NCBI GenBank assembly: GCA_963833985.1
Contig: CAWIAD010000001.1
Location: forward strand, 3,360,001 to 3,424,000
Reading direction: 5' to 3'
Source of the DNA: an uncultured Planctomycetaceae bacterium
GTDB lineage: Bacteria; Planctomycetota; Planctomycetia; Isosphaerales; Isosphaeraceae
DNA length: 64,000 bases
This document shows positions 1 to 64,000 of this stretch, piece after piece. A program made the translations under genes and the position numbers. Position 1 is the first letter of the stretch, and every line of letters starts with the position of its first letter. The notes beneath the pieces are model-generated. The model worked only from the letters and a program-made list of their open reading frames with translations. It was not told the origin of the DNA and ran no database searches.

Positions 1-255
1 ACGACCGCGGGGCTTTCCGTCGAGCGAGAGAAAGAAATCCAGGTGCCGTACAAGAGGATCCAGATCTCGGGTCAACGGCTGGATCTGGTGGTTGGCGGGC
101 GCATCATCGTGGAGCTCAAGACCGTCGACTCGATAGCGCCCATCCATGAGGCCCAGTTGCTCTCATACCTCAAAACCACCGGGTTACGGCTTGGGTTCTT
201 GCTCAACTTCCGAATACCCGTTCTCAAGGACGGGATCCGGCGGTTGGTCCATTGA
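1..255 (+). CDS. GxxExxY family protein (PD-(D/E)XK-like), 5'-truncated by the window edge
   Basis: Frame is open from base 1. The motifs RLDLVV..IIVELK, HEAQLLSYLK and GFLLNF are typical of the GxxExxY C-terminal half. Confidence 0.85.
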   Translation, partial: TTAGLSVEREKEIQVPYKRIQISGQRLDLVVGGRIIVELKTVDSIAPIHEAQLLSYLKTTGLRLGFLLNFRIPVLKDGIRRLVH

Positions 256-272
256 GCCGTATTCCCTCCATT

Positions 273-480
273 CCTTCGTGATCTTCGTACCCCTTGTGGT
301 TCCACCCCCTCTTCCCCATGATTCACGCAACGTGCCTGCCTGTTCCTCGAGGCGTATTCTTGGATTCCTTCGTGATCTTCGTGCCCTTTGTGGTTTCAAT
401 CATCTTCCTGGTTCTTCGCCCGCGTGGCTCGCTGCCCGAGGCATGATCTCTCGACGTCCTTGATCCCTTCGTGGTTCAAT
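273..480 (+). repeat. Three dispersed ~30-bp elements built from 9-nt CTTCGTG-NN units ending in GTGGTT
   Basis: ccttcgtgatcttcgtaccccttgtggtt (273-301), ccttcgtgatcttcgtgccctttgtggtt (367-395) and a degenerate copy ending cccttcgtggttcaat (~450-480). Confidence 0.7.
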
Positions 481-570
481 CCCTCCTGGCATTTTGCGGC
501 GGTTGCGGGCACAATCGAGTTCCTGACAGAACGACGTGAAAGACAGACAGCCAGCGAGGGTTGTTCAACG

Positions 571-909
571 ATGGCCGATGTGATCAGCTACGATGATTTC
601 GCCAAGCTGGAGCTGCGCATCGCGAAGGTTCTCGAGGCGCGGCCCCACCCCAACGCCGACAAGCTCCTGCTCTTGCAGGTAGACCTGGGTGACGAGCAAA
701 AGCAGATCGTGGCGGGGCTGCGGCAGCATTACACGCCCGAGCAGCTCAGCGGCAAGCTCATCGTCATCGTCAACAACCTGGCGCCCGCGATGCTGCGCGG
801 CGAGACTTCCAATGGCATGCTGCTGGCGGCCACCTCGGGTGACAAAGTCATCGTGCTGACTCCCGACGACCCCGACTGCGCCGCCCGGGTCGAAGGTCAA
901 GTGAGCTGA
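571..909 (+). CDS. Stand-alone tRNA-binding OB-fold protein (MetRS C-terminal/Trbp111/CsaA family)
   Basis: MADVISYDDFAKLELRIAKV..HPNADKLL..NLAPAMLRGETSNGMLLAA. A probable indel near the 3' end makes ...GSKVK* (stop at 904) the likely true end. Confidence 0.88.
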   Translation: MADVISYDDFAKLELRIAKVLEARPHPNADKLLLLQVDLGDEQKQIVAGLRQHYTPEQLSGKLIVIVNNLAPAMLRGETSNGMLLAATSGDKVIVLTPDDPDCAARVEGQVS

Positions 910-944
910 CAGCAGGTGCATCGGGACCGCGAAGCGAAGACGGC

Positions 945-2538
945 ATGAGCGGAGCGCGAACACGCAACAACCCGCACGCGGACATGGGCGATTTCCAGAC
1001 GCCGCCGGGCCTGGTTGCGGCGATCCTCGCCACGCTGGGACCGATCGGCAAACGGTACAGCCGCGTCCTGGAACCGACGTGCGGCCACGGTGCGTTCTTG
1101 CGGGGCTTACTCGAGCACGAGTATCCGCCCCGCGAGCTTATCGGTATCGAGCTCCAGGAGTGCCATTGGGCCCAGGCCCAGGCACTCGCGCGCAGAGACG
1201 GGCCGTCTCGTCGAGGTTGTGCACGGCAATCTCTTCCGGATGAATCTCCGCGCTGGCCTTACGTGGCGTGGCGATGGGCCGCTCCTGGTTCTGGGCAACC
1301 CGCCCTGGATCACGGCCTCCGCCCTCGGCCGGCTCGAGAGCGGCAACCATCCGCAAAAGCGCAATCTCAACCAGTTACCGGGCCTGGCGGCGCGCACCGG
1401 CAGCGCGAACTTCGATATCGCGGAGGCCGTATGGATCAAGTTGATCGAGGAGCTGGCGCCGGAACGGCCGACGATCGCCTTGCTGTGCAAGACGGCCGTG
1501 GCGCGGAAGGTCCTCGAGTTCGTCCTGCGCCGGGACATTTCCGTGGTCGACACGGCGGTTCACAGGATCGACGCCGGGCGCTGGTTCGGCGCTGCCGTGA
1601 GCGCCTGCTTGCTTCGCTTCACCATCGGGGCGGGAAGATCGGACCACGGGATAAGGATTCCCGTGTTCGCGACGCTCGCCGCGAACGAGCCGTCCGAATT
1701 CATGAGCTTCCAGCAGGGACGGCTGACCGGCGATGCAGACGCCGTGCAGCAGCACGCCTTCGCGCTGGGAGCGTGCCCTCTCACCTGGCGGCAGGGCATC
1801 AAGCACGACGCCGCTGCGATCCTGGAACTGGTGCACGACACCGCGACGAACTCGTACCGCAATGGCCTGGGCAAGACCGTCAGCGTCGAGCCCGAGTTCC
1901 TCTATCCTTTGCGGAAGGGCACGGACCTGCGCAAGGCACCCGCCGATCGTCCCCGCCGAGCCCTGATCCTCACGCAGAACGGAATCGGCCAGCCCACCAG
2001 CCCGCTGGAACAAAGAGCGCCCAGGCTCTGGGATTACCTGCAACGCCACAAGTCTGCCTTCGCCGGCCGGAAATCATCGATCTACCGCGGGCAGCCGGCG
2101 TTCGCCATCTTCGGCGTGGGACCCTACAGCTTTGCTCCCTACAAGGTGGCGGTATGTGGTCTGTACCGCACGCCGAGCTTTCAGCTCGATGGCCCGATCG
2201 CCGGCCGACCGGTCATGGTCGATGACACGTGCTACCTGCTGCCGTGCACTTCGGCGGCCGAGGCCGCCGGGCTGTGCGCGCTGTATCAGGACCCGGCCGC
2301 GCTGGCGCTGATTCGGGCGCTGAGCTTCGCCGACGCCAAGCGGCCCGTGACCAAAGGGCTGTTGCAACGCATCGACGTGTCGGCGATCTTGATGCGAGCC
2401 GACCGTGCAGCGCTGCTCCGCCGCGCAGCCGACGCGCTGGCCGAGCAGGATGAACCGTGCCAGGAGGCGGAGCAGGGGCTGCCCGCGGCCATCGATCGGC
2501 TATCCCTACGGTTCCAGACCGAGCGTGATCCCACTTGA
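945..2538 (+). CDS. N6-adenine DNA methyltransferase, split by a frameshift near 1200
   Basis: GDFQTP and VLEPTCGHGAFL (motif I) in ORF 945. LLVLGNPPW (motif IV) in ORF 1015..2538. Confidence 0.8.
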
Positions 2539-2547
2539 GGAGAGACC

Positions 2548-3309
2548 ATGGCATTCGCCCGCATCAATTACTTCAGCCGATCGCTCGGGAAAGCCTCGTC
2601 GTTCAGCGTGGTCTTCCCGGATGATCCGTCGGTGCCCCGGCCCTACGCGGTCTTTTACCTGCTGCACGGGCTCTCCGACGACGACACGATCTGGATGCGC
2701 CGGACGAGTATTGAGCGGTACGTGGAAGGCATGCCGCTGGTCGTGGTGATGCCCGATGGCGGGCGGGGCTGGTATACCAACGCCCAGATTGGCCCGGCCT
2801 ACGAGGACGATCTGATCAAGGACGTGGTCGGGCTTGTGGATCGCACGCTGCCCGTGAAGGCCGAGCGCGCCGGCCGGGCGATTGGCGGGTTGTCGATGGG
2901 CGGCTACGGCGCGGTCAAGCTTGGGCTCAAGCACCACGCGATGTTCGCCAGTGTCAACTCGCACTCCGGCGCTCTGGCGATCCTCCAGGAGCCGCTGGAT
3001 ACCGAGGGCCGCAAGGACCTGGGCCCGGAGCTGGAGCGCCTCTTCGGCAAGAGCCCGAAAGGCGGCCCGGAGGATCCCTTCGGCATCGTCGAGCGGCTCG
3101 ATCACGGGCGCATCCCCGCCCTGCGTATCGACTGCGGCAAGGGAGACTTCCTGCTGGAACAGAACCGCGCGTTTCACCGCCATCTCGAAGCAATGCACAT
3201 TGCCCATGAGTACGAGGAGTTTGTCGGCGTGCATAGCTGGGAATACTGGGACGAACACGTGCGCGCAGCGATCGCCTTCCACGCACGGAACCTGAAGATC
3301 GCCCGGTAA
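2548..3309 (+). CDS. Alpha/beta hydrolase esterase (tributyrin esterase/S-formylglutathione hydrolase-like)
   Basis: YLLHGL, GLSMGG nucleophile elbow, DCG..D, G.HSWEYW. RBS GAGGAG upstream. Confidence 0.88.
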   Translation: MAFARINYFSRSLGKASSFSVVFPDDPSVPRPYAVFYLLHGLSDDDTIWMRRTSIERYVEGMPLVVVMPDGGRGWYTNAQIGPAYEDDLIKDVVGLVDRTLPVKAERAGRAIGGLSMGGYGAVKLGLKHHAMFASVNSHSGALAILQEPLDTEGRKDLGPELERLFGKSPKGGPEDPFGIVERLDHGRIPALRIDCGKGDFLLEQNRAFHRHLEAMHIAHEYEEFVGVHSWEYWDEHVRAAIAFHARNLKIAR

Positions 3310-3464
3310 TCGAGGCGCCCGCCGTTCGCACCCGCTTCGGCTCGGGCCCGTTATTCCACCGGCTGGCTTGAAAAGCGTAAAATGAGTCGAGTCAACCAGT
3401 TTTGTGGCGGTTCCGCGTTCCTGTGACCGGACCGGCCCGGGCGCGGGTGGGAGTCTTTCGGGTC

Positions 3465-5201
3465 GTGTTGCAGCAGCTTTCGGTGCAGAACCTGGCGCTG
3501 ATCGAGGACGTGCAGGTGGAGCTCGAAGGCGGCTTCTCCGCCTGGACCGGTGAGACCGGCGCGGGCAAGAGCCTGCTGCTGACGGCGCTGGGGCTGGTGC
3601 TGGGCGGCAAGGCCTCGTCCGAGTTCGTCCGCGCGGGCAAGAGCGAGGCGCGCGCGTCCGCGGTGTTCGAGATTGGCGACCGGGTGCTCCGCGAGAAGCT
3701 GGAGGCCATCCTGGGCGCGATCATTGAGGAAGACGTGTTGATCATCACGCGGCGTGTCAGCGGCCAGGGCCGCAGTATGGCGCAGGCGAACGGTACGCCC
3801 GTGACGATCGGGACGCTCGAGCGGCTGGGAGCGCTTCTGGTCGACATCCACGGTCAGCACGAGGGCCGCGCGCTGCTCGATCCGGACGGCCAGCGCGCGC
3901 TGATGGACGGCTTCGGCAAGCTCGAGGGGCCTTTGGAGGCCTATCGCACGGCCCGCGCCGGCCACGACGCCCTGCGCCGCAAGCGCCAGCAACTGCTCGA
4001 CGCCACGCTGGCCAGGCAGCGCGAGCGCGCCCTGCTCGAGTTCGAGCGCGATGAGCTGGAAGCCGCCGATCCGAGGACTGGCGAGTACGACGAGCTGATG
4101 CGGCAGTCGCATGCGATGGCCAGCGCGGAGGCGATCCGGGCGGCCGCCACGGAGGGATACGGCTTGCTCTACGAGGCCGATCACTCGGCCCAGGAGCTGC
4201 TCAAGCGCGTGGCCCGCAACCTTGAACCGCTGGCCGCGGCCGCGCCCGAGCTGGCCGACGCGGCCGCCAGCCTGGCGCGCCTGGCCGGTGAGACGCGCGA
4301 GGTGGCCTACACCCTGCGCGACCTGGGCGAGCAGTGGGAGGACGATCCGCGGCGTCTCGAGGAGATCGAGACGCGCCTGGCGCTCTATCGCCGGCTGGCC
4401 GGCCGGTTCCATTGCACGCCCGATGCCCTGGCCGACCGCAGGGTAGCCACGGCGGCCAGGCTTGCGGCCATCGCGCGTGACGAGGAAGACCTGGGCTCGC
4501 TGGACGTGCCGCTGGCTCAGTCGTTTGCCGCGCTCAAGAAAGTCGCGGCCAAACTCTCGAGCGCGCGAAGGAAGACGGCGGAGCGCTTCACCACGGCCAT
4601 CCAGGGTCAGCTCCGATCCCTCGGGCTGGAGAAGTCGCGGATCTCCGTCGAGGTCGAATCGCGCGAACTGGGCGCTGATCCTGCGGCCGCGGCTGCTCCC
4701 GAATCGGGCCTGGACTCGGTCGAGATGCTCTTCCTGGCCAATCCCGGCGAGTCGCCCAGGCCGTTGCGGAAGATCGCCTCAGGCGGTGAGCTGTCGCGGG
4801 TGACGCTGGCGGCCAAGACCGTACTAGCCGGGGTGGACCGTGTTCCCACACTGATCTTTGACGAGATCGACACGGGCGTCGGCGGCCGGCTGGGATCGGC
4901 GCTCGGCAAGGCCCTGGGCGCTCTGGCACGCCATCACCAGGTCGTATGCATCACCCATCTGCCGCAACTCGCTTCCCACGCGCACCACCAGTGGGTGATC
5001 CGCAAGCACGTGGAGCGAGGACGCACGAGCACCACCATCACCCTGCTCTCCGACGCCGACCGCGTGCACGAACTGGCGCTGATGCTGCGCGGCGAGTCGG
5101 CCGCGGAGGGAACCCGGCAGGAGGCACTCGACATGCTCCGCGAGGCACAGGGCGCCGAGAAGCGAGCCACGGGAACCAATGGCCGCGTCCGGCGGCGGTA
5201 A
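3465..5201 (+). CDS. recN: DNA repair protein RecN
   Basis: TGETGAGKS Walker A, DIHGQHE, KIASGGELSR, IFDEIDTGVGG, QVVCITHLPQLA. Confidence 0.96.
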   Translation: MLQQLSVQNLALIEDVQVELEGGFSAWTGETGAGKSLLLTALGLVLGGKASSEFVRAGKSEARASAVFEIGDRVLREKLEAILGAIIEEDVLIITRRVSGQGRSMAQANGTPVTIGTLERLGALLVDIHGQHEGRALLDPDGQRALMDGFGKLEGPLEAYRTARAGHDALRRKRQQLLDATLARQRERALLEFERDELEAADPRTGEYDELMRQSHAMASAEAIRAAATEGYGLLYEADHSAQELLKRVARNLEPLAAAAPELADAAASLARLAGETREVAYTLRDLGEQWEDDPRRLEEIETRLALYRRLAGRFHCTPDALADRRVATAARLAAIARDEEDLGSLDVPLAQSFAALKKVAAKLSSARRKTAERFTTAIQGQLRSLGLEKSRISVEVESRELGADPAAAAAPESGLDSVEMLFLANPGESPRPLRKIASGGELSRVTLAAKTVLAGVDRVPTLIFDEIDTGVGGRLGSALGKALGALARHHQVVCITHLPQLASHAHHQWVIRKHVERGRTSTTITLLSDADRVHELALMLRGESAAEGTRQEALDMLREAQGAEKRATGTNGRVRRR

Positions 5202-5247
5202 ATGACCGTGCGGCCAGGTCTCTCCCACCCAGGTTGAGGAACAGCCC

Positions 5248-7065
5248 TTGGCGACCAGTCCTGACTTACCGGAGACAACGGCACTTGCCCGGCCCACCCC
5301 GGGAGCGCCTGCGGTGCGGAGTTTACCGTGCGATCCGGGTACGGGCCTGTTCGTCGGGTCGATCTGGATGGCGATGCTGGTCCTGGCGGTTGTTTACGTG
5401 CTGCGGTTTGGTGCGGATGTCCCCCTCTGGGATGATTACGCGGTGGTCCCCCAGCTCGCCGGCACTGAACCGGTCACGATCGGCTGGCTGTGGTCGCAAC
5501 ACAGCGAGCACCGGATCCCGCTCGCCCGGCTCATCCTGCTCGGGGCGTTCCGGTCAAGCGGGGCGGATCCCCGACCGGTCATGCTGCTGATCGTCGGGTT
5601 GCTCGGTGCGCTCGCCGTCGGGCTGCTGCTGGCGGTTCGCCGAGTTCGCGGATCGTGGCATGCGGCGGACGCGTTCCTGCCGCTCGTGCTCCTGAACCTG
5701 GGTCAGCATGAGAACTTCCTCTGGAGCATCCAGATCACCTACGTGCTGGCCGTGGTCCTCCTCGGAGTGGTTCTGGCCGTGGTGGTGCGCAGCCGTGAGG
5801 TTCCGGGCCTGGGCAGCCTGGCCCTTGCGTCGCTCTGCATGAGCCTCATGCCCCTCTGCAACGCGGGAGGACTGGCCTTCCTTCCCGCACTTCTCCTCTG
5901 GCTCTGGCTGCTGGCCGCGGGCGTGCTGGTGCGGCATGGGGCGGCCGGCCGACGGCGGGCACTGGCCATCGCGGCGTTCTCGTTGCCTCCCCTGGTTTTG
6001 ATGGGTCTCTACCTGCACGGCTATTCGGCGCCCGCTCACCACGCCGCGCCGGGAGACGCTACGGCCGTGGCCCGGACAACGCTCCAGTTTCTGGCCATGA
6101 GCCTGGGCGAGCCTGGCGCCCGTCTCTGGCCGGCCTCCGGACTGCTGGTGCTGGCACTCTTGCTCAGTGCTACGGCCTTGCTGGCGTGGGTCTGGATCAG
6201 GCAGCCCGCGGAGCGCGCCAGGATCGAGGGACTGGCCTGGGTGCTGGCCGCCGTGGTCTCGCTGGCGCTCGGCTCCGGCTGGGGCCGGTCCGGTGAGGGC
6301 GTGCTCGCTGGTCTCCAGCCGCGCTACACCACGCTGGCGGCTCCCGCACTGCTGGTCAGTTACTTCGCCCTGTCTTGTTACGGCTGGCGGGCAAGCCGCA
6401 CATTCTGCCCCCTGATCCTGTTTTTCCTTGGCTGTGTGCTGTTGTGGCCAAACATCGAAACCGCCTGGACCACTGGCGACGCTGCGCACCGCAAGGCCCT
6501 TGCCGTCGATCGCGACCTGGCGTCGGGCGTCCCCTTGTTCCGTCTGGTGCGCCGGCACACGCCGTTCCTCCATCCTTCGCAGGAGATTCTGCACGAGTCG
6601 CTCTCGCTGTTGCAACGCGCCGGGATCGGCAGGTTCCGGTCGATCCAGGACGATCCGCCCTTCGGGGAACAGCCCGTGCCCCTGCAACCGGTCGAAGTCC
6701 GGCTGGCGCGATGGAACGAGGGCCGCATCGAGGTGACGGGGCTCGACCCCTGGATCCGCTTCAACCTGGCCGCGCCGCTCTACGTCTGCGGCGTGCGGAT
6801 GCGGTATGCCCACGCCGCGGCCAATGGGGCTCCGGCCCATTTCCGGATGGCCTGGCGCGGCCCCACCCTGGCTGATCTGCCCATCGAGCCGCAGTACGGT
6901 AACTGGAACCTCCCCACCGGTCCCGACCAGACGACGACGATCTGGATTGACGACTGGATCTCCCAGATCCGGATTCAGCCCGACAACCACCCGTGCACCT
7001 TTGAGCTGCGCACGTTGACCCTGTTGTTGCCCACTGCACAATTCAGCGACGAGACCAGGAAGTGA
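5248..7065 (+). CDS. Multi-pass membrane protein, GT-C glycosyltransferase-like, with a soluble C-terminal domain
   Basis: N-terminal TM then DVPLWDDY and QHSEHRIPL loop motifs, about 10 hydrophobic segments, and a hydrophilic C-terminus. Confidence 0.6.
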   Translation: MATSPDLPETTALARPTPGAPAVRSLPCDPGTGLFVGSIWMAMLVLAVVYVLRFGADVPLWDDYAVVPQLAGTEPVTIGWLWSQHSEHRIPLARLILLGAFRSSGADPRPVMLLIVGLLGALAVGLLLAVRRVRGSWHAADAFLPLVLLNLGQHENFLWSIQITYVLAVVLLGVVLAVVVRSREVPGLGSLALASLCMSLMPLCNAGGLAFLPALLLWLWLLAAGVLVRHGAAGRRRALAIAAFSLPPLVLMGLYLHGYSAPAHHAAPGDATAVARTTLQFLAMSLGEPGARLWPASGLLVLALLLSATALLAWVWIRQPAERARIEGLAWVLAAVVSLALGSGWGRSGEGVLAGLQPRYTTLAAPALLVSYFALSCYGWRASRTFCPLILFFLGCVLLWPNIETAWTTGDAAHRKALAVDRDLASGVPLFRLVRRHTPFLHPSQEILHESLSLLQRAGIGRFRSIQDDPPFGEQPVPLQPVEVRLARWNEGRIEVTGLDPWIRFNLAAPLYVCGVRMRYAHAAANGAPAHFRMAWRGPTLADLPIEPQYGNWNLPTGPDQTTTIWIDDWISQIRIQPDNHPCTFELRTLTLLLPTAQFSDETRK

Positions 7066-8798
7066 AGCAGTCCCGAACCGCCACCAGCTTCGTTGCCACG
7101 CCGGGAACGCTCCGGACGGCCTGGCTCAGGCGGCCAGTCGGCCGTGGCGGCGTGGTCGTGCTGGTGCTGCTGCTCGCGGCCGCTCCCTGGGTCCTGTTCT
7201 TCGATCCATTCGCCGGTTTGAGGCAGGGACACATTCCGCGTGATCCGGCGGCGATCTATCGTCTCTACAGTGATGACTTCGCCTACGTGGCGGCCTCGCG
7301 CACGCTGCCGAGGACGGTAGTCAACCTGTTCGCCCCGCACAACACGCACATCGTTCCGGCCTGGCGGGTGCTGACCTGGGCGCTGGTGGCCTCGGCCGGC
7401 GCGCTCGAGAAGCTGCCGCCGGTGCTGGCCGAAGCGGCCTACGGCATCCTCATCGCCGCGATGCTTCTGACCGGCCGGTTCGTCGCGCGTGAGACGGGCC
7501 GCTCCGGCGCGGGGCTGGCGGCAATGACCGCCGTGGGCCTGACCTCGGTGATGGCGTCTCCGGCCTGCTGGTACTCGGCCGGCCAGACGCTGTGGGCCGG
7601 CTTCGCTATCCTGGCCAGTCTCTGGTACGCCCAGTGCTGGCGGAGGCGGCCACGGCTCGCCGCGCTGGTCCCCGGCGGCGTTGCGGCGGCGCTGGGAGGC
7701 TGGTTCTGGACCATCGGCTACCTGGCCGGACCTGTCGCGGCGGTCTATCTCTGGCTCGACGGCCGGCGGCGGTGCCGCATCGCGGCCGCGGTGCCGCTCG
7801 CTGCGGCAATCGCGGCGTTCCTGCTGGCCATGGCCCTGGGCGGGGGCAGGATCGACAGCACCGTCAGCTTTCACGGCCGCAAGCCGGGTGAGGCCGCGCG
7901 TCCCGTGGAGGGTCTGCTTCATACAGCGCAGGCCATCCCGGAAAACCTGGTCCTCGGCAACCTGGGGCTCAAGGCCCAGACCACGGCCGCACAGGGGGCG
8001 GTGCTTTGCGCGCTCTTGTTTGGCGTCTGGGCCGGCGGCCGCTTGCGCACGCGTAGGCTCGGTGCGTTCAACCCGCTCGAGTGCACGGGGCTGGCCCTCG
8101 TGCTGGGGAGTTACCTGGTGGAGTGGACCGTACGCGGCTATTTGCCGTTCCGGTCCCTGCGCACCATCAGCCTGGGAATGATCGTTCCCTGGTACGACGC
8201 CGTGCCGCAGATTGGCGCGGTCCTGTTCATCGCCGGCTGGTGGGCCGGACCGCGCACCGCGGGCCAGCGGCCGCCGGTCCTGCGAGCCACCGCGTCACCG
8301 AGTCGCGCGGCCGCGCTCGGAGTCCTCGGCTTGATGGCGGTTCTGCTGGTTCTGAACCGTCCCAGGGTGGACCTGCTCTGGCGCAACTGGGTGCCTCCGC
8401 CGTCGCCCGCGGAGTTGCAGCGGTTTCCAATCCTTTCCTTGCAGTCGATGCGCGCCACCGCACTACTGCTCGACCGAGCTGACTGGCAGCGCCGGCACCT
8501 GCGACGACTGGACCAGGCGCAGCAGGTCGCTGCGCGGTCCGGGATCGGCCGGGATGGAATCCGTGCGGCTTTCGGTCGGCTCGACGCGCCGGAGCTTCCT
8601 GACGTCTACGATGCCGCCGGCCTGCTCGACCTTCCCGAACACGGGCGGATCACCGATGTGGAGCTGATCCGTCGGGTGCTGGGGCCTTTTCTTTTCAAGG
8701 AGAACGCGCCTCGGCCGCCCTGGCTCCCTGCATCAGAGCCCTGGCCGCCCGTGGATCGGCCGCACTGGTCCGAGTCGGACGTGGATGTTTCTGATTGA
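7062..8798 (+). CDS. Multi-pass membrane protein, GT-C-like
   Basis: Overlaps the previous stop (GTGA). YSDDFAY and HNTHIVPAWR loop motifs, many TM segments. Confidence 0.55.
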   Translation: MKQSRTATSFVATPGTLRTAWLRRPVGRGGVVVLVLLLAAAPWVLFFDPFAGLRQGHIPRDPAAIYRLYSDDFAYVAASRTLPRTVVNLFAPHNTHIVPAWRVLTWALVASAGALEKLPPVLAEAAYGILIAAMLLTGRFVARETGRSGAGLAAMTAVGLTSVMASPACWYSAGQTLWAGFAILASLWYAQCWRRRPRLAALVPGGVAAALGGWFWTIGYLAGPVAAVYLWLDGRRRCRIAAAVPLAAAIAAFLLAMALGGGRIDSTVSFHGRKPGEAARPVEGLLHTAQAIPENLVLGNLGLKAQTTAAQGAVLCALLFGVWAGGRLRTRRLGAFNPLECTGLALVLGSYLVEWTVRGYLPFRSLRTISLGMIVPWYDAVPQIGAVLFIAGWWAGPRTAGQRPPVLRATASPSRAAALGVLGLMAVLLVLNRPRVDLLWRNWVPPPSPAELQRFPILSLQSMRATALLLDRADWQRRHLRRLDQAQQVAARSGIGRDGIRAAFGRLDAPELPDVYDAAGLLDLPEHGRITDVELIRRVLGPFLFKENAPRPPWLPASEPWPPVDRPHWSESDVDVSD

Positions 8799-8874
8799 GC
8801 CCGGCGGAAGGTCGTGAGCGAAACCGACGGCGCGGCGACCTCCGGCAGTGCCTCGGTCCCCGCGTTGCTTGCGG

Positions 8875-10311
8875 TCAGTACGGCGTTCCCTCGTCGATGG
8901 GCGGCTCGGCCAGCGTGGAGAGATTCTCGAAGCGCGTGAGGTTCTTGAGGAAGGTCAGCTTGACGCTGCCGGTCGGGCCGTTGCGGTTCTTGGCGATGAT
9001 GATTTCGGCCAGCCCGGGCTGGTCATTGGGATCGTAATAATCGGGCCGGTGCAGCAAGAGAACGATGTCGGCATCCTGCTCGATGGCGCCTGACTCGCGA
9101 AGGTCGGCCATGCGGGGCCGGCGATCCTCGCGGCTCTCCACGGCCCGGTTCAACTGCGACAGCGCGATCACCGGCACGTGCAGCTCACGGGCCAGCGTCT
9201 TGAGCCGCCGGCTGATCTTGGCGATCTGCTCCTGGCGGCTGTCTCTCGATTCCTCGGCATCCACGAGCTGAATGTAGTCGACGACGATCAGCCCCAAGCC
9301 TTTGCGCAGCTTCAGCCGTGGCGCCGAGGCCGTGATCTGGAGCATGTTGCGGGCGGGGGTCGAATCAATGAAGAACGGGGCCTTCTCCAGCTCCACGTAG
9401 GCCTTGCCAAGCTTGTTCAGTTCGCGGTGGTCCAGACCAAAGCCCTTTCGCAGCTTGTGGCTGTCCACGCGTGACCGCGACCAGAGGAGCCGCTCGGTGA
9501 CCTCCAGGTCCCCCATCTCCAGGCTGACCATGAGAACGGGCACGTTCTGGGTGAGGGACGCGAATTCACAGATGTTCAAGGCCACCGCGGTCTTTCCCAT
9601 GCTCGGCCGGGCCGCGATGATGATGAGCTGATCGGCATGGAAGCCGTTGGTGTAATCGTCCAGGTCGAGGAACCCGGACCCAACGCCGGTGACGGGGTGC
9701 TTCTCGACGGCCCGCTTCTCGATCAGGTCCATGGCCCTGGCCAGGATCTCCTTGAGCTCGTGCGTTTCTCCACGGGTCTGATCCTCGGCGATTGTGAAGA
9801 TCTTCTGCTCGGCCGATTCCAGGAGCTGCTGGGCCGTGTACAGGTTGGAATAGCCCTCGCGGATGATCTCGGTGGCACTCTGGATGAGATGCCGGCTGAT
9901 GGATTTCTGGCGAACCAGCTCGGCGTGATAGCGCGCGTTGGCCGCGTGCGGCACGCTGTTGGCGATCTCCAGCAGCATCTCGTCGCCGCCAATCTGGCTG
10001 AACTGGTCGCGGCGGATCAGCTCGTCTGCCAGGGTGACCGCGTCAACGCCCTTCCCCGCAGTGTAAAGCTCGCTGATGGCCCGAAAGATCACCTGATGCG
10101 CATCCCTGTAGAAATCGTCGGCGGTCAGGAACTGGGCTATGTCGTGAAGCACCTCGTTGTCCAGCAAGATCCCGCCCAGCAACCAGCGCTCGGCCTCCAG
10201 ATTCTGTGGAGGCAGGTGATCCGCGAGCGAGCCGCTCGGGCCGGACAGCGGCACGCTACCATTGCCTCCGCCCGTCTTTCCATTGCCATGACCGCTTGGT
10301 TGAGACCCCAT
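8875..10311 (-). CDS. dnaB: Replicative DNA helicase DnaB
   Basis: PPQNLEAE, AARPSMGKT, IVVDYIQL, ALSQLNR, DLRESGAIEQDAD, IIAKNRNGPTG. No intein seen. Confidence 0.97.
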   Translation of the reverse strand: MGSQPSGHGNGKTGGGNGSVPLSGPSGSLADHLPPQNLEAERWLLGGILLDNEVLHDIAQFLTADDFYRDAHQVIFRAISELYTAGKGVDAVTLADELIRRDQFSQIGGDEMLLEIANSVPHAANARYHAELVRQKSISRHLIQSATEIIREGYSNLYTAQQLLESAEQKIFTIAEDQTRGETHELKEILARAMDLIEKRAVEKHPVTGVGSGFLDLDDYTNGFHADQLIIIAARPSMGKTAVALNICEFASLTQNVPVLMVSLEMGDLEVTERLLWSRSRVDSHKLRKGFGLDHRELNKLGKAYVELEKAPFFIDSTPARNMLQITASAPRLKLRKGLGLIVVDYIQLVDAEESRDSRQEQIAKISRRLKTLARELHVPVIALSQLNRAVESREDRRPRMADLRESGAIEQDADIVLLLHRPDYYDPNDQPGLAEIIIAKNRNGPTGSVKLTFLKNLTRFENLSTLAEPPIDEGTPY

Positions 10312-10725
10312 ACCGCGCGAATCTCCCCGAGAGACAGACGCCATGCGGAACCACAAACTTGTGCCCAGAGCGCGTCCGCCAGCTCCATCACGGCTTCATT
10401 ATCCGGACCCCCACGCCACCCGTGGAAGTGGCAGACCGGTCCTCATCGACCCAGCGCAACCCTTCTGAACAATCGTATCGGTTCGCGGGTGCGCAAGGCA
10501 TCGCAAAAAAAGCCGGAAAAAAGAGCACGGTCACCGACTCATGCGGCGCCGGCCGTGCTCCGTGCAACCACGATTCGCAGCGCTCAAAAAAAAGGGATGC
10601 AACATGTCGAGCGGCGCCGCGAGGGAACCTGCAAGAACCCGGCCACCTGCATCGGGACTCGCGACCGGACCGGCGTGCTGCTGGCCTGGCTAGAAAAATG
10701 CCAGGGCGGTGCTGCACCGCCACGA

Positions 10726-11935
10726 TCAATGCCGCGGCCCCGCGCCGACCCGGCTGGAGAGCTGCTCTGCCCGTTTCTCGAGGAACTGGCCGGCGCGCTC
10801 GCGGCCATAAGAGATCAGGCCGTTCAAGAACGCGGCGCTGCGGTCAAACCGGGACGAATCATCAAGGTTATGCTCCATGACAATCCGATGGATTTCGATG
10901 AACCGAGAATCCCCGCCGATCAGCCTGCCTTGCTCCAGCAGCCGGTTGATCGATCGGATGAAACGGACCTCCTGCTCCAGGACCTGGCTACTGGCCAGCT
11001 CAACTGGATCCACGGCGCAGACAGGGAAGGCCCCGGCACGCCGGTCCTCAACCTTGTTGATCTGGATGAGCCAGATCTCACTCGGCTTGAGCCGGGCCAG
11101 TTCGCGAACGGGTGAGCCTGTGGCGAGGACAGCCCCTACGTCGCGAGAGTGCCGCGGGGCAAGGCAGAACCCGGGTTGCGATCTTCAAGGTCTCCATGTC
11201 GACCTCGGCCCCGCGCTGGACGTCGAGAGTGCCGTTTGCATCGGCGGTGCCGATCACGAGTTGCGTCGAGCCGGCTCCCCCGGCCTGTGACCGTGCTCGC
11301 GTGGCATGCCAATCGAGCCGACGTCCCAGCAAACCGCAGAGTTGCTCGGTACTCAGGGCCGTGACATCCTGAAGCCCATGAACCGGAAGCGGCACGAGTG
11401 CTCGAAGTTGCAGCGCGATCTGGGCGGAGTAGTTCAGCAGGGCGTCCACCACGGAGGCTGACGAGTAGTCGCGCCAGAAGCCTTCCAGCTGCTCCACGGC
11501 CTGGTGCGGCCCGCCGCGGAGTAATCCGTCCCAGGCAAGGACTGCGCAGAGAGATCCGAACGACGTGCCCGCCAGCGCAACGACCTCGATCTCGCTGCTG
11601 CCTTGCTCCAGCAGCCCTTGGAGCACGCCGGCCGTGAAGGCCGCCTGGCTGCCCGTGCCCTGGCACATCACGGCGACGCGTCTGCGGTCCGCGACGGGAC
11701 CGGAAGAGTCGGTTGCCCGCGGGTCGCCAGTGCCGGGGCCGAACGGCTCGTCGCCGAGCAGCACGTCCCGCAGCGTTGCGAACTGTTCGTGGTCGATCCG
11801 GCCTGTGTCCCGCAGGTCCTGGATCTCCTCCAGGCAAAGCTCGACCGCCTCGTCCTTGCCCGGGTAAAACGCGTGCCGAGCGATACGCGTCACCGATCCC
11901 TTCAACTTCTGGAAATAGGTGGCATTGTCCAGCAT
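10726..11935 (-). CDS. Patatin-like protein with N-terminal extension, frameshifted near 11140
   Basis: CQGTGSQAAFTAGVL and GTSFG in ORF 11078..12073 (start MLDN at 11935 after GAGG). The C-terminal part is in the frame of ORF 10726..11013. Confidence 0.7.
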
Positions 11936-12074
11936 GGCACCCTCAGGGCCAGCAAAATGGTGCGGGGTGGCAGTTCCCGCCCATTCCGGCCCTTTGCATT
12001 CGTGGACCTGAGCCGCCCGGGCTCTTTCACCAGGACCTTCCGCCCGCTCATGGTCAAGCACGACCCGCTGCAAG

Positions 12075-12979
12075 GTCTATTATCAGTATTGCCGATATGG
12101 GTCTGGAGGATGCAACGAAAAACGAAGCAATATTCAATATAGTTCGCATCGGTCCTGTGCACGGCCACGGGGTATTGCTTGAAAAAGAGTTTAATCTCGG
12201 ACAGAGTTGAAGAGTTGTCCCGGACATGACATTAAACTGTGCCCGGCAGTCCTACCCCTGCTGGCATCATTGGGTGGGTTGGCGGCAGAAAGGGCATCCG
12301 GCTGTAAAACCTTGCACACACCTCAGTGAGTCCTTCTCCCTACCTCTGCTCTTCAGTTGTCCCTCCGCAACTGGACATTGTCTGGATGGGGGGTTGGCTT
12401 GGAGCAGAGATGGATGGAGGGCTCAAAGAGGGAAACGTCCAATCCGTGCGTAGCACGGACAAACTCAAACAATGCTCAAGATCTGAGGTTTGAAAAATCG
12501 ACGAAAAATGCGGAGAGAATCATACAAATTGAATTTACCTGTCGGGTTTAAGTCGTGGGATGATGGGTTGAAGCTGTCGGGTCAAGACAAACACGCAATC
12601 AAGCTTGTGACAGGCTGCAAGCTTCATGACATCCGATGGTGAGATCTTGTGCATGTTCACTTCCCTGCGGTTGGTGAGAAAGAGAATGGCTGCCAAAGCA
12701 TCGTACGTGACGTCGTACACCTCAATGCGTGACCGCATTCCGCGACTCTCTTTGTTTCTCACAAGCAAGAAGAGCTGATTGCCGAGAATCGCTGCCGAGC
12801 TCATATGAACCATTTCACTCTCACGCACCCACTGATCAACACGCGGATGGTCATCGTCCAATAGCGGCAGTCCGATCACGTTCGATTGGCTGGGCTGCGG
12901 GTCTGTACCTAGCGGCGGGATCTGCGCGAAAACAATAGCAAACTTTATTATAATTGTAATTATAATAAACTTTATATAT
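12075..12979 (-). other. Probable eukaryotic (animal-like) genomic fragment with GT-AG introns
   Basis: GC drops sharply relative to 1-12075. On the minus strand an AT-rich tract ends ttttcgcgcag|, an open exon runs ~12922-12539, then donor |gtaaat and a ~56-nt intron ending ttttcaaacctcag|. Confidence 0.45.
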
Positions 12980-13015
12980 CCCCAAAACCCCAAAACCCCA
13001 AAACCCCAAAACCCC
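12980..13015 (+). repeat. Spirotrich ciliate telomere (C4A4)4C4, 36 nt
   Basis: Perfect ccccaaaaccccaaaaccccaaaaccccaaaacccc directly followed by AT-rich coding DNA that uses TAR as Gln. Confidence 0.93.
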
Positions 13016-13027
13016 AATCGATTGAAT

Positions 13028-16000
13028 TCATTAAGAACTTAATTCCTCTATAATCTTCATCATAATTTTCATGACATGTTCACCTTCTGATCATACTTAT
13101 TCAGGATCTTCATTCATCTTCTCTACTTTTTATTTTAGAACTTCAATATCATCCCTAACAGGAGCTTTCTTATCTGGATTAACAAAAGATTCTAACTCCC
13201 CATAGCTTAGTCCTAGTATATCTTATCCTTACTTGTAGATATCTTCATTGTCTCAGCATGGAATCTCATCAAGATGAACTCATTGCTAATGAGAACCTAT
13301 AGATCAAATCAAGTCAAAGGCTACTGCTCTGATTATGAACATTCCTGATTTAGCTGTGTCTCATATTTGATCTAGCTTTTAGTTCATCTAATTCAATTTC
13401 TTCATATCTTTACCTAAATCCTACTTTAAGGATTTCTGCATCGAATCAATATCTGATACTAAAGATTCATTTTCTTGTTATAACTATCCTACTTTCATCT
13501 TTAAGCTCGATATCTATTATTCCTTTCTATCTATTTCAGACTTATATTTCTTCTTAATTTCCTTTACTTATGATTCTAATAAATCTTCACTATTGGATTA
13601 TTTAGGTAGAGGCTGTTACTAAGCCTTCTATTTAAGATCTTTTGTAATTGTTTCTTTTCACTGGACATCTAATTTAAGTGATTTTATTTATTCTCTTTAT
13701 TTCTCTAAGTCCTCAGATAATACTTATTCTCATTACTTAAGTTCATCTAATTGTTGTTTCAATTCTTTTATTCATGCATCTTTCCTACTTAATTCTTTCT
13801 ACATTTTACATATTTTCTCTAGATCTTCCTTTCATTCCTCGAGTTCTTCACATACTTTCTCTGCTTCCTACATTGACTATGTCTTCTCTTCTTTAATTTT
13901 CTACACTAGATCTTTCTTTCACTATAACTCTTCTTTCATCTACTTAACCTAGCTTTATAGCTCTCTTTCAACTTCTTTACTTTTCTAATACTATTCTGGA
14001 CATATCCAACTCTACTTCATTTTCTACACCTCTTATCTTAGTTCTTCTCTCTCTTACTTCATCTACTTATTCATCTCCTTGACCTCCTTCTTCTTCTCAT
14101 CTAATTATTGCCTCATAGTCAATTCATTCTACTCTTTCTCCTCTACTTGTTTATTCAGCTATTCGTTCTCATCTCATAACCTATGCATCATAGTCTTCAA
14201 CTCACTACTCTCATTCATATGCTTTATCGCCTTAGACTCTGAGAATGCCAATTACTTCATAGTTTACAGATCACCTATGCACAGATCTTCATTCTTTTGC
14301 GATTTCTTTGATTCTTTTAGTTGTTATTGTAAAGATTTTACCACAGCCTCTCTTTGGGATAGTTCAAACAGAAGGTTAGGAAGTTGGTTATCTTAGCCTT
14401 GCTTAAGCTTAGAAAATTCAGAAGAGATACGAGTTCACATGAATTCTATCTATGATTCATACATATTGACAACTTACTAGTTCTAAGCCTGGATTGATTA
14501 AATTTCTTTCTTGAAATCCTATGCTAGAGTGTCTAGCTCTAGTTACTTGTCTGATAACTATGCTTAGAGTTATTAACATCTAAGTTCTAAATCTCTTACC
14601 TTATGTACTTCAAATTACTCTATCTTCGAGAATGATAACTATGTTTACTCTATTTAGGAGTTTAGTCTAAATGTTCCTTCCTTTAGCTCTTCATTTTCAC
14701 ATTATAACAACTAAACTTATCCTTATCTGTCTTATAATTGCTATTAAGCTATCTTTAACTGCTTCTTTATATTCTTCTTCTCTGTCTCAAGTTACTATAC
14801 CTTCTTGATGATTTCCTCTATTTCTTAAGTCTAAGATGATTAAAGGGCTTAATATCATTAGTTTAGATCCTCTAGCATTTAAAGAGTATTTGATTAATCT
14901 TCTTTTAACAGAATAAGTTACTACTCTTTGTATTTCAATTCTACTAATGCTTTCTATAAATCTTATCTCACAGAATAACTGTCTTCATTTTATACTTCTG
15001 TTCTATTCAAAGATTAATTCTCCTTGAATTTCTACATTCAGAGTATTTCTTCAGTAAGCTCATTAATTTTATCTCTCTACTACTTCACTATATTCTCTTC
15101 TTTAATCTTCTTCCCTCATGCAGAATCTATAAATCCTTCAGTATCCGAATGAGAATGTCGAGGTCCACTTGTCTATCTATACTTCGACTTCTTCTTAATA
15201 GAAGTAGCCAACTTTGATTTCTCTTCTATCCAAGACTCTTCAGAGGATTTCACTTAGGAAAGTTTCTATTGTAATAATTTATTTTCTGATTCTAGAAGTT
15301 TTAATAAGGATGATGATTGTCAAGAACTTTGTAATGAATCTTCTAAAAGTCATGATTAGGCAAGATCATTTGATAATAGTTTGTTTTATGTTTGAAGAGA
15401 TGTTATTTGCTGTTTAAGATCTTTGATAGGAGATGAATTGTCTTCAATATTCGATTATGGGGCTTAGTTAGTAGCTTATATCAAATTCTTTAGATCAGAT
15501 ATTTCTCTTTCTTTTGAAGAATTGCTCTCTTTAATCTTCTTTAATTCAGATTTCAACTATAGATTTTCAGAATCAAATTTCTCATTTTATTTCATCATAA
15601 GCTCAGCATTCTATCCTATGGCTTTCACTTTATCATTTAAAGATTTCTCATTCTATCACATTATATACATCCGTTCCTCTAATTCTTTCCCTACTTCCTC
15701 TGCTACTTTCAATTTATCTTTATACATTTCTATCTCAGATCTTCCAGAATGAGGAATCTACTCAATATCTGATTTGATCAGAATACAAGTTGAATGAATT
15801 GATGATACCTCTCAAAACACTTCTTGTAGATTCTTAGCTAGTCCCTTAATAGAAGCATTAAATTAGATTGTTCCAGTGATTTGCTAAGAAAGTTTATCTA
15901 CCTAACTTTATAACTCAATAAATTGTTTCTCTACAATAGAGGATTGAGTTTCTAAAAGTTCAAGATACCATATATTTCATTCTTATTCACCAGTAGGAAC

Positions 16001-17839
16001 ATAGTTGACAAGATGATCTATCTAATGACCTGAATTTCATTGAAGAATAGATGAAATTGTTTGTGATAGTTATCTAATCACAAGTCTTTATGTTCATTCA
16101 ACTGATGATTAAGATTGCAAAGGAGCATGCTCTTACTAAATTGAATCAAATGCTGAATATGTAAGAGAATCTCTTCTATCATTTCTATGTGTAAGCACAG
16201 AAGCTGTCAGAGTATCATTAAGAGCAGTATTCTTTACAGTGGATTACATTTCCTTTTCACATACATAACTAGCCAAGTATAAAATTGTATCAATGAATGG
16301 ATCTATCTCTTCACTTGATTAATAATTAAGTGCTGTTTAACCATAAGATTCTAAAGCCTCTGCTTCTCTTATTCTAATCTCTTCGATCTATTTAGATTCT
16401 GAAGGTTGAAGAATTGAACTTTTGTATACAGATCCGGGCTATAGTTCATCAATATCAAATGCTTTATCTCTCTATTTTCTATTTGATGAGTATTGATTAT
16501 CATCATAGCATGCTTCAATCTCTCACAATCATTCATTTTGTTTCTGTATAGTTCATAAGTATTCTTTCTCTTTTCTTCCACATCTTCTAACTTCACATAT
16601 TGCCTTTCCTTCTAATCTTTTAGACTATATTATCATTTCTGTCAATATTGAAGGAGCAACAACAAATTCTCATGGTTTCAATAACCCTGCATTTATTTGG
16701 TTAACTATCTACATTGATGAATTCTCAAAACTTTATTCTTTGCCTTTCTTCTTTATACTACTAACTTCCTATTTCTATTAAGGTTTATTCAAAATAGATT
16801 CTAAATCTTATATTTCCTTTTCTTTAGTAAACACAAGATCAGATAATGATGCAGCTCTTTCTTCACTCTCCTCAAGTTGTCACATATAATATTCTAATTT
16901 AGATATTAGATTATCGTTCTACTTCTCTAACTCTTGGTTTTCGGTTAAGAATTGTTATTTAGATTGTAGAAGCTCACCTGGTGATTATCCAGGCTCATAT
17001 TTATCAAGAACTTATTTTAATCAATGCTCACATTCTAGTCTCATTATTGAAAGTTGCTTCTCATATTCTTCTCTTAAATTGTCAATAGAATGTTGATCAA
17101 CTGATTATGAAACTTACTTTTGACTTTATTCAAGGATTTATATTTCTTTTCGTAATTCATCAATTTGAATGTCTCTAAGTGTTAATTCCCTTCTTAGTTA
17201 TAATATTTATTCTTCATCAACTAAAATAATAGGATTCATCTACTTCACTTCTATGGGTTTCTATTTTCTAAAATCTTCAATCAACATTTCTTTATCTAGA
17301 AGTTCTTAGGATAGAGTCCTGTTTAGTTCTCATATTTCAATTATCTCATTAAGAATGCACTGCTCGGATGTCTTTATTGCAATGAGTTCTTTAGATAAAG
17401 ATTCATTAATGTTCTAAGAAGTTCCTAAGACGACTGTTCATAGATGATTATCAAAATAAGATTATAGTTAATCTCTCATAATATTTGTAAAGTCTTCTTT
17501 AGATGATTTAGTTTACTTTGATTACTTCAATTTATCTATCTAGAGTTTTAACTATAATCTTGTTTGTTATTCACTATAAAGTTTTGAATTTGTTTCATTT
17601 TAAAGCTTTTATACATCTTTAATTAAGGATGCACATTCTTTAAGTTTGGATTACTAGTGATGAATTGATTATTCTAATTATATAAATATTTTATTTTCCA
17701 ACTACTATAGATTTAATTCTTCTAAATTTGTGCTATTTAATCAATCAACAAATTTATTGGTCTAGAATCAACTTTATTTTAAAATATTCTTTGTATTCTA
17801 ACTCAACTAAGATCTTTTACTCTATGATTGATTTGAATC
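13028..17839 (-). CDS. Large coiled-coil protein (~1,600 codons, 5'-truncated) in a ciliate code with TAA/TAG=Gln and internal TGA sense codons
   Basis: Hand translation gives one unbroken frame rich in E/K/Q/L, e.g. KELSRKDA*IKELKQQLDELKQ*EQVL and HRL*DENEQLNKQVEEKEQNELTMRQQLDEKKKEVKEM (*=TGA). The standard-code ORF track misses it. Confidence 0.88.
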
Positions 17840-18434
17840 TCACCGTCGGAGGTTTGGTGAACATGCCGCCGATGATGTCGCCTGCGGCGGAGAACATCTG
17901 ATAGGTGCCCAAGGCCCCGGTGCTGGCTTCCGCCTTCTGCCAGCCGAAAACTTCATGGTAGAAGGCGAACGCTTTCTCCCCCAATCGCCCGCAAACAATT
18001 CATGCCAACAAACGCCCCCCGGCCCGTCCAGCGCGGCAGGTTGCTTCGGGCCGGGGTTGTGCCACTTGAGCAATGCAAGCGCTGCCATTTGCGGGTCGGC
18101 GACGACCGATAAGCGGCTGATGTTCGGGATATCCATCGGCGGAACATGCACCAGGATCCACCAAATCTAACGATCCGGCCGGCGACGGCATCGACGTCGT
18201 CGACACCGACATACCCGATCCAGATTGGCTTCGCGCCCGCTCTCTGCGCATCCTGCGGCAGGCTCGTCAGCCCGCCGACCGCGACGTCGCCGACGGTAAA
18301 CAGTGTATAGGCCGCGCCCGGCGTCGACGCGTCCTGCATAACCAGCCGACCACCCTGGTGTAGAAGGCCTTGGCGGCCTCCATGTCCATCGTCGTCAGTT
18401 CGTACCAGACAAAACGGCCACGATAATCGACCAT
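17840..18434 (-). CDS. VOC/glyoxalase family protein, frameshifted and 3'-truncated at the junction
   Basis: MVDYRGRFVWYELTTMD, WIGYVGVDDVDA, FCWHEL-like segment, GGMFTKPPTV. Confidence 0.8.
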
Positions 18435-18586
18435 GGACTACTTATCCGCTCAAGGGTGAAGGATTTCGATCTAAACGACCAATAGCAAAAACTATGTTTT
18501 TTGATCGCCGCTCACGCGAGCAAGCCAAAAAGATTAGAGGTGGCGTCATGGTGGTTGTAGCTGTGCGTTCGGAATTGCATATCGTC

Positions 18587-19774
18587 TCAGTAGGATTTCG
18601 GAAGACCGAGCACTTTTTCGGCGACCAACGAGAGAATGAGTTGCTCGGTGATCGGCGCGATGCGGGTAAGCGTCACTTCGCGCAGCAGGCGCTCGACATG
18701 ATATTCTTTGGCATATCCGAACCCGCCATGCGTTAGCACGGCGGTCAGGCAGGCGTCATGCCCGGCGCGCGCGCCCAGGAATTTTGCCGCGTTGGCCTCT
18801 GCGCCGCACGGCTCGCGACGGTCATAGAGATCAGCGGCGCGTGCCGCCATCGGATGAGCTGAATTCCAGATACATCCGAGCATTCGGCGAGCGGATGTTA
18901 AATCCCCTGGTTCTTGCCGATCGGCCGGTCGAAGACGACGCGTTCGCGCGCGTATTTGGCTGCCCGGCGCAACGCATCCTGACCGATACCGATCGCCTCC
19001 ATCGCGATCAGCACACGCTCGGGATTGAGGCTATCGAGAATGTAGCTGAAACCCCTGCCTTCCTCGCCGATCCGATGCGCTTCAGGAACAAAAAGCGAGT
19101 CGATGAATAGGGCGTTGAAGTCGACGGCCTTGCGTCCCCATTTTCGGGATCCTGCGGACCTCGATCTTGGAGCGATCGAGGTCGGTGTAAAAGATCGTGA
19201 TGCCGTCGGTCGGGCGCCTGGCGTCCTCATAACGCGTGGTGCGCGTCAGCAGCATGATCTTGTTGGCGACCTGGGCCGTCGACGTCCACACCTTCTGGCC
19301 GCGCACGACGTAACCGCCCGCCACCTTCTCGGCGAAAGTCTTGATGCGGGCGGTGTCGAGGCCCGCGTCGGGTTCGGTGAAACCGAAACAGCATTGGTCG
19401 GTGCCCGCCACCAGCGCCGGAATCCACTCCGTTTTCTGGGCGGGCGTGCCGTGAACGACGATCGGATGCGGCCCGAACAGATTGACGTGCACCGACGAGG
19501 CCGCCGCCATGCCGCCGCCGTGGCTGGAAACCTCATGCATCATGACGGCTGCCTCGGTGACGCCGAGACCCGAGCCGCCATATTCCTCGGGCATGGTGAT
19601 GCCGAGCCAGCCATTATCGGCCATGGCGCGATGAAATTCCTTGGGAAATTCCCCGTCTTCGTCGCGCGCCAGCCAGTACTCGTCGTCGAAACCGGTAACG
19701 ACAGTGCGGACGCCTTGTCTGATGGCGTCGAGATGCGTCTGGCGATTGTGATCGACGGGATTGTACGAATTCAT
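18587..19774 (-). CDS. Acyl-CoA dehydrogenase (frameshifted)
   Basis: FGFTEPDAGLD, GQKVWTS, LNPERVLIA, RVVFDRPIGKNQGI, HGGFGYAKEYHVER, spread over three frames. Confidence 0.9.
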
Positions 19775-19933
19775 TTTCGTTAACTCGCGGACATTAAATC
19801 GATACTGGTGCGCCCGAGCAATGTCTCATGCAAACCGGGCTGCATGGACGCCTTGCGCCGGCACGTGTAGTCATGCGCGATAGCGGATGGTATTGCCCCC
19901 GATAATTCACCGGACATCAAGAGCGCTCACTGA

Positions 19934-20986
19934 ATGCAGTCCCCGACACCCAGCCCCCCCGCGCAGATCAAATTCGCATTTCCGACGCCTCCCGAGGCCG
20001 GCCGCACGATCGAGGTCGCTCCGGGCGTCCTTTGGGCGCGGCTGGCGCTGCCGTTCCTCCTGGACCACGTCAATATCTATTTCGTCGATGACGGCGACGG
20101 CTGGGCCCTGATCGACACCGGCCTCGGCGACAAGGCGACGAAGGTCGCCTGGCAGCCGCTGCTCGAGGGTGTGCTGAAAGACCGACCGCTGACGCGGATC
20201 ATAGCCACGCATTTTCATCCCGATCATGTCGGCGCGGCGGGCTTTCTCCTCGAACGTTTCGATGTTCCGCTCTACATGTCCGCCACGGAATATCTGCAGA
20301 GCCTCAATCTGCATCTCGATCCCGGTGCGCTCGAAGCCGAACACTATCGGCGCTTCTACCTTGATCACGGGCTTGACGCCGTAACGACCCAGGCCGTGGT
20401 CACCAGCGGGCACGCTTATCTCAAACTGATGTCGGGGTTATCGCCCACCTACTATCGCGTCGTCGCCGGCGACGTGCTGCGCATCGGTGGACGTGACTTC
20501 GAGGTGTTGACCGGCGGGGGGCATTCGCCCGAGCAGATCATGCTGGTGTGCCGCGCCGACAAGCTGTTCTTTTCCGCCGACCAGGTGCTGGCCAAGATTT
20601 CCCCGAATATCAGCGTGTCTGCGATCGATCCGGAAGGTGATCCTCTTGGACAATATCTGCGGTCGCTGGATGCGATCGGCGGCGGCATCAATGGCGACCT
20701 CCTTGTGCTTCCCGGGCACAACCTGCCGTTCTATGGACTGCATACCCGCATCGATGCGCTGGTTGCCCACCATCACGCGCGCTGCGATCAGATCCTGCGC
20801 GCTTGCCGGACGGAGCCCCGATCGGCGGCCGAACTGGTCCCCTTCGTTTTCACACGCAAGCTTGATCCGCACCAGATGGGCTTTGCGTTTGGCGAGGTGC
20901 TCGCGCACGTGAACTTTATGCTGCGCCGGGGCGCGCTGAAGCCGATCGGCACTGCTGACGGCATTCGCCGCACGGTCGTTGCCTGA
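19934..20986 (+). CDS. Metallo-beta-lactamase fold hydrolase
   Basis: THFHPDHVG, GHSPEQ, LPGH. Confidence 0.9.
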   Translation: MQSPTPSPPAQIKFAFPTPPEAGRTIEVAPGVLWARLALPFLLDHVNIYFVDDGDGWALIDTGLGDKATKVAWQPLLEGVLKDRPLTRIIATHFHPDHVGAAGFLLERFDVPLYMSATEYLQSLNLHLDPGALEAEHYRRFYLDHGLDAVTTQAVVTSGHAYLKLMSGLSPTYYRVVAGDVLRIGGRDFEVLTGGGHSPEQIMLVCRADKLFFSADQVLAKISPNISVSAIDPEGDPLGQYLRSLDAIGGGINGDLLVLPGHNLPFYGLHTRIDALVAHHHARCDQILRACRTEPRSAAELVPFVFTRKLDPHQMGFAFGEVLAHVNFMLRRGALKPIGTADGIRRTVVA

Positions 20987-21125
20987 TAGCCGCTGCCGCA
21001 GAGCGCCGGCCATTCGGCTCGGTATCGACGGCTGGCCCGGTGAGCGGCTAGGCTCCGGCAAATAGAAGCCGCTCCTCCTAAAGGTGGCCTGCGCTAGCCG
21101 GCGTGGACCGCATCAGGGGACAAAA

Positions 21126-22785
21126 ATGGCCGATGATGCCGACGCAATTATCGTTGGAGCCGGGCTGGCGGGTCTGGTCGCGGCGGCGGAGCTAGTCGAC
21201 GCGCGAAGGAAGATCATCGTCATCGATCAGGAGCCCGAACAGTCGCTTGGCGGTCAGGCATTTTGGTCGCTGGGCGGCCTGTTCCTCGTCGACTCGCCGA
21301 ACAGCGGCGCATGGGCATCCGCGACTCGCATGCGTTGGCGCTCGAAGACTGGATGGGGACGGCCGCCTTCGATCGCGACGAGGATTTCTGGCCGCGCCAA
21401 TGGGCCGAAGCCTATGTCGCCTTTGCCGCCGGTGAGAAGCGCGCGTGGCTGCGCGAACGCGGTCTGCGTTTCTTTCCGGTTGTCGGCTGGGCCGAACGCG
21501 GCGGCGGCAGCGCGGTCGGCCACGGCAATTCGGTACCGCGCTTCCATCTGACCTGGGGCACCGGGCCCGCCGTTATCGCGCCGTTCGTCGACCGCGTCGC
21601 GTCAAGGCGCGAAGGACGGGTTGGTCACTTTCAAGTTCCGCCATCGCGCCAACGAACTGGTGAAATCGGGCAGCGGGGTCGATGGGGTACGCGGCGATAT
21701 TCTTGCTCCGAGCGACGTCGAACGGGGCCGGAAAAGCTCGCGCGAGATCGTCGGCGCGTTCGAACTGAAAGCCCAGGCCGTCATCGTCACTTCCGGCGGC
21801 ATTGGCGGCAATCACGACCTGGTGCGGCGAAACTGGCCGCAGCGCCTTGGCCCCGCGCCGAAGCGGATGATCACCGGCGTGCCCGACTATGTCGACGGCC
21901 GCATGCTGGCGATCAGCGAGGCCGCTGGCGGCACCGTCATCAACCGCGACCGGATGTGGCACTACGTCGAAGGGATCAAGAACTGGAGTCCGATCTGGAG
22001 CGACCATGCCATTCGCATCATTCCCGGACCGTCCTCGCTCTGGCTCGACGCGTGCGGCAGGCGTCTGCCGGTGCCGCTCTATCCCGGCTTCGATACGCTC
22101 GCGACGCTCAAACATATCGGCGAGACCGGCTACGACTATTCCTGGTTCATCCTGACGCGAAAGATCATCGAGAAGGAATTCGCGCTGTCGGGGTCCGAGC
22201 AGAACCCCGATTTCACCAGCAAGAGTTGGCGCCGAGTCATCGCCCGCGCTCGGGCGGGTATTCCTGGGCCGGTCAAGGCGTTCATGGACAAGGGCGAGGA
22301 TTTTATCGTCGAGCATGATCTCGGCGCGGCTGGTCGAGCGCATGAATGCGCTTGTTGGCGGCGCGCCGCTGCTCGATGCCGCGACAGTGGAGCGTGAAAT
22401 CGTTGCGCGCGATCGCCAGCTCGATAACGCGTATGGCAAGGATATGCAGATCGCCGCCATCCGCGCGGCACGGCGCTATCTCGGCGACAAACTCACCAGG
22501 ACGGTTAGTCCGCACAAGCTCCTCGATCCCGCCGCCGGGCCGCTGATCGCGGTTCGGCTGCATATCCTGACGCGGAAGACGCTCGGCGGCCTGCAAACCG
22601 ATCTCGACAGCCGGGTCATCGGTGCCGGCGGACAACCCGTGGCGGGATTGTATGCGGCGGGCGAGGTGGCGGGTTTCGGCGGTGGTGGTATGCACGGTTA
22701 CGCCGCGCTTGAGGGCACATTCCTCGGCGGCTGCATTTTCTCCGGCCGCGTCGCCGGCCGGGCCGCGGCGCGAAGCGTCGGATAG
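21126..22785 (+). CDS. FAD-binding dehydrogenase (3-ketosteroid dehydrogenase-like family), frameshifted
   Basis: [55 protein letters not shown]. Confidence 0.85.
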
Positions 22786-23039
22786 TCCCGGTCGCCGCAA
22801 GTCGTACCGACGAAGGGCGCAAGGAAGCGTCATCCGCAAAGTATAGGAACGGGGCGAGGTCCGATTCGAACGCCGATCCGGTGGCGCTGGCCCAAAGTGC
22901 GGTCACGTCGTTACGTATGATTGCAGTGCGTGCGCGGATGGGCGCGGTGCGGGCGCATTCGCCCGAGCGGCAAATCGATTTATTTGTGGGACGAAAAAGT
23001 CGTGACCTCACGGCTGGTTTCGATTACCACCTCCCGGCC

Positions 23040-23933
23040 ATGACAGATACAAAACGCATCGACGGGAAGGCGCGCGCGGATCGTTTGGTTGCCGATGTCG
23101 CTGCTGCCACCGCGAAACTCAAAGCCGAATTGGGCATCGCCCCTGGGCTCTGCGCCGTGCTTGTCGGTGAGGATCCGGCGAGCCAGGTCTACGTTCGCAA
23201 CAAGGGCAAGGCGGCGACTGCCGCCGGCATCCAAAGCTTTCAGGAGGCCTTGCCGGCCACAATCGGCGAAGCCGAGCTGCTGGCGCTGATCGCCAGGCTC
23301 AATGCCGATGACAAAGTGGACGGGATTCTGGTGCAGCTACCGCTGCCGAAGCACATCGACCCGCAACGCGTGATCGACGCCATCGATCCCGGCAAGGACG
23401 TGGACGGATTCCATGCGCAGAATGTCGGTCAATTGTGGAGCGGCGGATAAGCCGGGCGCTGGTGCCGTGCACGCCGTATGGCTGCCTGCTGCTGTTGCGT
23501 GACGCACTGCCCAATCTCACCGGGCGCCGAGGCGGTCGTGCTCGGACGCTCCAACATCGTCGGCAAGCCGATGGCGGCTTTGCTGCTGGCCGAGAATTGT
23601 ACGGTGACGCTGGCGCATTCCAGGACTCGCGATATTCCCGCCGTGCTGCGCCGTGCCGACATTCTGATCGCCGCCGTTGGGCAGCCGGAACTCGTGCGAG
23701 GATCACTGGATCAAGGAAGGCGCCGTCGTCATCGATGTCGGCATCAACCGGGTGGCGGCTCGGAAGGAAGATCCAGGCTGGTTGGCGATGTCGCCTTTGC
23801 CGAGGCGCAAGGTAGAGCCGGCGCCATTACGCCGGTCCCCGGCGGCGTCGGCCCGATGACCATCGCCTGTCTTCTCCGCAACACCCTGATCGCCGCTTGC
23901 CGGCGCCGCGGACACCCGGAACCGCACATTTAA
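23040..23933 (+). CDS. folD: Bifunctional methylene-THF dehydrogenase/cyclohydrolase FolD (frameshifted)
   Basis: [43 protein letters not shown]. Confidence 0.93.
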
Positions 23934-24037
23934 GGCGATCTGCCGGCCCGCGCTGCCCGGCCGATGCGTCGGCAAGGACTGGCTTCGCGCATCGCCAAAT
24001 CATAGACTCAAACCTCGCCATTGCGAGGTAAGCCGGA

Positions 24038-24946
24038 ATGACTGCCACGACCGCCGAAAAAATCGTGACCCTGAACGCCTGCTTTGGCAGTTATCCGCAC
24101 ACTCGTGCGTTGAAGGAGGGCGATGTCAAATCCGATCGGGTGAAACTGCAATTCACCGAGATCAATCCGGTCAACCGGGCATTCATGCCCATGGCGCGCG
24201 AGCAGAAATTCGACTTGAGCGAGATGGCCATCGTCACCTATTTGCAGGCCAAGGCCTATGGCAAGCCGCTCGTCCTGATGCCCGCCACGATGATGGGACG
24301 ATTTCAGCATGGGACCATGCTGTACAATTCCGAACGTGGAACGCTGCGGCCGGAACAGCTTGCCGGCCGCACGGTTGGCGTACGGGCGTTCTCGCAGACC
24401 ACGGGCGTATGGATACGCGGCATTCTCTGGAAGGACTACGGGCTCGATCTCGGCTCGGTGAAGTGGGTGACCTTCGAGGACGCCCACGTGGCCGAATACC
24501 ACGATCCGCCGGGTGTCGTGCGCGCCGGGCCCGGTAAAGACATCACCAAAATGTTGCTGGAAGGCGAACTTGATGCCGCGATTTTCGGCGGCGTCATGCC
24601 GAACGAACCGCAGCTCAAAAGTGTCATTCCCGATCCCGACACCGCCGCGAAGGAATGGTACAAAAAAAATGGCATCGTGCCGGTCAATCACATGGTCGTG
24701 CTCAAGGAGAGCCTGGCGAAATCGGATCCCGGCGCAGTGCGCGAGGTCTATCGCATGCTGCTCGACAGCAAGAAGGCTGCCGGGCTGCCGAAGCCCGGCG
24801 CGATCGACACGATTCCGTTCGGGTTTGACGCCGTCAAACCAGCGCTCGAACTCATGAGCAGCTACGCCTTCGAGATGAAGCTCATTCCACGGCGCTATTC
24901 GGTTGACGAACTGTTCGACGATACGACACGCGCGCTGAAAGCGTGA
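24038..24946 (+). CDS. 4,5-dihydroxyphthalate decarboxylase-like / periplasmic-binding-fold protein
   Basis: FDLSEMAIVTYLQAK, FSQTTGVWIRGIL, GELDAAI and PVNHMVV match this family. Confidence 0.7.
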   Translation: MTATTAEKIVTLNACFGSYPHTRALKEGDVKSDRVKLQFTEINPVNRAFMPMAREQKFDLSEMAIVTYLQAKAYGKPLVLMPATMMGRFQHGTMLYNSERGTLRPEQLAGRTVGVRAFSQTTGVWIRGILWKDYGLDLGSVKWVTFEDAHVAEYHDPPGVVRAGPGKDITKMLLEGELDAAIFGGVMPNEPQLKSVIPDPDTAAKEWYKKNGIVPVNHMVVLKESLAKSDPGAVREVYRMLLDSKKAAGLPKPGAIDTIPFGFDAVKPALELMSSYAFEMKLIPRRYSVDELFDDTTRALKA

Positions 24947-24964
24947 CGGGTTGGAGACTGCCCG

Positions 24965-25979
24965 ATGAAACTTCAATCGCTGGGTTATGTCGGCATCCGC
25001 ACCAAGGATATCGACGAGTGGGCTACCTACGCCACGCGCTTTCTTGGCATGCAGATGGTCGACAAGAGCCGGGGGACCCTGGCGCTGCGCATGGACGATC
25101 GCAGGCAGCGCGTCGTAGTCAGTGCGGACGGTGACGAGGGCCTCGGCTTCTACGGCTGGGAAGTCGCCGACGCCGCCGCGCTCGATGCGCTGGCGGCGCA
25201 TCTTGAACGACGCGGTGTGACGGTGGCGCGCGCCTCGCGCGCGCTGGCGGACGAGCGGCGGGTAAAGGATCTGATCGTGTTTTCCGACCCGGTCGGCAAC
25301 CGGCTCGAAGCATTCCACGGCGCTGAGGTCACGGCGGAACCATTCAAGCCGGGCCGTTCGATCTCGGGTTTTCGCACCGGTCCGCTCGGCATGGGGCACG
25401 CGGTGCTCACCGCCGAGCGGCTCGATGAGGTGCTGCCGTTCTACACCGACATTCTCGGCTTTCGCCTGAGCGACTACATCCTGCGGCCGTTCACGGCATA
25501 CTTCTTTCACCTCAATCCGCGCCACCACAGCCTCGCCTTCATCGAGATCGGGCAAGAATGGCGTGCATCATTTGATGGTCGAGCTTTGTTATCTCGACGA
25601 TGTCGGCCAGGGCTACGACCTGGCGCTGCGCAACCCGGAGACGATCGGCACGACGCTCGGCCGCCACGCCAACGACGAGATGACGTCGTTCTATTCGGTG
25701 TCGCCGTCGAAGTTCATGGTCGAATGTGGCTGGGGTGGCCGCAGCATCGATCCGGATAATTGGACGCCACAGGAGCGCACCGATGGCCCGAGCCTTTGGG
25801 GCCACGACCGCGCCTGGCTCGCGCCGGACAAACGCGAGGAAGCGCGCGACATGCGCATCCGCGTCGCCGAAGCCGGCGGACGCGTCCCGCTCAACGTTAT
25901 GGATGGCAATTATCGGCGCGCCAGCGACGTCTGTCCCTGGTGGAACGCGAGCGTCGCGGCGCGCAAGACGGGCTCGTGA
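24965..25979 (+). CDS. Extradiol ring-cleavage dioxygenase (BphC/HsaC-like), frameshifted near 25550
   Basis: LGYVGI, LRMDDR, GMGHAVL, NPRHHSLA, HHLMVE, LGRHANDEMTSFY, SLWGH. Confidence 0.88.
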
Positions 25980-25994
25980 GCCGGTCCGATGCGT

Positions 25995-26393
25995 TCAGCC
26001 GTTCAATAGCTGCGCCGCGCGGCCGTCCATTGGCCGGAGCACTCGCCGGTGGACGTGCGCCACAGCCCGCTGCCGTAGTTGCCGGCGAGCCGGCCCGCTC
26101 CGCTGGCCGAGCGGCCGGCCTGGGCCACCGCGACACGGATCAATCCGCTCGCGTTCACTATGCCGGCGACCTGAGCGTTCTGGTCGACGCCTTGCCACTT
26201 GTCCGCCGATGATGCGGACCGAGTATCTGAGCGCGCTGCCGCAATCGCCGCGCAGCGTGTTGATCACTACGCTCCAATTGCCGTCATAGGAGTTCGCCCG
26301 CGCTACGTGGGCTGCATTGGACGGGACGCTGGCGCTCGTCACCAGCAAGGCAGCAGCAGTCGCGAGAAAGATCGAGCGGAAGACATTTTTCAT
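25995..26393 (-). CDS. Small secreted hypothetical protein (probable internal frameshift)
   Basis: Signal peptide, then YDGNWSVVINT..GDC. An alternative frame ends ...GECSGQWTAARRSY-like. Confidence 0.55.
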   Translation of the reverse strand: MKNVFRSIFLATAAALLVTSASVPSNAAHVARANSYDGNWSVVINTLRGDCGSALRYSVRIIGGQVARRRPERSGRRHSERERIDPCRGGPGRPLGQRSGPARRQLRQRAVAHVHRRVLRPMDGRAAQLLNG

Positions 26394-27715
26394 CGGTTTG
26401 CTCCGGTTTTCTCAATGTGACTGGGTTGCGGTTTCGGTCCGCTCGGAAGGGGCGGCGGTTCGGTGCTGAACGCGGTCGCGCTTTGTCCTTGTTCATAACC
26501 GACCAGATACAGCGCCTTCATGTATGCCGGATCGAACGGACCTTTGGCGGGAAAGTTAAAGCTCGCGGGGATCGACGCGATGTTGAAGTCGATGCCGTTC
26601 CTTTTCGCCACGATATACAAGCGATCGATCATCAGACTGGTATCGACCGGGACCGCCATGCCGATCGATTGAGTGAGTATGGTCGGCGCGAAACGGTCGA
26701 CCACCTTGAAATCGCGTTGCATGCCGGTGTTGACAACGATGTAAAGCTTTGTCGCCGGCAACCGATATTGGCTGGTGCTCTGCATCAATGCCGCGGGCGC
26801 CACAAAGAACTGTCCGCCGAGGCCACCGTCCACATGCATTTCCTGAAAGCGTTTGCCGTAGGCTTCGACGTCGATCAGTACCGGTGGGAATCCGCCCGGC
26901 ACCGAGGCGGACGCCAGCAACACGGCGCTGAACAGTTTGGTCGCATCCGCACCGCCGTGAACGGCGATTGCACCCATGTTCCAGACGACGGAGCGTTGGG
27001 AATCCAGATCGGTGGTGACCACGAACAGCCGCCGGCCTGCGCGGTGCGCGGCGGCGACGTCCGCGATCAATTGCGGCGTAATCTGTTTGGCGATGAAATC
27101 CCGGAGCGGCCAGGAATCGACGAAGCTCTCTCCGGTGCTGCCTCCGGCCTCGAAAACATCCGCCGCCGTGACTTCGGTATAGGCCTTGTGCAAGGCCGCA
27201 TCGTAACGCTGACCTGCAAAAATGAAGGGCGCCATCAGCGCACCGGTGCTGACGCCGGTGACCACCGCGTAGTCCGGGCGTTTTCCGGCAGCCGTTAATC
27301 CATTGAGCAAGCCGGCGCCGAAAGCGCCGTCCGATCCGCCGCTCGAGAGAATGAGCCAAGGGCCCGGGTCCTGCGGCAGCGCGCCCCTATAATCCGCCTC
27401 GGAATCCGCCCAGAAGCGCGCGTCCGGCATGCCCGGAATGGCCGCGACCAGAGCTTCGGCCGCCGTATACGGCACCCGTGGCGGCAATTCAGTCGATTTG
27501 GCCTCGCCCGCGGGCGGATTTTGCGTCTTGGGCGTCGTGACCTTCTTCGCCTGGACGACCAAGCTTGGCCGCGAAACCGCTTTTCCCGGTCCCGCCAAAC
27601 CCTGCGTGTGCGCAGGTAGCGCCGCAAACCCGAAAGTCAGGAGGCACGGCGCTGCGATGAGGGCGGCGACCGCGTGCAAAGTCCGTCGCTTGGGCAGGGT
27701 CTTAGGAATGATCAT
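26390..27715 (-). CDS. Patatin-like phospholipase, exported
   Basis: LSSGGSDGAFGAG, GVSTG, HVDGG, and an N-terminal signal-like segment. Confidence 0.88.
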   Translation of the reverse strand: MIIPKTLPKRRTLHAVAALIAAPCLLTFGFAALPAHTQGLAGPGKAVSRPSLVVQAKKVTTPKTQNPPAGEAKSTELPPRVPYTAAEALVAAIPGMPDARFWADSEADYRGALPQDPGPWLILSSGGSDGAFGAGLLNGLTAAGKRPDYAVVTGVSTGALMAPFIFAGQRYDAALHKAYTEVTAADVFEAGGSTGESFVDSWPLRDFIAKQITPQLIADVAAAHRAGRRLFVVTTDLDSQRSVVWNMGAIAVHGGADATKLFSAVLLASASVPGGFPPVLIDVEAYGKRFQEMHVDGGLGGQFFVAPAALMQSTSQYRLPATKLYIVVNTGMQRDFKVVDRFAPTILTQSIGMAVPVDTSLMIDRLYIVAKRNGIDFNIASIPASFNFPAKGPFDPAYMKALYLVGYEQGQSATAFSTEPPPLPSGPKPQPSHIEKTGANR

Positions 27716-27879
27716 AGTCGATAAGTACCGTCCATCAGGGGGGGGCATTGCGCGACCCAGAGCAGATAGGGCCAGCACGCACAAAGTTCAATTCGAACCT
27801 AAAGTCCACGGTTAAATGCCGGATTTCACCGCGGTGTTTACACGTCCTGTTCCGCTCATTCTGTGACACGGATCACGTT

Positions 27880-28035
27880 ACCCAGGACGCCAAACCCAGG
27901 ACGCCAAACCCCGGACGCCAAACCCCGGGACCGCCAAACCCCGGACGCCAAACCCCGGACGCCAAACCCCGGACGCCAAACCCCGGACGCCAAACCCAGG
28001 ACGCCAAACCCAGGACGCCAAACCCAGGACGCCAA
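27880..28035 (+). repeat. Tandem 14-bp repeat ACCC(A/C)GGACGCCAA, 11 copies (one 16-bp variant)
   Basis: Read directly from the sequence. Intergenic, no spacers. Confidence 0.95.
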
Positions 28036-28190
28036 GCCACGAATTCCGCATCCTCGAACGAGGATGGCGGAATCAGGGCGGGAAGGTGCCAGTGCCTTCT
28101 CCGCTTTTCAATCGCTCTTAGCGCAATAGCGGGTCTTTTTGGCTCAACCGCGGCCGTGGTACAGTCAGCGTCCCGCCGCGGCGGTTGAGT

Positions 28191-29210
28191 TCAGGAACGC
28201 AGCAGTTCCTTGAGCGCGTTATCGATGAACTTGACGTCGTCCGGGTTGGTCCCCGGGCCGCCGGCGAAATGGCCCCAGATCGAGGGAACCGGGAGGAATT
28301 TCGCGTTTGGCATGTTGGCAACCTCGAACTCGCTATCCTCCGGCGGGAAATAGAGATCGGTTTTCCCCGGCATCACGTAGGCTTTCGCCTTGATCGCGCC
28401 GAGTGCCTTCTTGAAGTCGCCGCCATAGATCTCGTTATCGCTGATGTCGCCGTTCTGCCAGGTCCACAGCATGGTCAGGAGGTTGTTAGCATCCTTCGGC
28501 AGGAAGAAGCCTTCCCAGAAGGCGACGAGAAAATCCTCGAGCGAGGAATAGCCCAGGCGCTCGATATCGAGACGCTCGCGATAGAACGCCTGTGAGAAGC
28601 CCCAGCCGGCATAGACCCGGGCCGCTGCGCGCAGACCTTTGGCCGGCTTTTCTTTGTACCAGCCGTCGGCGAAAGCGCCATCGGCGGTCAGCGCAGCCTT
28701 GACGCCTTCGAGGAATACGAAGTTATGTCGCGAACACTTGGCTGAGCCGCAAAACGGTCCGATGCGTTCCACCATGTCCGGATAGAGCGCGCCCCAGTGG
28801 AAGGTCTGCAGCGCACCCATCGACCAGCCAGTGACGAGCGCCAGCTTTTTTACGCCGAACTTTTCGGTCACAAGCCGATGTTGCACGCGGACATTGTCGC
28901 AGGCCGTCACGAGCGGGAAGCGTGGCCCGTTATAAGGCTCGGGGTAATTGCTCGGCGACGAAGACAAACCGTTGCCCAGCATGTTCGGTATGATGATAAA
29001 ATATTTGTCGGGATCGAGCGCCATGCCCGATCCGACCAGCCATTCATTGTCGTAGTGCTGGCCGGAATACCATGTCGGATAGACGATGACGTTGTCTTTC
29101 GCCGCGTTCATCCGGCCGAATGTCTTGTAGGCGAGCGTGCAACTGCGCAGCGTCGCGCCTCGCTGCAGCCTCACGTCGCCAAGTTCGAAGATTTCGTAGT
29201 CAAGCGGCAT
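28191..29210 (-). CDS. Alpha/beta hydrolase of the homoserine O-acetyltransferase-like family
   Basis: LAYKTFG, GNGLSSSPSN, GWSMG, TDLYFPPED, SIWGHFAG. Confidence 0.85.
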   Translation of the reverse strand: MPLDYEIFELGDVRLQRGATLRSCTLAYKTFGRMNAAKDNVIVYPTWYSGQHYDNEWLVGSGMALDPDKYFIIIPNMLGNGLSSSPSNYPEPYNGPRFPLVTACDNVRVQHRLVTEKFGVKKLALVTGWSMGALQTFHWGALYPDMVERIGPFCGSAKCSRHNFVFLEGVKAALTADGAFADGWYKEKPAKGLRAAARVYAGWGFSQAFYRERLDIERLGYSSLEDFLVAFWEGFFLPKDANNLLTMLWTWQNGDISDNEIYGGDFKKALGAIKAKAYVMPGKTDLYFPPEDSEFEVANMPNAKFLPVPSIWGHFAGGPGTNPDDVKFIDNALKELLRS

Positions 29211-29295
29211 GACTCTTCTCCCGTAGGGTTCATTTCAGGCAATACGCGGCGGTCGCGTGGAGGGCGACCGCCGCTCTCGATCGATCAAGCAAAGA

Positions 29296-30633
29296 TCATC
29301 GAGCGTATTGGGTGCGCGGTGCCATCACACTTTGGAGCACGCCGTAGACTATGCCCGCAACAAGAAAGGCGGCAATAGCCGTCGAATATTCCGGCGCATA
29401 CTCGCTGACGAAGTAGGCGACAACCGAGCCACACGCCCAGGCGATGAAGGGAGCAACGCGCCATTCGGCCGTAGCTTCCGAATTCGCCCGCATCAGGTAT
29501 TGATCGACCAATATGATGGCGCCGATCGGCGGCACCAGAATGCCGAGCAAGGTCAGCCACTGAATGAAGAAGGCCCATACGTTGCCGGCAGCGACAATGA
29601 TGCCGATCACGCCAAGTGCGATCGCGAGCAGCCGCATGTGGCTACCGAAAATCCGCGACCAGCCCGTTGCCGCATTGTAAAGGCAATGCGAGCAGACCGA
29701 GCCGAGATTGCAGTAGAGGAAGATGAAGGCAATCACCGACAGCCAGACAAGCTGCTTGTCGTTCATGTAGCCGAACATGTTGTCGGCGCCGAACGGATTG
29801 GCTTTGGGTGTCGCCAGCGCCGCCGTCATGATGCCGCCGACCAGCATTGCCACCAGATTGGCAAAGGGGAACGCGCTGAACGTGGAGACGAGCGAGCCTT
29901 TGAGATCCTTGGCCCAGCGGTTGAAGTCGGCCGTCACCGTCCCGGCATCAACGAACAGCGTCAGTACGATCGTCAGTCCGACGCCCATCGACATGGCGCC
30001 TTTGCCGTCGGCGCCGGCGTAGGACATCACTGCCGCCCAGCCATGGTGGGCTACCGAATCCGCCGCGACCCAGACGCCGAGCACAACGAAGAGCGGCACC
30101 GACACCAGGCCGATATAGTGGAGTCCTCGGACCCCGACGAAGGTGATGCCGATGTAGAGCACGCCGGCGATGACCGTCATCAGCACATAGTTCAGGTGGT
30201 ATGTTGAACTGATGAGATTGCCGGTGATGCCGGTCTGCACCGCATACCAGCCAAGCAAAAGGGTAGACAGCAGGCCGGACGAAAACACATAGCCTTTGCG
30301 GCCAAAGACGATGCTGGCGATCAGTGCGAAGTTCATTCCCTTTTTCGTGCCCAGCGCGCCCAAGGAGCCGACATAGGCGAACATGATGATGTTGCCTATG
30401 ATCATGGCCACGAGTGCGCGCTGAAAGCCCATCCCGAGCACCAGCACCGACCCGGTCATCGCTCCCGTGATGATCATCGGGAAGCCGATCCAGACCATCG
30501 TCACCGAGAACAGACTCCGCCGCGCCGAAAGCGGAACCGGCTTGTGCTCATATTCTTCGCCGAGCACGTGATCGATCTGTTCTTCCGCTTCCGCAACCGC
30601 GCTAGCGGAATGTGCTCCTTTTTCCGTAGACAT
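29296..30633 (-). CDS. Cytosine/purine permease (NCS1, CodB-like)
   Basis: EYEHKPVP..ARR, GWYAVQT, TADFNRWA, about 12 TM segments. Confidence 0.88.
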   Translation of the reverse strand: MSTEKGAHSASAVAEAEEQIDHVLGEEYEHKPVPLSARRSLFSVTMVWIGFPMIITGAMTGSVLVLGMGFQRALVAMIIGNIIMFAYVGSLGALGTKKGMNFALIASIVFGRKGYVFSSGLLSTLLLGWYAVQTGITGNLISSTYHLNYVLMTVIAGVLYIGITFVGVRGLHYIGLVSVPLFVVLGVWVAADSVAHHGWAAVMSYAGADGKGAMSMGVGLTIVLTLFVDAGTVTADFNRWAKDLKGSLVSTFSAFPFANLVAMLVGGIMTAALATPKANPFGADNMFGYMNDKQLVWLSVIAFIFLYCNLGSVCSHCLYNAATGWSRIFGSHMRLLAIALGVIGIIVAAGNVWAFFIQWLTLLGILVPPIGAIILVDQYLMRANSEATAEWRVAPFIAWACGSVVAYFVSEYAPEYSTAIAAFLVAGIVYGVLQSVMAPRTQYAR

Positions 30634-30680
30634 CGCCCACCTCCAATTTGCCCGGCAAATTGTTCATTCCGACCAGCAAC

Positions 30681-30754
30681 AAAAAAGCCCTTGACGCGCC
30701 GCACGACGCTGCCAAGGGCTTCTTTGCCGGTATTTCGAGCTTCGTTGCTCGAAA
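30681..30754 (-). promoter_or_regulatory. ANTAR-type dual-hairpin antitermination element overlapping an intrinsic terminator
   Basis: Minus strand: AGC-AACGAA-GCT, 9 nt, GGC-AAAGAA-GCC (hexaloops with A1/G4). The second hairpin overlaps the terminator AAGCCCTTG...CAAGGGCTTTTTT. Confidence 0.85.
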
Positions 30755-30883
30755 TGAAGGAGCCACTACGGCTCATATTTTCACGATCGAAAAAATTGTA
30801 CGATTTTTTCGTTCTGTCCGGGTGCTAAAAAATGATGAGAACTGCAAAAATATGTAGCAAGTCGCTGGCGCAGAATAATGCGA

Positions 30884-31820
30884 TTACGCGTGGCGCTCGG
30901 CGACGAATTTGGCGCCCTCGACGAGAATGGCCGAAATCTGCACCGAAAGGTGCCAGCGCCTGCTCGGCCTCGGTGACGAGTTCCGCAAGCCTCGCCTTTG
31001 CGCCACTCAGCCCAAGCACATCGACCATGGTAGCCTTGCCTGCCACGGCATCCTTGCCGGTCGATTTGCCGACCAACGCGGGATCGCCCTCGAGATCGAG
31101 AAGATCGTCGGCGATCTGAAAAGCCTTGCCGACGGCCGATCCATAACGGGCAAGCGCTTGGCGCTGTGCGGCATTCGCCGAGCCGAGCATGCCGCCGGCC
31201 TCGCAGGCAAAGCGTAACAGCGCGCCGGTCTTCATTGCCTGGAGCGCAAGCACCTCTTTCTCGCCGAGCCGCTGCGGGCCGTTGCCGCCAAAGCGCCCCT
31301 CGGCGGCCAGATCGAGCATTTGGCCGCCGACCATGCCGCCAAGGCCGGAAGCGCGGGCCAGCGCATTGACGAGTTCGATACGGACAGCCGGATCGGGGTG
31401 CGTCTGCGGTCGCGAGAGGATATCGAAAGCGAATGTCAAAAGACCGTCGCCCGCCAGGATCGCCGTCGCTTCATCGAATGCCTTGTGGGCGGTCGGCTGG
31501 CCTCGCCGGAGATCGTCATTGTCCATGGCCGGCAGGTCGTCGTGCACCAGGGAATAGCAATGCACGCATTCGAGCGCCGCGCCCGCCATCAGGGCCTGCG
31601 GCCGAGGAACTTTGAATAAGGCCGCGGACTCCACTACCAGGAATGGACGAAACCGCTTGCCGCCACCGAGGCTCGAATAGCGCATGGCCTCGATGACCCG
31701 GTCCGGGCGGCTTAGCTCGCCGTCCGCCGGGGTCGGCGCCAAAAGACGATCGAGCAAGTCGTCGATATCCTTGGCGGTTGCATCCAGTCGCGCAAGAAAA
31801 GGGCTGATTTTGGCATTCAT
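30884..31820 (-). CDS. ispA: Farnesyl diphosphate synthase (frameshift near the 3' end)
   Basis: GGKRFRP, SLVHDDLPAMDNDDLRRG, GQMLDL, KTGAL, FQIADDLLD. Confidence 0.93.
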
Positions 31821-31958
31821 TGCTGTATTGCCCGGCCTACCACGGTCCCCAATTGTCCTATCTGGTTTTATAATAGCGCAAAGGCGCCTGCGGCGAGCCG
31901 CGGTTCCGCCCCGGCGTCCGTGAATGGCCGCCCCCAAATCGAGCCGCAAGGGCTATCT

Positions 31959-33144
31959 GTGACGAACCTGCTCATAGCGTCAATGGTACTGGCGATCTGG
32001 CTTTACCTGCTGATCGGACGCGGAGCGTTCTGGCGCGGCAGGGAGTTCGATGACGCCGTTCCGGCGGGGCAGGGCGTCGGCGATCCTTGGCCAGCGGTTA
32101 CGGCCGTGATTCCCGCGCGGGACGAGGCCGAAAGCGTAGGTCATACCGTCTCTGCGTTATTGCGGCAGGATTACCCTGGAACATTCAGCGTGATCGTGGT
32201 CGACGACCAAAGCCGGGACGGCACCGCACAGGTCGCGCGCGAGGCGGCAGTGGCGCTCGGCGCCGCCGACCGCCTCACCGTGTTGTCCGGCCGGACCCTG
32301 CCGGCGGGGTGGACGGGAAAGCTTTGGGCGCAACACCAGGGCGTCGAAGCCGCCGACGGCTGTGCCGCGGCCATCCGACTATCTCCTCCTGACCGATGCC
32401 GACATCGTCTACGTCCCGGATGAGCTGGCCAGGCTCGTCGCCCGCGCGCAATCCAGCGGTAACGTGCTGACCTCGCTGATGGCGAAGCTCCGCTGCGAAA
32501 GCTTCGCCGAGCGCATGTTCATTCCGGCATTCATCTTCTTTTTTCAAATGCTCTACCCGTTCGCCTGGGCGAACGATCCGCGCCGCAGCACGGCGGCCGC
32601 TGCCGGGGGCTGCATGCTGGTTCGCCGCCAAGCGTTGCGTGAGGCGGGCGGTATGGCTTCGATCCGCACCGCGTTGATCGACGACTGCGCGCTGGCAAAA
32701 AGGCTCAAAGCCCACGGCCGGATCTGGATCGGATTGACCGACGGCGTCAGCAGTGCACGCGCCTACCCGGCGCTGGAGGATATTCGCCACATGGTTTCGC
32801 GCACCGCCTATGCGCAACTTCGCTATTCGCCGCTCCTGCTGGCGGGAACCGTGTTGGGTCTGACGATTACCTATCTGGCCCCGGTACTGCTCGCGGTTTT
32901 CGCCGGCGGGACGGCGCAAATCCTCGGCATCGCAGCCTGGCTGCTGATGGCGTTGGCCTTCCAGCCGACGCTGCGCTTCTACCGGGTTTCGCCGCTATGG
33001 GGCCTGGCGTTGCCAGCGATTGCGGCGATCTATATGGCGTTCACCGTCGATTCCGCCTATCAGCATGCGCGCGGGCGCGGCGGCATGTGGAAGGGCCGCT
33101 CCCAGGCAAACGTACAAAGCGACAACGTCTCGGAATTGCGATGA
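31959..33144 (+). CDS. hpnB: Hopene-associated glycosyltransferase HpnB (frameshift near 32360)
   Basis: VIPARDEA, VVDDQS.DGT, GWTGKLWA, LTDADI, ALIDDCALA, GGMWKGR. Heads the hpn cluster. Confidence 0.88.
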
Positions 33145-34037
33145 ACGATGCGAGCATGAGCGACGCCGGCGATTGGCGGTCGGGAAAGGGACACCGGAAC
33201 GAGAATTTTCCGGTCGCCTCGTTCCTCATTCATCCGCGTCATCGCGCGATAATTCTGGCGTTCTACAATTTTGTGCGGACCGCCGACGACATTGCCGATC
33301 ATGCGACGCTCCAGCCGGCGGAGAAGCTCCGCCTGCTGGACCGCCTCGGCGCCGGACTTGTCGGCGACAACGACGCTGACGCGACCGCTATCCGGCTGCG
33401 CGAAGAACTCGCTGCGCGGACGATGTCGCCGCGGCACGCGCAGGATCTGCTGGCGGCGTTCAAGCTCGACGTGACGAAACTCCGCTATCGCGACTGGGAC
33501 GATCTCATCGGTTACTGCTCGCTGTCGGCGATGCCGGTCGGCCGCTTCGTGCTCGACGTGCATGGCGAGAGCCGCAGCACCTGGCCCGCCAACGACGCAT
33601 TGTGCGCGGCATTGCAGATCATCAACCACCTTCAGGACTGCAAGGACGATTATCACGATCTGGACCGGGTCTACATCCCGCTCGATTTGCTGGCGGCGCA
33701 CGGCATTGGCGCGGAAACGCTGAGCGAGCCACAGGCTTCGCCGCCGCTGCTGGCGGCCCTGCACGGTCTTGCCGAACGCACGGGGCGGCTCCTCGCCGAG
33801 AGCGACGTATTTCCGCTGCTGATCAACGACCGCCGCCTCGCGCTCGAAGTTTCCGTCATCAATACGCTGGCGCATCGGCTCACGCGGTTGCTGGTGGCAC
33901 GCGACCCGTTGAGCGAGCGCGTTCATCTTTCCATGCCCGCCGTCGCCGGCCTGACGCTCCTCGGCATCGTTGGCGGCGCGACCCGCCGGCTCGGCCGGCG
34001 GCCGTCGACCACGACACAAAAGCCGCGGGGTGCGTAA
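33141..34037 (+). CDS. hpnC: Squalene synthase HpnC
   Basis: ENFPVAS, ADDIADH, SAMPVGRFVL, LQIINHLQDC. Confidence 0.93.
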   Translation: MNDASMSDAGDWRSGKGHRNENFPVASFLIHPRHRAIILAFYNFVRTADDIADHATLQPAEKLRLLDRLGAGLVGDNDADATAIRLREELAARTMSPRHAQDLLAAFKLDVTKLRYRDWDDLIGYCSLSAMPVGRFVLDVHGESRSTWPANDALCAALQIINHLQDCKDDYHDLDRVYIPLDLLAAHGIGAETLSEPQASPPLLAALHGLAERTGRLLAESDVFPLLINDRRLALEVSVINTLAHRLTRLLVARDPLSERVHLSMPAVAGLTLLGIVGGATRRLGRRPSTTTQKPRGA

Positions 34038-34859
34038 GTGACGAATCTCAGTCAGGCGGCCCAGACGGCCGCCCGCAGCTCATTTTACACCGGCATGCGG
34101 ATCCTGCCGCGCGCACAGCGCGAGGCGATGTATGAAATTTATTCGTTCTGCCGCAAGGTCGACGACATCGCTGACGATTTTGGCCCGCGCGAGGGACGGC
34201 GCGCGCAATTGGCACGGTGGCGGGCGGACATCGACGCGGTCTATCGCGGTGCCGCGCCGCCGGCGCTTGCCGGGGTTGCCGAAGCGGTGCGCGGCTTCGG
34301 CCTGCAACGCGAGGATTTCATCGCCATTATCGACGGCATGGAGATGGACGTAATCGCCGACATCCGCGCGCCGGACCAGGCGACACTCGATCTCTATTGC
34401 GATCGCGTCGCATGCGCGGTCGGGCGCCTTTCCGTGCGCGTGTTCGGCATGGAACACGAGGCCGGCATCGCACTCGCCCATCATCTCGGCCGGGCGCTCC
34501 AGCTCACAAATATTCTCCGCGATCTGGACGAGGACGCTTCGCTCGGCCGGCTGTATCTGCCGCGCGAAAAGCTGCAGGCGGCGGGTATCACGTCGACCGC
34601 GCCGGCCGAAGTGCTGGCGCATCCGTCGATCGGCAAGCCCTGCGCCGCCATCGTCGCGCTCGCGGAGGCCGAGTTTCATGCCGCCAGGGCGATCATGGCG
34701 AAGAGTCCGCGCCGTGTCGTGCGGGCGCCCCGCATCATGGGCGAGGCTTATCACGTCATTCTGGATACCCTGGTCGCCCGCGGCTTTGCGCCACCGCGTG
34801 AGCGGGTTCGTCTCCCGCGCGCAAAGCTCATCTTCATCGTGTTGCGCAACCTCGTGTGA
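34038..34859 (+). CDS. hpnD: Presqualene diphosphate synthase HpnD
   Basis: SSFYTGMRILP, FCRKVDDIAD, YCDRVACAVG, LQLTNILRDLDED. Confidence 0.93.
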   Translation: MTNLSQAAQTAARSSFYTGMRILPRAQREAMYEIYSFCRKVDDIADDFGPREGRRAQLARWRADIDAVYRGAAPPALAGVAEAVRGFGLQREDFIAIIDGMEMDVIADIRAPDQATLDLYCDRVACAVGRLSVRVFGMEHEAGIALAHHLGRALQLTNILRDLDEDASLGRLYLPREKLQAAGITSTAPAEVLAHPSIGKPCAAIVALAEAEFHAARAIMAKSPRRVVRAPRIMGEAYHVILDTLVARGFAPPRERVRLPRAKLIFIVLRNLV

Positions 34860-36106
34860 TGAGCGGAACGGTTCATATCATCGGCGCCGGTCTCGCCGGC
34901 CTGTCTGCGGCGGTGCGGCTCACGTCGCGGAGCCGGAACGTCGTCGTGCATGAGGCGACCGCTTTTGCCGGCGGCCGCTGCCGTTCGTATCACGACGCGG
35001 CGGTCGGCATGACGATCGACAATGGCAATCACCTCCTGCTGTCGGGCAATCGCGCCGCACTCGATTATCTTCGCAGTATCGGCGCCGAAGATCGGCTGAT
35101 CGGTCCGGCTACGGCAGAGTTTTCCTTTGCCGATCTGGCGAGCGCCGAGCGCTGGACGCTGCGGTTCAACAATGGCCGATTGCCATTCTGGATTTTCGAT
35201 CCCGCGCGGCGCGTGCCCGGCACGCGCGTGCTCGATTATCTGCCACTGGCGCGGCTGCTCTGGGCGCCGGCCGGCAAGGCGGTGAGCGAGGTCATCGCGT
35301 GCCAGGGCAATCTCTATCAAAGATTGGTCGAGCCGCTGCTGCTCGCGGCGCTGAATATCGATGCCCCACAGGGATCAGCGCGGCTTGCGGGAGCGATCAT
35401 TCGCGAGACTCTCGCCGTCGGCGGGCAGGCGTGCCGCCCGCTGATCGCGCGCGAAGGTTTGGGTTCGACGCTGGTTGAACCGGCACTTCAAACGCTGGCG
35501 CAACACAGCGCGACGGTGCGGATGGAGCATCAGTTGCGCGGGATACGCTTCGCGCCCGAGCGGGTGGAAGCGCTCGATTTCGGCAGCGAGACAGTCGCTC
35601 TCAATCAAGGCGACGCAGTCGTCCTGACGGTGCCGCCGTATGCCGCCGCGGCATTGGTGCCCGGCCTCGACGTGCCGACGGCGTTCCACGCCATCGTCAA
35701 CGCGCATTTCCGCATCGAGCCGCCGACCGGGCAGCCGCCGATCCTCGGCGTAATCAACGGCACGGTGCAATGGCTCTTTGCCTTTCCCGGCCGGCTGTCC
35801 GTCACCATCAGCGCCGGTGACCGGCTCATCGACTCGCCGCGGGAGGAATTGGCGAAAACGATCTGGAACGAGGTCGCTCGCTTGACCGGACTTTCGCCCA
35901 CGCTGCCGCCATGGCAGATCGTGCGCGAGCGTCGCGCGACTTTCGCCGCGACACCGGCGCAAGACGCAAAACGCCCCGGCGCGGCAACCAAATGGAGCAA
36001 TCTGGTGCTCGCCGGCGATTGGACAGACACCGGCCTGCCCGCTACCATCGAAGGCGCGATCCGATCCGGCAATCGCGCCGCCGACATGATCGGGAAGCTG
36101 TTATGA
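34856..36106 (+). CDS. hpnE: Hydroxysqualene dehydroxylase HpnE
   Basis: IIGAGLAGL, GGRCRS, IDNGNHLLL, LAGDWTDTGLPATIEGAIRSG. Confidence 0.93.
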   Translation: MMSGTVHIIGAGLAGLSAAVRLTSRSRNVVVHEATAFAGGRCRSYHDAAVGMTIDNGNHLLLSGNRAALDYLRSIGAEDRLIGPATAEFSFADLASAERWTLRFNNGRLPFWIFDPARRVPGTRVLDYLPLARLLWAPAGKAVSEVIACQGNLYQRLVEPLLLAALNIDAPQGSARLAGAIIRETLAVGGQACRPLIAREGLGSTLVEPALQTLAQHSATVRMEHQLRGIRFAPERVEALDFGSETVALNQGDAVVLTVPPYAAAALVPGLDVPTAFHAIVNAHFRIEPPTGQPPILGVINGTVQWLFAFPGRLSVTISAGDRLIDSPREELAKTIWNEVARLTGLSPTLPPWQIVRERRATFAATPAQDAKRPGAATKWSNLVLAGDWTDTGLPATIEGAIRSGNRAADMIGKLL

Positions 36107-38089
36107 TTGAAGACACCATCGAACGAAGCACGGAGCGGCCCGTGCCTTCTCCTGCAGCGGACGGTGTGCTCGAGGAGCGCATTCAAAAGGCGACGCACGC
36201 GCTGTTGGCACAGCAGCGTCCCGACGGCCATTGGGTGTTCGAGCTCGAGGCCGACGCCACTATTCCGGCTGAATACGTGCTGCTACGGCACTATCTCAGC
36301 GAGCCGGTCGATGCGGCGCTGGAAGCCAAGATCGCGGTCTATCTGCGCCGCATCCAGGGCGACCACGGCGGCTGGCCGTTGTTTCGCGACGGCGCGCTCG
36401 ACATCAGCGCGACGGTGAAGGCCTATTTCGCCCTCAAGATGATCGGCGAATTCCGTCGACGCGGATCACATGCGTCGTGCCCGCGAAGCGGTCCGCGCCC
36501 GCGGCGGCGCGGAGCGCGCCAACGTTTTCACACGCATCATGCTGGCGCTGTTCGGGTTCATCCCGTGGCGGGCCGTGCCGGTGATCCCGGTCGAGGTCAT
36601 GCTGTTGCCGCGGTGGTTTCCCTTCCATCTCGACAAGATTTCATACTGGAGCCGCACCGTTATCGTCCCGCTCTTGGTGCTGATGGTAAAGAAGCCGCGC
36701 GCGCGTAACGCGAAGAACGTCCGCATCGATGAGCTTTTCGTCGCGCCGCCGAGCAGCATCGGCCCGACGCCGAAAGCGCCGCAGCAGAAAGCGTCATGGT
36801 TCTGGTTCTTCCGCGGCGTCGACAACGTCCTGCGCGCGACCGAGCCGATGTTCCCTAAAGCGACGCGCCAGCGCGCCATCGACGGTGCCGTCGCCTGGAC
36901 GATCGAACACCTCAATGGCGAGGATGGGCTCGGCGCGATTTTTCCGGCGATGGCGAATAGCGTGATGATGTTTGACGCGCTCGGCTATGCGGAAGATCAT
37001 CCGCATCGCGCCATCGCGCGCAAATCGATCGAGAAGCTTTTGGCCGTGCACGAGCACGAGGCGTATTGCCAGCCCTGCGTCTCGCCGGTCTGGGATACCG
37101 GGCTTGCCTGCCACGCTTTGCTGGAGGTCGGCGGCGAGCACGCGGTCGCGCAGGTCAAGCGTGGCCTCGATTGGCTGGTGCCGAAGCAAGTGCTCGATGT
37201 CCGCGGCGACTGGATCGCAAGGCGGCCCGATATCCGCCCCGGCGGCTGGGCCTTCCAATACGCCAACCCGCACTATCCCGATGTCGACGATACCGCCGTC
37301 GTCGCGATGGCGATGGATCGCGTGCAGGACCTGTCCGGCCGTGCCGACTATCGCGATGCGATCGCCCGCGCTCGCGAATGGATCGTCGGCATGCAGAGCG
37401 AGAACGGCGCCTGGGGCGCCTTCGATGCCGACAACGAATATCATTATCTCAACAACATACCCTTCGCCGACCATGGCGCGCTGCTCGATCCCCCGACCGA
37501 GGATGTCACCGCGCGCTGCCTGTCGATGCTTGCGCAGTTCGGCGAAACCGCGGCGAGCAGCGCGGCGGTCGCACGCGGCGTCGACTATCTGCGGCAGACA
37601 CAACTCGCCGAAGGAAGCTGGTACGGCCGCTGGGGCCTGAATTACATCTACGGCACCTGGTCGGTGCTTTGCGCCCTCAACGCCGTCGGCGTCGATCATG
37701 GCGCGCCGGAGATGCGCAGGGCGGTCGACTGGCTTGTCGCCATTCAGAACGACGACGGCGGCTGGGGCGAAGACGGCGCAAGTTACAAGCTCGACTACCG
37801 CGGTTACGAGCAGGCGCCGTCAACGGCATCGCAGACGGCCTGGGCGCTGCTCGGGCTGATGGCCGCCGGCGAGATCGATCATCCGGCGGTTGCGCGTGGC
37901 ATCGGCTATCTGTCCGAGACCCAGGGCGCCGATGGTTTCTGGGACGAGCCGCGTTATACCGCGACGGGCTTTCCCCGCGTGTTCTACCTGCGCTACCACG
38001 GCTACGCGAAATTCTTCCCGGTATGGGCCATGGCGCGTTACCGCAATCTCAAAAGCGGCAATGCACAGGCGGTAGCCTACGGGATGTAG
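36103..38089 (+). CDS. shc: Squalene-hopene cyclase (frameshift near 36450)
   Basis: GHWVFELEADATIPAEY, catalytic YPDVDDTA motif, QW repeats (QSENGAW, QNDDGGW). Confidence 0.96.
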
Positions 38090-38121
38090 CGGCTTACTGA
38101 TGTCGGGATGTAAAAGTCATT

Positions 38122-38152
38122 TTCAGGGCCGGCCTGTTGGACCGGCCCTGAA
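38122..38152. terminator. Hairpin between the convergent shc and hpnH genes
   Basis: ttcagggccgg-cctgttgga-ccggccctgaa, a perfect 11-bp stem. Confidence 0.6.
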
Positions 38153-38164
38153 TGATCGGCGAGG

Positions 38165-39328
38165 CTAGGCGGCGCTGACGGTCGGCTTCGGTGCTGCCTT
38201 CGCCGCTTTTTCGCGCGCTTCATTGGCCCGGATCGCCGACAGCGTCTGCTGCACTTGGCCGTCGAAGACGTATTGTGCCGGACGCTGATTTTGGAGCGAG
38301 ATTTCCGGAGCCATCGGCCCTTCGGTTTTCACCCCGCGCCAGGCGATCGCCAGCGCTTCGAGCGGGTGATCTATCATTGCTTCCGTCGCGGTCGCCTCGT
38401 AGCCGCAATGCGCCATGCAGTTCGCGCACTTCTCGTAGCGGCCGGTTCCATAGGCGTCCCAGTCGGTGGTCTCCATCAGGTCCTTGAAGGTCTTCGCGTA
38501 ACCTTCGCCGAGCAGATAGCAGGGCTTCTGCCAGCCGAAGATGTTGCGTGTCGGCATGCCCCAGGGAGTGCAGTGGAATTCCTGGTTGCCGGCGAGAAAG
38601 TCGAGGAACATGGCGGAGTGGGTTAGATTCCACTTCTTGCCTTTGCCAAGCGCGAAGACGTTGCGGAACAGTTCTTTGGTGTTGCGGCGAGCAAGGAAGT
38701 GCTGCTGGTCCGGCGCTCGCTCATAGGCATAGCCGGGGGAGATCGAAACCCCGACGCCGAGCTCCTCGGCGAGATCGAGAAATTTGGCGATATCGGCGGG
38801 TGGATGGCCGTCGAAGATCGTGCAGTTGACGTTGACCGCAAAACCTTTGGCCTTGGCGGCCTTTATCGCGGACACGGCCTTTTCGAAGCCGCCTTCCAGG
38901 CACACCGATTTGTCGTGATGCTCTTTGATTCCGTCGAGATGCACGGAGAAGAACAAATAGGGCGACGGCTCGAACACGTGCAGTTTCTTCTCGAGCAGCA
39001 GCGCATTGGTGCACAGCGAGACGAATTTCTTGCGTGCGACGATGCCTTTGACGATCTCGCCGATCTCCTTGTGGATCAGGGGTTCGCCGCCCGGAATGGC
39101 GACCATCGGCGCGCCGCATTCGTCGACTGCGTCGAGGCATTCCTGAACCGACAGGCGTTTGTTCAGGATCGCGTCAGGATAATCGATTTTGCCGCAACCG
39201 AAGCAGGCGAGATTGCATCGGAACAATGGTTCGAGCATCAGGACCAGCGGGTAGCGCTTGCGTCCGGCCAGCCGCTGCCGAAGCACGTAAGCGCCGACGA
39301 CCGCCTTCTGTCGTAGTGATACAGCCAC
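38165..39328 (-). CDS. hpnH: Adenosylhopane synthase, radical SAM HpnH
   Basis: YPLVLMLEPLFRCNLACFGCGKI (CxxxCxxC), PGYAYERAPDQ, CANCMAHCGYE. Confidence 0.95.
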   Translation of the reverse strand: MAVSLRQKAVVGAYVLRQRLAGRKRYPLVLMLEPLFRCNLACFGCGKIDYPDAILNKRLSVQECLDAVDECGAPMVAIPGGEPLIHKEIGEIVKGIVARKKFVSLCTNALLLEKKLHVFEPSPYLFFSVHLDGIKEHHDKSVCLEGGFEKAVSAIKAAKAKGFAVNVNCTIFDGHPPADIAKFLDLAEELGVGVSISPGYAYERAPDQQHFLARRNTKELFRNVFALGKGKKWNLTHSAMFLDFLAGNQEFHCTPWGMPTRNIFGWQKPCYLLGEGYAKTFKDLMETTDWDAYGTGRYEKCANCMAHCGYEATATEAMIDHPLEALAIAWRGVKTEGPMAPEISLQNQRPAQYVFDGQVQQTLSAIRANEAREKAAKAAPKPTVSAA

Positions 39329-39379
39329 AATTCCATCCTTCTTCTTGGTATTGACGTTGTTGCCGCCCCGGCGTCGCGA

Positions 39380-40336
39380 TCAAACCTTGGCGGTCGCCCG
39401 CTGTGCTGTCCTGACATCCGTCAGTTCGGGCGGCAGACGAAATTCGATGGTTTCCTGGCGGCCGGTCAGTTCCGCGACGTCAACCGGCCCGAGCCGGCGC
39501 AACGCGTCGATAACGTCCTCCACCAAAACCTCCGGCGCCGAAGCGCCGGCCGTGATGCCGACCGTATGCGCACCGTTGAACCATTCCTGCTGCACCTCAC
39601 TGCCGTCGGCGATGAGGTAACAGGGAATTCCCGCCTCGTTGCCGATCTCGCGCAGGCGATTCGAATTCGAACTGTTCTTGGCGCCCACGACCAGAATAAC
39701 GTCCACCAGCGACGATAGTTCGCGCACCGCGGTCTGTCGGTTTTGCGTCGCGTAGCAGATGTCGCGCGTTTCCGGTCCGACAATATCGGTGAACTTCCCA
39801 TGCAACGCGGCGATGATCCCGCGGGTGTCGTCGACGCTGAGCGTCGTCTGCGTCACGTAAGCGACCGGCGTGTCGTGGGGAATATCCAGAGTGTCGACGT
39901 CGTTCTCGGTCTGCACGAGTGTCACCGGCTCGGATATCTGCCCCATCGTGCCCTCGACCTCCGGATGCCCGGCATGGCCGATCAGAATAAGGCGGCGCCC
40001 CTGCGCCACGTAACGCTTGCCTTGATTGTGCACCTTCGTGACCAGCGGGCAGGTGGCGTTCAGCACCGGGAGTTCGCGCTGTGCCGCTTCCTCCTCAACG
40101 CTCTTGGCGACGCCATGGGCGCTAAAGATGGTGACCGCATGCGGTGGAACCTCGGAGAGGTCCTCGACGAAATGCGCGCCTTTGGCCTTTAGGCTCTCAA
40201 CGACGTGCTTGTTGTGCACGATTTCGTGGCGCACGTAGACCGGGGGACCGTATTTTTGCAGGGCGCGCTCGACGATCTCGATCGCACGGACCACGCCCGC
40301 GCAAAAACCGCGCGGCTGAGCGAGTATCACCTTCAT
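39380..40336 (-). CDS. ispH: 4-hydroxy-3-methylbut-2-enyl diphosphate reductase
   Basis: [41 protein letters not shown]. Confidence 0.96.
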
Positions 40337-40812
40337 CCATGACCTCCAGGCGGGGCACCGGACTGCGGCGTTGCGCCGCAACGGGAGCCGTCCGTCGCTT
40401 TCACGTCCAATACTTTGGCTACATCATCGTGACAACCAAATTGGGCCACGATGCCACGCCAATCAACCCCCAATCGAACCCGTTTAGGGTTGTCGCTTCC
40501 GAGCCTTACCAATTCCACCATGGAGCGGAAACGCGCCATTTGTCCAGTTTACCATGCCCGGGGAACATACCAGCCTTCGCGGATCCCTTGGTCCCGCCCC
40601 TCCGAACTAGGAAAATATCCTGATTCACTTTTCGGGCATTTCAGGGCATTTAATGGCGCCCCCTAGCTTGCCCGGGCATGCCGTGACCGATATGCACGCG
40701 GATTGGCCCCGTCGCGCGACCGCAGTGGCGCGCGCCATCATGTCAAACGCACGCGCTTTCATTTTGTTCTTATGTTAACCCCTCAAACGCCGGTTTCCCA
40801 TAATTAGAGCCC

Positions 40813-43452
40813 ATGAAAACGATCACCGCTTTCGTCGTTCGCGCGATTGGCTTTTGCACGCTCTACCCCCGCCGGGTCATCGTGGGGGCGATTATCGTTA
40901 CCATCGTGTCGTCGTGGTATGCGGCAACGCATTTCTCCGTGACCACCGACATTAACCAGCTGCTCTCGACCAGTAGTCCGGGACGGCAGCGGGAATTGGC
41001 GTTCGAAAAAGCCTTCCCGCAATTCGACACCATCGTCGCGGTCGTCGACGCACCCACCCCGGAATTGGCCCAGGAAGCGACCGCCGCGCTGGTGGCGCGA
41101 CTGGCGCCGGAGAAAAATTTTTTCAAATCAATCATCGAGCTTCAGGGCGGCGTTTTTTTTGCGCAGAACGGCCTGCTGTTCCAGAGCGTCGAACAGCTCG
41201 GGCCGCAGATGAATTTGCTTACTCAGGCGCAGCGGCTCATTCAGGTGCTGGCAGGCGATCCGAGCCTGCGCGGCGTGGTTCGCGCATTGCAGTTCGGCCT
41301 CCTGGGCGTGCAATCCGGCAAAATTAGTCTCGACAACATGATCTGGCCGCTCACGCTCGCGGCCAACACGATCGACCAGGTGAACGAGAACAGGCCTGCA
41401 AGCTTTTCCTGGCAGGCGCTGATGCAGGGACACGAGCCAAAATCCTCCGAGCTTACCCGATTTTTGCAAATCGTCGCCGTGCTCGATTTCTCCGAACTGC
41501 AGCCTGGCCTCAAGGCAACCGGCGCCATTCGCCAGGCCGCAATCGACCTCGACCTCGCGTCCAACTATCAGGCGCGCGTGCGTCTCACCGGCCCCGTGCC
41601 GATGAACGACGACCAGTTCGCGACCATCAAAGAAAATGCCGGGCTCAACGCGACCGTGACGATTGCGGTCGTCCTCTTCATCCTGTGGTTGGCGCTGCGC
41701 TGGGGCCGGATCATCCTCGCGGTTTTTCTCAGCCTCGTCGTCGGACTCTCGGTGACCGCGGCGCTCGGCATCGTCATGGTCGGCGCCTTCAACCTGATTT
41801 CAGTTTACTTCGCCGTGCTGTTCGTCGGTCTCGGCGTCGATTTCGGAATTCAGTTCAGCGTCCGCTATCGAGCCGAACGGCACGAAGTCGATGGTCTCTT
41901 CGAAGCGCTGCTGCATGCCGGCCGGCGCGCCGGCGCGCCGCTGACGCTGGCGGCGCTCGCCACGGCCGCCGGCTTCCTCGCTTTCCTGCCGACAGCGTAT
42001 CGCGGGCTGTCCGAGCTCGGCCTGATTGCCGGTGTTGGCATGTTGATCGCGTTCCTCACCAGCATCACCTTGTTGCCGGCCCTGTTGAGCCTGCTCAAGC
42101 CGGGCAGCGAGCCGCGGCCGCTCGGCTACACGTACCTGGCACCCGTCGACGAATTCCTTGAGCGCCATCGCGTGCCGATCCTCATCGTGACCGTACTCAT
42201 CATCCTCGGGGCGTCGCCGCTGCTCCTTTGGCTGCGTTTCGATTTCAATCCAATGAATCTGCGTGACCCCAGAACGGAATCGGTCGCGACCTATCTTCAA
42301 CTCGAACGTGATCAGGCAGGCGGTAACAACGATGTCGCCGCTCTGGCGCCAACGCTGGCGGAGGCGGACGCAGTTGCCGTCAAGCTTCGGGCGCTGCCGC
42401 AAGTCGCGCGGGTAACGACGCTTTCCACGTTCATCCCGACGGATCAGGACAAAAAACTGCCGTTGATCAAGAGTGCGGCGGAGACGCTTGATCCGGCTCT
42501 TTCGCCGGCCACGATTAGCCCGCCGCCGACGGACGCAGATAACATCTCGGTCATCAACAGTACGGTCAATGCGCTCAATCAGTTTGCTGCCGCTTCGCCG
42601 GGTCCCGGTGCCGACGCCGCCAAGCGTCTCGCGGCGGCGATGGCGACGCTTGCCAAGGGCGATCAGGCGGCCCGCCAGCGCGCCGACACGGCTTTTGTCC
42701 AGCCGCTGAAAACGGCGCTCGACAACCTGCGCGGGCTTCTCAAGGCGCAAGAGGTTACCCGGAACAACCTGCCGGCGGAACTGGTGGGCCAATGGATCAC
42801 AAAAGACGGGCAGGCGCGCCTGGATGTGGCGCCGAGCGGCAATGCGCGCGACAACGCGACGCTGCGGACGTTTGCGCGCGCCGTGCAGAAAGTCGAGCCA
42901 AACGCGACCGAGGGGCCAATTTCGATTCTCGAAGCACGCCGCACGATCATTACCGCGTTTCTCGAGGCCGGCGCCTGGGCTCTGCTGTCGATCGCCGTCC
43001 TGCTGTGGATCACATTGCGGCGGCTGGGCGACGTGCTGCTGACGCTCATTCCGTTGCTGGTGGCCGGAGTGGTCACGCTGGAAATCTGCGTCTTGATCGA
43101 TATGCCGCTGAACTTCGCCAACATTATCGCGCTGCCGCTGCTGCTCGGTGTCGGCGTGGCCTTCAAAATTTACTACATCATGGCTTGGCGCGAGGGACAG
43201 ACCAGATTGTTGCAATCGGTGCTGACGCGCGCGGTCACGTTCAGCGCGTGCGCGACGGCGACCGCCTTCGGCAGTCTTTATTTCTCAAGCGATCCCGGCA
43301 CCTCGAGCATGGGCAAGCTGCTTGCCATCTCGCTGCTGACGACGATGACGGCAGCAGCGTTCTTTCAGCCGGTGCTGATGGGCAAGCCGCGTGAGAAAGA
43401 ACCCCGGAAGCACCAGCAGGAGAGCCCGGCGGCCGCAGTGCCGGCGAAGTGA
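40813..43452 (+). CDS. hpnN: Hopanoid transporter HpnN (MMPL/RND family)
   Basis: Two MMPL-like repeats with GLGVDFGIQF and GVGVAFKIYY, located in the hpn cluster. Confidence 0.92.
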   Translation: MKTITAFVVRAIGFCTLYPRRVIVGAIIVTIVSSWYAATHFSVTTDINQLLSTSSPGRQRELAFEKAFPQFDTIVAVVDAPTPELAQEATAALVARLAPEKNFFKSIIELQGGVFFAQNGLLFQSVEQLGPQMNLLTQAQRLIQVLAGDPSLRGVVRALQFGLLGVQSGKISLDNMIWPLTLAANTIDQVNENRPASFSWQALMQGHEPKSSELTRFLQIVAVLDFSELQPGLKATGAIRQAAIDLDLASNYQARVRLTGPVPMNDDQFATIKENAGLNATVTIAVVLFILWLALRWGRIILAVFLSLVVGLSVTAALGIVMVGAFNLISVYFAVLFVGLGVDFGIQFSVRYRAERHEVDGLFEALLHAGRRAGAPLTLAALATAAGFLAFLPTAYRGLSELGLIAGVGMLIAFLTSITLLPALLSLLKPGSEPRPLGYTYLAPVDEFLERHRVPILIVTVLIILGASPLLLWLRFDFNPMNLRDPRTESVATYLQLERDQAGGNNDVAALAPTLAEADAVAVKLRALPQVARVTTLSTFIPTDQDKKLPLIKSAAETLDPALSPATISPPPTDADNISVINSTVNALNQFAAASPGPGADAAKRLAAAMATLAKGDQAARQRADTAFVQPLKTALDNLRGLLKAQEVTRNNLPAELVGQWITKDGQARLDVAPSGNARDNATLRTFARAVQKVEPNATEGPISILEARRTIITAFLEAGAWALLSIAVLLWITLRRLGDVLLTLIPLLVAGVVTLEICVLIDMPLNFANIIALPLLLGVGVAFKIYYIMAWREGQTRLLQSVLTRAVTFSACATATAFGSLYFSSDPGTSSMGKLLAISLLTTMTAAAFFQPVLMGKPREKEPRKHQQESPAAAVPAK

Positions 43453-43462
43453 AAGCGCCGGC

Positions 43463-43628
43463 CTAAGTGTGGTGGATTTGAAGTTCCTAAGATCCGACCG
43501 CAAACTCGCGTAGGAATTTCAAATCCAAAAACCACACTAGAATCATAAATTTGCTAGTGTCCCTTTGATCCCGAAGTTCGCATCAGAGGTTCGACAAACA
43601 CTTGCGAACTTCGGAATCGGGACACTAG
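43463..43628. repeat. Intergenic double-hairpin element bounded by CTAG-like ends (MITE/REP-like)
   Basis: agtgtggtggatttgaagttccta...taggaatttcaaatccaaaaaccacactag, linker aatcataaatttg, then ctagtgtccc...ccgaagttcgca...tgcgaacttcgg...gggacactag. Confidence 0.75.
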
Positions 43629-44161
43629 TGCTGCTTCATCGCGCCACTCGCCTTGCGGGCCGGCGGAGGGTTGGGGTTAAAGCGAGGATCGAGCTCGTTG
43701 TAGGCCGCTTCCGGCAGGCGCGTCCAATATTGGTTCTTTCCTAAGAGTGAAATGCCGAGATAGCCCCGCACGACGAGCGTTTGGCCATCCGGGGTCAAAG
43801 TCATCATGGCGCTGTAGATGTCGCCGTGACGCGGATCGAGGATGGTGCCGTCGGTATATTCGACGCCGTTTCGTTTCATGCCGCGGATGATATCCAGTCC
43901 GAGCCAGGGCCTGCCGCGGCGGTCGTCCTTGCACAGGTCGCAAACGACATTCGGATTGTCGCCAGGCTTCATGAACATCCGCACGATGGCGCCTTCATAA
44001 AGGCCGCCGTGGTCGCGAATGAGAAACCACGCGTTCGGCTGATGGGTGTCCTCATCGAGGGACTGCCATAGCCCAGCCGCGCTTGGCTCGGCGCCAAGCG
44101 TTTGACCGGCGCCGACGAGCAATAGCAGCACCGCCACAACCGTCAGGTGTCTCACTCGCAT
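43625..44161 (-). CDS. DUF2147 family exported protein
   Basis: Signal peptide, G.W, LGLDII.GMK, GTILDP..G.IY, LVVRGYLGISLLGKNQYWTR. Confidence 0.85.
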   Translation of the reverse strand: MRVRHLTVVAVLLLLVGAGQTLGAEPSAAGLWQSLDEDTHQPNAWFLIRDHGGLYEGAIVRMFMKPGDNPNVVCDLCKDDRRGRPWLGLDIIRGMKRNGVEYTDGTILDPRHGDIYSAMMTLTPDGQTLVVRGYLGISLLGKNQYWTRLPEAAYNELDPRFNPNPPPARKASGAMKQH

Positions 44162-44467
44162 CTTGCCTCTCCTAAGCTAGTTTGCCCGCGCTTTGGCCCG
44201 GCCGCTCGATCCGGTGGTGAAGTTATTCAATAAGCACCCAATCCGGCAAGCGGGGTCCGAACGATTGATGGAACCTAAGCGGCGCCAATATCGCCCGAAA
44301 ATGGTGGCCGGAGCATGAAAGGCAAGATATGACACGGCGCACAGGCTGGGCCCGCCGCCGCCGCACTTGTCGCATCGGCTCGATTTGTCCGCTCTTCGAG
44401 CGGCATCGCGGCGATCTTCGTCACCATGACGGCGCCGAGACAGGGGCTGAGAGGGAGAGAAACGCCT

Positions 44468-45399
44468 ATGGCGAACAAGATCATCATCAGCTGCGCGATC
44501 ACCGGGTCGATCCACACGCCGACCATGTCGGATGCGCTGCCGATCACGCCCGATCAGATCGCGACGCAGGCGATCGATGCCGCCGAGGCGGGAGCCGCCA
44601 TCCTGCACCTGCACGCGCGCGACCCGAAGGACGGCCGGCCGACGCCGGATCCCGAACGTATTCATGCAGTTCCTGCCGCGCATCAAGCAGGCGACCGACG
44701 CGGTCGTCAACATCACCACCGGCGGCGCGGTGACCATGACGGTGGAGCAGCGCATCTGGCGGCGCCGCTGCTGTCGCCGGAAATGTGCTCGCTCAACATG
44801 GGATCGATGAACTTCGCGCTCTATCCGATGGCGCGCCGATTCAAGGACTGGAAGTACGACTGGGAGGAGAGCTATCTCACCAACTCCGACGACTTACATC
44901 TTCCCGCAATACGTTTCGCGACATCGAGAAGATCCTCCAAGCTTCTCGGCGAGGGACACGGCGTCAAATTCGAGCACGAATGCTACGATATCGGCCATCT
45001 CTACAACCTCGCCCATTTCATCGATCGCGGCATGTTCAAGCCGCCGGTTTTCGTGCAGCTCATCTTCGGCATTCTCGGCGGCATCGGCGCCGATCTCGAC
45101 AACCTGCTGTTCATGAAGCGCACGGCCGATCGGCTGTTCGGCGATGAATATTACTGGTCGGTTCTCGCCGGCGGACGGCACCAGATGAACTTCGGCACCA
45201 ACGCCGCCATGATGGGCGGCAACGTTCGCGTCGGGCTTGAGGATTCGCTCTATATCGGCCGGGCAAGCTGGCCAAGAGCAATGCCGAGCAGGTGGCGAAG
45301 ATCCGCCGGATCGTCGAGGAGCTCGGTTTCGAGATTGCGACGCCGGCCGAGGCGCGCGAAACGCTCGGCCTCAAGGGCGCCGACCGCGTGAAGTTCTAA
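44468..45399 (+). CDS. Beta-keto acid cleavage enzyme (Kce/DUF849), several frameshifts
   Basis: IISCAITGSIHTPTMS, ILHLHARDP, SLNMGSMNF, ECYDIGH, NVRVGLEDSLY. Confidence 0.9.
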
Positions 45400-45459
45400 G
45401 GAGCGGGTGCCCCGGCCTTGACCGCGATAGCTGCCCGAAGCTAAATCGCGGCCTTCAAT

Positions 45460-45534
45460 GGGCGGTTAGCTCAGCGGGAGAGCACTTCCTTGACATGGAA
45501 GGGGTCAGAGGTTCGATCCCTCTACCGCCCACCA
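45460..45534 (+). tRNA. tRNA-Val(GAC)
   Basis: GGGCGGT/ACCGCCC acceptor stem, cttcc-ttGACat-ggaag anticodon arm, GGTTCGATCC, 3' ACCA. Confidence 0.97.
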
Positions 45535-45670
45535 TCGCTGGTTCGCAGGACGAGAATGCCGGCGCACCCGGGGCCATGGCAGGCTAAAGAGCGATTGATC
45601 TAGATTGAATTGATTTCGCCGCAAGCAGCGGCCGGCAGGTCATCGTTCGCCACCAGCCGCAACCCGCTCG

Positions 45671-46084
45671 TCACATCCCTTCAGCCTTCTTGCGCTTGTT
45701 GCACGCGCTCCAATATTGCGGCCACTTCTGTCCGGGAGGAATCTTGCCGGCCGCCTTTTCGGCCTTCCACTCGGCGCCACAAGCGCGCTCACGAGCGTAC
45801 ATGGCCGCCCGTCCGCCGGACGGTTTGCAGCGGGTTGGTTGGTGGCGGCTGGCGGGGCCGCCGGTGGCGGGGCTGGCGGCGGGGTTTCAGCGGCAGGGGC
45901 GCCCTCGCGACATGCACTGCTTGCTGAAGTCGCGATACTTCATCCCGCTGGTCTGATTGTTCGCTTTCATGTCCTGCCATTGGGCGGCGCATTCCTTCAT
46001 GGTCTTGGCCTGCGCTGGAATGGAAACGGCGGCGGCGAACGCAGCAATAAATAGCCCCGACGCGATCAACAGATGGGTTTTCAT
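45671..46084 (-). CDS. Small secreted Cys-containing protein with a Pro-rich linker (frameshifted)
   Basis: Signal peptide, MKECAAQWQDMK...FSKQC, and a C-terminal repeat RACGAEWKAEK..WPQYWSACNKR in another frame. Confidence 0.6.
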
Positions 46085-46144
46085 GGCGGCAATGCTCCTA
46101 TTAAGAGATGAGGCGCACGGTTCGGCGCCTTTCAATGACGGCGC

Positions 46145-46384
46145 TCACGTACCGGTGGCGTCGGTTACGCACTTCTTGGTGAAGCTTGTCTTCGCGGCGC
46201 CAGCGAGCTTCTTGTCCGCGGCTTGGGTCTCGCAGGCCGCTTGCGCGTCCTTGGTGCATTTCGTCATGAAGCTTGTCTTCGCCGCGCCGGCGAGTTTCTT
46301 GGCGGCGGCTTGATCCGCGCAGGAATCCGCCATCGCCGCGGTGGTCAGGCAAAACGACGCGAGAATAATTGCAATCGTCTTCAT
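46145..46384 (-). CDS. Small secreted protein with two PsiF-like repeats
   Basis: Signal peptide, then C..QAA.KKLAGAAKTSF..KC twice. Confidence 0.75.
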   Translation of the reverse strand: MKTIAIILASFCLTTAAMADSCADQAAAKKLAGAAKTSFMTKCTKDAQAACETQAADKKLAGAAKTSFTKKCVTDATGT

Positions 46385-46439
46385 TATTTCCTCCCGCCTG
46401 GGTTATCGATATCAGCAAAATCGGGCGCGGCGCGTGATC

Positions 46440-46805
46440 TCAGGTCGGCTTGATCGTTCCGTTCGGCGACGCCTTGTCGACGATGTCCGGCAGGTACTGC
46501 GCCATGGTCTTGAGCGTTTCGTCGACCGGCAGGCCGAGCTTGCGCGCGAAATCCTGCACCTGGGAATTGCCGATGATCGCCTTCAACTGCTCCGCGGTGA
46601 TCGGCTGGTTGGCCCCGGGGCCGAGCCAGGACTGCACTTGGGCACCGAGACCGCCTTTTTCCAGCGCCGCAACGAGCCCGTTGAGATCGCGATACTGGGT
46701 TTGCGCCAGCACATTGTTGATCATCGTCGACAGGCCGCCCGATTCGGCTTGCCCCAGAAGGCTCTTGAGCATGTCGCCTAGTCCCAAACTATCCAACAAG
46801 CCCAT
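46440..46805 (-). CDS. YidB/DUF937 family protein
   Basis: GLGAQVQSWLGPGANQPIT, LPDIVDKASPNG. Confidence 0.85.
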   Translation of the reverse strand: MGLLDSLGLGDMLKSLLGQAESGGLSTMINNVLAQTQYRDLNGLVAALEKGGLGAQVQSWLGPGANQPITAEQLKAIIGNSQVQDFARKLGLPVDETLKTMAQYLPDIVDKASPNGTIKPT

Positions 46806-46958
46806 ATTCCGCTCTCCGTGGCCGCTATCACCGGCCGCCATATCACTGCGCAGAAACGACAAAGCTGCGCCGATGCCGTGTCAAAACCACGGGCGCACCT
46901 TAGTCGAAGCCTGTTCGTTGTACCAGAGGCCGACGCCCGGCTCCTGGCAATTTGTCCC

Positions 46959-47355
46959 TTATTTTCGCAGCAGCGAGTCGGGAACCTTGCCGCCGTTCTC
47001 GGCGAGCTTCTGCATGACTTGTTTGTGCAGCCAGATATTCATTGTCGCTGAATCGTTCTTGTCGCCGGTGAAGTGCAGTTCGTCGGCGAGCTCTTTGCGT
47101 GCCGTGAGGCTGGAGTTGAGGTTGAGAAGCTTCATCAGGTCGACGATCGATTTCTGCCAGTCGAGTTTTTCTTTATTGCTGGCCGCGAGTTTGGTGAGAA
47201 TGGCCTCGACATCGACGGTCGGCGCCGCGCCCGCTGCGGGCGGATGACGTGCCCGCTGGTGCCGCGCCCGGGGCGGCTGGTGCCGATGGCGTCCCGGCCG
47301 GGGCCGCGCTGGCGTGACCGAAGATTGACGATACGATTTTGCTAAGAATGCTCAT
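46959..47355 (-). CDS. DUF3597 family protein (frameshifted)
   Basis: MSILSKIVSSIFG, Ala/Pro linker, LDWQKSIVDLMKLLNLNSSL.ARKELA..L, MNIWLHKQVM, NGGKVP. Confidence 0.8.
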
Positions 47356-47405
47356 GATGCTTTTCTCCGTTATCCGTTATCAAATTCCGTCGTCAAAGAC
47401 GGCCT

Positions 47406-47518
47406 TTCAGCCCCCGACTTCCAGCCCCGGACTTCAGTCTCAGACTTGCAGCCCCAGACCTGGTTTTAGTGTCAGTGTTTTAGTTTCAGCGTTTTAGTGT
47501 CAGTTTTTTAGTGTCAGC
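47406..47518 (+). repeat. Two adjacent short tandem arrays with 13-14 bp units
   Basis: ttcagcccc(c/g)gac-like x4 (47406-47459), then gttttagtgtcag(t/c)-like x4 (47463-47518). Confidence 0.7.
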
Positions 47519-47581
47519 AATGTACGCGAATTGACCATAACGGTCCGATCCGACAATTCTTTGACATGCAAGAAGTTGCGG

Positions 47582-48124
47582 CTACGCCTCGTTCTTCGGT
47601 GTGATCAGGCCGAATGCGGCGATCGCCGCGAGCGCCAGTGAGATCAGCACATTGTAGCCGGCGAGCGAGAGGCCGAGAAGGCGCCAAGCCGCCTCGTCGC
47701 ACCGCACAACGCGGATCGACTGCAATTGATCCAGCAGCGGGCCTTTCGCGGTAAAATCGGAAATCGGGCCGGAACATTCGGTGGGGCCCGGCCACCAGCG
47801 CCATTCGACGCCGGCGTGATAGGCGCCAAGTGCGGCGCTGCCAAGCATCGCCACCATGATCGCAACGAAGCCGACGGTAAGCAGGGCGCGCGGCGCCCGT
47901 ACAATCGCGGCGATCACCATCAACAGCGAGAGCGGAATGACGATGTGGTAGGGCAGGCGCTCTTCGAGGCAGAGCGGGCAGGGCGCGAGCTTCAGGACAT
48001 ACTGGAAGTACCAGGCGCCAAGCAGCGTGGCGGCGCTGAGGACAAAGATCGCCAGCGCCGTCGCCGCAGCCGGCTCGCGGCGAAGTTGTTCGCTCCAGTT
48101 CGCCTTCATCGCCACTACGGTCAT
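47582..48124 (-). CDS. dsbB: Disulfide bond formation protein DsbB family
   Basis: PCPLCLEER, YHAGVEWRWWPGPTEC, VVRCDEAAW..LGLSLAGYN. Confidence 0.85.
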   Translation of the reverse strand: MTVVAMKANWSEQLRREPAAATALAIFVLSAATLLGAWYFQYVLKLAPCPLCLEERLPYHIVIPLSLLMVIAAIVRAPRALLTVGFVAIMVAMLGSAALGAYHAGVEWRWWPGPTECSGPISDFTAKGPLLDQLQSIRVVRCDEAAWRLLGLSLAGYNVLISLALAAIAAFGLITPKNEA

Positions 48125-48288
48125 TGGGGCAACGCCAGTGGAGAAAAACGCCGCCGCGGCTGCGCGGTCGCCGCACTTTGCCGATCCGGGAGGCGGATGC
48201 AAGCCCGGAACGCCAGCTTGGCCGGCGTGACCACGATAATTTGATTTTCTTTTGCCGTCTCGCGATAGCCGGCGATATAGATACCGGG

Positions 48289-48450
48289 CTGGGCGTCATC
48301 CGGAAAAGTGGTAGCCGGCTTTCGAAAAGGATCATGTCCACTAGAGCATGATCCGGAAAAGTGGTAGCCGTTTTCCGAAAAGATCATGCTCCACTAGAGC
48401 ATGATCCGGAAAAGTGGTAGCCGGTTTTCCGAAAAGATCATGCTCCACTA
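48289..48450. repeat. Three tandem copies of a ~54-bp palindromic alphaproteobacterial repeat
   Basis: CTAGAGCATGATCCGGAAAAGTGGTAGCCGGTTTTCCGAAAAGATCATGCTCCA. The first copy is degenerate. Confidence 0.9.
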
Positions 48451-48498
48451 ATAACGACAGGGCGACAATTGCTCCTGGTTTTGCAATTGGCGCTCCAT

Positions 48499-48583
48499 GC
48501 CCGTGTGGCGGAACTGGTAGACGCGCACGACTCAAAATCGTGTTCCGCAAGGAGTGGGGGTTCGATTCCCTCCACGGGCACCA
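48499..48583 (+). tRNA. tRNA-Leu(CAA)
   Basis: GCCCGTG/CACGGGC acceptor stem, cacga-ctCAAaa-tcgtg anticodon arm, long variable arm, 3' ACCA. Confidence 0.97.
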
Positions 48584-48766
48584 CAGCCAAAATCGACTTC
48601 TGATTTTCGACAGGGTGCGGACAGGCCGAAGCTTGCCGCCATTAGCTCATGACCTGCCGCGGCCCCGATTGGACCGCAAAAAAATCGCCGACGCCATCGA
48701 CGTCGTGCGATTTCTTTTACTGCTGGCGCTGCGGACCGCCGCGACAGCATTGAAGGACGCGACGTC

Positions 48767-49483
48767 TCAGCTCAAAAACTCGACACGGCCGTTATCGAGA
48801 TCGTAGCGTGCCGCCAATACTTTGACTTTGTTCGCCTTGATCAAATGTGAAACGATCTCGCTCTTGGTGGCGACCTTTGCGGCAGTTCGCTTCGCGCTTT
48901 CGCGAACCGCGTTTTCGACAAAGTCACCGGGCTTGCCGAAAACGGCTTTGGCAGCCGGGACGATGGCATCGACCATGGGGCCGATGGAACCCGGAAACGT
49001 CGCGTGATTTTCGACGACCGCACAGGCCGCGGCGACCGCCCCGCACTTTTCATGACCCATGACAACAATCAGCGGGACGCCAAGATGCTCGACGCCGTAT
49101 TCGAGAGTTCCCATCGTCGCGGTATCGACCATGTTGCCCGCATTGCGAGCGACGAAGAGCTCGCCCAATCCCATTCCGCCGAACAGGAGCTCTGGGGGAA
49201 CGCGGCTGTCGGAGCACGTGACAATCGACGCCCAAGGCGCTTGCCCGTTGGCCACCTGGCCGCGCTGCTTGGATAGCTCCACCGCGCAGACCTGAGGGGC
49301 GGTCACGTATTTCTCGTTGCCGGCCTTTAATCGCTCTATCGCCTCGTCCGCCGTGACGCTTGTCGTGTTGCCTGCCGCCAAGGCCAAGCGGCTTCCGAGG
49401 AGGCTGCCGGCGGCAACGCCGGCCGCCGATAGTGCAAGAAACTTGCGGCGGTCGAGCGCCAGTCGGTCACATTGAATGCACAT
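48767..49483 (-). CDS. Beta-class carbonic anhydrase with Tat signal
   Basis: DRRKFL Tat motif, CSDSRV, RNAGN, GHEKCGAV. Confidence 0.93.
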   Translation of the reverse strand: MCIQCDRLALDRRKFLALSAAGVAAGSLLGSRLALAAGNTTSVTADEAIERLKAGNEKYVTAPQVCAVELSKQRGQVANGQAPWASIVTCSDSRVPPELLFGGMGLGELFVARNAGNMVDTATMGTLEYGVEHLGVPLIVVMGHEKCGAVAAACAVVENHATFPGSIGPMVDAIVPAAKAVFGKPGDFVENAVRESAKRTAAKVATKSEIVSHLIKANKVKVLAARYDLDNGRVEFLS

Positions 49484-49653
49484 GCTTAACCCTTTGTTTG
49501 GAAAGCCGCCACGAGCGTCCATCTGGCGTTCGTGTGTTTAGCGTTCTCGCTAAAGGAACGTCCAGTGATTCCGTGTCTACGCTTTCCGTATGGCACCAAG
49601 CTGACATTTCGCTCCCGCGCCGCTGACGCTGCCCGCCACAAATGCTCTTTGGC

Positions 49654-50671
49654 TCAAAGCGTGCGGGCGGCCTCGACCATGTTCTCCATCTTGGCGCGCA
49701 GCACCGGAATGTTGCGCGATGGATGGCGGCCAAAGCCGCACGACGGCGATACCCAAAGCCGCTCTTCGCCGACAACTCTCGCCCAATCGGCGATCCGCTC
49801 GCGGATCTTCTTGACCGGCTCGATCCAGTAGCTGCCTTCGTCGACGATGCCGGCCGCGAGCTGCATGTTTTTCGGCATTTTCTTAAACGAGTCGCGCTCG
49901 ATCCACTGGAAAAAGTATTTGACCTCGAATGCCGCGATATCGACGACGCCATCAAGGCGCTCCAAAATATCTACCCACGGTGCGCAATGCAGCGCATGCG
50001 AGATCGGCCGGCCGCGCAGATTGCCGTTGCAGAAGTGCAGCGATTTCTTGGCCTTGACGCCTTCAAAACAGGGCGCGATCAGATCGGCGGCCTGTTGCGC
50101 GGTCATCATTCCCATGTTGACTTCGGCGCCGAAAATCGGGGCGTCGAGTTGCACGTTCGGGCATCCCTCGTCGGCCATCGCCCGCAATTCGCGATTGACG
50201 ATTTCGGTGATCGCCGGCATTTGCGGCGTTACGGCGTCGAGCTGGTCGCGGCCGGCGACGACGACCTCGTAGGGCGCGACCACGGCGGCTTTGCGCACGC
50301 CGCCCGGCAGCTTCTTTTCACGGCGAAAGGCTTCCAGATAACCGAGACCGTGAGGCGCGCGTGATCTTGCCGACGACCTTGGCGTGGGTCATGTCGTCAT
50401 AGTCGAAAACGTCTTCGGCCTGCGGCTTGTCGACGTCCAGGCCGGTCAGGCATTTGTGCATGTGCAGGATAAAATTGTCGGTTTGATATTCGCCGCCGGT
50501 CCATTCGTCGAAACCAAGATCGCGCTGCTCCTGGATCGCTTTGGCTGCCGCGCGATTGAGGATCGCCTCGCTTTCCTGCGGCGAACATTCACCCGCGTGA
50601 TGGCGGGCCAGATCTTTTTCCATCTCGGGGTGAAGCCACCAGGATCCGACAACGGTAGTGCGAACGGCCAT
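49654..50671 (-). CDS. Single-domain cobalamin-independent methionine synthase II family (MetE-like) protein, frameshifted near 50330
   Basis: RTTVVGSW, EQRDLG, GEY, VQLDAP, LHFCNGN, VSPSCGF. Confidence 0.8.
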
Positions 50672-50822
50672 CTCAAGTCCTCCCTTTGCAGATTTTTGCG
50701 TGTTTTGAGAATTGCTATATTGCGGGCGTGTGTCCCCGGCCTTTTGCGGCCGGGGACGATTGCGGCGACCGATTTGCCAGGCGGCGGACGGGGCATAAAG
50801 CACCGTCGCACCACGAGGGCTG

Positions 50823-52028
50823 TTACGCCCAGCTGGTTTTCAGCTTGGCCGGCACGTAGTCGGAGTCGGGATAACCGACGCCGCCGACCGCGTGGAACCA
50901 ATCGCCCTGCCACTGGCCTGCGGTGTAGAGCCTGTTGAGCAATTGATTGCGCATATCGTATTCGCCGAGCAAGGTCTTGTAGGTATGGCTCTTGATGTGG
51001 GCGGCGATGGCCTCACGGTCCATCGAACCCGCGCCTTCGATCGCCTGCGTCAGCAGTTGGTTATTCGCGTAGTACAAAGGGCTGCCGTTGAAGTCGGCAT
51101 CGACGCCGGTGACTTCCTTGTGCAGCTTGTAGAAGGCGCGGGTGTCCGCGTTGTCCGGGACGCCGCCCCAGCCGAGAATGTTTTCCGCGGCGGCCCCGAA
51201 TTTTCCATGGTAGCCGGGGAAGGCGCAGCCGATGCCGTTGAAATATACCTTCACACTGAAGTCTTCGATCTTGGCCTGCTCGGTCAGGCCGAATGTATCC
51301 GGCGGATAGGACCAGGCGATAAAGGCATCGGGATTGGTCGATTTCGCTGCCTTGATGACCGGTGCATAGTCCTGCGTGCCCAGCGGATATGATTTGTTAT
51401 AGACGATTTCGAAGCCGGCCGCCGGGAACTGCGTCTTACTGATGTTGGAGATTTCGATACCATACTCGTCTGCCACATTGACCATGGCGACTTTGCTGCC
51501 GATCTGGCCGCTGGAACGGAATTTCTTGAGGATGCCAATCACGGTCGTGCTGTATTGGGTGAGCGTACCGTTGCCGAAAAAGAGCAGCGGATATTTTTTG
51601 ACCAGCTCCGGACCGAGTTCAGTGACGCAGGCGACCGGGATCTGCGGGTAGCCGAGCTTGGCGAATGTCGGCACCGCGGCGACGTTGAAGCCGGTGCCGT
51701 ACAGTCCCGCGATCCAGTCGACCTTGTCGATCGAAGCCAGGCGTTCGACGGCCTTGATGGACTCGGGAGGCTGCGTGCGGTCGTCGTATTCGACCAGCTC
51801 GACCTTGCGCTGCCCGTCTTTGAGTTTCAGGCCGCCATTCTGGTTGATTTGATGTGCCCACAGCCGCCACGGCGGGAAATGAGTGACCGCCGCGCCTGGC
51901 GCGAGCGGGCCGGTTTTGGGGCCGACCACTCCGACTTTGACGATTGTTTGATCCGCTCTCGCGGCACGAACGAATGGTGCAGCCAGCGCCGTGGCGCCAG
52001 CATATTTCAGCAAGTCGCGTCTGCGCAT
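50823..52028 (-). CDS. Branched-chain amino acid-type ABC substrate-binding protein, Tat-exported
   Basis: MRRRDLLK Tat motif, INQNGGL, ELVEYDDR, YPLGTQD, SYPPD. Confidence 0.88.
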   Translation of the reverse strand: MRRRDLLKYAGATALAAPFVRAARADQTIVKVGVVGPKTGPLAPGAAVTHFPPWRLWAHQINQNGGLKLKDGQRKVELVEYDDRTQPPESIKAVERLASIDKVDWIAGLYGTGFNVAAVPTFAKLGYPQIPVACVTELGPELVKKYPLLFFGNGTLTQYSTTVIGILKKFRSSGQIGSKVAMVNVADEYGIEISNISKTQFPAAGFEIVYNKSYPLGTQDYAPVIKAAKSTNPDAFIAWSYPPDTFGLTEQAKIEDFSVKVYFNGIGCAFPGYHGKFGAAAENILGWGGVPDNADTRAFYKLHKEVTGVDADFNGSPLYYANNQLLTQAIEGAGSMDREAIAAHIKSHTYKTLLGEYDMRNQLLNRLYTAGQWQGDWFHAVGGVGYPDSDYVPAKLKTSWA

Positions 52029-52430
52029 TTCAGGCCTCCCTAGAGGTTTTGGCTTGTCCGGGGATCGTTGCCCCGTCGTTTGTTGGTACACGGACGCGTG
52101 CCGCATGGCGGCTTTTGTGCAGTCAGGGTGTACATCGCGGCAAAATAACGTAAACCGGGATATGGCGCACGGACATTCGCGGCCGTGGGCAGCGACGGCC
52201 CGATGCGGTGAAAGAGGAACATGGGCGAATGCAGTGGGCGGCGCTATGCTAATAGTGCAACCGCCGAGGATGGCGGGGCCTCGCCTTCATATTGGGGTCA
52301 GACCCCTCCGGAATAATGAGCGGCGGCCATCGCCAAGCTGAAGCCAAACCGAAGCCAAACCGAAAAAGTTCGTTGCCGAGGTCCGCATTCCCATCTAGGA
52401 CCAGCCACGCAGGAAGCCAGAAAGCCAGAA

Positions 52431-52637
52431 ATGTCAAAACAAACGATGCGCGACGAGACCGAACGTCTTGTGAGAGAGGCGTTGGAGCGGAAAACCGTCA
52501 CCGTCAAGCAAGGCAAGACCCGCATCGAGGCCAAATGCGGGAAGTGCGGAGCGCCCAATCGCGTCTCGGCTGCTCCCGGCGAAGTCCGGGTGGCCTATAC
52601 GTGCAAGGAATGCGGCGACAAACAACGGACCTTATGA
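52431..52637 (+). CDS. Small zinc-ribbon protein
   Basis: CGKC...CKEC in 68 aa, with an ATG start. Confidence 0.6.
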   Translation: MSKQTMRDETERLVREALERKTVTVKQGKTRIEAKCGKCGAPNRVSAAPGEVRVAYTCKECGDKQRTL

Positions 52638-52731
52638 CGGCCGCCAGTCTCGCCACTGGTGCAACGCCATAACGGGCCGCCTTTCCTCGCCCCGGCCGGG
52701 GCGCGATCGTGATCAAACGGTTCACCGGGAA

Positions 52732-53825
52732 ATGAAATTTGCGCACTTTTCGCACGTCTGGGCCAAGCCCGGCATGACGCCGCATGAGCGCTACGAACAG
52801 CTCTGGCGCGAACTGCAATTGTGCGACGAAACCGGTTTCGATTACGCCTTCTGCGTCGAACATCATTTCCGTCCCGACGAAAGCTGGATGTCGTCGCCGA
52901 GCCTCTATGCGGTCGGCGCCGGCGCCCGCACCAAGCGGCTGCGCGTCGGGCCGATGGGATACATCGTGCCGCTCTATCATCCGCTCCGCCTTGCCGAGGA
53001 GATCGCGCATCGTCGATCAGATGCTCGGCGGCCGGATGGAACTTGGCCTCGTTCCCGGCATCAATCCGGATTATTTCCGGCCGTTCGGTCTCGATTACGG
53101 AGCCAGCGCAAGTCGCCGACGCTCGAATTCGTCGATTATCTGCGCGCGGCCTTCGGCGAGACCCAGCCGTTCTCGTTTCACGGCGAGGCATTCCACACCG
53201 ATAGTGCCGAGCTTGCGGTCAAGCCGGTGCAGCGCCCGCATCCGCCGTTATGGATGATGAGCCGCGATCCGCAGACGCTGGAATTCTGCGCCAGGGAAGC
53301 GATCAATCCCGGCTATTTCCTGGTCTATCCGCGCGCCGACGCGGCGCCGCGCTATCGCAAGTTTCTGGACGACTGCAAGCGCACCGGCCGGACGACGAAG
53401 CCGCACATCGCCTACAGCTCGGTCGTGCTATGTCGACGAGACCGACGAGAAGGCGCTCGATACCGCGCTGTTCCGGGCGAGCCGCGCCTATGAGGGCTTT
53501 CTGGCGCCGCCGAAGCCGGGCGAGACTTTCGAGGAGCGCGCCGCCGCCTTCGCCAAGATGTTCGTCGGCCGCGGCGAGCCGGGCGCCTCGGAGATCATGC
53601 ATGAACGTGTTCAACCCCGATTATCTGCTCAAGCACGAGCTCGTCTTCATCGGCTCGCCGGAAACGGTCGCGGCCAAAATCCGCGCCGCCGCCACGGCGG
53701 GCGTGTTCGACACGTTCATGGGCGAATTCAATTTCTCCGACCTGCCGGAGCCCGATCTGATGCGCTCGATCCGGCTGTTCGGCGAGAAGGTGATCCCGGC
53801 GTTGCGCGGCTACGAGCCGTTTTGA
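52732..53825 (+). CDS. LLM-class flavin-dependent oxidoreductase (several frameshifts)
   Basis: VEHHF, HPLRLAEEI, DQMLGGR.ELG, KPVQRPHPPLW, IGSPETV, SIRLFGEKVIP. Confidence 0.88.
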
Positions 53826-53836
53826 TTTTTGCGGGG

Positions 53837-55190
53837 CTACTGCGCCTGCGCCAATTCGGGATGCGCCTTGAGCCGCGCGGTGTTGAGCCGATGGATGGCG
53901 AAGCATACGACGGCCGCGGCGGCGAAAGGCAGCGTCGACCACATGTAAAGCTGCTGGACCGGAAGGCCGACGAACAACGCGCCCGCGAGCGGTCCGACGA
54001 TCGAACCGATGCGTCCGAGGCCGAGCTGCCAGCCCGATCCGTTGGCGCGGAGCGACGTCGAATAGAGCATTGCGCCGACGACGTTGATGCCGATCTGGAC
54101 CCCGAGCACGATGAAGCCGGCGAAGAATGTCGCCGTCAGCAAGGCCGCTTCCGAGGTCACGCCGGCAAAGCCGATCGAGCCGACCACCGGGACCGCGAGC
54201 ACGAGGAGAAGCGAGATACCGAGGAAGCGATGCCGCTGCAGCCACCAGCAAAGACTCAATGCGCCGACAGTGCCGCCGATCTGCAGGAATGCGCGCGGCG
54301 AGCGCCGCGGTCGTCGGCGGCAGCTTGGCGGCGGTGAGCAGCGTCGGCGTCCAGCCCGACAGGAAGAAATAGCCCATCAGGTTGAGCGCGAAGAGGAGCC
54401 ACGACAGCGGGGTGATCAGCCACAGGCCGTCGCCGAACAGATAGAGCGGATTGGAGGATGGTGACTGCTTTTCGTCCTCGATGACAAAGCGGGCGTTCGC
54501 CGGCACGGCGAAACCGGGACGCAGCACGGCAATCAACCGTTCCATCCGCGGCCGCTGGCTCTCATGCAGCGCCATGTATTTGATCGATTCCGGAAGGCCG
54601 ACAATTGCGGCCAGCGCAATGACGATCGGCAGGATGCCGCCGACTTGAAAAATGATCTGCCAGCCATGGTGCGGCGCGAAAGCTGCGCTGATGAAACCGG
54701 CAAGCGCGCCGCCGAGCGGCACGCAGCCGACGGCGATGATCGGCAGCGTCGCGCGCGACTGCCGCGGCGCCGATTCCGTGCACAGCGCCACTACGTTGGG
54801 GATCACGCCGCCGATGCCCAATCCGGCGAAGAGCCGCAGCCAGAACAATTGCGTGAGGTCGGTCGAATAGGCGGCGGCGAATGTCAGCACGCCGAACAGC
54901 AGGTTGCCGCCGATCAGCGCCGGTTTGCGCCCGAAACGGTCGCCGACCCAGCCGAACAGCGCCGAGCCGAACAGCACGCCGATATTGCTGGCGCTGAGTA
55001 CCGGTCCGAGCGCACTGCGCGGAATACCCCACGAAGTGACGAGATGCGGGGCGGCAAACGCAATGGCGGCGATGTCGTAACCATCAATGATGGAGATCAG
55101 GATTGACCAGATGACGAGCCTGAGATGGAACGGGCTCAGTCCGCGCTCGTCGAGCAGACGGGAAACTTGCACCACCGCCTCGCCGGCCAT
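53837..55190 (-). CDS. MFS aromatic acid:H+ symporter (PcaK/BenK-like), frameshifted near 54290
   Basis: IDGYD, GDRFGRK, RLFAGLGIGG, LPESI, RANGSGW..G.GR.GSI.GP. Confidence 0.88.
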
Positions 55191-55322
55191 CGTTTTCCCC
55201 CCTTGCCGTCTTTAGTTGGTGCCGATGGCGGCGCCGCTTTGTCCGCACGTTAGGCCAGCTGCTTGCCGAAGAAAAGCAACAAGACAGTCAGGTGCACATG
55301 CGCTGCGGGCGGCGATGGCGCG

Positions 55323-55895
55323 CTATTCGGCGATGACCCGCCCGAGGCCGTTACGGCGAGGCGATAAGCGCGATGCACGCGCTCCCGCGTGCCGGGTTTT
55401 CATATTGGCGTACATGCGCCGCAAGCCGGTTTTGAGGGCTGCTACCTCTTCCGGCCGCACACCGGCGATGGCGGCCGCTTCATATTCAAGCGCCAACGGG
55501 ATAAGGCGTTCGACTTGCGCTTTTCCTTTGCTCGTCAGTTTGACGACGACTTCACGTGTGCTGCTGGTGGAGCGGGTTCGCGTCACGAAGCCGAGCGTTG
55601 CAAGCCGCGTTACCAGACGCGAAAGCGTCGACGCGTCGATGCTCGTCAAGCCGGCAAGATCGATCTGGCGCTGTCCGCCCTTGCTGGCCAATGCCGCCAT
55701 GACGCGCCACATGGCGATGCTCAGGCGATGTGGCGTAAGCGCTTCTGCGCCGAACTGCTCGGCAATGATGGTGCCGACCCGGTTCACGAGGTAGGGCAGG
55801 TAATTGTCGAGATCGAGCTTGGTGGAATCCTTCACGAACCTGAATATCCCTGGCGTGAACGGCCCTCGTCTAATTGAATTCCCCGTAGCGGTCAA
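55323..55895 (-). CDS. MarR family transcriptional regulator (start uncertain)
   Basis: YLPYLVNRVG, WRVMAAL, STLSRLVTRL, LTSKG. Confidence 0.88.
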   Translation of the reverse strand: MTATGNSIRRGPFTPGIFRFVKDSTKLDLDNYLPYLVNRVGTIIAEQFGAEALTPHRLSIAMWRVMAALASKGGQRQIDLAGLTSIDASTLSRLVTRLATLGFVTRTRSTSSTREVVVKLTSKGKAQVERLIPLALEYEAAAIAGVRPEEVAALKTGLRRMYANMKTRHAGARASRLSPRRNGLGRVIAE

Positions 55896-55928
55896 AATCG
55901 GCCGCGCGGCGGGATGGTCTCCGCTATT

Positions 55929-55959
55929 TATTGCATTTACAACAGATGCATTAACAACT
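55929..55959. promoter_or_regulatory. Candidate MarR operator (tandem imperfect palindromes)
   Basis: ttgcatttacaaca followed by atgcattaacaact, AT-rich, between the divergent marR and hydrolase genes. Confidence 0.4.
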
Positions 55960-56067
55960 AACCTGCCAGCTGCGCTACGCGCCAGTTCGCGCTGACGACG
56001 GGTGGTGTATCGTTGCCGGGTTCCAAGGTCCGACAGAGACCGGAACCGAACCAGGGAGGAAAGCTAT

Positions 56068-56793
56068 ATGGCGACTTACGTACTCGTTCACGGTGCTTGG
56101 CATACCGGCGCCGAACTCGAACCCACCGCAGCGCCGATCCGTGCCGCCGGTCATGAAGTGCACACCCCGACGATTGCCGGCAACAAACCGGGCGATCCGA
56201 AGACGATCGGACTTAAAGACGCGATCAAATCGATCGTCGATTACCTCGCCGAGAAAAATCTGAAGGACGTCGTTCTGGTCGGGCACAGCTATGGCGGCAT
56301 GGTCATTACCGGGGTGGCCGATCAAGCGCCCGAAAGGATTCGCCGACTGGTCTACTGGAACGCCTTCGTTCCCAACAACGGTGAAAGCCTCAACGACATG
56401 GTGCCGCCGCCCTATGTCGCGCTGTTCGACGCGGTTTCGGCCCAGCGCGGCGACAGCTCGGTAGTGCTGCCGTTTCCGATCTGGCGCGAAGCTTTCATCA
56501 ACGATGTCGATCTTGCCGCCGCGCAGAAGGCCTACGACATCCTCAATCCGCATCCGGTGAAGACGTTCTCCGACAAGATTTCGCTCAAGACCAATCCGGC
56601 GGACATGCAGATCGCCAAGTCCTACATCAACTGCACCGAAGACACCTCGTTGCCGCATCACTATCCGTGGCATCCGCGGCTGTCGCAGAAGCTCGGACTG
56701 TTCCGGCTCGTACAAACGCCCGGCAGTCACGAGCTTTGTTTCTCAAATCCCAAGCGGCTGGCGCAGGCGATCATGGAGGCCGGTCGCGACTGA
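56068..56793 (+). CDS. Alpha/beta hydrolase (salicylate esterase-like)
   Basis: VLVHGAWH, VGHSYGG, PGSHE. RBS GGAGG upstream. Confidence 0.88.
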   Translation: MATYVLVHGAWHTGAELEPTAAPIRAAGHEVHTPTIAGNKPGDPKTIGLKDAIKSIVDYLAEKNLKDVVLVGHSYGGMVITGVADQAPERIRRLVYWNAFVPNNGESLNDMVPPPYVALFDAVSAQRGDSSVVLPFPIWREAFINDVDLAAAQKAYDILNPHPVKTFSDKISLKTNPADMQIAKSYINCTEDTSLPHHYPWHPRLSQKLGLFRLVQTPGSHELCFSNPKRLAQAIMEAGRD

Positions 56794-56873
56794 TCCGGCG
56801 GTAAAAAGCAACTGAACAGGGGTGCGGCCCACAGGCCGCACCCCGCGGCAACACAGTGTCCGAGGAGAAAATC

Positions 56874-57947
56874 ATGGAATTCGGCTACTTCACGCTCAGC
56901 GACAACCACTACGCGAACAATACGCGCACTTCCAACCAGTTCGTCGCCGACATCACCGCCGAGGCGCTGCTTGCCGACAAGCTCGGGATGCATTCGGCGT
57001 GGATCGGCGAGCATCATTTCAACTCGCTCGGCGTCTTGTCGTGTCCGGATCTCGTGCTGACCTATGTCGCGGCCAACACCAAACGCATCCGGCTTGCTCC
57101 GGCGGTGACGGTACTGCCGCTGCATCATCCCATTCGCGTTGCCGAACAATGGGGCACGCTCGATCTGCTTTCTGGCGGTCGCGTCGATTTCGCCTGCGGC
57201 CGCGGCTACGACCAACGCGAATATCTGCCGTTTCACGTGTCCTTCGAGGACAATCAGGGGATTTTCGAGGAAGGCCTCGAACTCGTGCGCCGGCTTTGGC
57301 AAGCCGAGGACCGCATCTCGCACCACGGCAAACATTATTCGTTCGATGACGTGCGCATCACGCCTAAGCCGGTGCAGAAGCCGATCCCGACCTATGTCGG
57401 GTCGTTTTCAAAGCCGTCGATAGAGCTTGCGGCGCGATTGGGCTGCGGGCTGATCGTGGCGCCGTTCGCGGCGGCCATCAGCTATGGCGGGCTCAAGCAG
57501 GTCGCCGACCTTTATCACGAGACCTGCGCCAAACATGGCCAAAAGCCGGGCCGGCTGATGTGCAGCTACTTCACGCATTTCGCCGACAACAAGGCGCAGG
57601 AAGACGCGCAGCGCGCGCGGCAGATCCGCTACTATAAGGAATGCGTGATCCCGGCATTTCCCGGCGATCCGAAGACGGCGCCGCCGAGCTATCGCTATTT
57701 CGTCGGCATGGTCGAGCGGTTGCAGAAGGTCAAACCGGAGGACCTGACGGAAAACTCGGTGCTGCTCGGCTCGCCGGAGCGAATTACCGAGGTGCTGAAA
57801 AAAGTCGAGGCCGCCGGATTTGACGAAGTGATCCTCTATTTCAACGTCGGCTTGAAGCCGCACGGTCAGGTCAAGGACGAGATGGCGCGCTTCATGGCGG
57901 AGGTGGCGCCGGGCTTCGCCGGCGCGCACAAGGAACATGCGGCGTAG
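56874..57947 (+). CDS. LLM-class flavin-dependent oxidoreductase
   Basis: WIGEHHF, HPIRVAEQWGTLDLLSGGRV, GRGY, PKPVQKP. Confidence 0.92.
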   Translation: MEFGYFTLSDNHYANNTRTSNQFVADITAEALLADKLGMHSAWIGEHHFNSLGVLSCPDLVLTYVAANTKRIRLAPAVTVLPLHHPIRVAEQWGTLDLLSGGRVDFACGRGYDQREYLPFHVSFEDNQGIFEEGLELVRRLWQAEDRISHHGKHYSFDDVRITPKPVQKPIPTYVGSFSKPSIELAARLGCGLIVAPFAAAISYGGLKQVADLYHETCAKHGQKPGRLMCSYFTHFADNKAQEDAQRARQIRYYKECVIPAFPGDPKTAPPSYRYFVGMVERLQKVKPEDLTENSVLLGSPERITEVLKKVEAAGFDEVILYFNVGLKPHGQVKDEMARFMAEVAPGFAGAHKEHAA

Positions 57948-58088
57948 TAGCGGTTACGGCGCAGCCTGACAAAAGAGCGGGACGACGCCCGCGGCTGGCC
58001 GGCGTCGTTCGACTTTGCGGGTACGTCTGTCCGGGGGCGTCTATATGACTCGTTAGGCGTCCCCAATTCACGGGGACGGGCCGCGGCC

Positions 58089-58646
58089 TTATTCGAAGAA
58101 CGACCGCATCGCTGTATGCTGCCTTCTTTGCTCCGTGAACCAGTCGCCGGACGTGCCTACGACTGTCTTTCTGGAGTTATCCTTTGCGGATCTGAGCTTC
58201 TTGGTCGCTGTCGGGGTATGCTGGGTCGCAGCCGACAAGCCAGCCTTCGGCGAATTTCGAACTTCGGTCACGCCATGTACGTTCGCCGCAGCGGGCGATC
58301 TTTGATCATCCATGGTGGAAGATGAACCCGCCTCGGCATGGCTGATCACCGTGGTCGCGACGCGATGATGGCGGGCCACGTGCCTGACGTGAGCTTTTGA
58401 ACAGGCCGGATGGAGAAAGGCGAAGGCAAAGTCGTCGCAATCCGGCGTCTGCGGCAAGCTGGACTGCACCCGCGCGATCCGTCGTGCAGTATGTACCGCC
58501 AACGGCGCTTGTTGATCGGTTGACGTGGCGGCCAATACCGGTTCGCCGTCAAGCATCTGCTGACCGACTGTCACCGCGGCGATCAGCACACCGATTGCGG
58601 TGCAGGCGAGGAGTGTTCGTTTATTCAATATGCGCGCGAGGGACAT
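58089..58646 (-). CDS. Hypothetical protein with an N-terminal membrane anchor
   Basis: GGAG upstream of MSLARI, one hydrophobic segment, low-complexity remainder. Confidence 0.4.
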   Translation of the reverse strand: MSLARILNKRTLLACTAIGVLIAAVTVGQQMLDGEPVLAATSTDQQAPLAVHTARRIARVQSSLPQTPDCDDFAFAFLHPACSKAHVRHVARHHRVATTVISHAEAGSSSTMDDQRSPAAANVHGVTEVRNSPKAGLSAATQHTPTATKKLRSAKDNSRKTVVGTSGDWFTEQRRQHTAMRSFFE

Positions 58647-59121
58647 GCGGCCACACTCTCCTTGACGTCCGTCCCACAAAGGCGGAGCCAACAGCGCGCA
58701 CGCTAGGAAGATAGAAACGACCCCTCCATTGAACTAAGGTCGCCGCGCACTGTCGAAACGGATGGAGAGCCAATACGAAGGTATCGGTGCCGTTGGCGTT
58801 TACACGACCCGCTTTTCAAAACGGAATTTATGCCGAGCAAAAATAGTCCGTTATCGCGCGGCGCGATTTTCAATTAACAAACGATAGGAAAAACGCTTCC
58901 TGGCCAATCTGCTCGCCGATCGGCATCGGTCTTCGTTCGGGAAATTCCCCCCATCGGAACAGCCGCGGCGGTCATAAATCTGTGTCATTAATGCAACAGC
59001 CGGGAAGCTTTTAGAAACCGATATGAAGTCAGCCCACTTTTGAACAAAATTAACTAAAACTCTGAGACCATCGGGGAACGCCTGCCGAGCATCTGTGACT
59101 TGAGGTCTCGGGGGGCGACGG

Positions 59122-59328
59122 ATGGAGCGTCTCATGAAACACGGCTTCGCAACTCATCAGCTGCCCGATGAGTACTTTGTCCTTCAAATGGATGGACGAG
59201 TGAAATCGGGACATCGTCGCTTTGTCGACGCATTGCGAGCGGCTCTGCAACTGAGAGAACAATTTCCAAATCACGACGTCAAAGTGCGGGCTGCGCAGTC
59301 GAGCGTGGCTGCAGAAGTGATGCATTGA
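59122..59328 (+). CDS. Small hypothetical protein
   Basis: 68-aa ORF with FVLQMDGRVKS..RRFVDALRAALQLREQFP.HDVKV and globular composition. Confidence 0.55.
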   Translation: MERLMKHGFATHQLPDEYFVLQMDGRVKSGHRRFVDALRAALQLREQFPNHDVKVRAAQSSVAAEVMH

Positions 59329-59526
59329 GCCGATAGCGGCTCGGCCTGGTCAGCGAACGTTTGCGTTTCGCTGCTATCGATTCGCGCCATTGGCCGCCGC
59401 TTGCGCACTGGCGGGAGCATGGGGCGATCTCCTCCCTGCGCTCTAAGCCAATAGCCGTACCGCACGCCGTGATCGCTTGAACTTGTGTCGGTTAGGCTTG
59501 CGGGTAGGTGGCTGATAACGCCCGCG

Positions 59527-60696
59527 CTACCGGCGTCGCCGCAACCGCCCCACGATTTCCTGCGGCAGGAACGTCACGATCAGCACGAACAGAATGCCCA
59601 GCCACAGCAGCCAGCGGTCCGGGTGAAACAACGCCGACATGAGCGGCATCCCGGCGGTCGCACTGCTCACCGCGTTGAGCGCATTCTCCAAATAGTATTC
59701 AGCAAGGACGACGACGATGGAGCCGACGACGGCGCCATAGAGGGTTCCCATGCCACCGATCACGATCATCAAGAGGATGTCGATCATCAGCGAGAACGAC
59801 AGCGTGGCTTCGGGGCCGTTATAGCGCAGCACCAGCGCCATCAACCCGCCGGCCAGCGACGCCATCACGGCGGAAATGATGCAAATCCAGGTGCGATAGG
59901 CGACGACGCGGTAACCCATGGCCTCGACCCGGAACTCGTTCTCGCGGATGGCGCGAAGCACCAGGCCGAACGGCGAGTTGACGATGCGCAGCATGATCAG
60001 GAACAGCACCAGCGAAACCGCGAAGGTGATGTAGTAGGTGATGACCCGGCCGTTGATCAGCACTCCCATCACAGGATCGTGGAACAGCCGGAAGCCGGGT
60101 TTCAGTATCGCCGGCACCGCGAAGGTCAGACCATCTTCGCCCCCGGTGAGACTTCGCCATTGCTCGGCGACGATCTGGGCGAAGCTGGCGACGGCAAGCG
60201 TTATCATCGAGAAGAAAATCGTACGGAGCCGAAGGCTCAAGAGGCCGATCACCGCCGCGATCAGCATCGACACTACGGCGCCGGCCACGGCGCCGAGCAT
60301 TACGGCGCCCCAGCCGACCCAGCCTTTGGCCAGCATGATGGCGACCCCATAGGCGCCGATCCCGAAGAACATCGTATGCGCGAACGAGACGATGCCGGTG
60401 AAGCCGAGCATGAGGTCGTAGCTCGCTACCAGGATCACGAAAATGCAGATGCGCGAGGCGACGCCGAGCGCTTTGGTGCCCGGAAACAGGAACGGCGCAA
60501 ACGACAGCACCGCGAGGAGCACCAGGAGCGTCACGTTCAGAAGGGCGCGGCCCGGCGGGTCGTCCGACACAATCCAGCTCAGCCACGAAAAGCGGCGGCG
60601 AACGCCGGGGGATGCGGGAACCGTTGTGCGGGACGCCGCGCCGGCAAGCTCGCTGCCGGCGGCTGCCTCAAGCGTCTCGTTGATCTGCGCCGCCAT
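59527..60696 (-). CDS. Branched-chain amino acid ABC permease (LivM-like)
   Basis: SYDLMLGFTGIVSFAH, LTGGEDG, SPFG.VLRAIRENE, IGGMGTLYGA. Confidence 0.92.
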   Translation of the reverse strand: MAAQINETLEAAAGSELAGAASRTTVPASPGVRRRFSWLSWIVSDDPPGRALLNVTLLVLLAVLSFAPFLFPGTKALGVASRICIFVILVASYDLMLGFTGIVSFAHTMFFGIGAYGVAIMLAKGWVGWGAVMLGAVAGAVVSMLIAAVIGLLSLRLRTIFFSMITLAVASFAQIVAEQWRSLTGGEDGLTFAVPAILKPGFRLFHDPVMGVLINGRVITYYITFAVSLVLFLIMLRIVNSPFGLVLRAIRENEFRVEAMGYRVVAYRTWICIISAVMASLAGGLMALVLRYNGPEATLSFSLMIDILLMIVIGGMGTLYGAVVGSIVVVLAEYYLENALNAVSSATAGMPLMSALFHPDRWLLWLGILFVLIVTFLPQEIVGRLRRRR

Positions 60697-60703
60697 CGCC
60701 GCC

Positions 60704-61699
60704 TCAATGATGCTCGGTTATCGGAAACAGACCGCGCGGCTGCCACAGCAGGATCAGCGCCATGAGCAAAATGTTCGATCCCAATGCCATTTTTGGCGCG
60801 AGGAAGGCGACATAGTTGCTCGTCAATCCGACCAGAATGGCGCCGATGAAGCAGCCGCCAACCGAACCGAGCCCGCCGATGATGAGAATGATGAACACGA
60901 GGATGGTCATGCTGTCGCCGATCTGACTGCCGACCACGGCCTGGTATTGCGCCCACATCATGCCGCCCATGCCGGCGAGTGCCGTGCCTGCCATGAACAC
61001 GCCGACGAATACGCGCCGGATGTGATAGCCGAGCGCCTGGATCATTTCGCGATCCTCGACGCCCGCCCGCACCACCAGTCCGAGGCGAGTGCGCGTCAAG
61101 AAAAGATGCATCGCCAAGGCAACCGCCAGACCGACACACAGCGCGAACAGCCGATAGGTCTCAATCGACGACGAGCCGATGAAAATACTGCCGCGCAGCA
61201 TGACAGGCTTCGGCAGCGGCAGGGCCTGCGGCCCCCAAATCACGATGACCAGTTGCTCGATGACGGTCAGAGCGCCGATCGTGATCAGGATCTGGCGCAG
61301 CGGCGCACCGTAGACCTGTCGAATGATGACGCGCTCGAAGACAAAGCCGAGCGCGCCGCTGGCAGCGGCGGCGGCAGCCAAGGCCACCAGCAACGCGGCG
61401 AGATTGAGAGTCAGCGAAAGCTCGTTGGTCCACCCGGCGAGCGGCCGCAGCACCGTGACGGCGATGTAGGCGCCGACGGTGACGAACGCCGCGTGGGCGA
61501 AATTGAGCACATCCATCAAGCCAAAAATCAGCGTCAGGCCGGACGCCACCATGAACAACATGACACCCATCGTCAGCCCGGCGACCGTCAGCGTCACCCA
61601 GGGCCCCGGTCCAATCGCCGGCAACGCCGCAACGACAACAAGCGGCGTCAGCGCATAGGGCGCCCAACGGTTCAATTGGCCGAGCCATTGCCTGCTCAT
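60704..61699 (-). CDS. Branched-chain amino acid ABC permease (LivH-like)
   Basis: ASGLTLIFGLMDVLNFAH, TRLGLVVRA, IIGGLGS. Confidence 0.92.
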   Translation of the reverse strand: MSRQWLGQLNRWAPYALTPLVVVAALPAIGPGPWVTLTVAGLTMGVMLFMVASGLTLIFGLMDVLNFAHAAFVTVGAYIAVTVLRPLAGWTNELSLTLNLAALLVALAAAAAASGALGFVFERVIIRQVYGAPLRQILITIGALTVIEQLVIVIWGPQALPLPKPVMLRGSIFIGSSSIETYRLFALCVGLAVALAMHLFLTRTRLGLVVRAGVEDREMIQALGYHIRRVFVGVFMAGTALAGMGGMMWAQYQAVVGSQIGDSMTILVFIILIIGGLGSVGGCFIGAILVGLTSNYVAFLAPKMALGSNILLMALILLWQPRGLFPITEHH

Positions 61700-62430
61700 A
61701 GGCTGTCCGCCATGCTCAGCCCCAGCAACCGATGCTGCAATGCGTGGTTGGCGCCGAGCGCCATCATGTCGCCGGTATGAACGGTATGTCCTTCATCCAT
61801 CACCGCGACGTCGTCGCCGACGGCTTCAGCGACACGAAAATTCTGCTCGACCAGCAGGATGGTCGTGTGCTCGCGCTTGAGCCGCAGCAGCGCCTCGACC
61901 AGCTGATCGACCATCGCCGGCGACAAGCCCTTGGTAGGCTCGTCGATCAGCAGCAACCGCCGCTGTTCGACGATGGCGCGGCCGATCGCCAGCATTTGTT
62001 TCTGTCCACCCGACAGCGAGCCCGCGGGTGATTCCCATTTCATCTTCAGCGCCGGAAAGCTTTCGAGCGCGCGCTGCAAATGTTCCTCGTCGAAGCCGCG
62101 GCGCCCGGTGGCGAGCAGCATATTCTCGCGCACCGTCAACTTGCCGAAGATGCCCATATTCTCCGGCACGTAAGCGATCCCCAACCGGGCGATGTGCGGC
62201 GTGTCGAGTGCAGTGATCGGCCGGCCGTCGAAAATGATCTTGCCCAGTCGGGCCTTCCACAGGCCCATGATGGTGCGCAAAGTCGTCGTCTTGCCGGCGC
62301 CGTTGCGGCCGAGCAGCATGGTCACCCGTCCGCGCCGGGCGGCGAGAGTGACGCCATGCAGAATGCGGTAGCGGCCGATGTTGGTATAAACGCCGTCGAG
62401 CCGGAGCAAGGTGTCGTCGGCGTCAGTCAT
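61696..62430 (-). CDS. ABC ATP-binding protein (LivF-like)
   Basis: GRNGAGKTT, LSGGQKQ, LIDEP, LVEQN. Confidence 0.93.
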   Translation of the reverse strand: MTDADDTLLRLDGVYTNIGRYRILHGVTLAARRGRVTMLLGRNGAGKTTTLRTIMGLWKARLGKIIFDGRPITALDTPHIARLGIAYVPENMGIFGKLTVRENMLLATGRRGFDEEHLQRALESFPALKMKWESPAGSLSGGQKQMLAIGRAIVEQRRLLLIDEPTKGLSPAMVDQLVEALLRLKREHTTILLVEQNFRVAEAVGDDVAVMDEGHTVHTGDMMALGANHALQHRLLGLSMADSL

Positions 62431-63218
62431 GGCCGTGATCCACGCCGCATTTCGCCGGCGCCGTGAACGCCCAGATAGGCTTGCTGCACAATCGGCAGCG
62501 CCACGACCTCCGCCGGCGGGCCGTCGGCGATCAACATCCCATCCTGCAAAACGATGATGCGGTCGGCGAGGCGCGTCACCACGTCCATCCGGTGCTCGAC
62601 CAGCAGAACCGTCTTGTGGGTTTCCAATTTTATTCCTTCGATCAGGTCGAGGATCGTCGGTATCTCATCGAGGCTCATTCCGGCGGTGGGTTCGTCGAAC
62701 ATCAGGACGCGTGGCTTAAGCGCCAGCAGGATCGCCACTTCCAGCTTGCGCTGATCGCCGTGCGACAGCGCCGCCACCGTCAGATCCGCGCGCGGCGTAA
62801 GCTTGACGCGGTCCAGCCAATGCCGCGCTTCGTCGCGCACGACGGTGTTGCGCGCCGCGATGCTGAGAAAATCGAAGCGGATTTGCGCGACTGATTGCAC
62901 GGCGAGCCGCACGTTTTCGAATACCGTGAGGCTCGGATAGAGGTTGATGAGCTGGAAGGCGCGGCCGAGTCCGAGCCGGGTGCGTTGCGGCGCGCCGAGC
63001 CGGGTGATGTCCCTGCCAAACAGGCTCACGGTGCCGTCCGTCGGCCGCAATTGTCCCGAGATAAGATTGAAGTAGGTGGTCTTGCCGGCGCCGTTGGGGC
63101 CGACAATCGCCGTCAGGGTGCCCCGATGGAAGGCGCAGGTCACCGAATTTACCGCGACCTGGCCGCCGAAACTGATCGTCAGATCGCGGGTCGATAGCGC
63201 AGGCACGTCGTCGGTCAT
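62427..63218 (-). CDS. ABC ATP-binding protein (LivG-like)
   Basis: GPNGAGKTT, LSHGDQR, FDEPTAG, LVEH. Confidence 0.93.
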   Translation of the reverse strand: MTDDVPALSTRDLTISFGGQVAVNSVTCAFHRGTLTAIVGPNGAGKTTYFNLISGQLRPTDGTVSLFGRDITRLGAPQRTRLGLGRAFQLINLYPSLTVFENVRLAVQSVAQIRFDFLSIAARNTVVRDEARHWLDRVKLTPRADLTVAALSHGDQRKLEVAILLALKPRVLMFDEPTAGMSLDEIPTILDLIEGIKLETHKTVLLVEHRMDVVTRLADRIIVLQDGMLIADGPPAEVVALPIVQQAYLGVHGAGEMRRGSRP

Positions 63219-63265
63219 TCCGCGACCCTGCTCAGGAACCGGGAGCCCAACGCCCCATGCCCGTC

Positions 63266-64000
63266 CTATTGGCGCTTGTTGGCGATCGGGATATTCATCT
63301 CGTCCATGGTGATTACGTGCGTCAGTTCCGGAATCGCCCAAGGCACGTTCGGATCGACCTTGATCTTGAAGGCGTACATCGGCTGCAGGAGCTGATGATC
63401 TTCCTTGCGGAAGAGAACCGTACCCTTGGGCGAATCGAACGCCATGCCTTCCATCGCGGTAATCAGCTTCTCGGTATCGGTCGAACCGCCGGTCTTTTTC
63501 AAGGCCAGGACGACCGCCTGAGCGGCGATGAAGCCGCCGCAGGTGAAGAAATCGGGTGGCGCGCCGTTGAAACGCTTCTTGTTCTCCGCGACCAGCCAGT
63601 CGTTCACCGGATTCTTCGGGATGTCGTAATAGTAGTAGGCGGCGCCTTCCATTCCCGGGAAATCCTTGTAGGCAACCAGCGCCGGCAGGATGTTGCCGCC
63701 GGTCGATATTTCAATGCCCAACCGCTCCGGTCCCATTGCCTTGAGCGCCGCCAGCGGATTGCCGCCGGCCCAGTTGACGAAAATGATCTTGCGGCCTTGT
63801 TCTTTCGCCAACGCATCGAAGACGCGCTGAACAGGCGCGGTGAAATCCGTGGTTAGCGGCGGTGCATACTCTTCGAAAACCAATTTGGCGCCGGTGGGCG
63901 CCAGCGCCTTCTTGAAGGCGGTGACGAAGTCGCGGCCGAAGGCGTAATCCTGCGCCAGCGTCGCTACTACCGTGCCCGGCTTACCGATCGCGAGGGCGTT
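63266..64000 (-). CDS. ABC substrate-binding protein, 5'-truncated by the window edge
   Basis: LAQDYAFGRDFV, TDFTA, PPDFFT.GG, FRKEDHQLLQ. Confidence 0.88.
   Translation of the reverse strand, partial: NALAIGKPGTVVATLAQDYAFGRDFVTAFKKALAPTGAKLVFEEYAPPLTTDFTAPVQRVFDALAKEQGRKIIFVNWAGGNPLAALKAMGPERLGIEISTGGNILPALVAYKDFPGMEGAAYYYYDIPKNPVNDWLVAENKKRFNGAPPDFFTCGGFIAAQAVVLALKKTGGSTDTEKLITAMEGMAFDSPKGTVLFRKEDHQLLQPMYAFKIKVDPNVPWAIPELTHVITMDEMNIPIANKRQ

Follow-up and report, generated by a model that had tools for sequence, protein, structure and literature searches.

Positions 12980-17839 of the window, the 64,000-nucleotide stretch analysed here from a contig assigned to an uncultured Planctomycetaceae bacterium, very probably represent the 3' two-thirds of a contaminant ciliate nanochromosome. 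Judging from the sequence, the fragment would carry a functional gene in which UAA and UAG specify Gln and UGA specifies Arg, i.e. the previously reported Q/Q/R code. A preliminary description of this DNA had proposed a new nuclear genetic code. Its reading of UAR as Gln and UGA as Arg is borne out by the homologue columns, whereas the claim of novelty falls because Q/Q/R for TAA/TAG/TGA is already reported in spirotrichs (Chen et al. 2023, Mol Biol Evol; PMC10089648). What is new here is the heavy use of TGA as an Arg codon (~40%), together with a TGA, probably terminal, that lies 10-12 nt from the telomere.

A ciliate fragment in a bacterial contig

The fragment has a GC content of 30%, and the surrounding bacterial contig one of 65%. 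The features of the fragment and its borders are as follows.

12173..12934, no strand: stretch of ~50% GC (46-56%), 762 bp, separating the ciliate piece from the last host-like sequence; belongs to the chimeric join
12935..12979, no strand: AT-rich filler, 45 nt, beyond the telomere (sequence reading); a natural chromosome end would lack such DNA
12980..13015, plus strand: telomere C4A4C4A4C4A4C4A4C4, 36 nt, complete and contig-internal (sequence reading and motif scan)
13016..13027, minus strand: 3' trailer that separates the telomere from the final in-frame TGA, only 10-12 nt long (sequence reading)
13028..13033, minus strand: tandem TAA (13031-13033) and TGA (13028-13030), probable stop (homologous C-terminus)
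13028..17839, minus strand: 5'-truncated gene, 1,604 codons, encoding a long coiled-coil protein whose ciliate family has no Pfam domain
17840..18441, minus strand: right junction, fragment of a VOC/glyoxalase-like bacterial gene (weak Ble-like_N match)

The C4A4 telomere 16-mer matches three times at 12980-13015, against 0 expected. The site is the sole one in the 10.2-Mb assembly, of which the ciliate piece is also the sole low-GC island. On the left, host sequence with a duplicate in contig C2 ends at 12172, and the open frame at 12538-12936 (minus strand) has no Pfam match. From 17840 rightward, 133 kb come from another bacterium; this DNA shows a tetranucleotide correlation of 0.87-0.88 vs 0.98-0.99 and is matched by none of 12 same-genus genomes. 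The VOC-like fragment is truncated by the ciliate DNA and is spread over three frames. On this evidence we consider the ciliate piece to be a misassembled contaminant lying between the planctomycete contig end and the 133 kb on the right. That the ciliate DNA is truly integrated in the bacterial chromosome was rejected because the telomere is complete and internal, filler DNA lies beyond it, a different bacterium follows on the right, and like joins are present in other MAGs. The source would be a macronuclear nanochromosome of a ciliate with C4A4 telomeres, joined by the assembler. The preliminary description made no mention of contamination within a bacterial contig.

The minus-strand frame running from 17839 to 13028 comprises 4,812 nt without an indel and contains 89 TAA, 66 TAG (155 together) and 33 TGA, the last being 32 internal codons and the final one. 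TGG occurs 3 times and TGY 15 times; standard Arg codons number 49 (AGA 39, AGG 6, CGT 1, CGG 1 and CGA 2, at 15158 and 17150). Our recount reproduced all the codon counts of the preliminary description and its indel-free frame of about 1,600 codons, and the TGA contexts and coordinates that it quoted agree with the translation. It had also expected the Arg share to rise from about 3% to about 5% if TGA is Arg; the computed values are 3.05% without TGA and 5.05% with it, and the homologues have 5.0%. TGA would then make up 32 of 81 Arg codons, ~40%.

An exhaustive HMMER search gave 75 homologues of the window protein at E<=0.001, of which five reach E<=1e-30. A word-index search with the whole protein among near lengths returned none at E<=0.001, the index being saturated by coiled-coil words. 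No Pfam domain was detected in the window protein or in three full-length homologues, and the matches in a Pfam scan of 8 frames were limited to TPR and SAM and to weak kinase hits. Related loci were retrieved with alignment A3, centred on WYLELLE. The closest orthologue is L002, a 3,173-bp metagenome contig of 28% GC with 37% identity over 1,064 positions; other loci sharing >150 columns with the window gene are at most 26% identical to it. Scanning viral_contigs for telomeres produced no more than 3 loci, and these were left out of the analysis.

With a codon-usage model trained on L002 only and applied in windows of 100 codons, the gene frame scores positive in 16/16 windows, and for the two other frames 31 of the 32 combinations of window and frame have a negative score. 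TGA occurs 33 times in the gene frame vs 46 and 90 times in the off-frames. The base 3' of the sense TGA codons (A11 G10 T8 C3) resembles that of AGA, with no special base. Because of the codon usage, the 75 homologues and the retained conserved columns, the frame is genuine coding sequence and not a product of chance.

Residues opposite TGA in the window gene and in independent DNA

Residues opposite TGA were tabulated over 82 non-redundant homologue rows. Three of the sites are the following.

13919..13921, minus strand: TGA codon 1307, invariant Arg column (41/41 homologues); L-Q-[TGA]-K-K-D-L-V vs family R-K-K-D-L-I
13658..13660, minus strand: TGA codon 1394, invariant Arg column (43/43); TGA also in the orthologue L002
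15977..15979, minus strand: TGA codon 621, directly preceding the invariant WYLELLE motif; column R12 K8 of 25; AGA in L002

The columns of TGA codons 1222 (K8 R4 of 22), 1520 (K7 R4 of 23) and 1135 (K5 R1 of 7) also contain Lys and Arg. Altogether, the tabulation gives invariant Arg at two sites, Arg/Lys at three, and no Trp or Cys. Two moderately conserved columns speak against Arg, namely those of codons 676 (D7 E7 of 20) and 1493 (E15 L6 of 28). At 16 of the 32 internal sites (codons 24-439 and 728-995), at most two homologues are aligned. Among the 48 columns in which one residue reaches at least 80%, the non-TGA codons of the window specify the conserved residue in nearly all cases. The five Arg columns of this set carry AGA, TGA, AGG, TGA and AGA, and TGA is absent from all the others.

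Codetta-like log-odds were calculated for those 14 TGA columns in which 10 or more homologues are aligned. Arg is the best of 20 readings (-2.8), with Asn at -9.6 and Lys at -14.4. For 29/37 control codons, TAA and TAG (Gln) among them, this calculation returns the expected meaning. TAA (23 columns), TAG (25) and CAA (14) are each read best as Gln, and at the conserved Gln column 584 (20/22) the window has TAA, which agrees with the earlier assignment of UAA/UAG to Gln. When the two invariant columns are removed, 12 variable TGA columns are left, for which N/S/T come out best and R falls outside the top six. Within the window, the Arg call for TGA depends on the two invariant columns.

DNA from other assemblies concurs with the Arg reading. 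In L002, 25 of 1,052 aligned codons are in-frame TGA, located mostly on columns of R43/43, R36/44, R32/36, R20/28 and R21/27 as well as several K/R columns; its log-odds are best for Arg (+3.1 vs -6.3 for Lys), and TGA amounts to about half of its Arg codons. L002 and the window gene have three TGA sites in common. In the alignment of the two, the partners of TGA (n=42: K11 R8 TGA6 Q4 S3 N2 Y2 E1, six others) resemble those of the standard Arg codons (n=47: K15 R8 TGA8 Q4 L3 N3 E2 S1, three others). In a second assembly, G001, we found 12 telomeric contigs, each with one clear coding frame containing 11-33 TGA. Six TGA codons of a polo-like kinase there lie opposite A, R (of the HRD motif), K, R, K and R of human PLK1. 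A PP2C phosphatase has TGA opposite the GDSR arginine and two further Arg, while one of its TGA codons falls opposite a Gly of human PPM1A, against the Arg reading. The one tubulin-family match is without in-frame stops, and an orthologue of the window gene was not found in G001. Since L002 and G001 offset the dependence of the window on two invariant columns, the assignment of UGA to Arg in the window gene can be regarded as well supported by comparison of sequences, as had been suggested for this gene.

Alternative readings of TGA

Reading UGA as Trp, as in Condylostoma and karyorelicts, would account for the presence of all three stops in frame, and the rarity of TGG (3) in an AT-rich gene is what a synonymous TGA/TGG pair predicts. 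None of the 452 pooled residues aligned with TGA sites is W or C, however, and the log-odds are -38 for each vs -2.8 for Arg; the preference of the preliminary description for Arg over both residues is thereby upheld. Furthermore, the window and L002 alike have TGG at both conserved Trp columns, TGG lies opposite W in 6/6 cases of their alignment and never opposite TGA, and a Trp reading would put this residue at 2.2% in a coiled-coil protein. We consider it extremely improbable. The Cys reading, known from Euplotes and reported as the Q/Q/C code of Peritromus, is to be rated just as low. C4A4 telomeres are also present in Euplotes, and Cys-like TGA does occur in other loci: L001 (TAA 0, TAG 1, TGA 4) has TGA on a Cys column, and the clathrin of L073 has it facing two C and residues that are small or hydrophobic. 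Against this reading, TGA of the window gene occupies invariant Arg columns.

A decaying pseudogene, or TGA codons arising from sequencing or consensus errors in a thinly covered chimeric long-read stretch, might be expected from the chimeric contig, the indel-type differences in the neighbouring bacterial sequence and the frameshifted VOC-like neighbour. Yet the 4,812 nt are free of indels, the coding signal extends over 16/16 windows, and the conserved columns are retained. Random changes of TTA, TCA, GGA or TAA would scatter TGA over Leu, Ser, Gly and Gln columns, whereas it is limited to Arg or variable ones, and the same usage recurs in the L002 and G001 assemblies, for which short-read assemblers are inferred from the contig names. 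This origin is very improbable. Correction of the mRNA by first-base U-to-C editing (CAA/CAG=Gln, CGA=Arg), with standard or code 6 translation, would predict precisely Q/Q/R and is compatible with the DNA data here; reverse editing that removes stop codons occurs in some plant organelles. We know of no U-to-C editing of ciliate nuclear genes, however, and ~190 edits would be required in one mRNA. In addition, Chen et al. 2023 (PMC10089648) treat a tRNA basis of UAA/UAG=Gln in ciliates as established, and we regard editing, too, as very improbable. Another explanation dispenses with a dedicated tRNA: weak recognition by eRF1 would allow near-cognate readthrough of UGA, mainly as Arg and maybe mixed. 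It matches the 'bifunctional, low-efficiency' picture drawn in that source (PMC10089648), and the TGA columns of the window are less Arg-like on average (-2.8, 14 columns) than the AGA columns (+5.7, 9 columns). A UCA anticodon is likewise found in none of the 10 tRNAs of G001 and none of the 20 across the fetched loci, although these searches spanned only few ciliate contigs. On the other side stand 32 sites in one gene, invariant Arg included, and the catalytic-motif arginines in other genes. With 32 UGA sites per gene, a full-length correct protein would be very rare unless decoding is efficient and specific; this explanation therefore seems unlikely.

Known codes, decoding and termination

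The Q/Q/R code has, to our knowledge, no NCBI table. Table 6, that of ordinary spirotrichs and oligohymenophoreans, shares with the window UAA/UAG as Gln and the C4A4-capped nanochromosomes seen in several orthologous loci. Its UGA is the sole stop, in contrast to the window gene with its 32 internal TGA: 30 of the 34 loci of the gene family serve as negative controls, with in-frame TAA/TAG but, across 17,683 aligned codons, 0 TGA. The Euplotes code (table 10) agrees with the window in the sense role of UGA and in coming with C4A4 telomeres, but UGA is Cys and TAA/TAG are stops; locus L001 conforms to it and the window differs. The codes of Condylostoma magnum and karyorelicts (Swart et al. 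2016, PMC4967479) likewise place three stops in frame, read UAA/UAG as Gln, and have the stop very near the transcript or chromosome end. Their UGA is Trp, whereas TGA in the window is on Arg and never on Trp columns.

The closest correspondence is with the Q/Q/R ciliates of Chen et al. 2023 (PMC10089648), where TAA/TAG as Gln and TGA as Arg are combined in nanochromosome-bearing ciliates; the paper names Sterkiella, Tetmemena, Stylonychia lemnae, Paraurostyla and Uroleptopsis citrina as well as Uronychia setigera and U. binucleata. TGA is minor in these taxa, U. setigera having 987 TGA vs 5,922 TAA and 5,801 TAG ('low-frequency reassignment'), whereas in the window TGA supplies ~40% of Arg codons and stands at 32 vs 155 TAA+TAG. 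In the same text, TGA is thought also to terminate and thus to be bifunctional, and near-cognate decoding of UGA as Trp, Arg or Cys in yeast is discussed (PMC10089648). No second report of a UGA=Arg ciliate code was found in the literature searched. As for a possible spirotrich origin, the 36-nt C4A4 telomere directly adjoins the window gene.

At the 3' end, the TAA and TGA of the window are codons 1603 and 1604. In four orthologues (L005, L017, L018 and L026), a TGA stop lies 1-3 codons past the family column 1600-1601, which is where the TAA-TGA of the window gene lies as well. On this alignment, one or other codon of this terminal pair, 10-12 nt from the telomere, is probably the stop. The same trailer interval in five telomere-bearing orthologues that use TGA solely as a stop is 29 to >200 nt. 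Among the G001 contigs, the last in-frame stop before the telomere is TAA or TAG in some.

Presumably, UGA is decoded by an Arg-tRNA. The candidate decoders are a dedicated tRNA-Arg(UCA), which could derive from tRNA-Arg(UCG) by a change of one third-anticodon base, and the abundant AGA decoder acting as a near-cognate reader; either would be paired with an eRF1 of poor UGA recognition. There are no tRNA genes in window 12000-18500, and eRF1 (PF03463) was not found in G001. Termination may still take place at a stop codon, the TGA or the preceding TAA, because it lies 10-12 nt from the end of the chromosome, and would then resemble the context-dependent termination of Condylostoma. A further-reaching proposal is an undescribed lineage of C4A4 ciliates with high-frequency UGA=Arg through tRNA-Arg(UCA), no dedicated stop, and termination solely by closeness to the 3' end; we hold it tentatively and with more doubt than confidence. 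Usage of the kind proposed for such a lineage has been seen in three unrelated assemblies. If the proposal is true, nuclear codes with 'no dedicated stop' would gain a third kind, next to UGA=Trp (Condylostoma, karyorelicts, Blastocrithidia).

Such DNA escapes gene callers as well as contamination screens and comes to lie inside 'complete' bacterial genomes. Of the claimed ciliate codes, none is less well documented than UGA=Arg, and environmental DNA now adds independent evidence for it, from homologue columns in one family and from the kinase HRD and PP2C GDSR arginines of another assembly. UGA can make up 40-50% of Arg codons.

The ciliate piece and its junctions

Across the window the GC content lies between 60 and 69%, dropping to about 30% in a single island, 12935-17840. 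A complete telomere of the ciliate type, internal to the contig, marks the left edge of this island, and a long minus-strand frame starts at its right edge.

Directly before the telomere: AT-rich filler, 45 nt
12980-13015: telomere, four copies of CCCCAAAA followed by CCCC
17839 to 13028, minus strand: gene frame of 1,604 codons
17840-18441, minus strand: bacterial VOC/glyoxalase-like gene next to the right junction; its truncated sequence is spread over three frames

The 10.2-Mb two-contig assembly contains one C4A4 site and one low-GC island, both of which are this nanochromosome fragment (the ciliate piece). The ciliate piece is a contaminant stitched in by the assembler, and the contig that holds it (C1) is chimeric. 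To the left of the piece, window 3552-12172 repeats the end region of C2, the other contig of the host assembly (6,624,008-6,632,608), at 99.5%; the stretch after it (12173-12934), 762 bp at 50% GC, is unplaced and leads into the filler and then the ciliate piece. To its right, the 133 kb from 17840 to the contig end show a tetranucleotide correlation of 0.87-0.88, compared with 0.98-0.99 elsewhere in the genome, and a GC content of 62.3%, compared with 65% in the rest. The left flank is matched by 12 of 12 same-genus genomes, and 17841-21000 by none of the 12. The VOC/glyoxalase-like gene with its three-frame split is either a pseudogene or a thinly covered stretch with indel errors. Five other MAG contigs (L049, L050, L061, L069, L095) carry an AT-rich ciliate piece whose C4A4/G4T4 telomere adjoins 55-75%-GC bacterial DNA, indicating that telomere-to-bacterium misjoins recur in public MAGs.

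The frame is a real gene, truncated 5' at the right junction. A codon-usage model trained on L002 alone, the contig carrying its closest orthologue, is positive in 16 of 16 100-codon windows of this frame and negative in 31 of 32 cases for the two other frames. In-frame codons include 89 TAA, 66 TAG and 33 TGA (32 internal and the last codon), together with 3 TGG, 15 TGY and 49 standard codons for Arg; the CGA codons are those at 15158 and 17150. The counts given in the preliminary description match ours exactly, including both CGA positions.

Residues opposite TGA in the window gene

The product is a long coiled-coil protein. Neither a Pfam search nor a word-indexed protein search with it gave a match, and no Pfam domain was found in its family. 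An exhaustive HMMER search with residues 406-1604 and TGA as X (cut-off E<=0.001) yielded 75 homologues; five proteins of 2.6-3.1 kaa reach E<=1e-30, and a hypothetical protein of Stentor coeruleus is among the weaker matches. The conserved blocks are residues ~565-770 and 1210-1600. Since the homologues were aligned to a query with X at every TGA, no residue was presupposed; after removal of nine near-duplicate cluster members, 82 rows were kept for column counts.

Homologue residues at TGA codons of the window gene
Codon 1307: R 41/41
Codon 1394: R 43/43
Codon 621: R12 K8 of 25
Codon 1222: K8 R4 of 22
Codon 1520: K7 R4 of 23
Codon 1135: K5 R1 of 7

This tabulation, which the preliminary description had proposed as a check, gives nothing other than Arg at codons 1307 and 1394. 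The residues pooled over all window TGA sites (n=452) comprise 112 R, 53 K, 42 E and others; W or C occurs at 0 of 452. Codetta-like log-odds were computed for the 529 columns with at least 10 homologues, and as a control recovered the table-6 meaning (UAA/UAG Gln, UGA sole stop) for 29 of the 37 codons with at least four sites, TAA, TAG and CAA as Q among them. For the window TGA (14 columns), Arg scores best at -2.8; the runners-up are N at -9.6, S at -10.5 and K at -14.4, and both C and W stand at -38. Among 48 conserved columns (one residue at >=80%, n>=15), five are Arg, where the window has AGA, TGA, AGG, TGA and AGA; TGA is absent from the other 43, and both Trp columns are TGG. The Arg content is 5.0% in the homologues, and 3.05% in the window protein without TGA or 5.05% with it. 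A MAFFT alignment also reveals a recurrent motif, R-K-(D/E)-x-x-I-x-x-L-K, whose R is a standard codon in two of the four window copies and TGA in the other two.

Some of the sites argue against Arg, namely codon 676 (opposite D7 E7 of 20) and codon 1493 (E15 L6 of 28). When the invariant columns 1307 and 1394 are set aside, the remaining 12 TGA columns are variable and lend no support to Arg, with N, S and T scoring best; W and C are still at -32. At 16 internal TGA sites, two or fewer homologues are aligned.

Orthologous loci and other gene families

The invariant motif [VI]WY[LI]ELLE, used to scan metagenome contigs, gave 34 confirmed loci; a family HMM made solely from the homologues was then run on their frames (stops as X). 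Thirty of the 34 carry in-frame TAA/TAG, and their 17,683 aligned codons contain no TGA. The only TGA of L010 is at its last aligned column and is its stop, and the five of L009 are probably off-frame because all sit where two frames were both aligned. L001, an orthologue on a C4A4 contig (7,293 bp, match 6274-6681), has no TAA, one TAG and four TGA; at one of these TGA, 3 of 4 homologues have Cys, which makes L001 Euplotes-like (code 10).

L002 (3,173 bp, 28% GC) is a single frame spanning the whole contig, with 54 TAA, 19 TAG and 25 TGA. It shares 37% identity with the window protein over 1,064 positions by BLASTP (36.6% of 906 shared columns), and no other locus that shares more than 150 columns with that protein exceeds 26%. 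Its TGA fall on Arg-rich columns (R43/43, R36/44, R32/36, R20/28, R21/27), on Lys-rich columns (K37/41, K16 R4, K15, K14 R9, K11 R9) and otherwise on variable ones. The log-odds favor Arg (+3.1) with Lys next (-6.3), and pooling L002 with the window gives +0.3 for Arg versus -20.6 for Lys. Aligned pairwise, the two genes have TGA in common at three sites; window TGA stand opposite L002 AGA three times and AGG once, and L002 TGA opposite window AGA three times and AGG once.

Partners in the window/L002 alignment
TGA (n=42): K11 R8 TGA6 Q4 S3 N2 Y2 E1, six others
Standard Arg codons (n=47): K15 R8 TGA8 Q4 L3 N3 E2 S1, three others

The partner profile of TGA mirrors that of the standard Arg codons. 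For Lys, 148 of 248 partners are K, and for TGG all six are W.

Prokaryote genome records were also scanned for telomeres, giving more than 147 stretches, mostly nanochromosome contaminants of MAGs. Contigs that were telomeric and low in GC and had no long table-6 frame pointed to G001, a MAG bin from a second assembly. Labelled Sphingobacterium, this 2.8-Mb MAG contains 12 or more ciliate nanochromosomes with telomere caps. Twelve of its telomeric contigs (C350, C371, C381, C396, C397, C420, C426, C435, C442, C444, C445, C449; L040, L042, L043, L218-L226) show a single coding frame per contig that clearly outscores the rest and has 11-33 TGA; among the products are polo-like kinase, PP2C, Kelch, TPR and SAM proteins. 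Inside its Pkinase match, the polo-like kinase has 6 TGA, 2 TAG and 4 TAA, and the six TGA align with A, R (HRD motif), K, R, K and R of human PLK1 (PDB). The 11 aligned TGA of the PP2C face S, K, R (GDSR), R, E, R, H, E, K, G and V of human PPM1A. In the Kelch-repeat protein, TGA is seen by eye in the translation at the Arg of the P..R..H repeat motif, in two repeats.

[quoted passage not shown] Its first 11 TGA lie opposite M, T, C, G, L, L, A, L, C, L and V of solved mammalian clathrin, so UGA is not Arg in L073 and the method does not give Arg by default. L073 resembles the Q/Q/C type that the available text of Chen et al. 2023 (PMC10089648) gives for Peritromus and, at low frequency, Diophrys.

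Termination, decoding and published codes

Four orthologues with TGA only as stop (L005, L017, L018, L026) end 1-3 codons past family column 1600-1601. The window frame closes with TCT TAA TGA, whose last two triplets are codons 1603 and 1604; since these occupy the orthologues' stop position, the frame ends at the homologous C-terminus. The trailer before the telomere is 10-12 nt, compared with 29 to >200 nt in five telomere-bearing orthologues, which in this one gene would fit a stop defined by its position near the 3' end. In G001 contigs, the last in-frame stop ahead of the telomere is sometimes TAA or TAG. No base preference was found after sense TGA in the window gene.

TGA occurs at Arg positions of conserved proteins in three assemblies, and UGA may be decoded by an Arg-tRNA. 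C35 is the main identity element for ArgRS, and would be kept in a UCA anticodon on such a tRNA. A UCA tRNA-Arg could parallel the Gln suppressors, CAA passing to UAA, CAG to UAG and CGA to UGA under AT pressure, and internal UGA would presumably be recognised weakly by eRF1. No tRNA(UCA) was found in the window region, G001 or any of the loci analysed, nor eRF1 in G001. U-to-C RNA editing in place of recoding would be expected to give the same outcome as decoding by an Arg-tRNA, with TAA/TAG/TGA read as Gln/Gln/Arg (Q/Q/R), and DNA sequence is compatible with both.

We know of no NCBI table with TGA as Arg. The preliminary description had put the gene forward as a candidate new nuclear code, with UAA/UAG as Gln and UGA most likely Arg. 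Its reading of UGA is well supported by the invariant Arg columns, L002 and G001; on these sequence comparisons UGA is very likely Arg in the window gene, less firmly so when the window is taken by itself. That the code is new is not upheld, because Q/Q/R has already been reported: in the available text, Chen et al. 2023 (PMC10089648) describe two new codes, one of them Q/Q/R in seven spirotrichs. The same text gives 5,922 TAA, 5,801 TAG and 987 TGA in U. setigera coding regions and a tubulin ligase gene with five TGA, all matching R, views such codons as bifunctional and discusses near-cognate decoding. Uronychia is treated as table 6 in the accessible part of the same group's earlier genome paper (PMC8670190). 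The list of ciliate codes in the available portion of McGowan et al. 2024 (PMC11687900) is without UGA=Arg and 'arginine' occurs 0 times there; the word is also absent from the accessible text of a 2023 critique preprint on UGA=Trp. In the openly available literature searched, we found no report of a UGA=Arg nuclear code beyond Chen et al. 2023. The window gene spells Arg with UGA at 32 of 81 codons and L002 at 25 of 51, a difference in degree from the published Q/Q/R code, of which the window gene is a further case.
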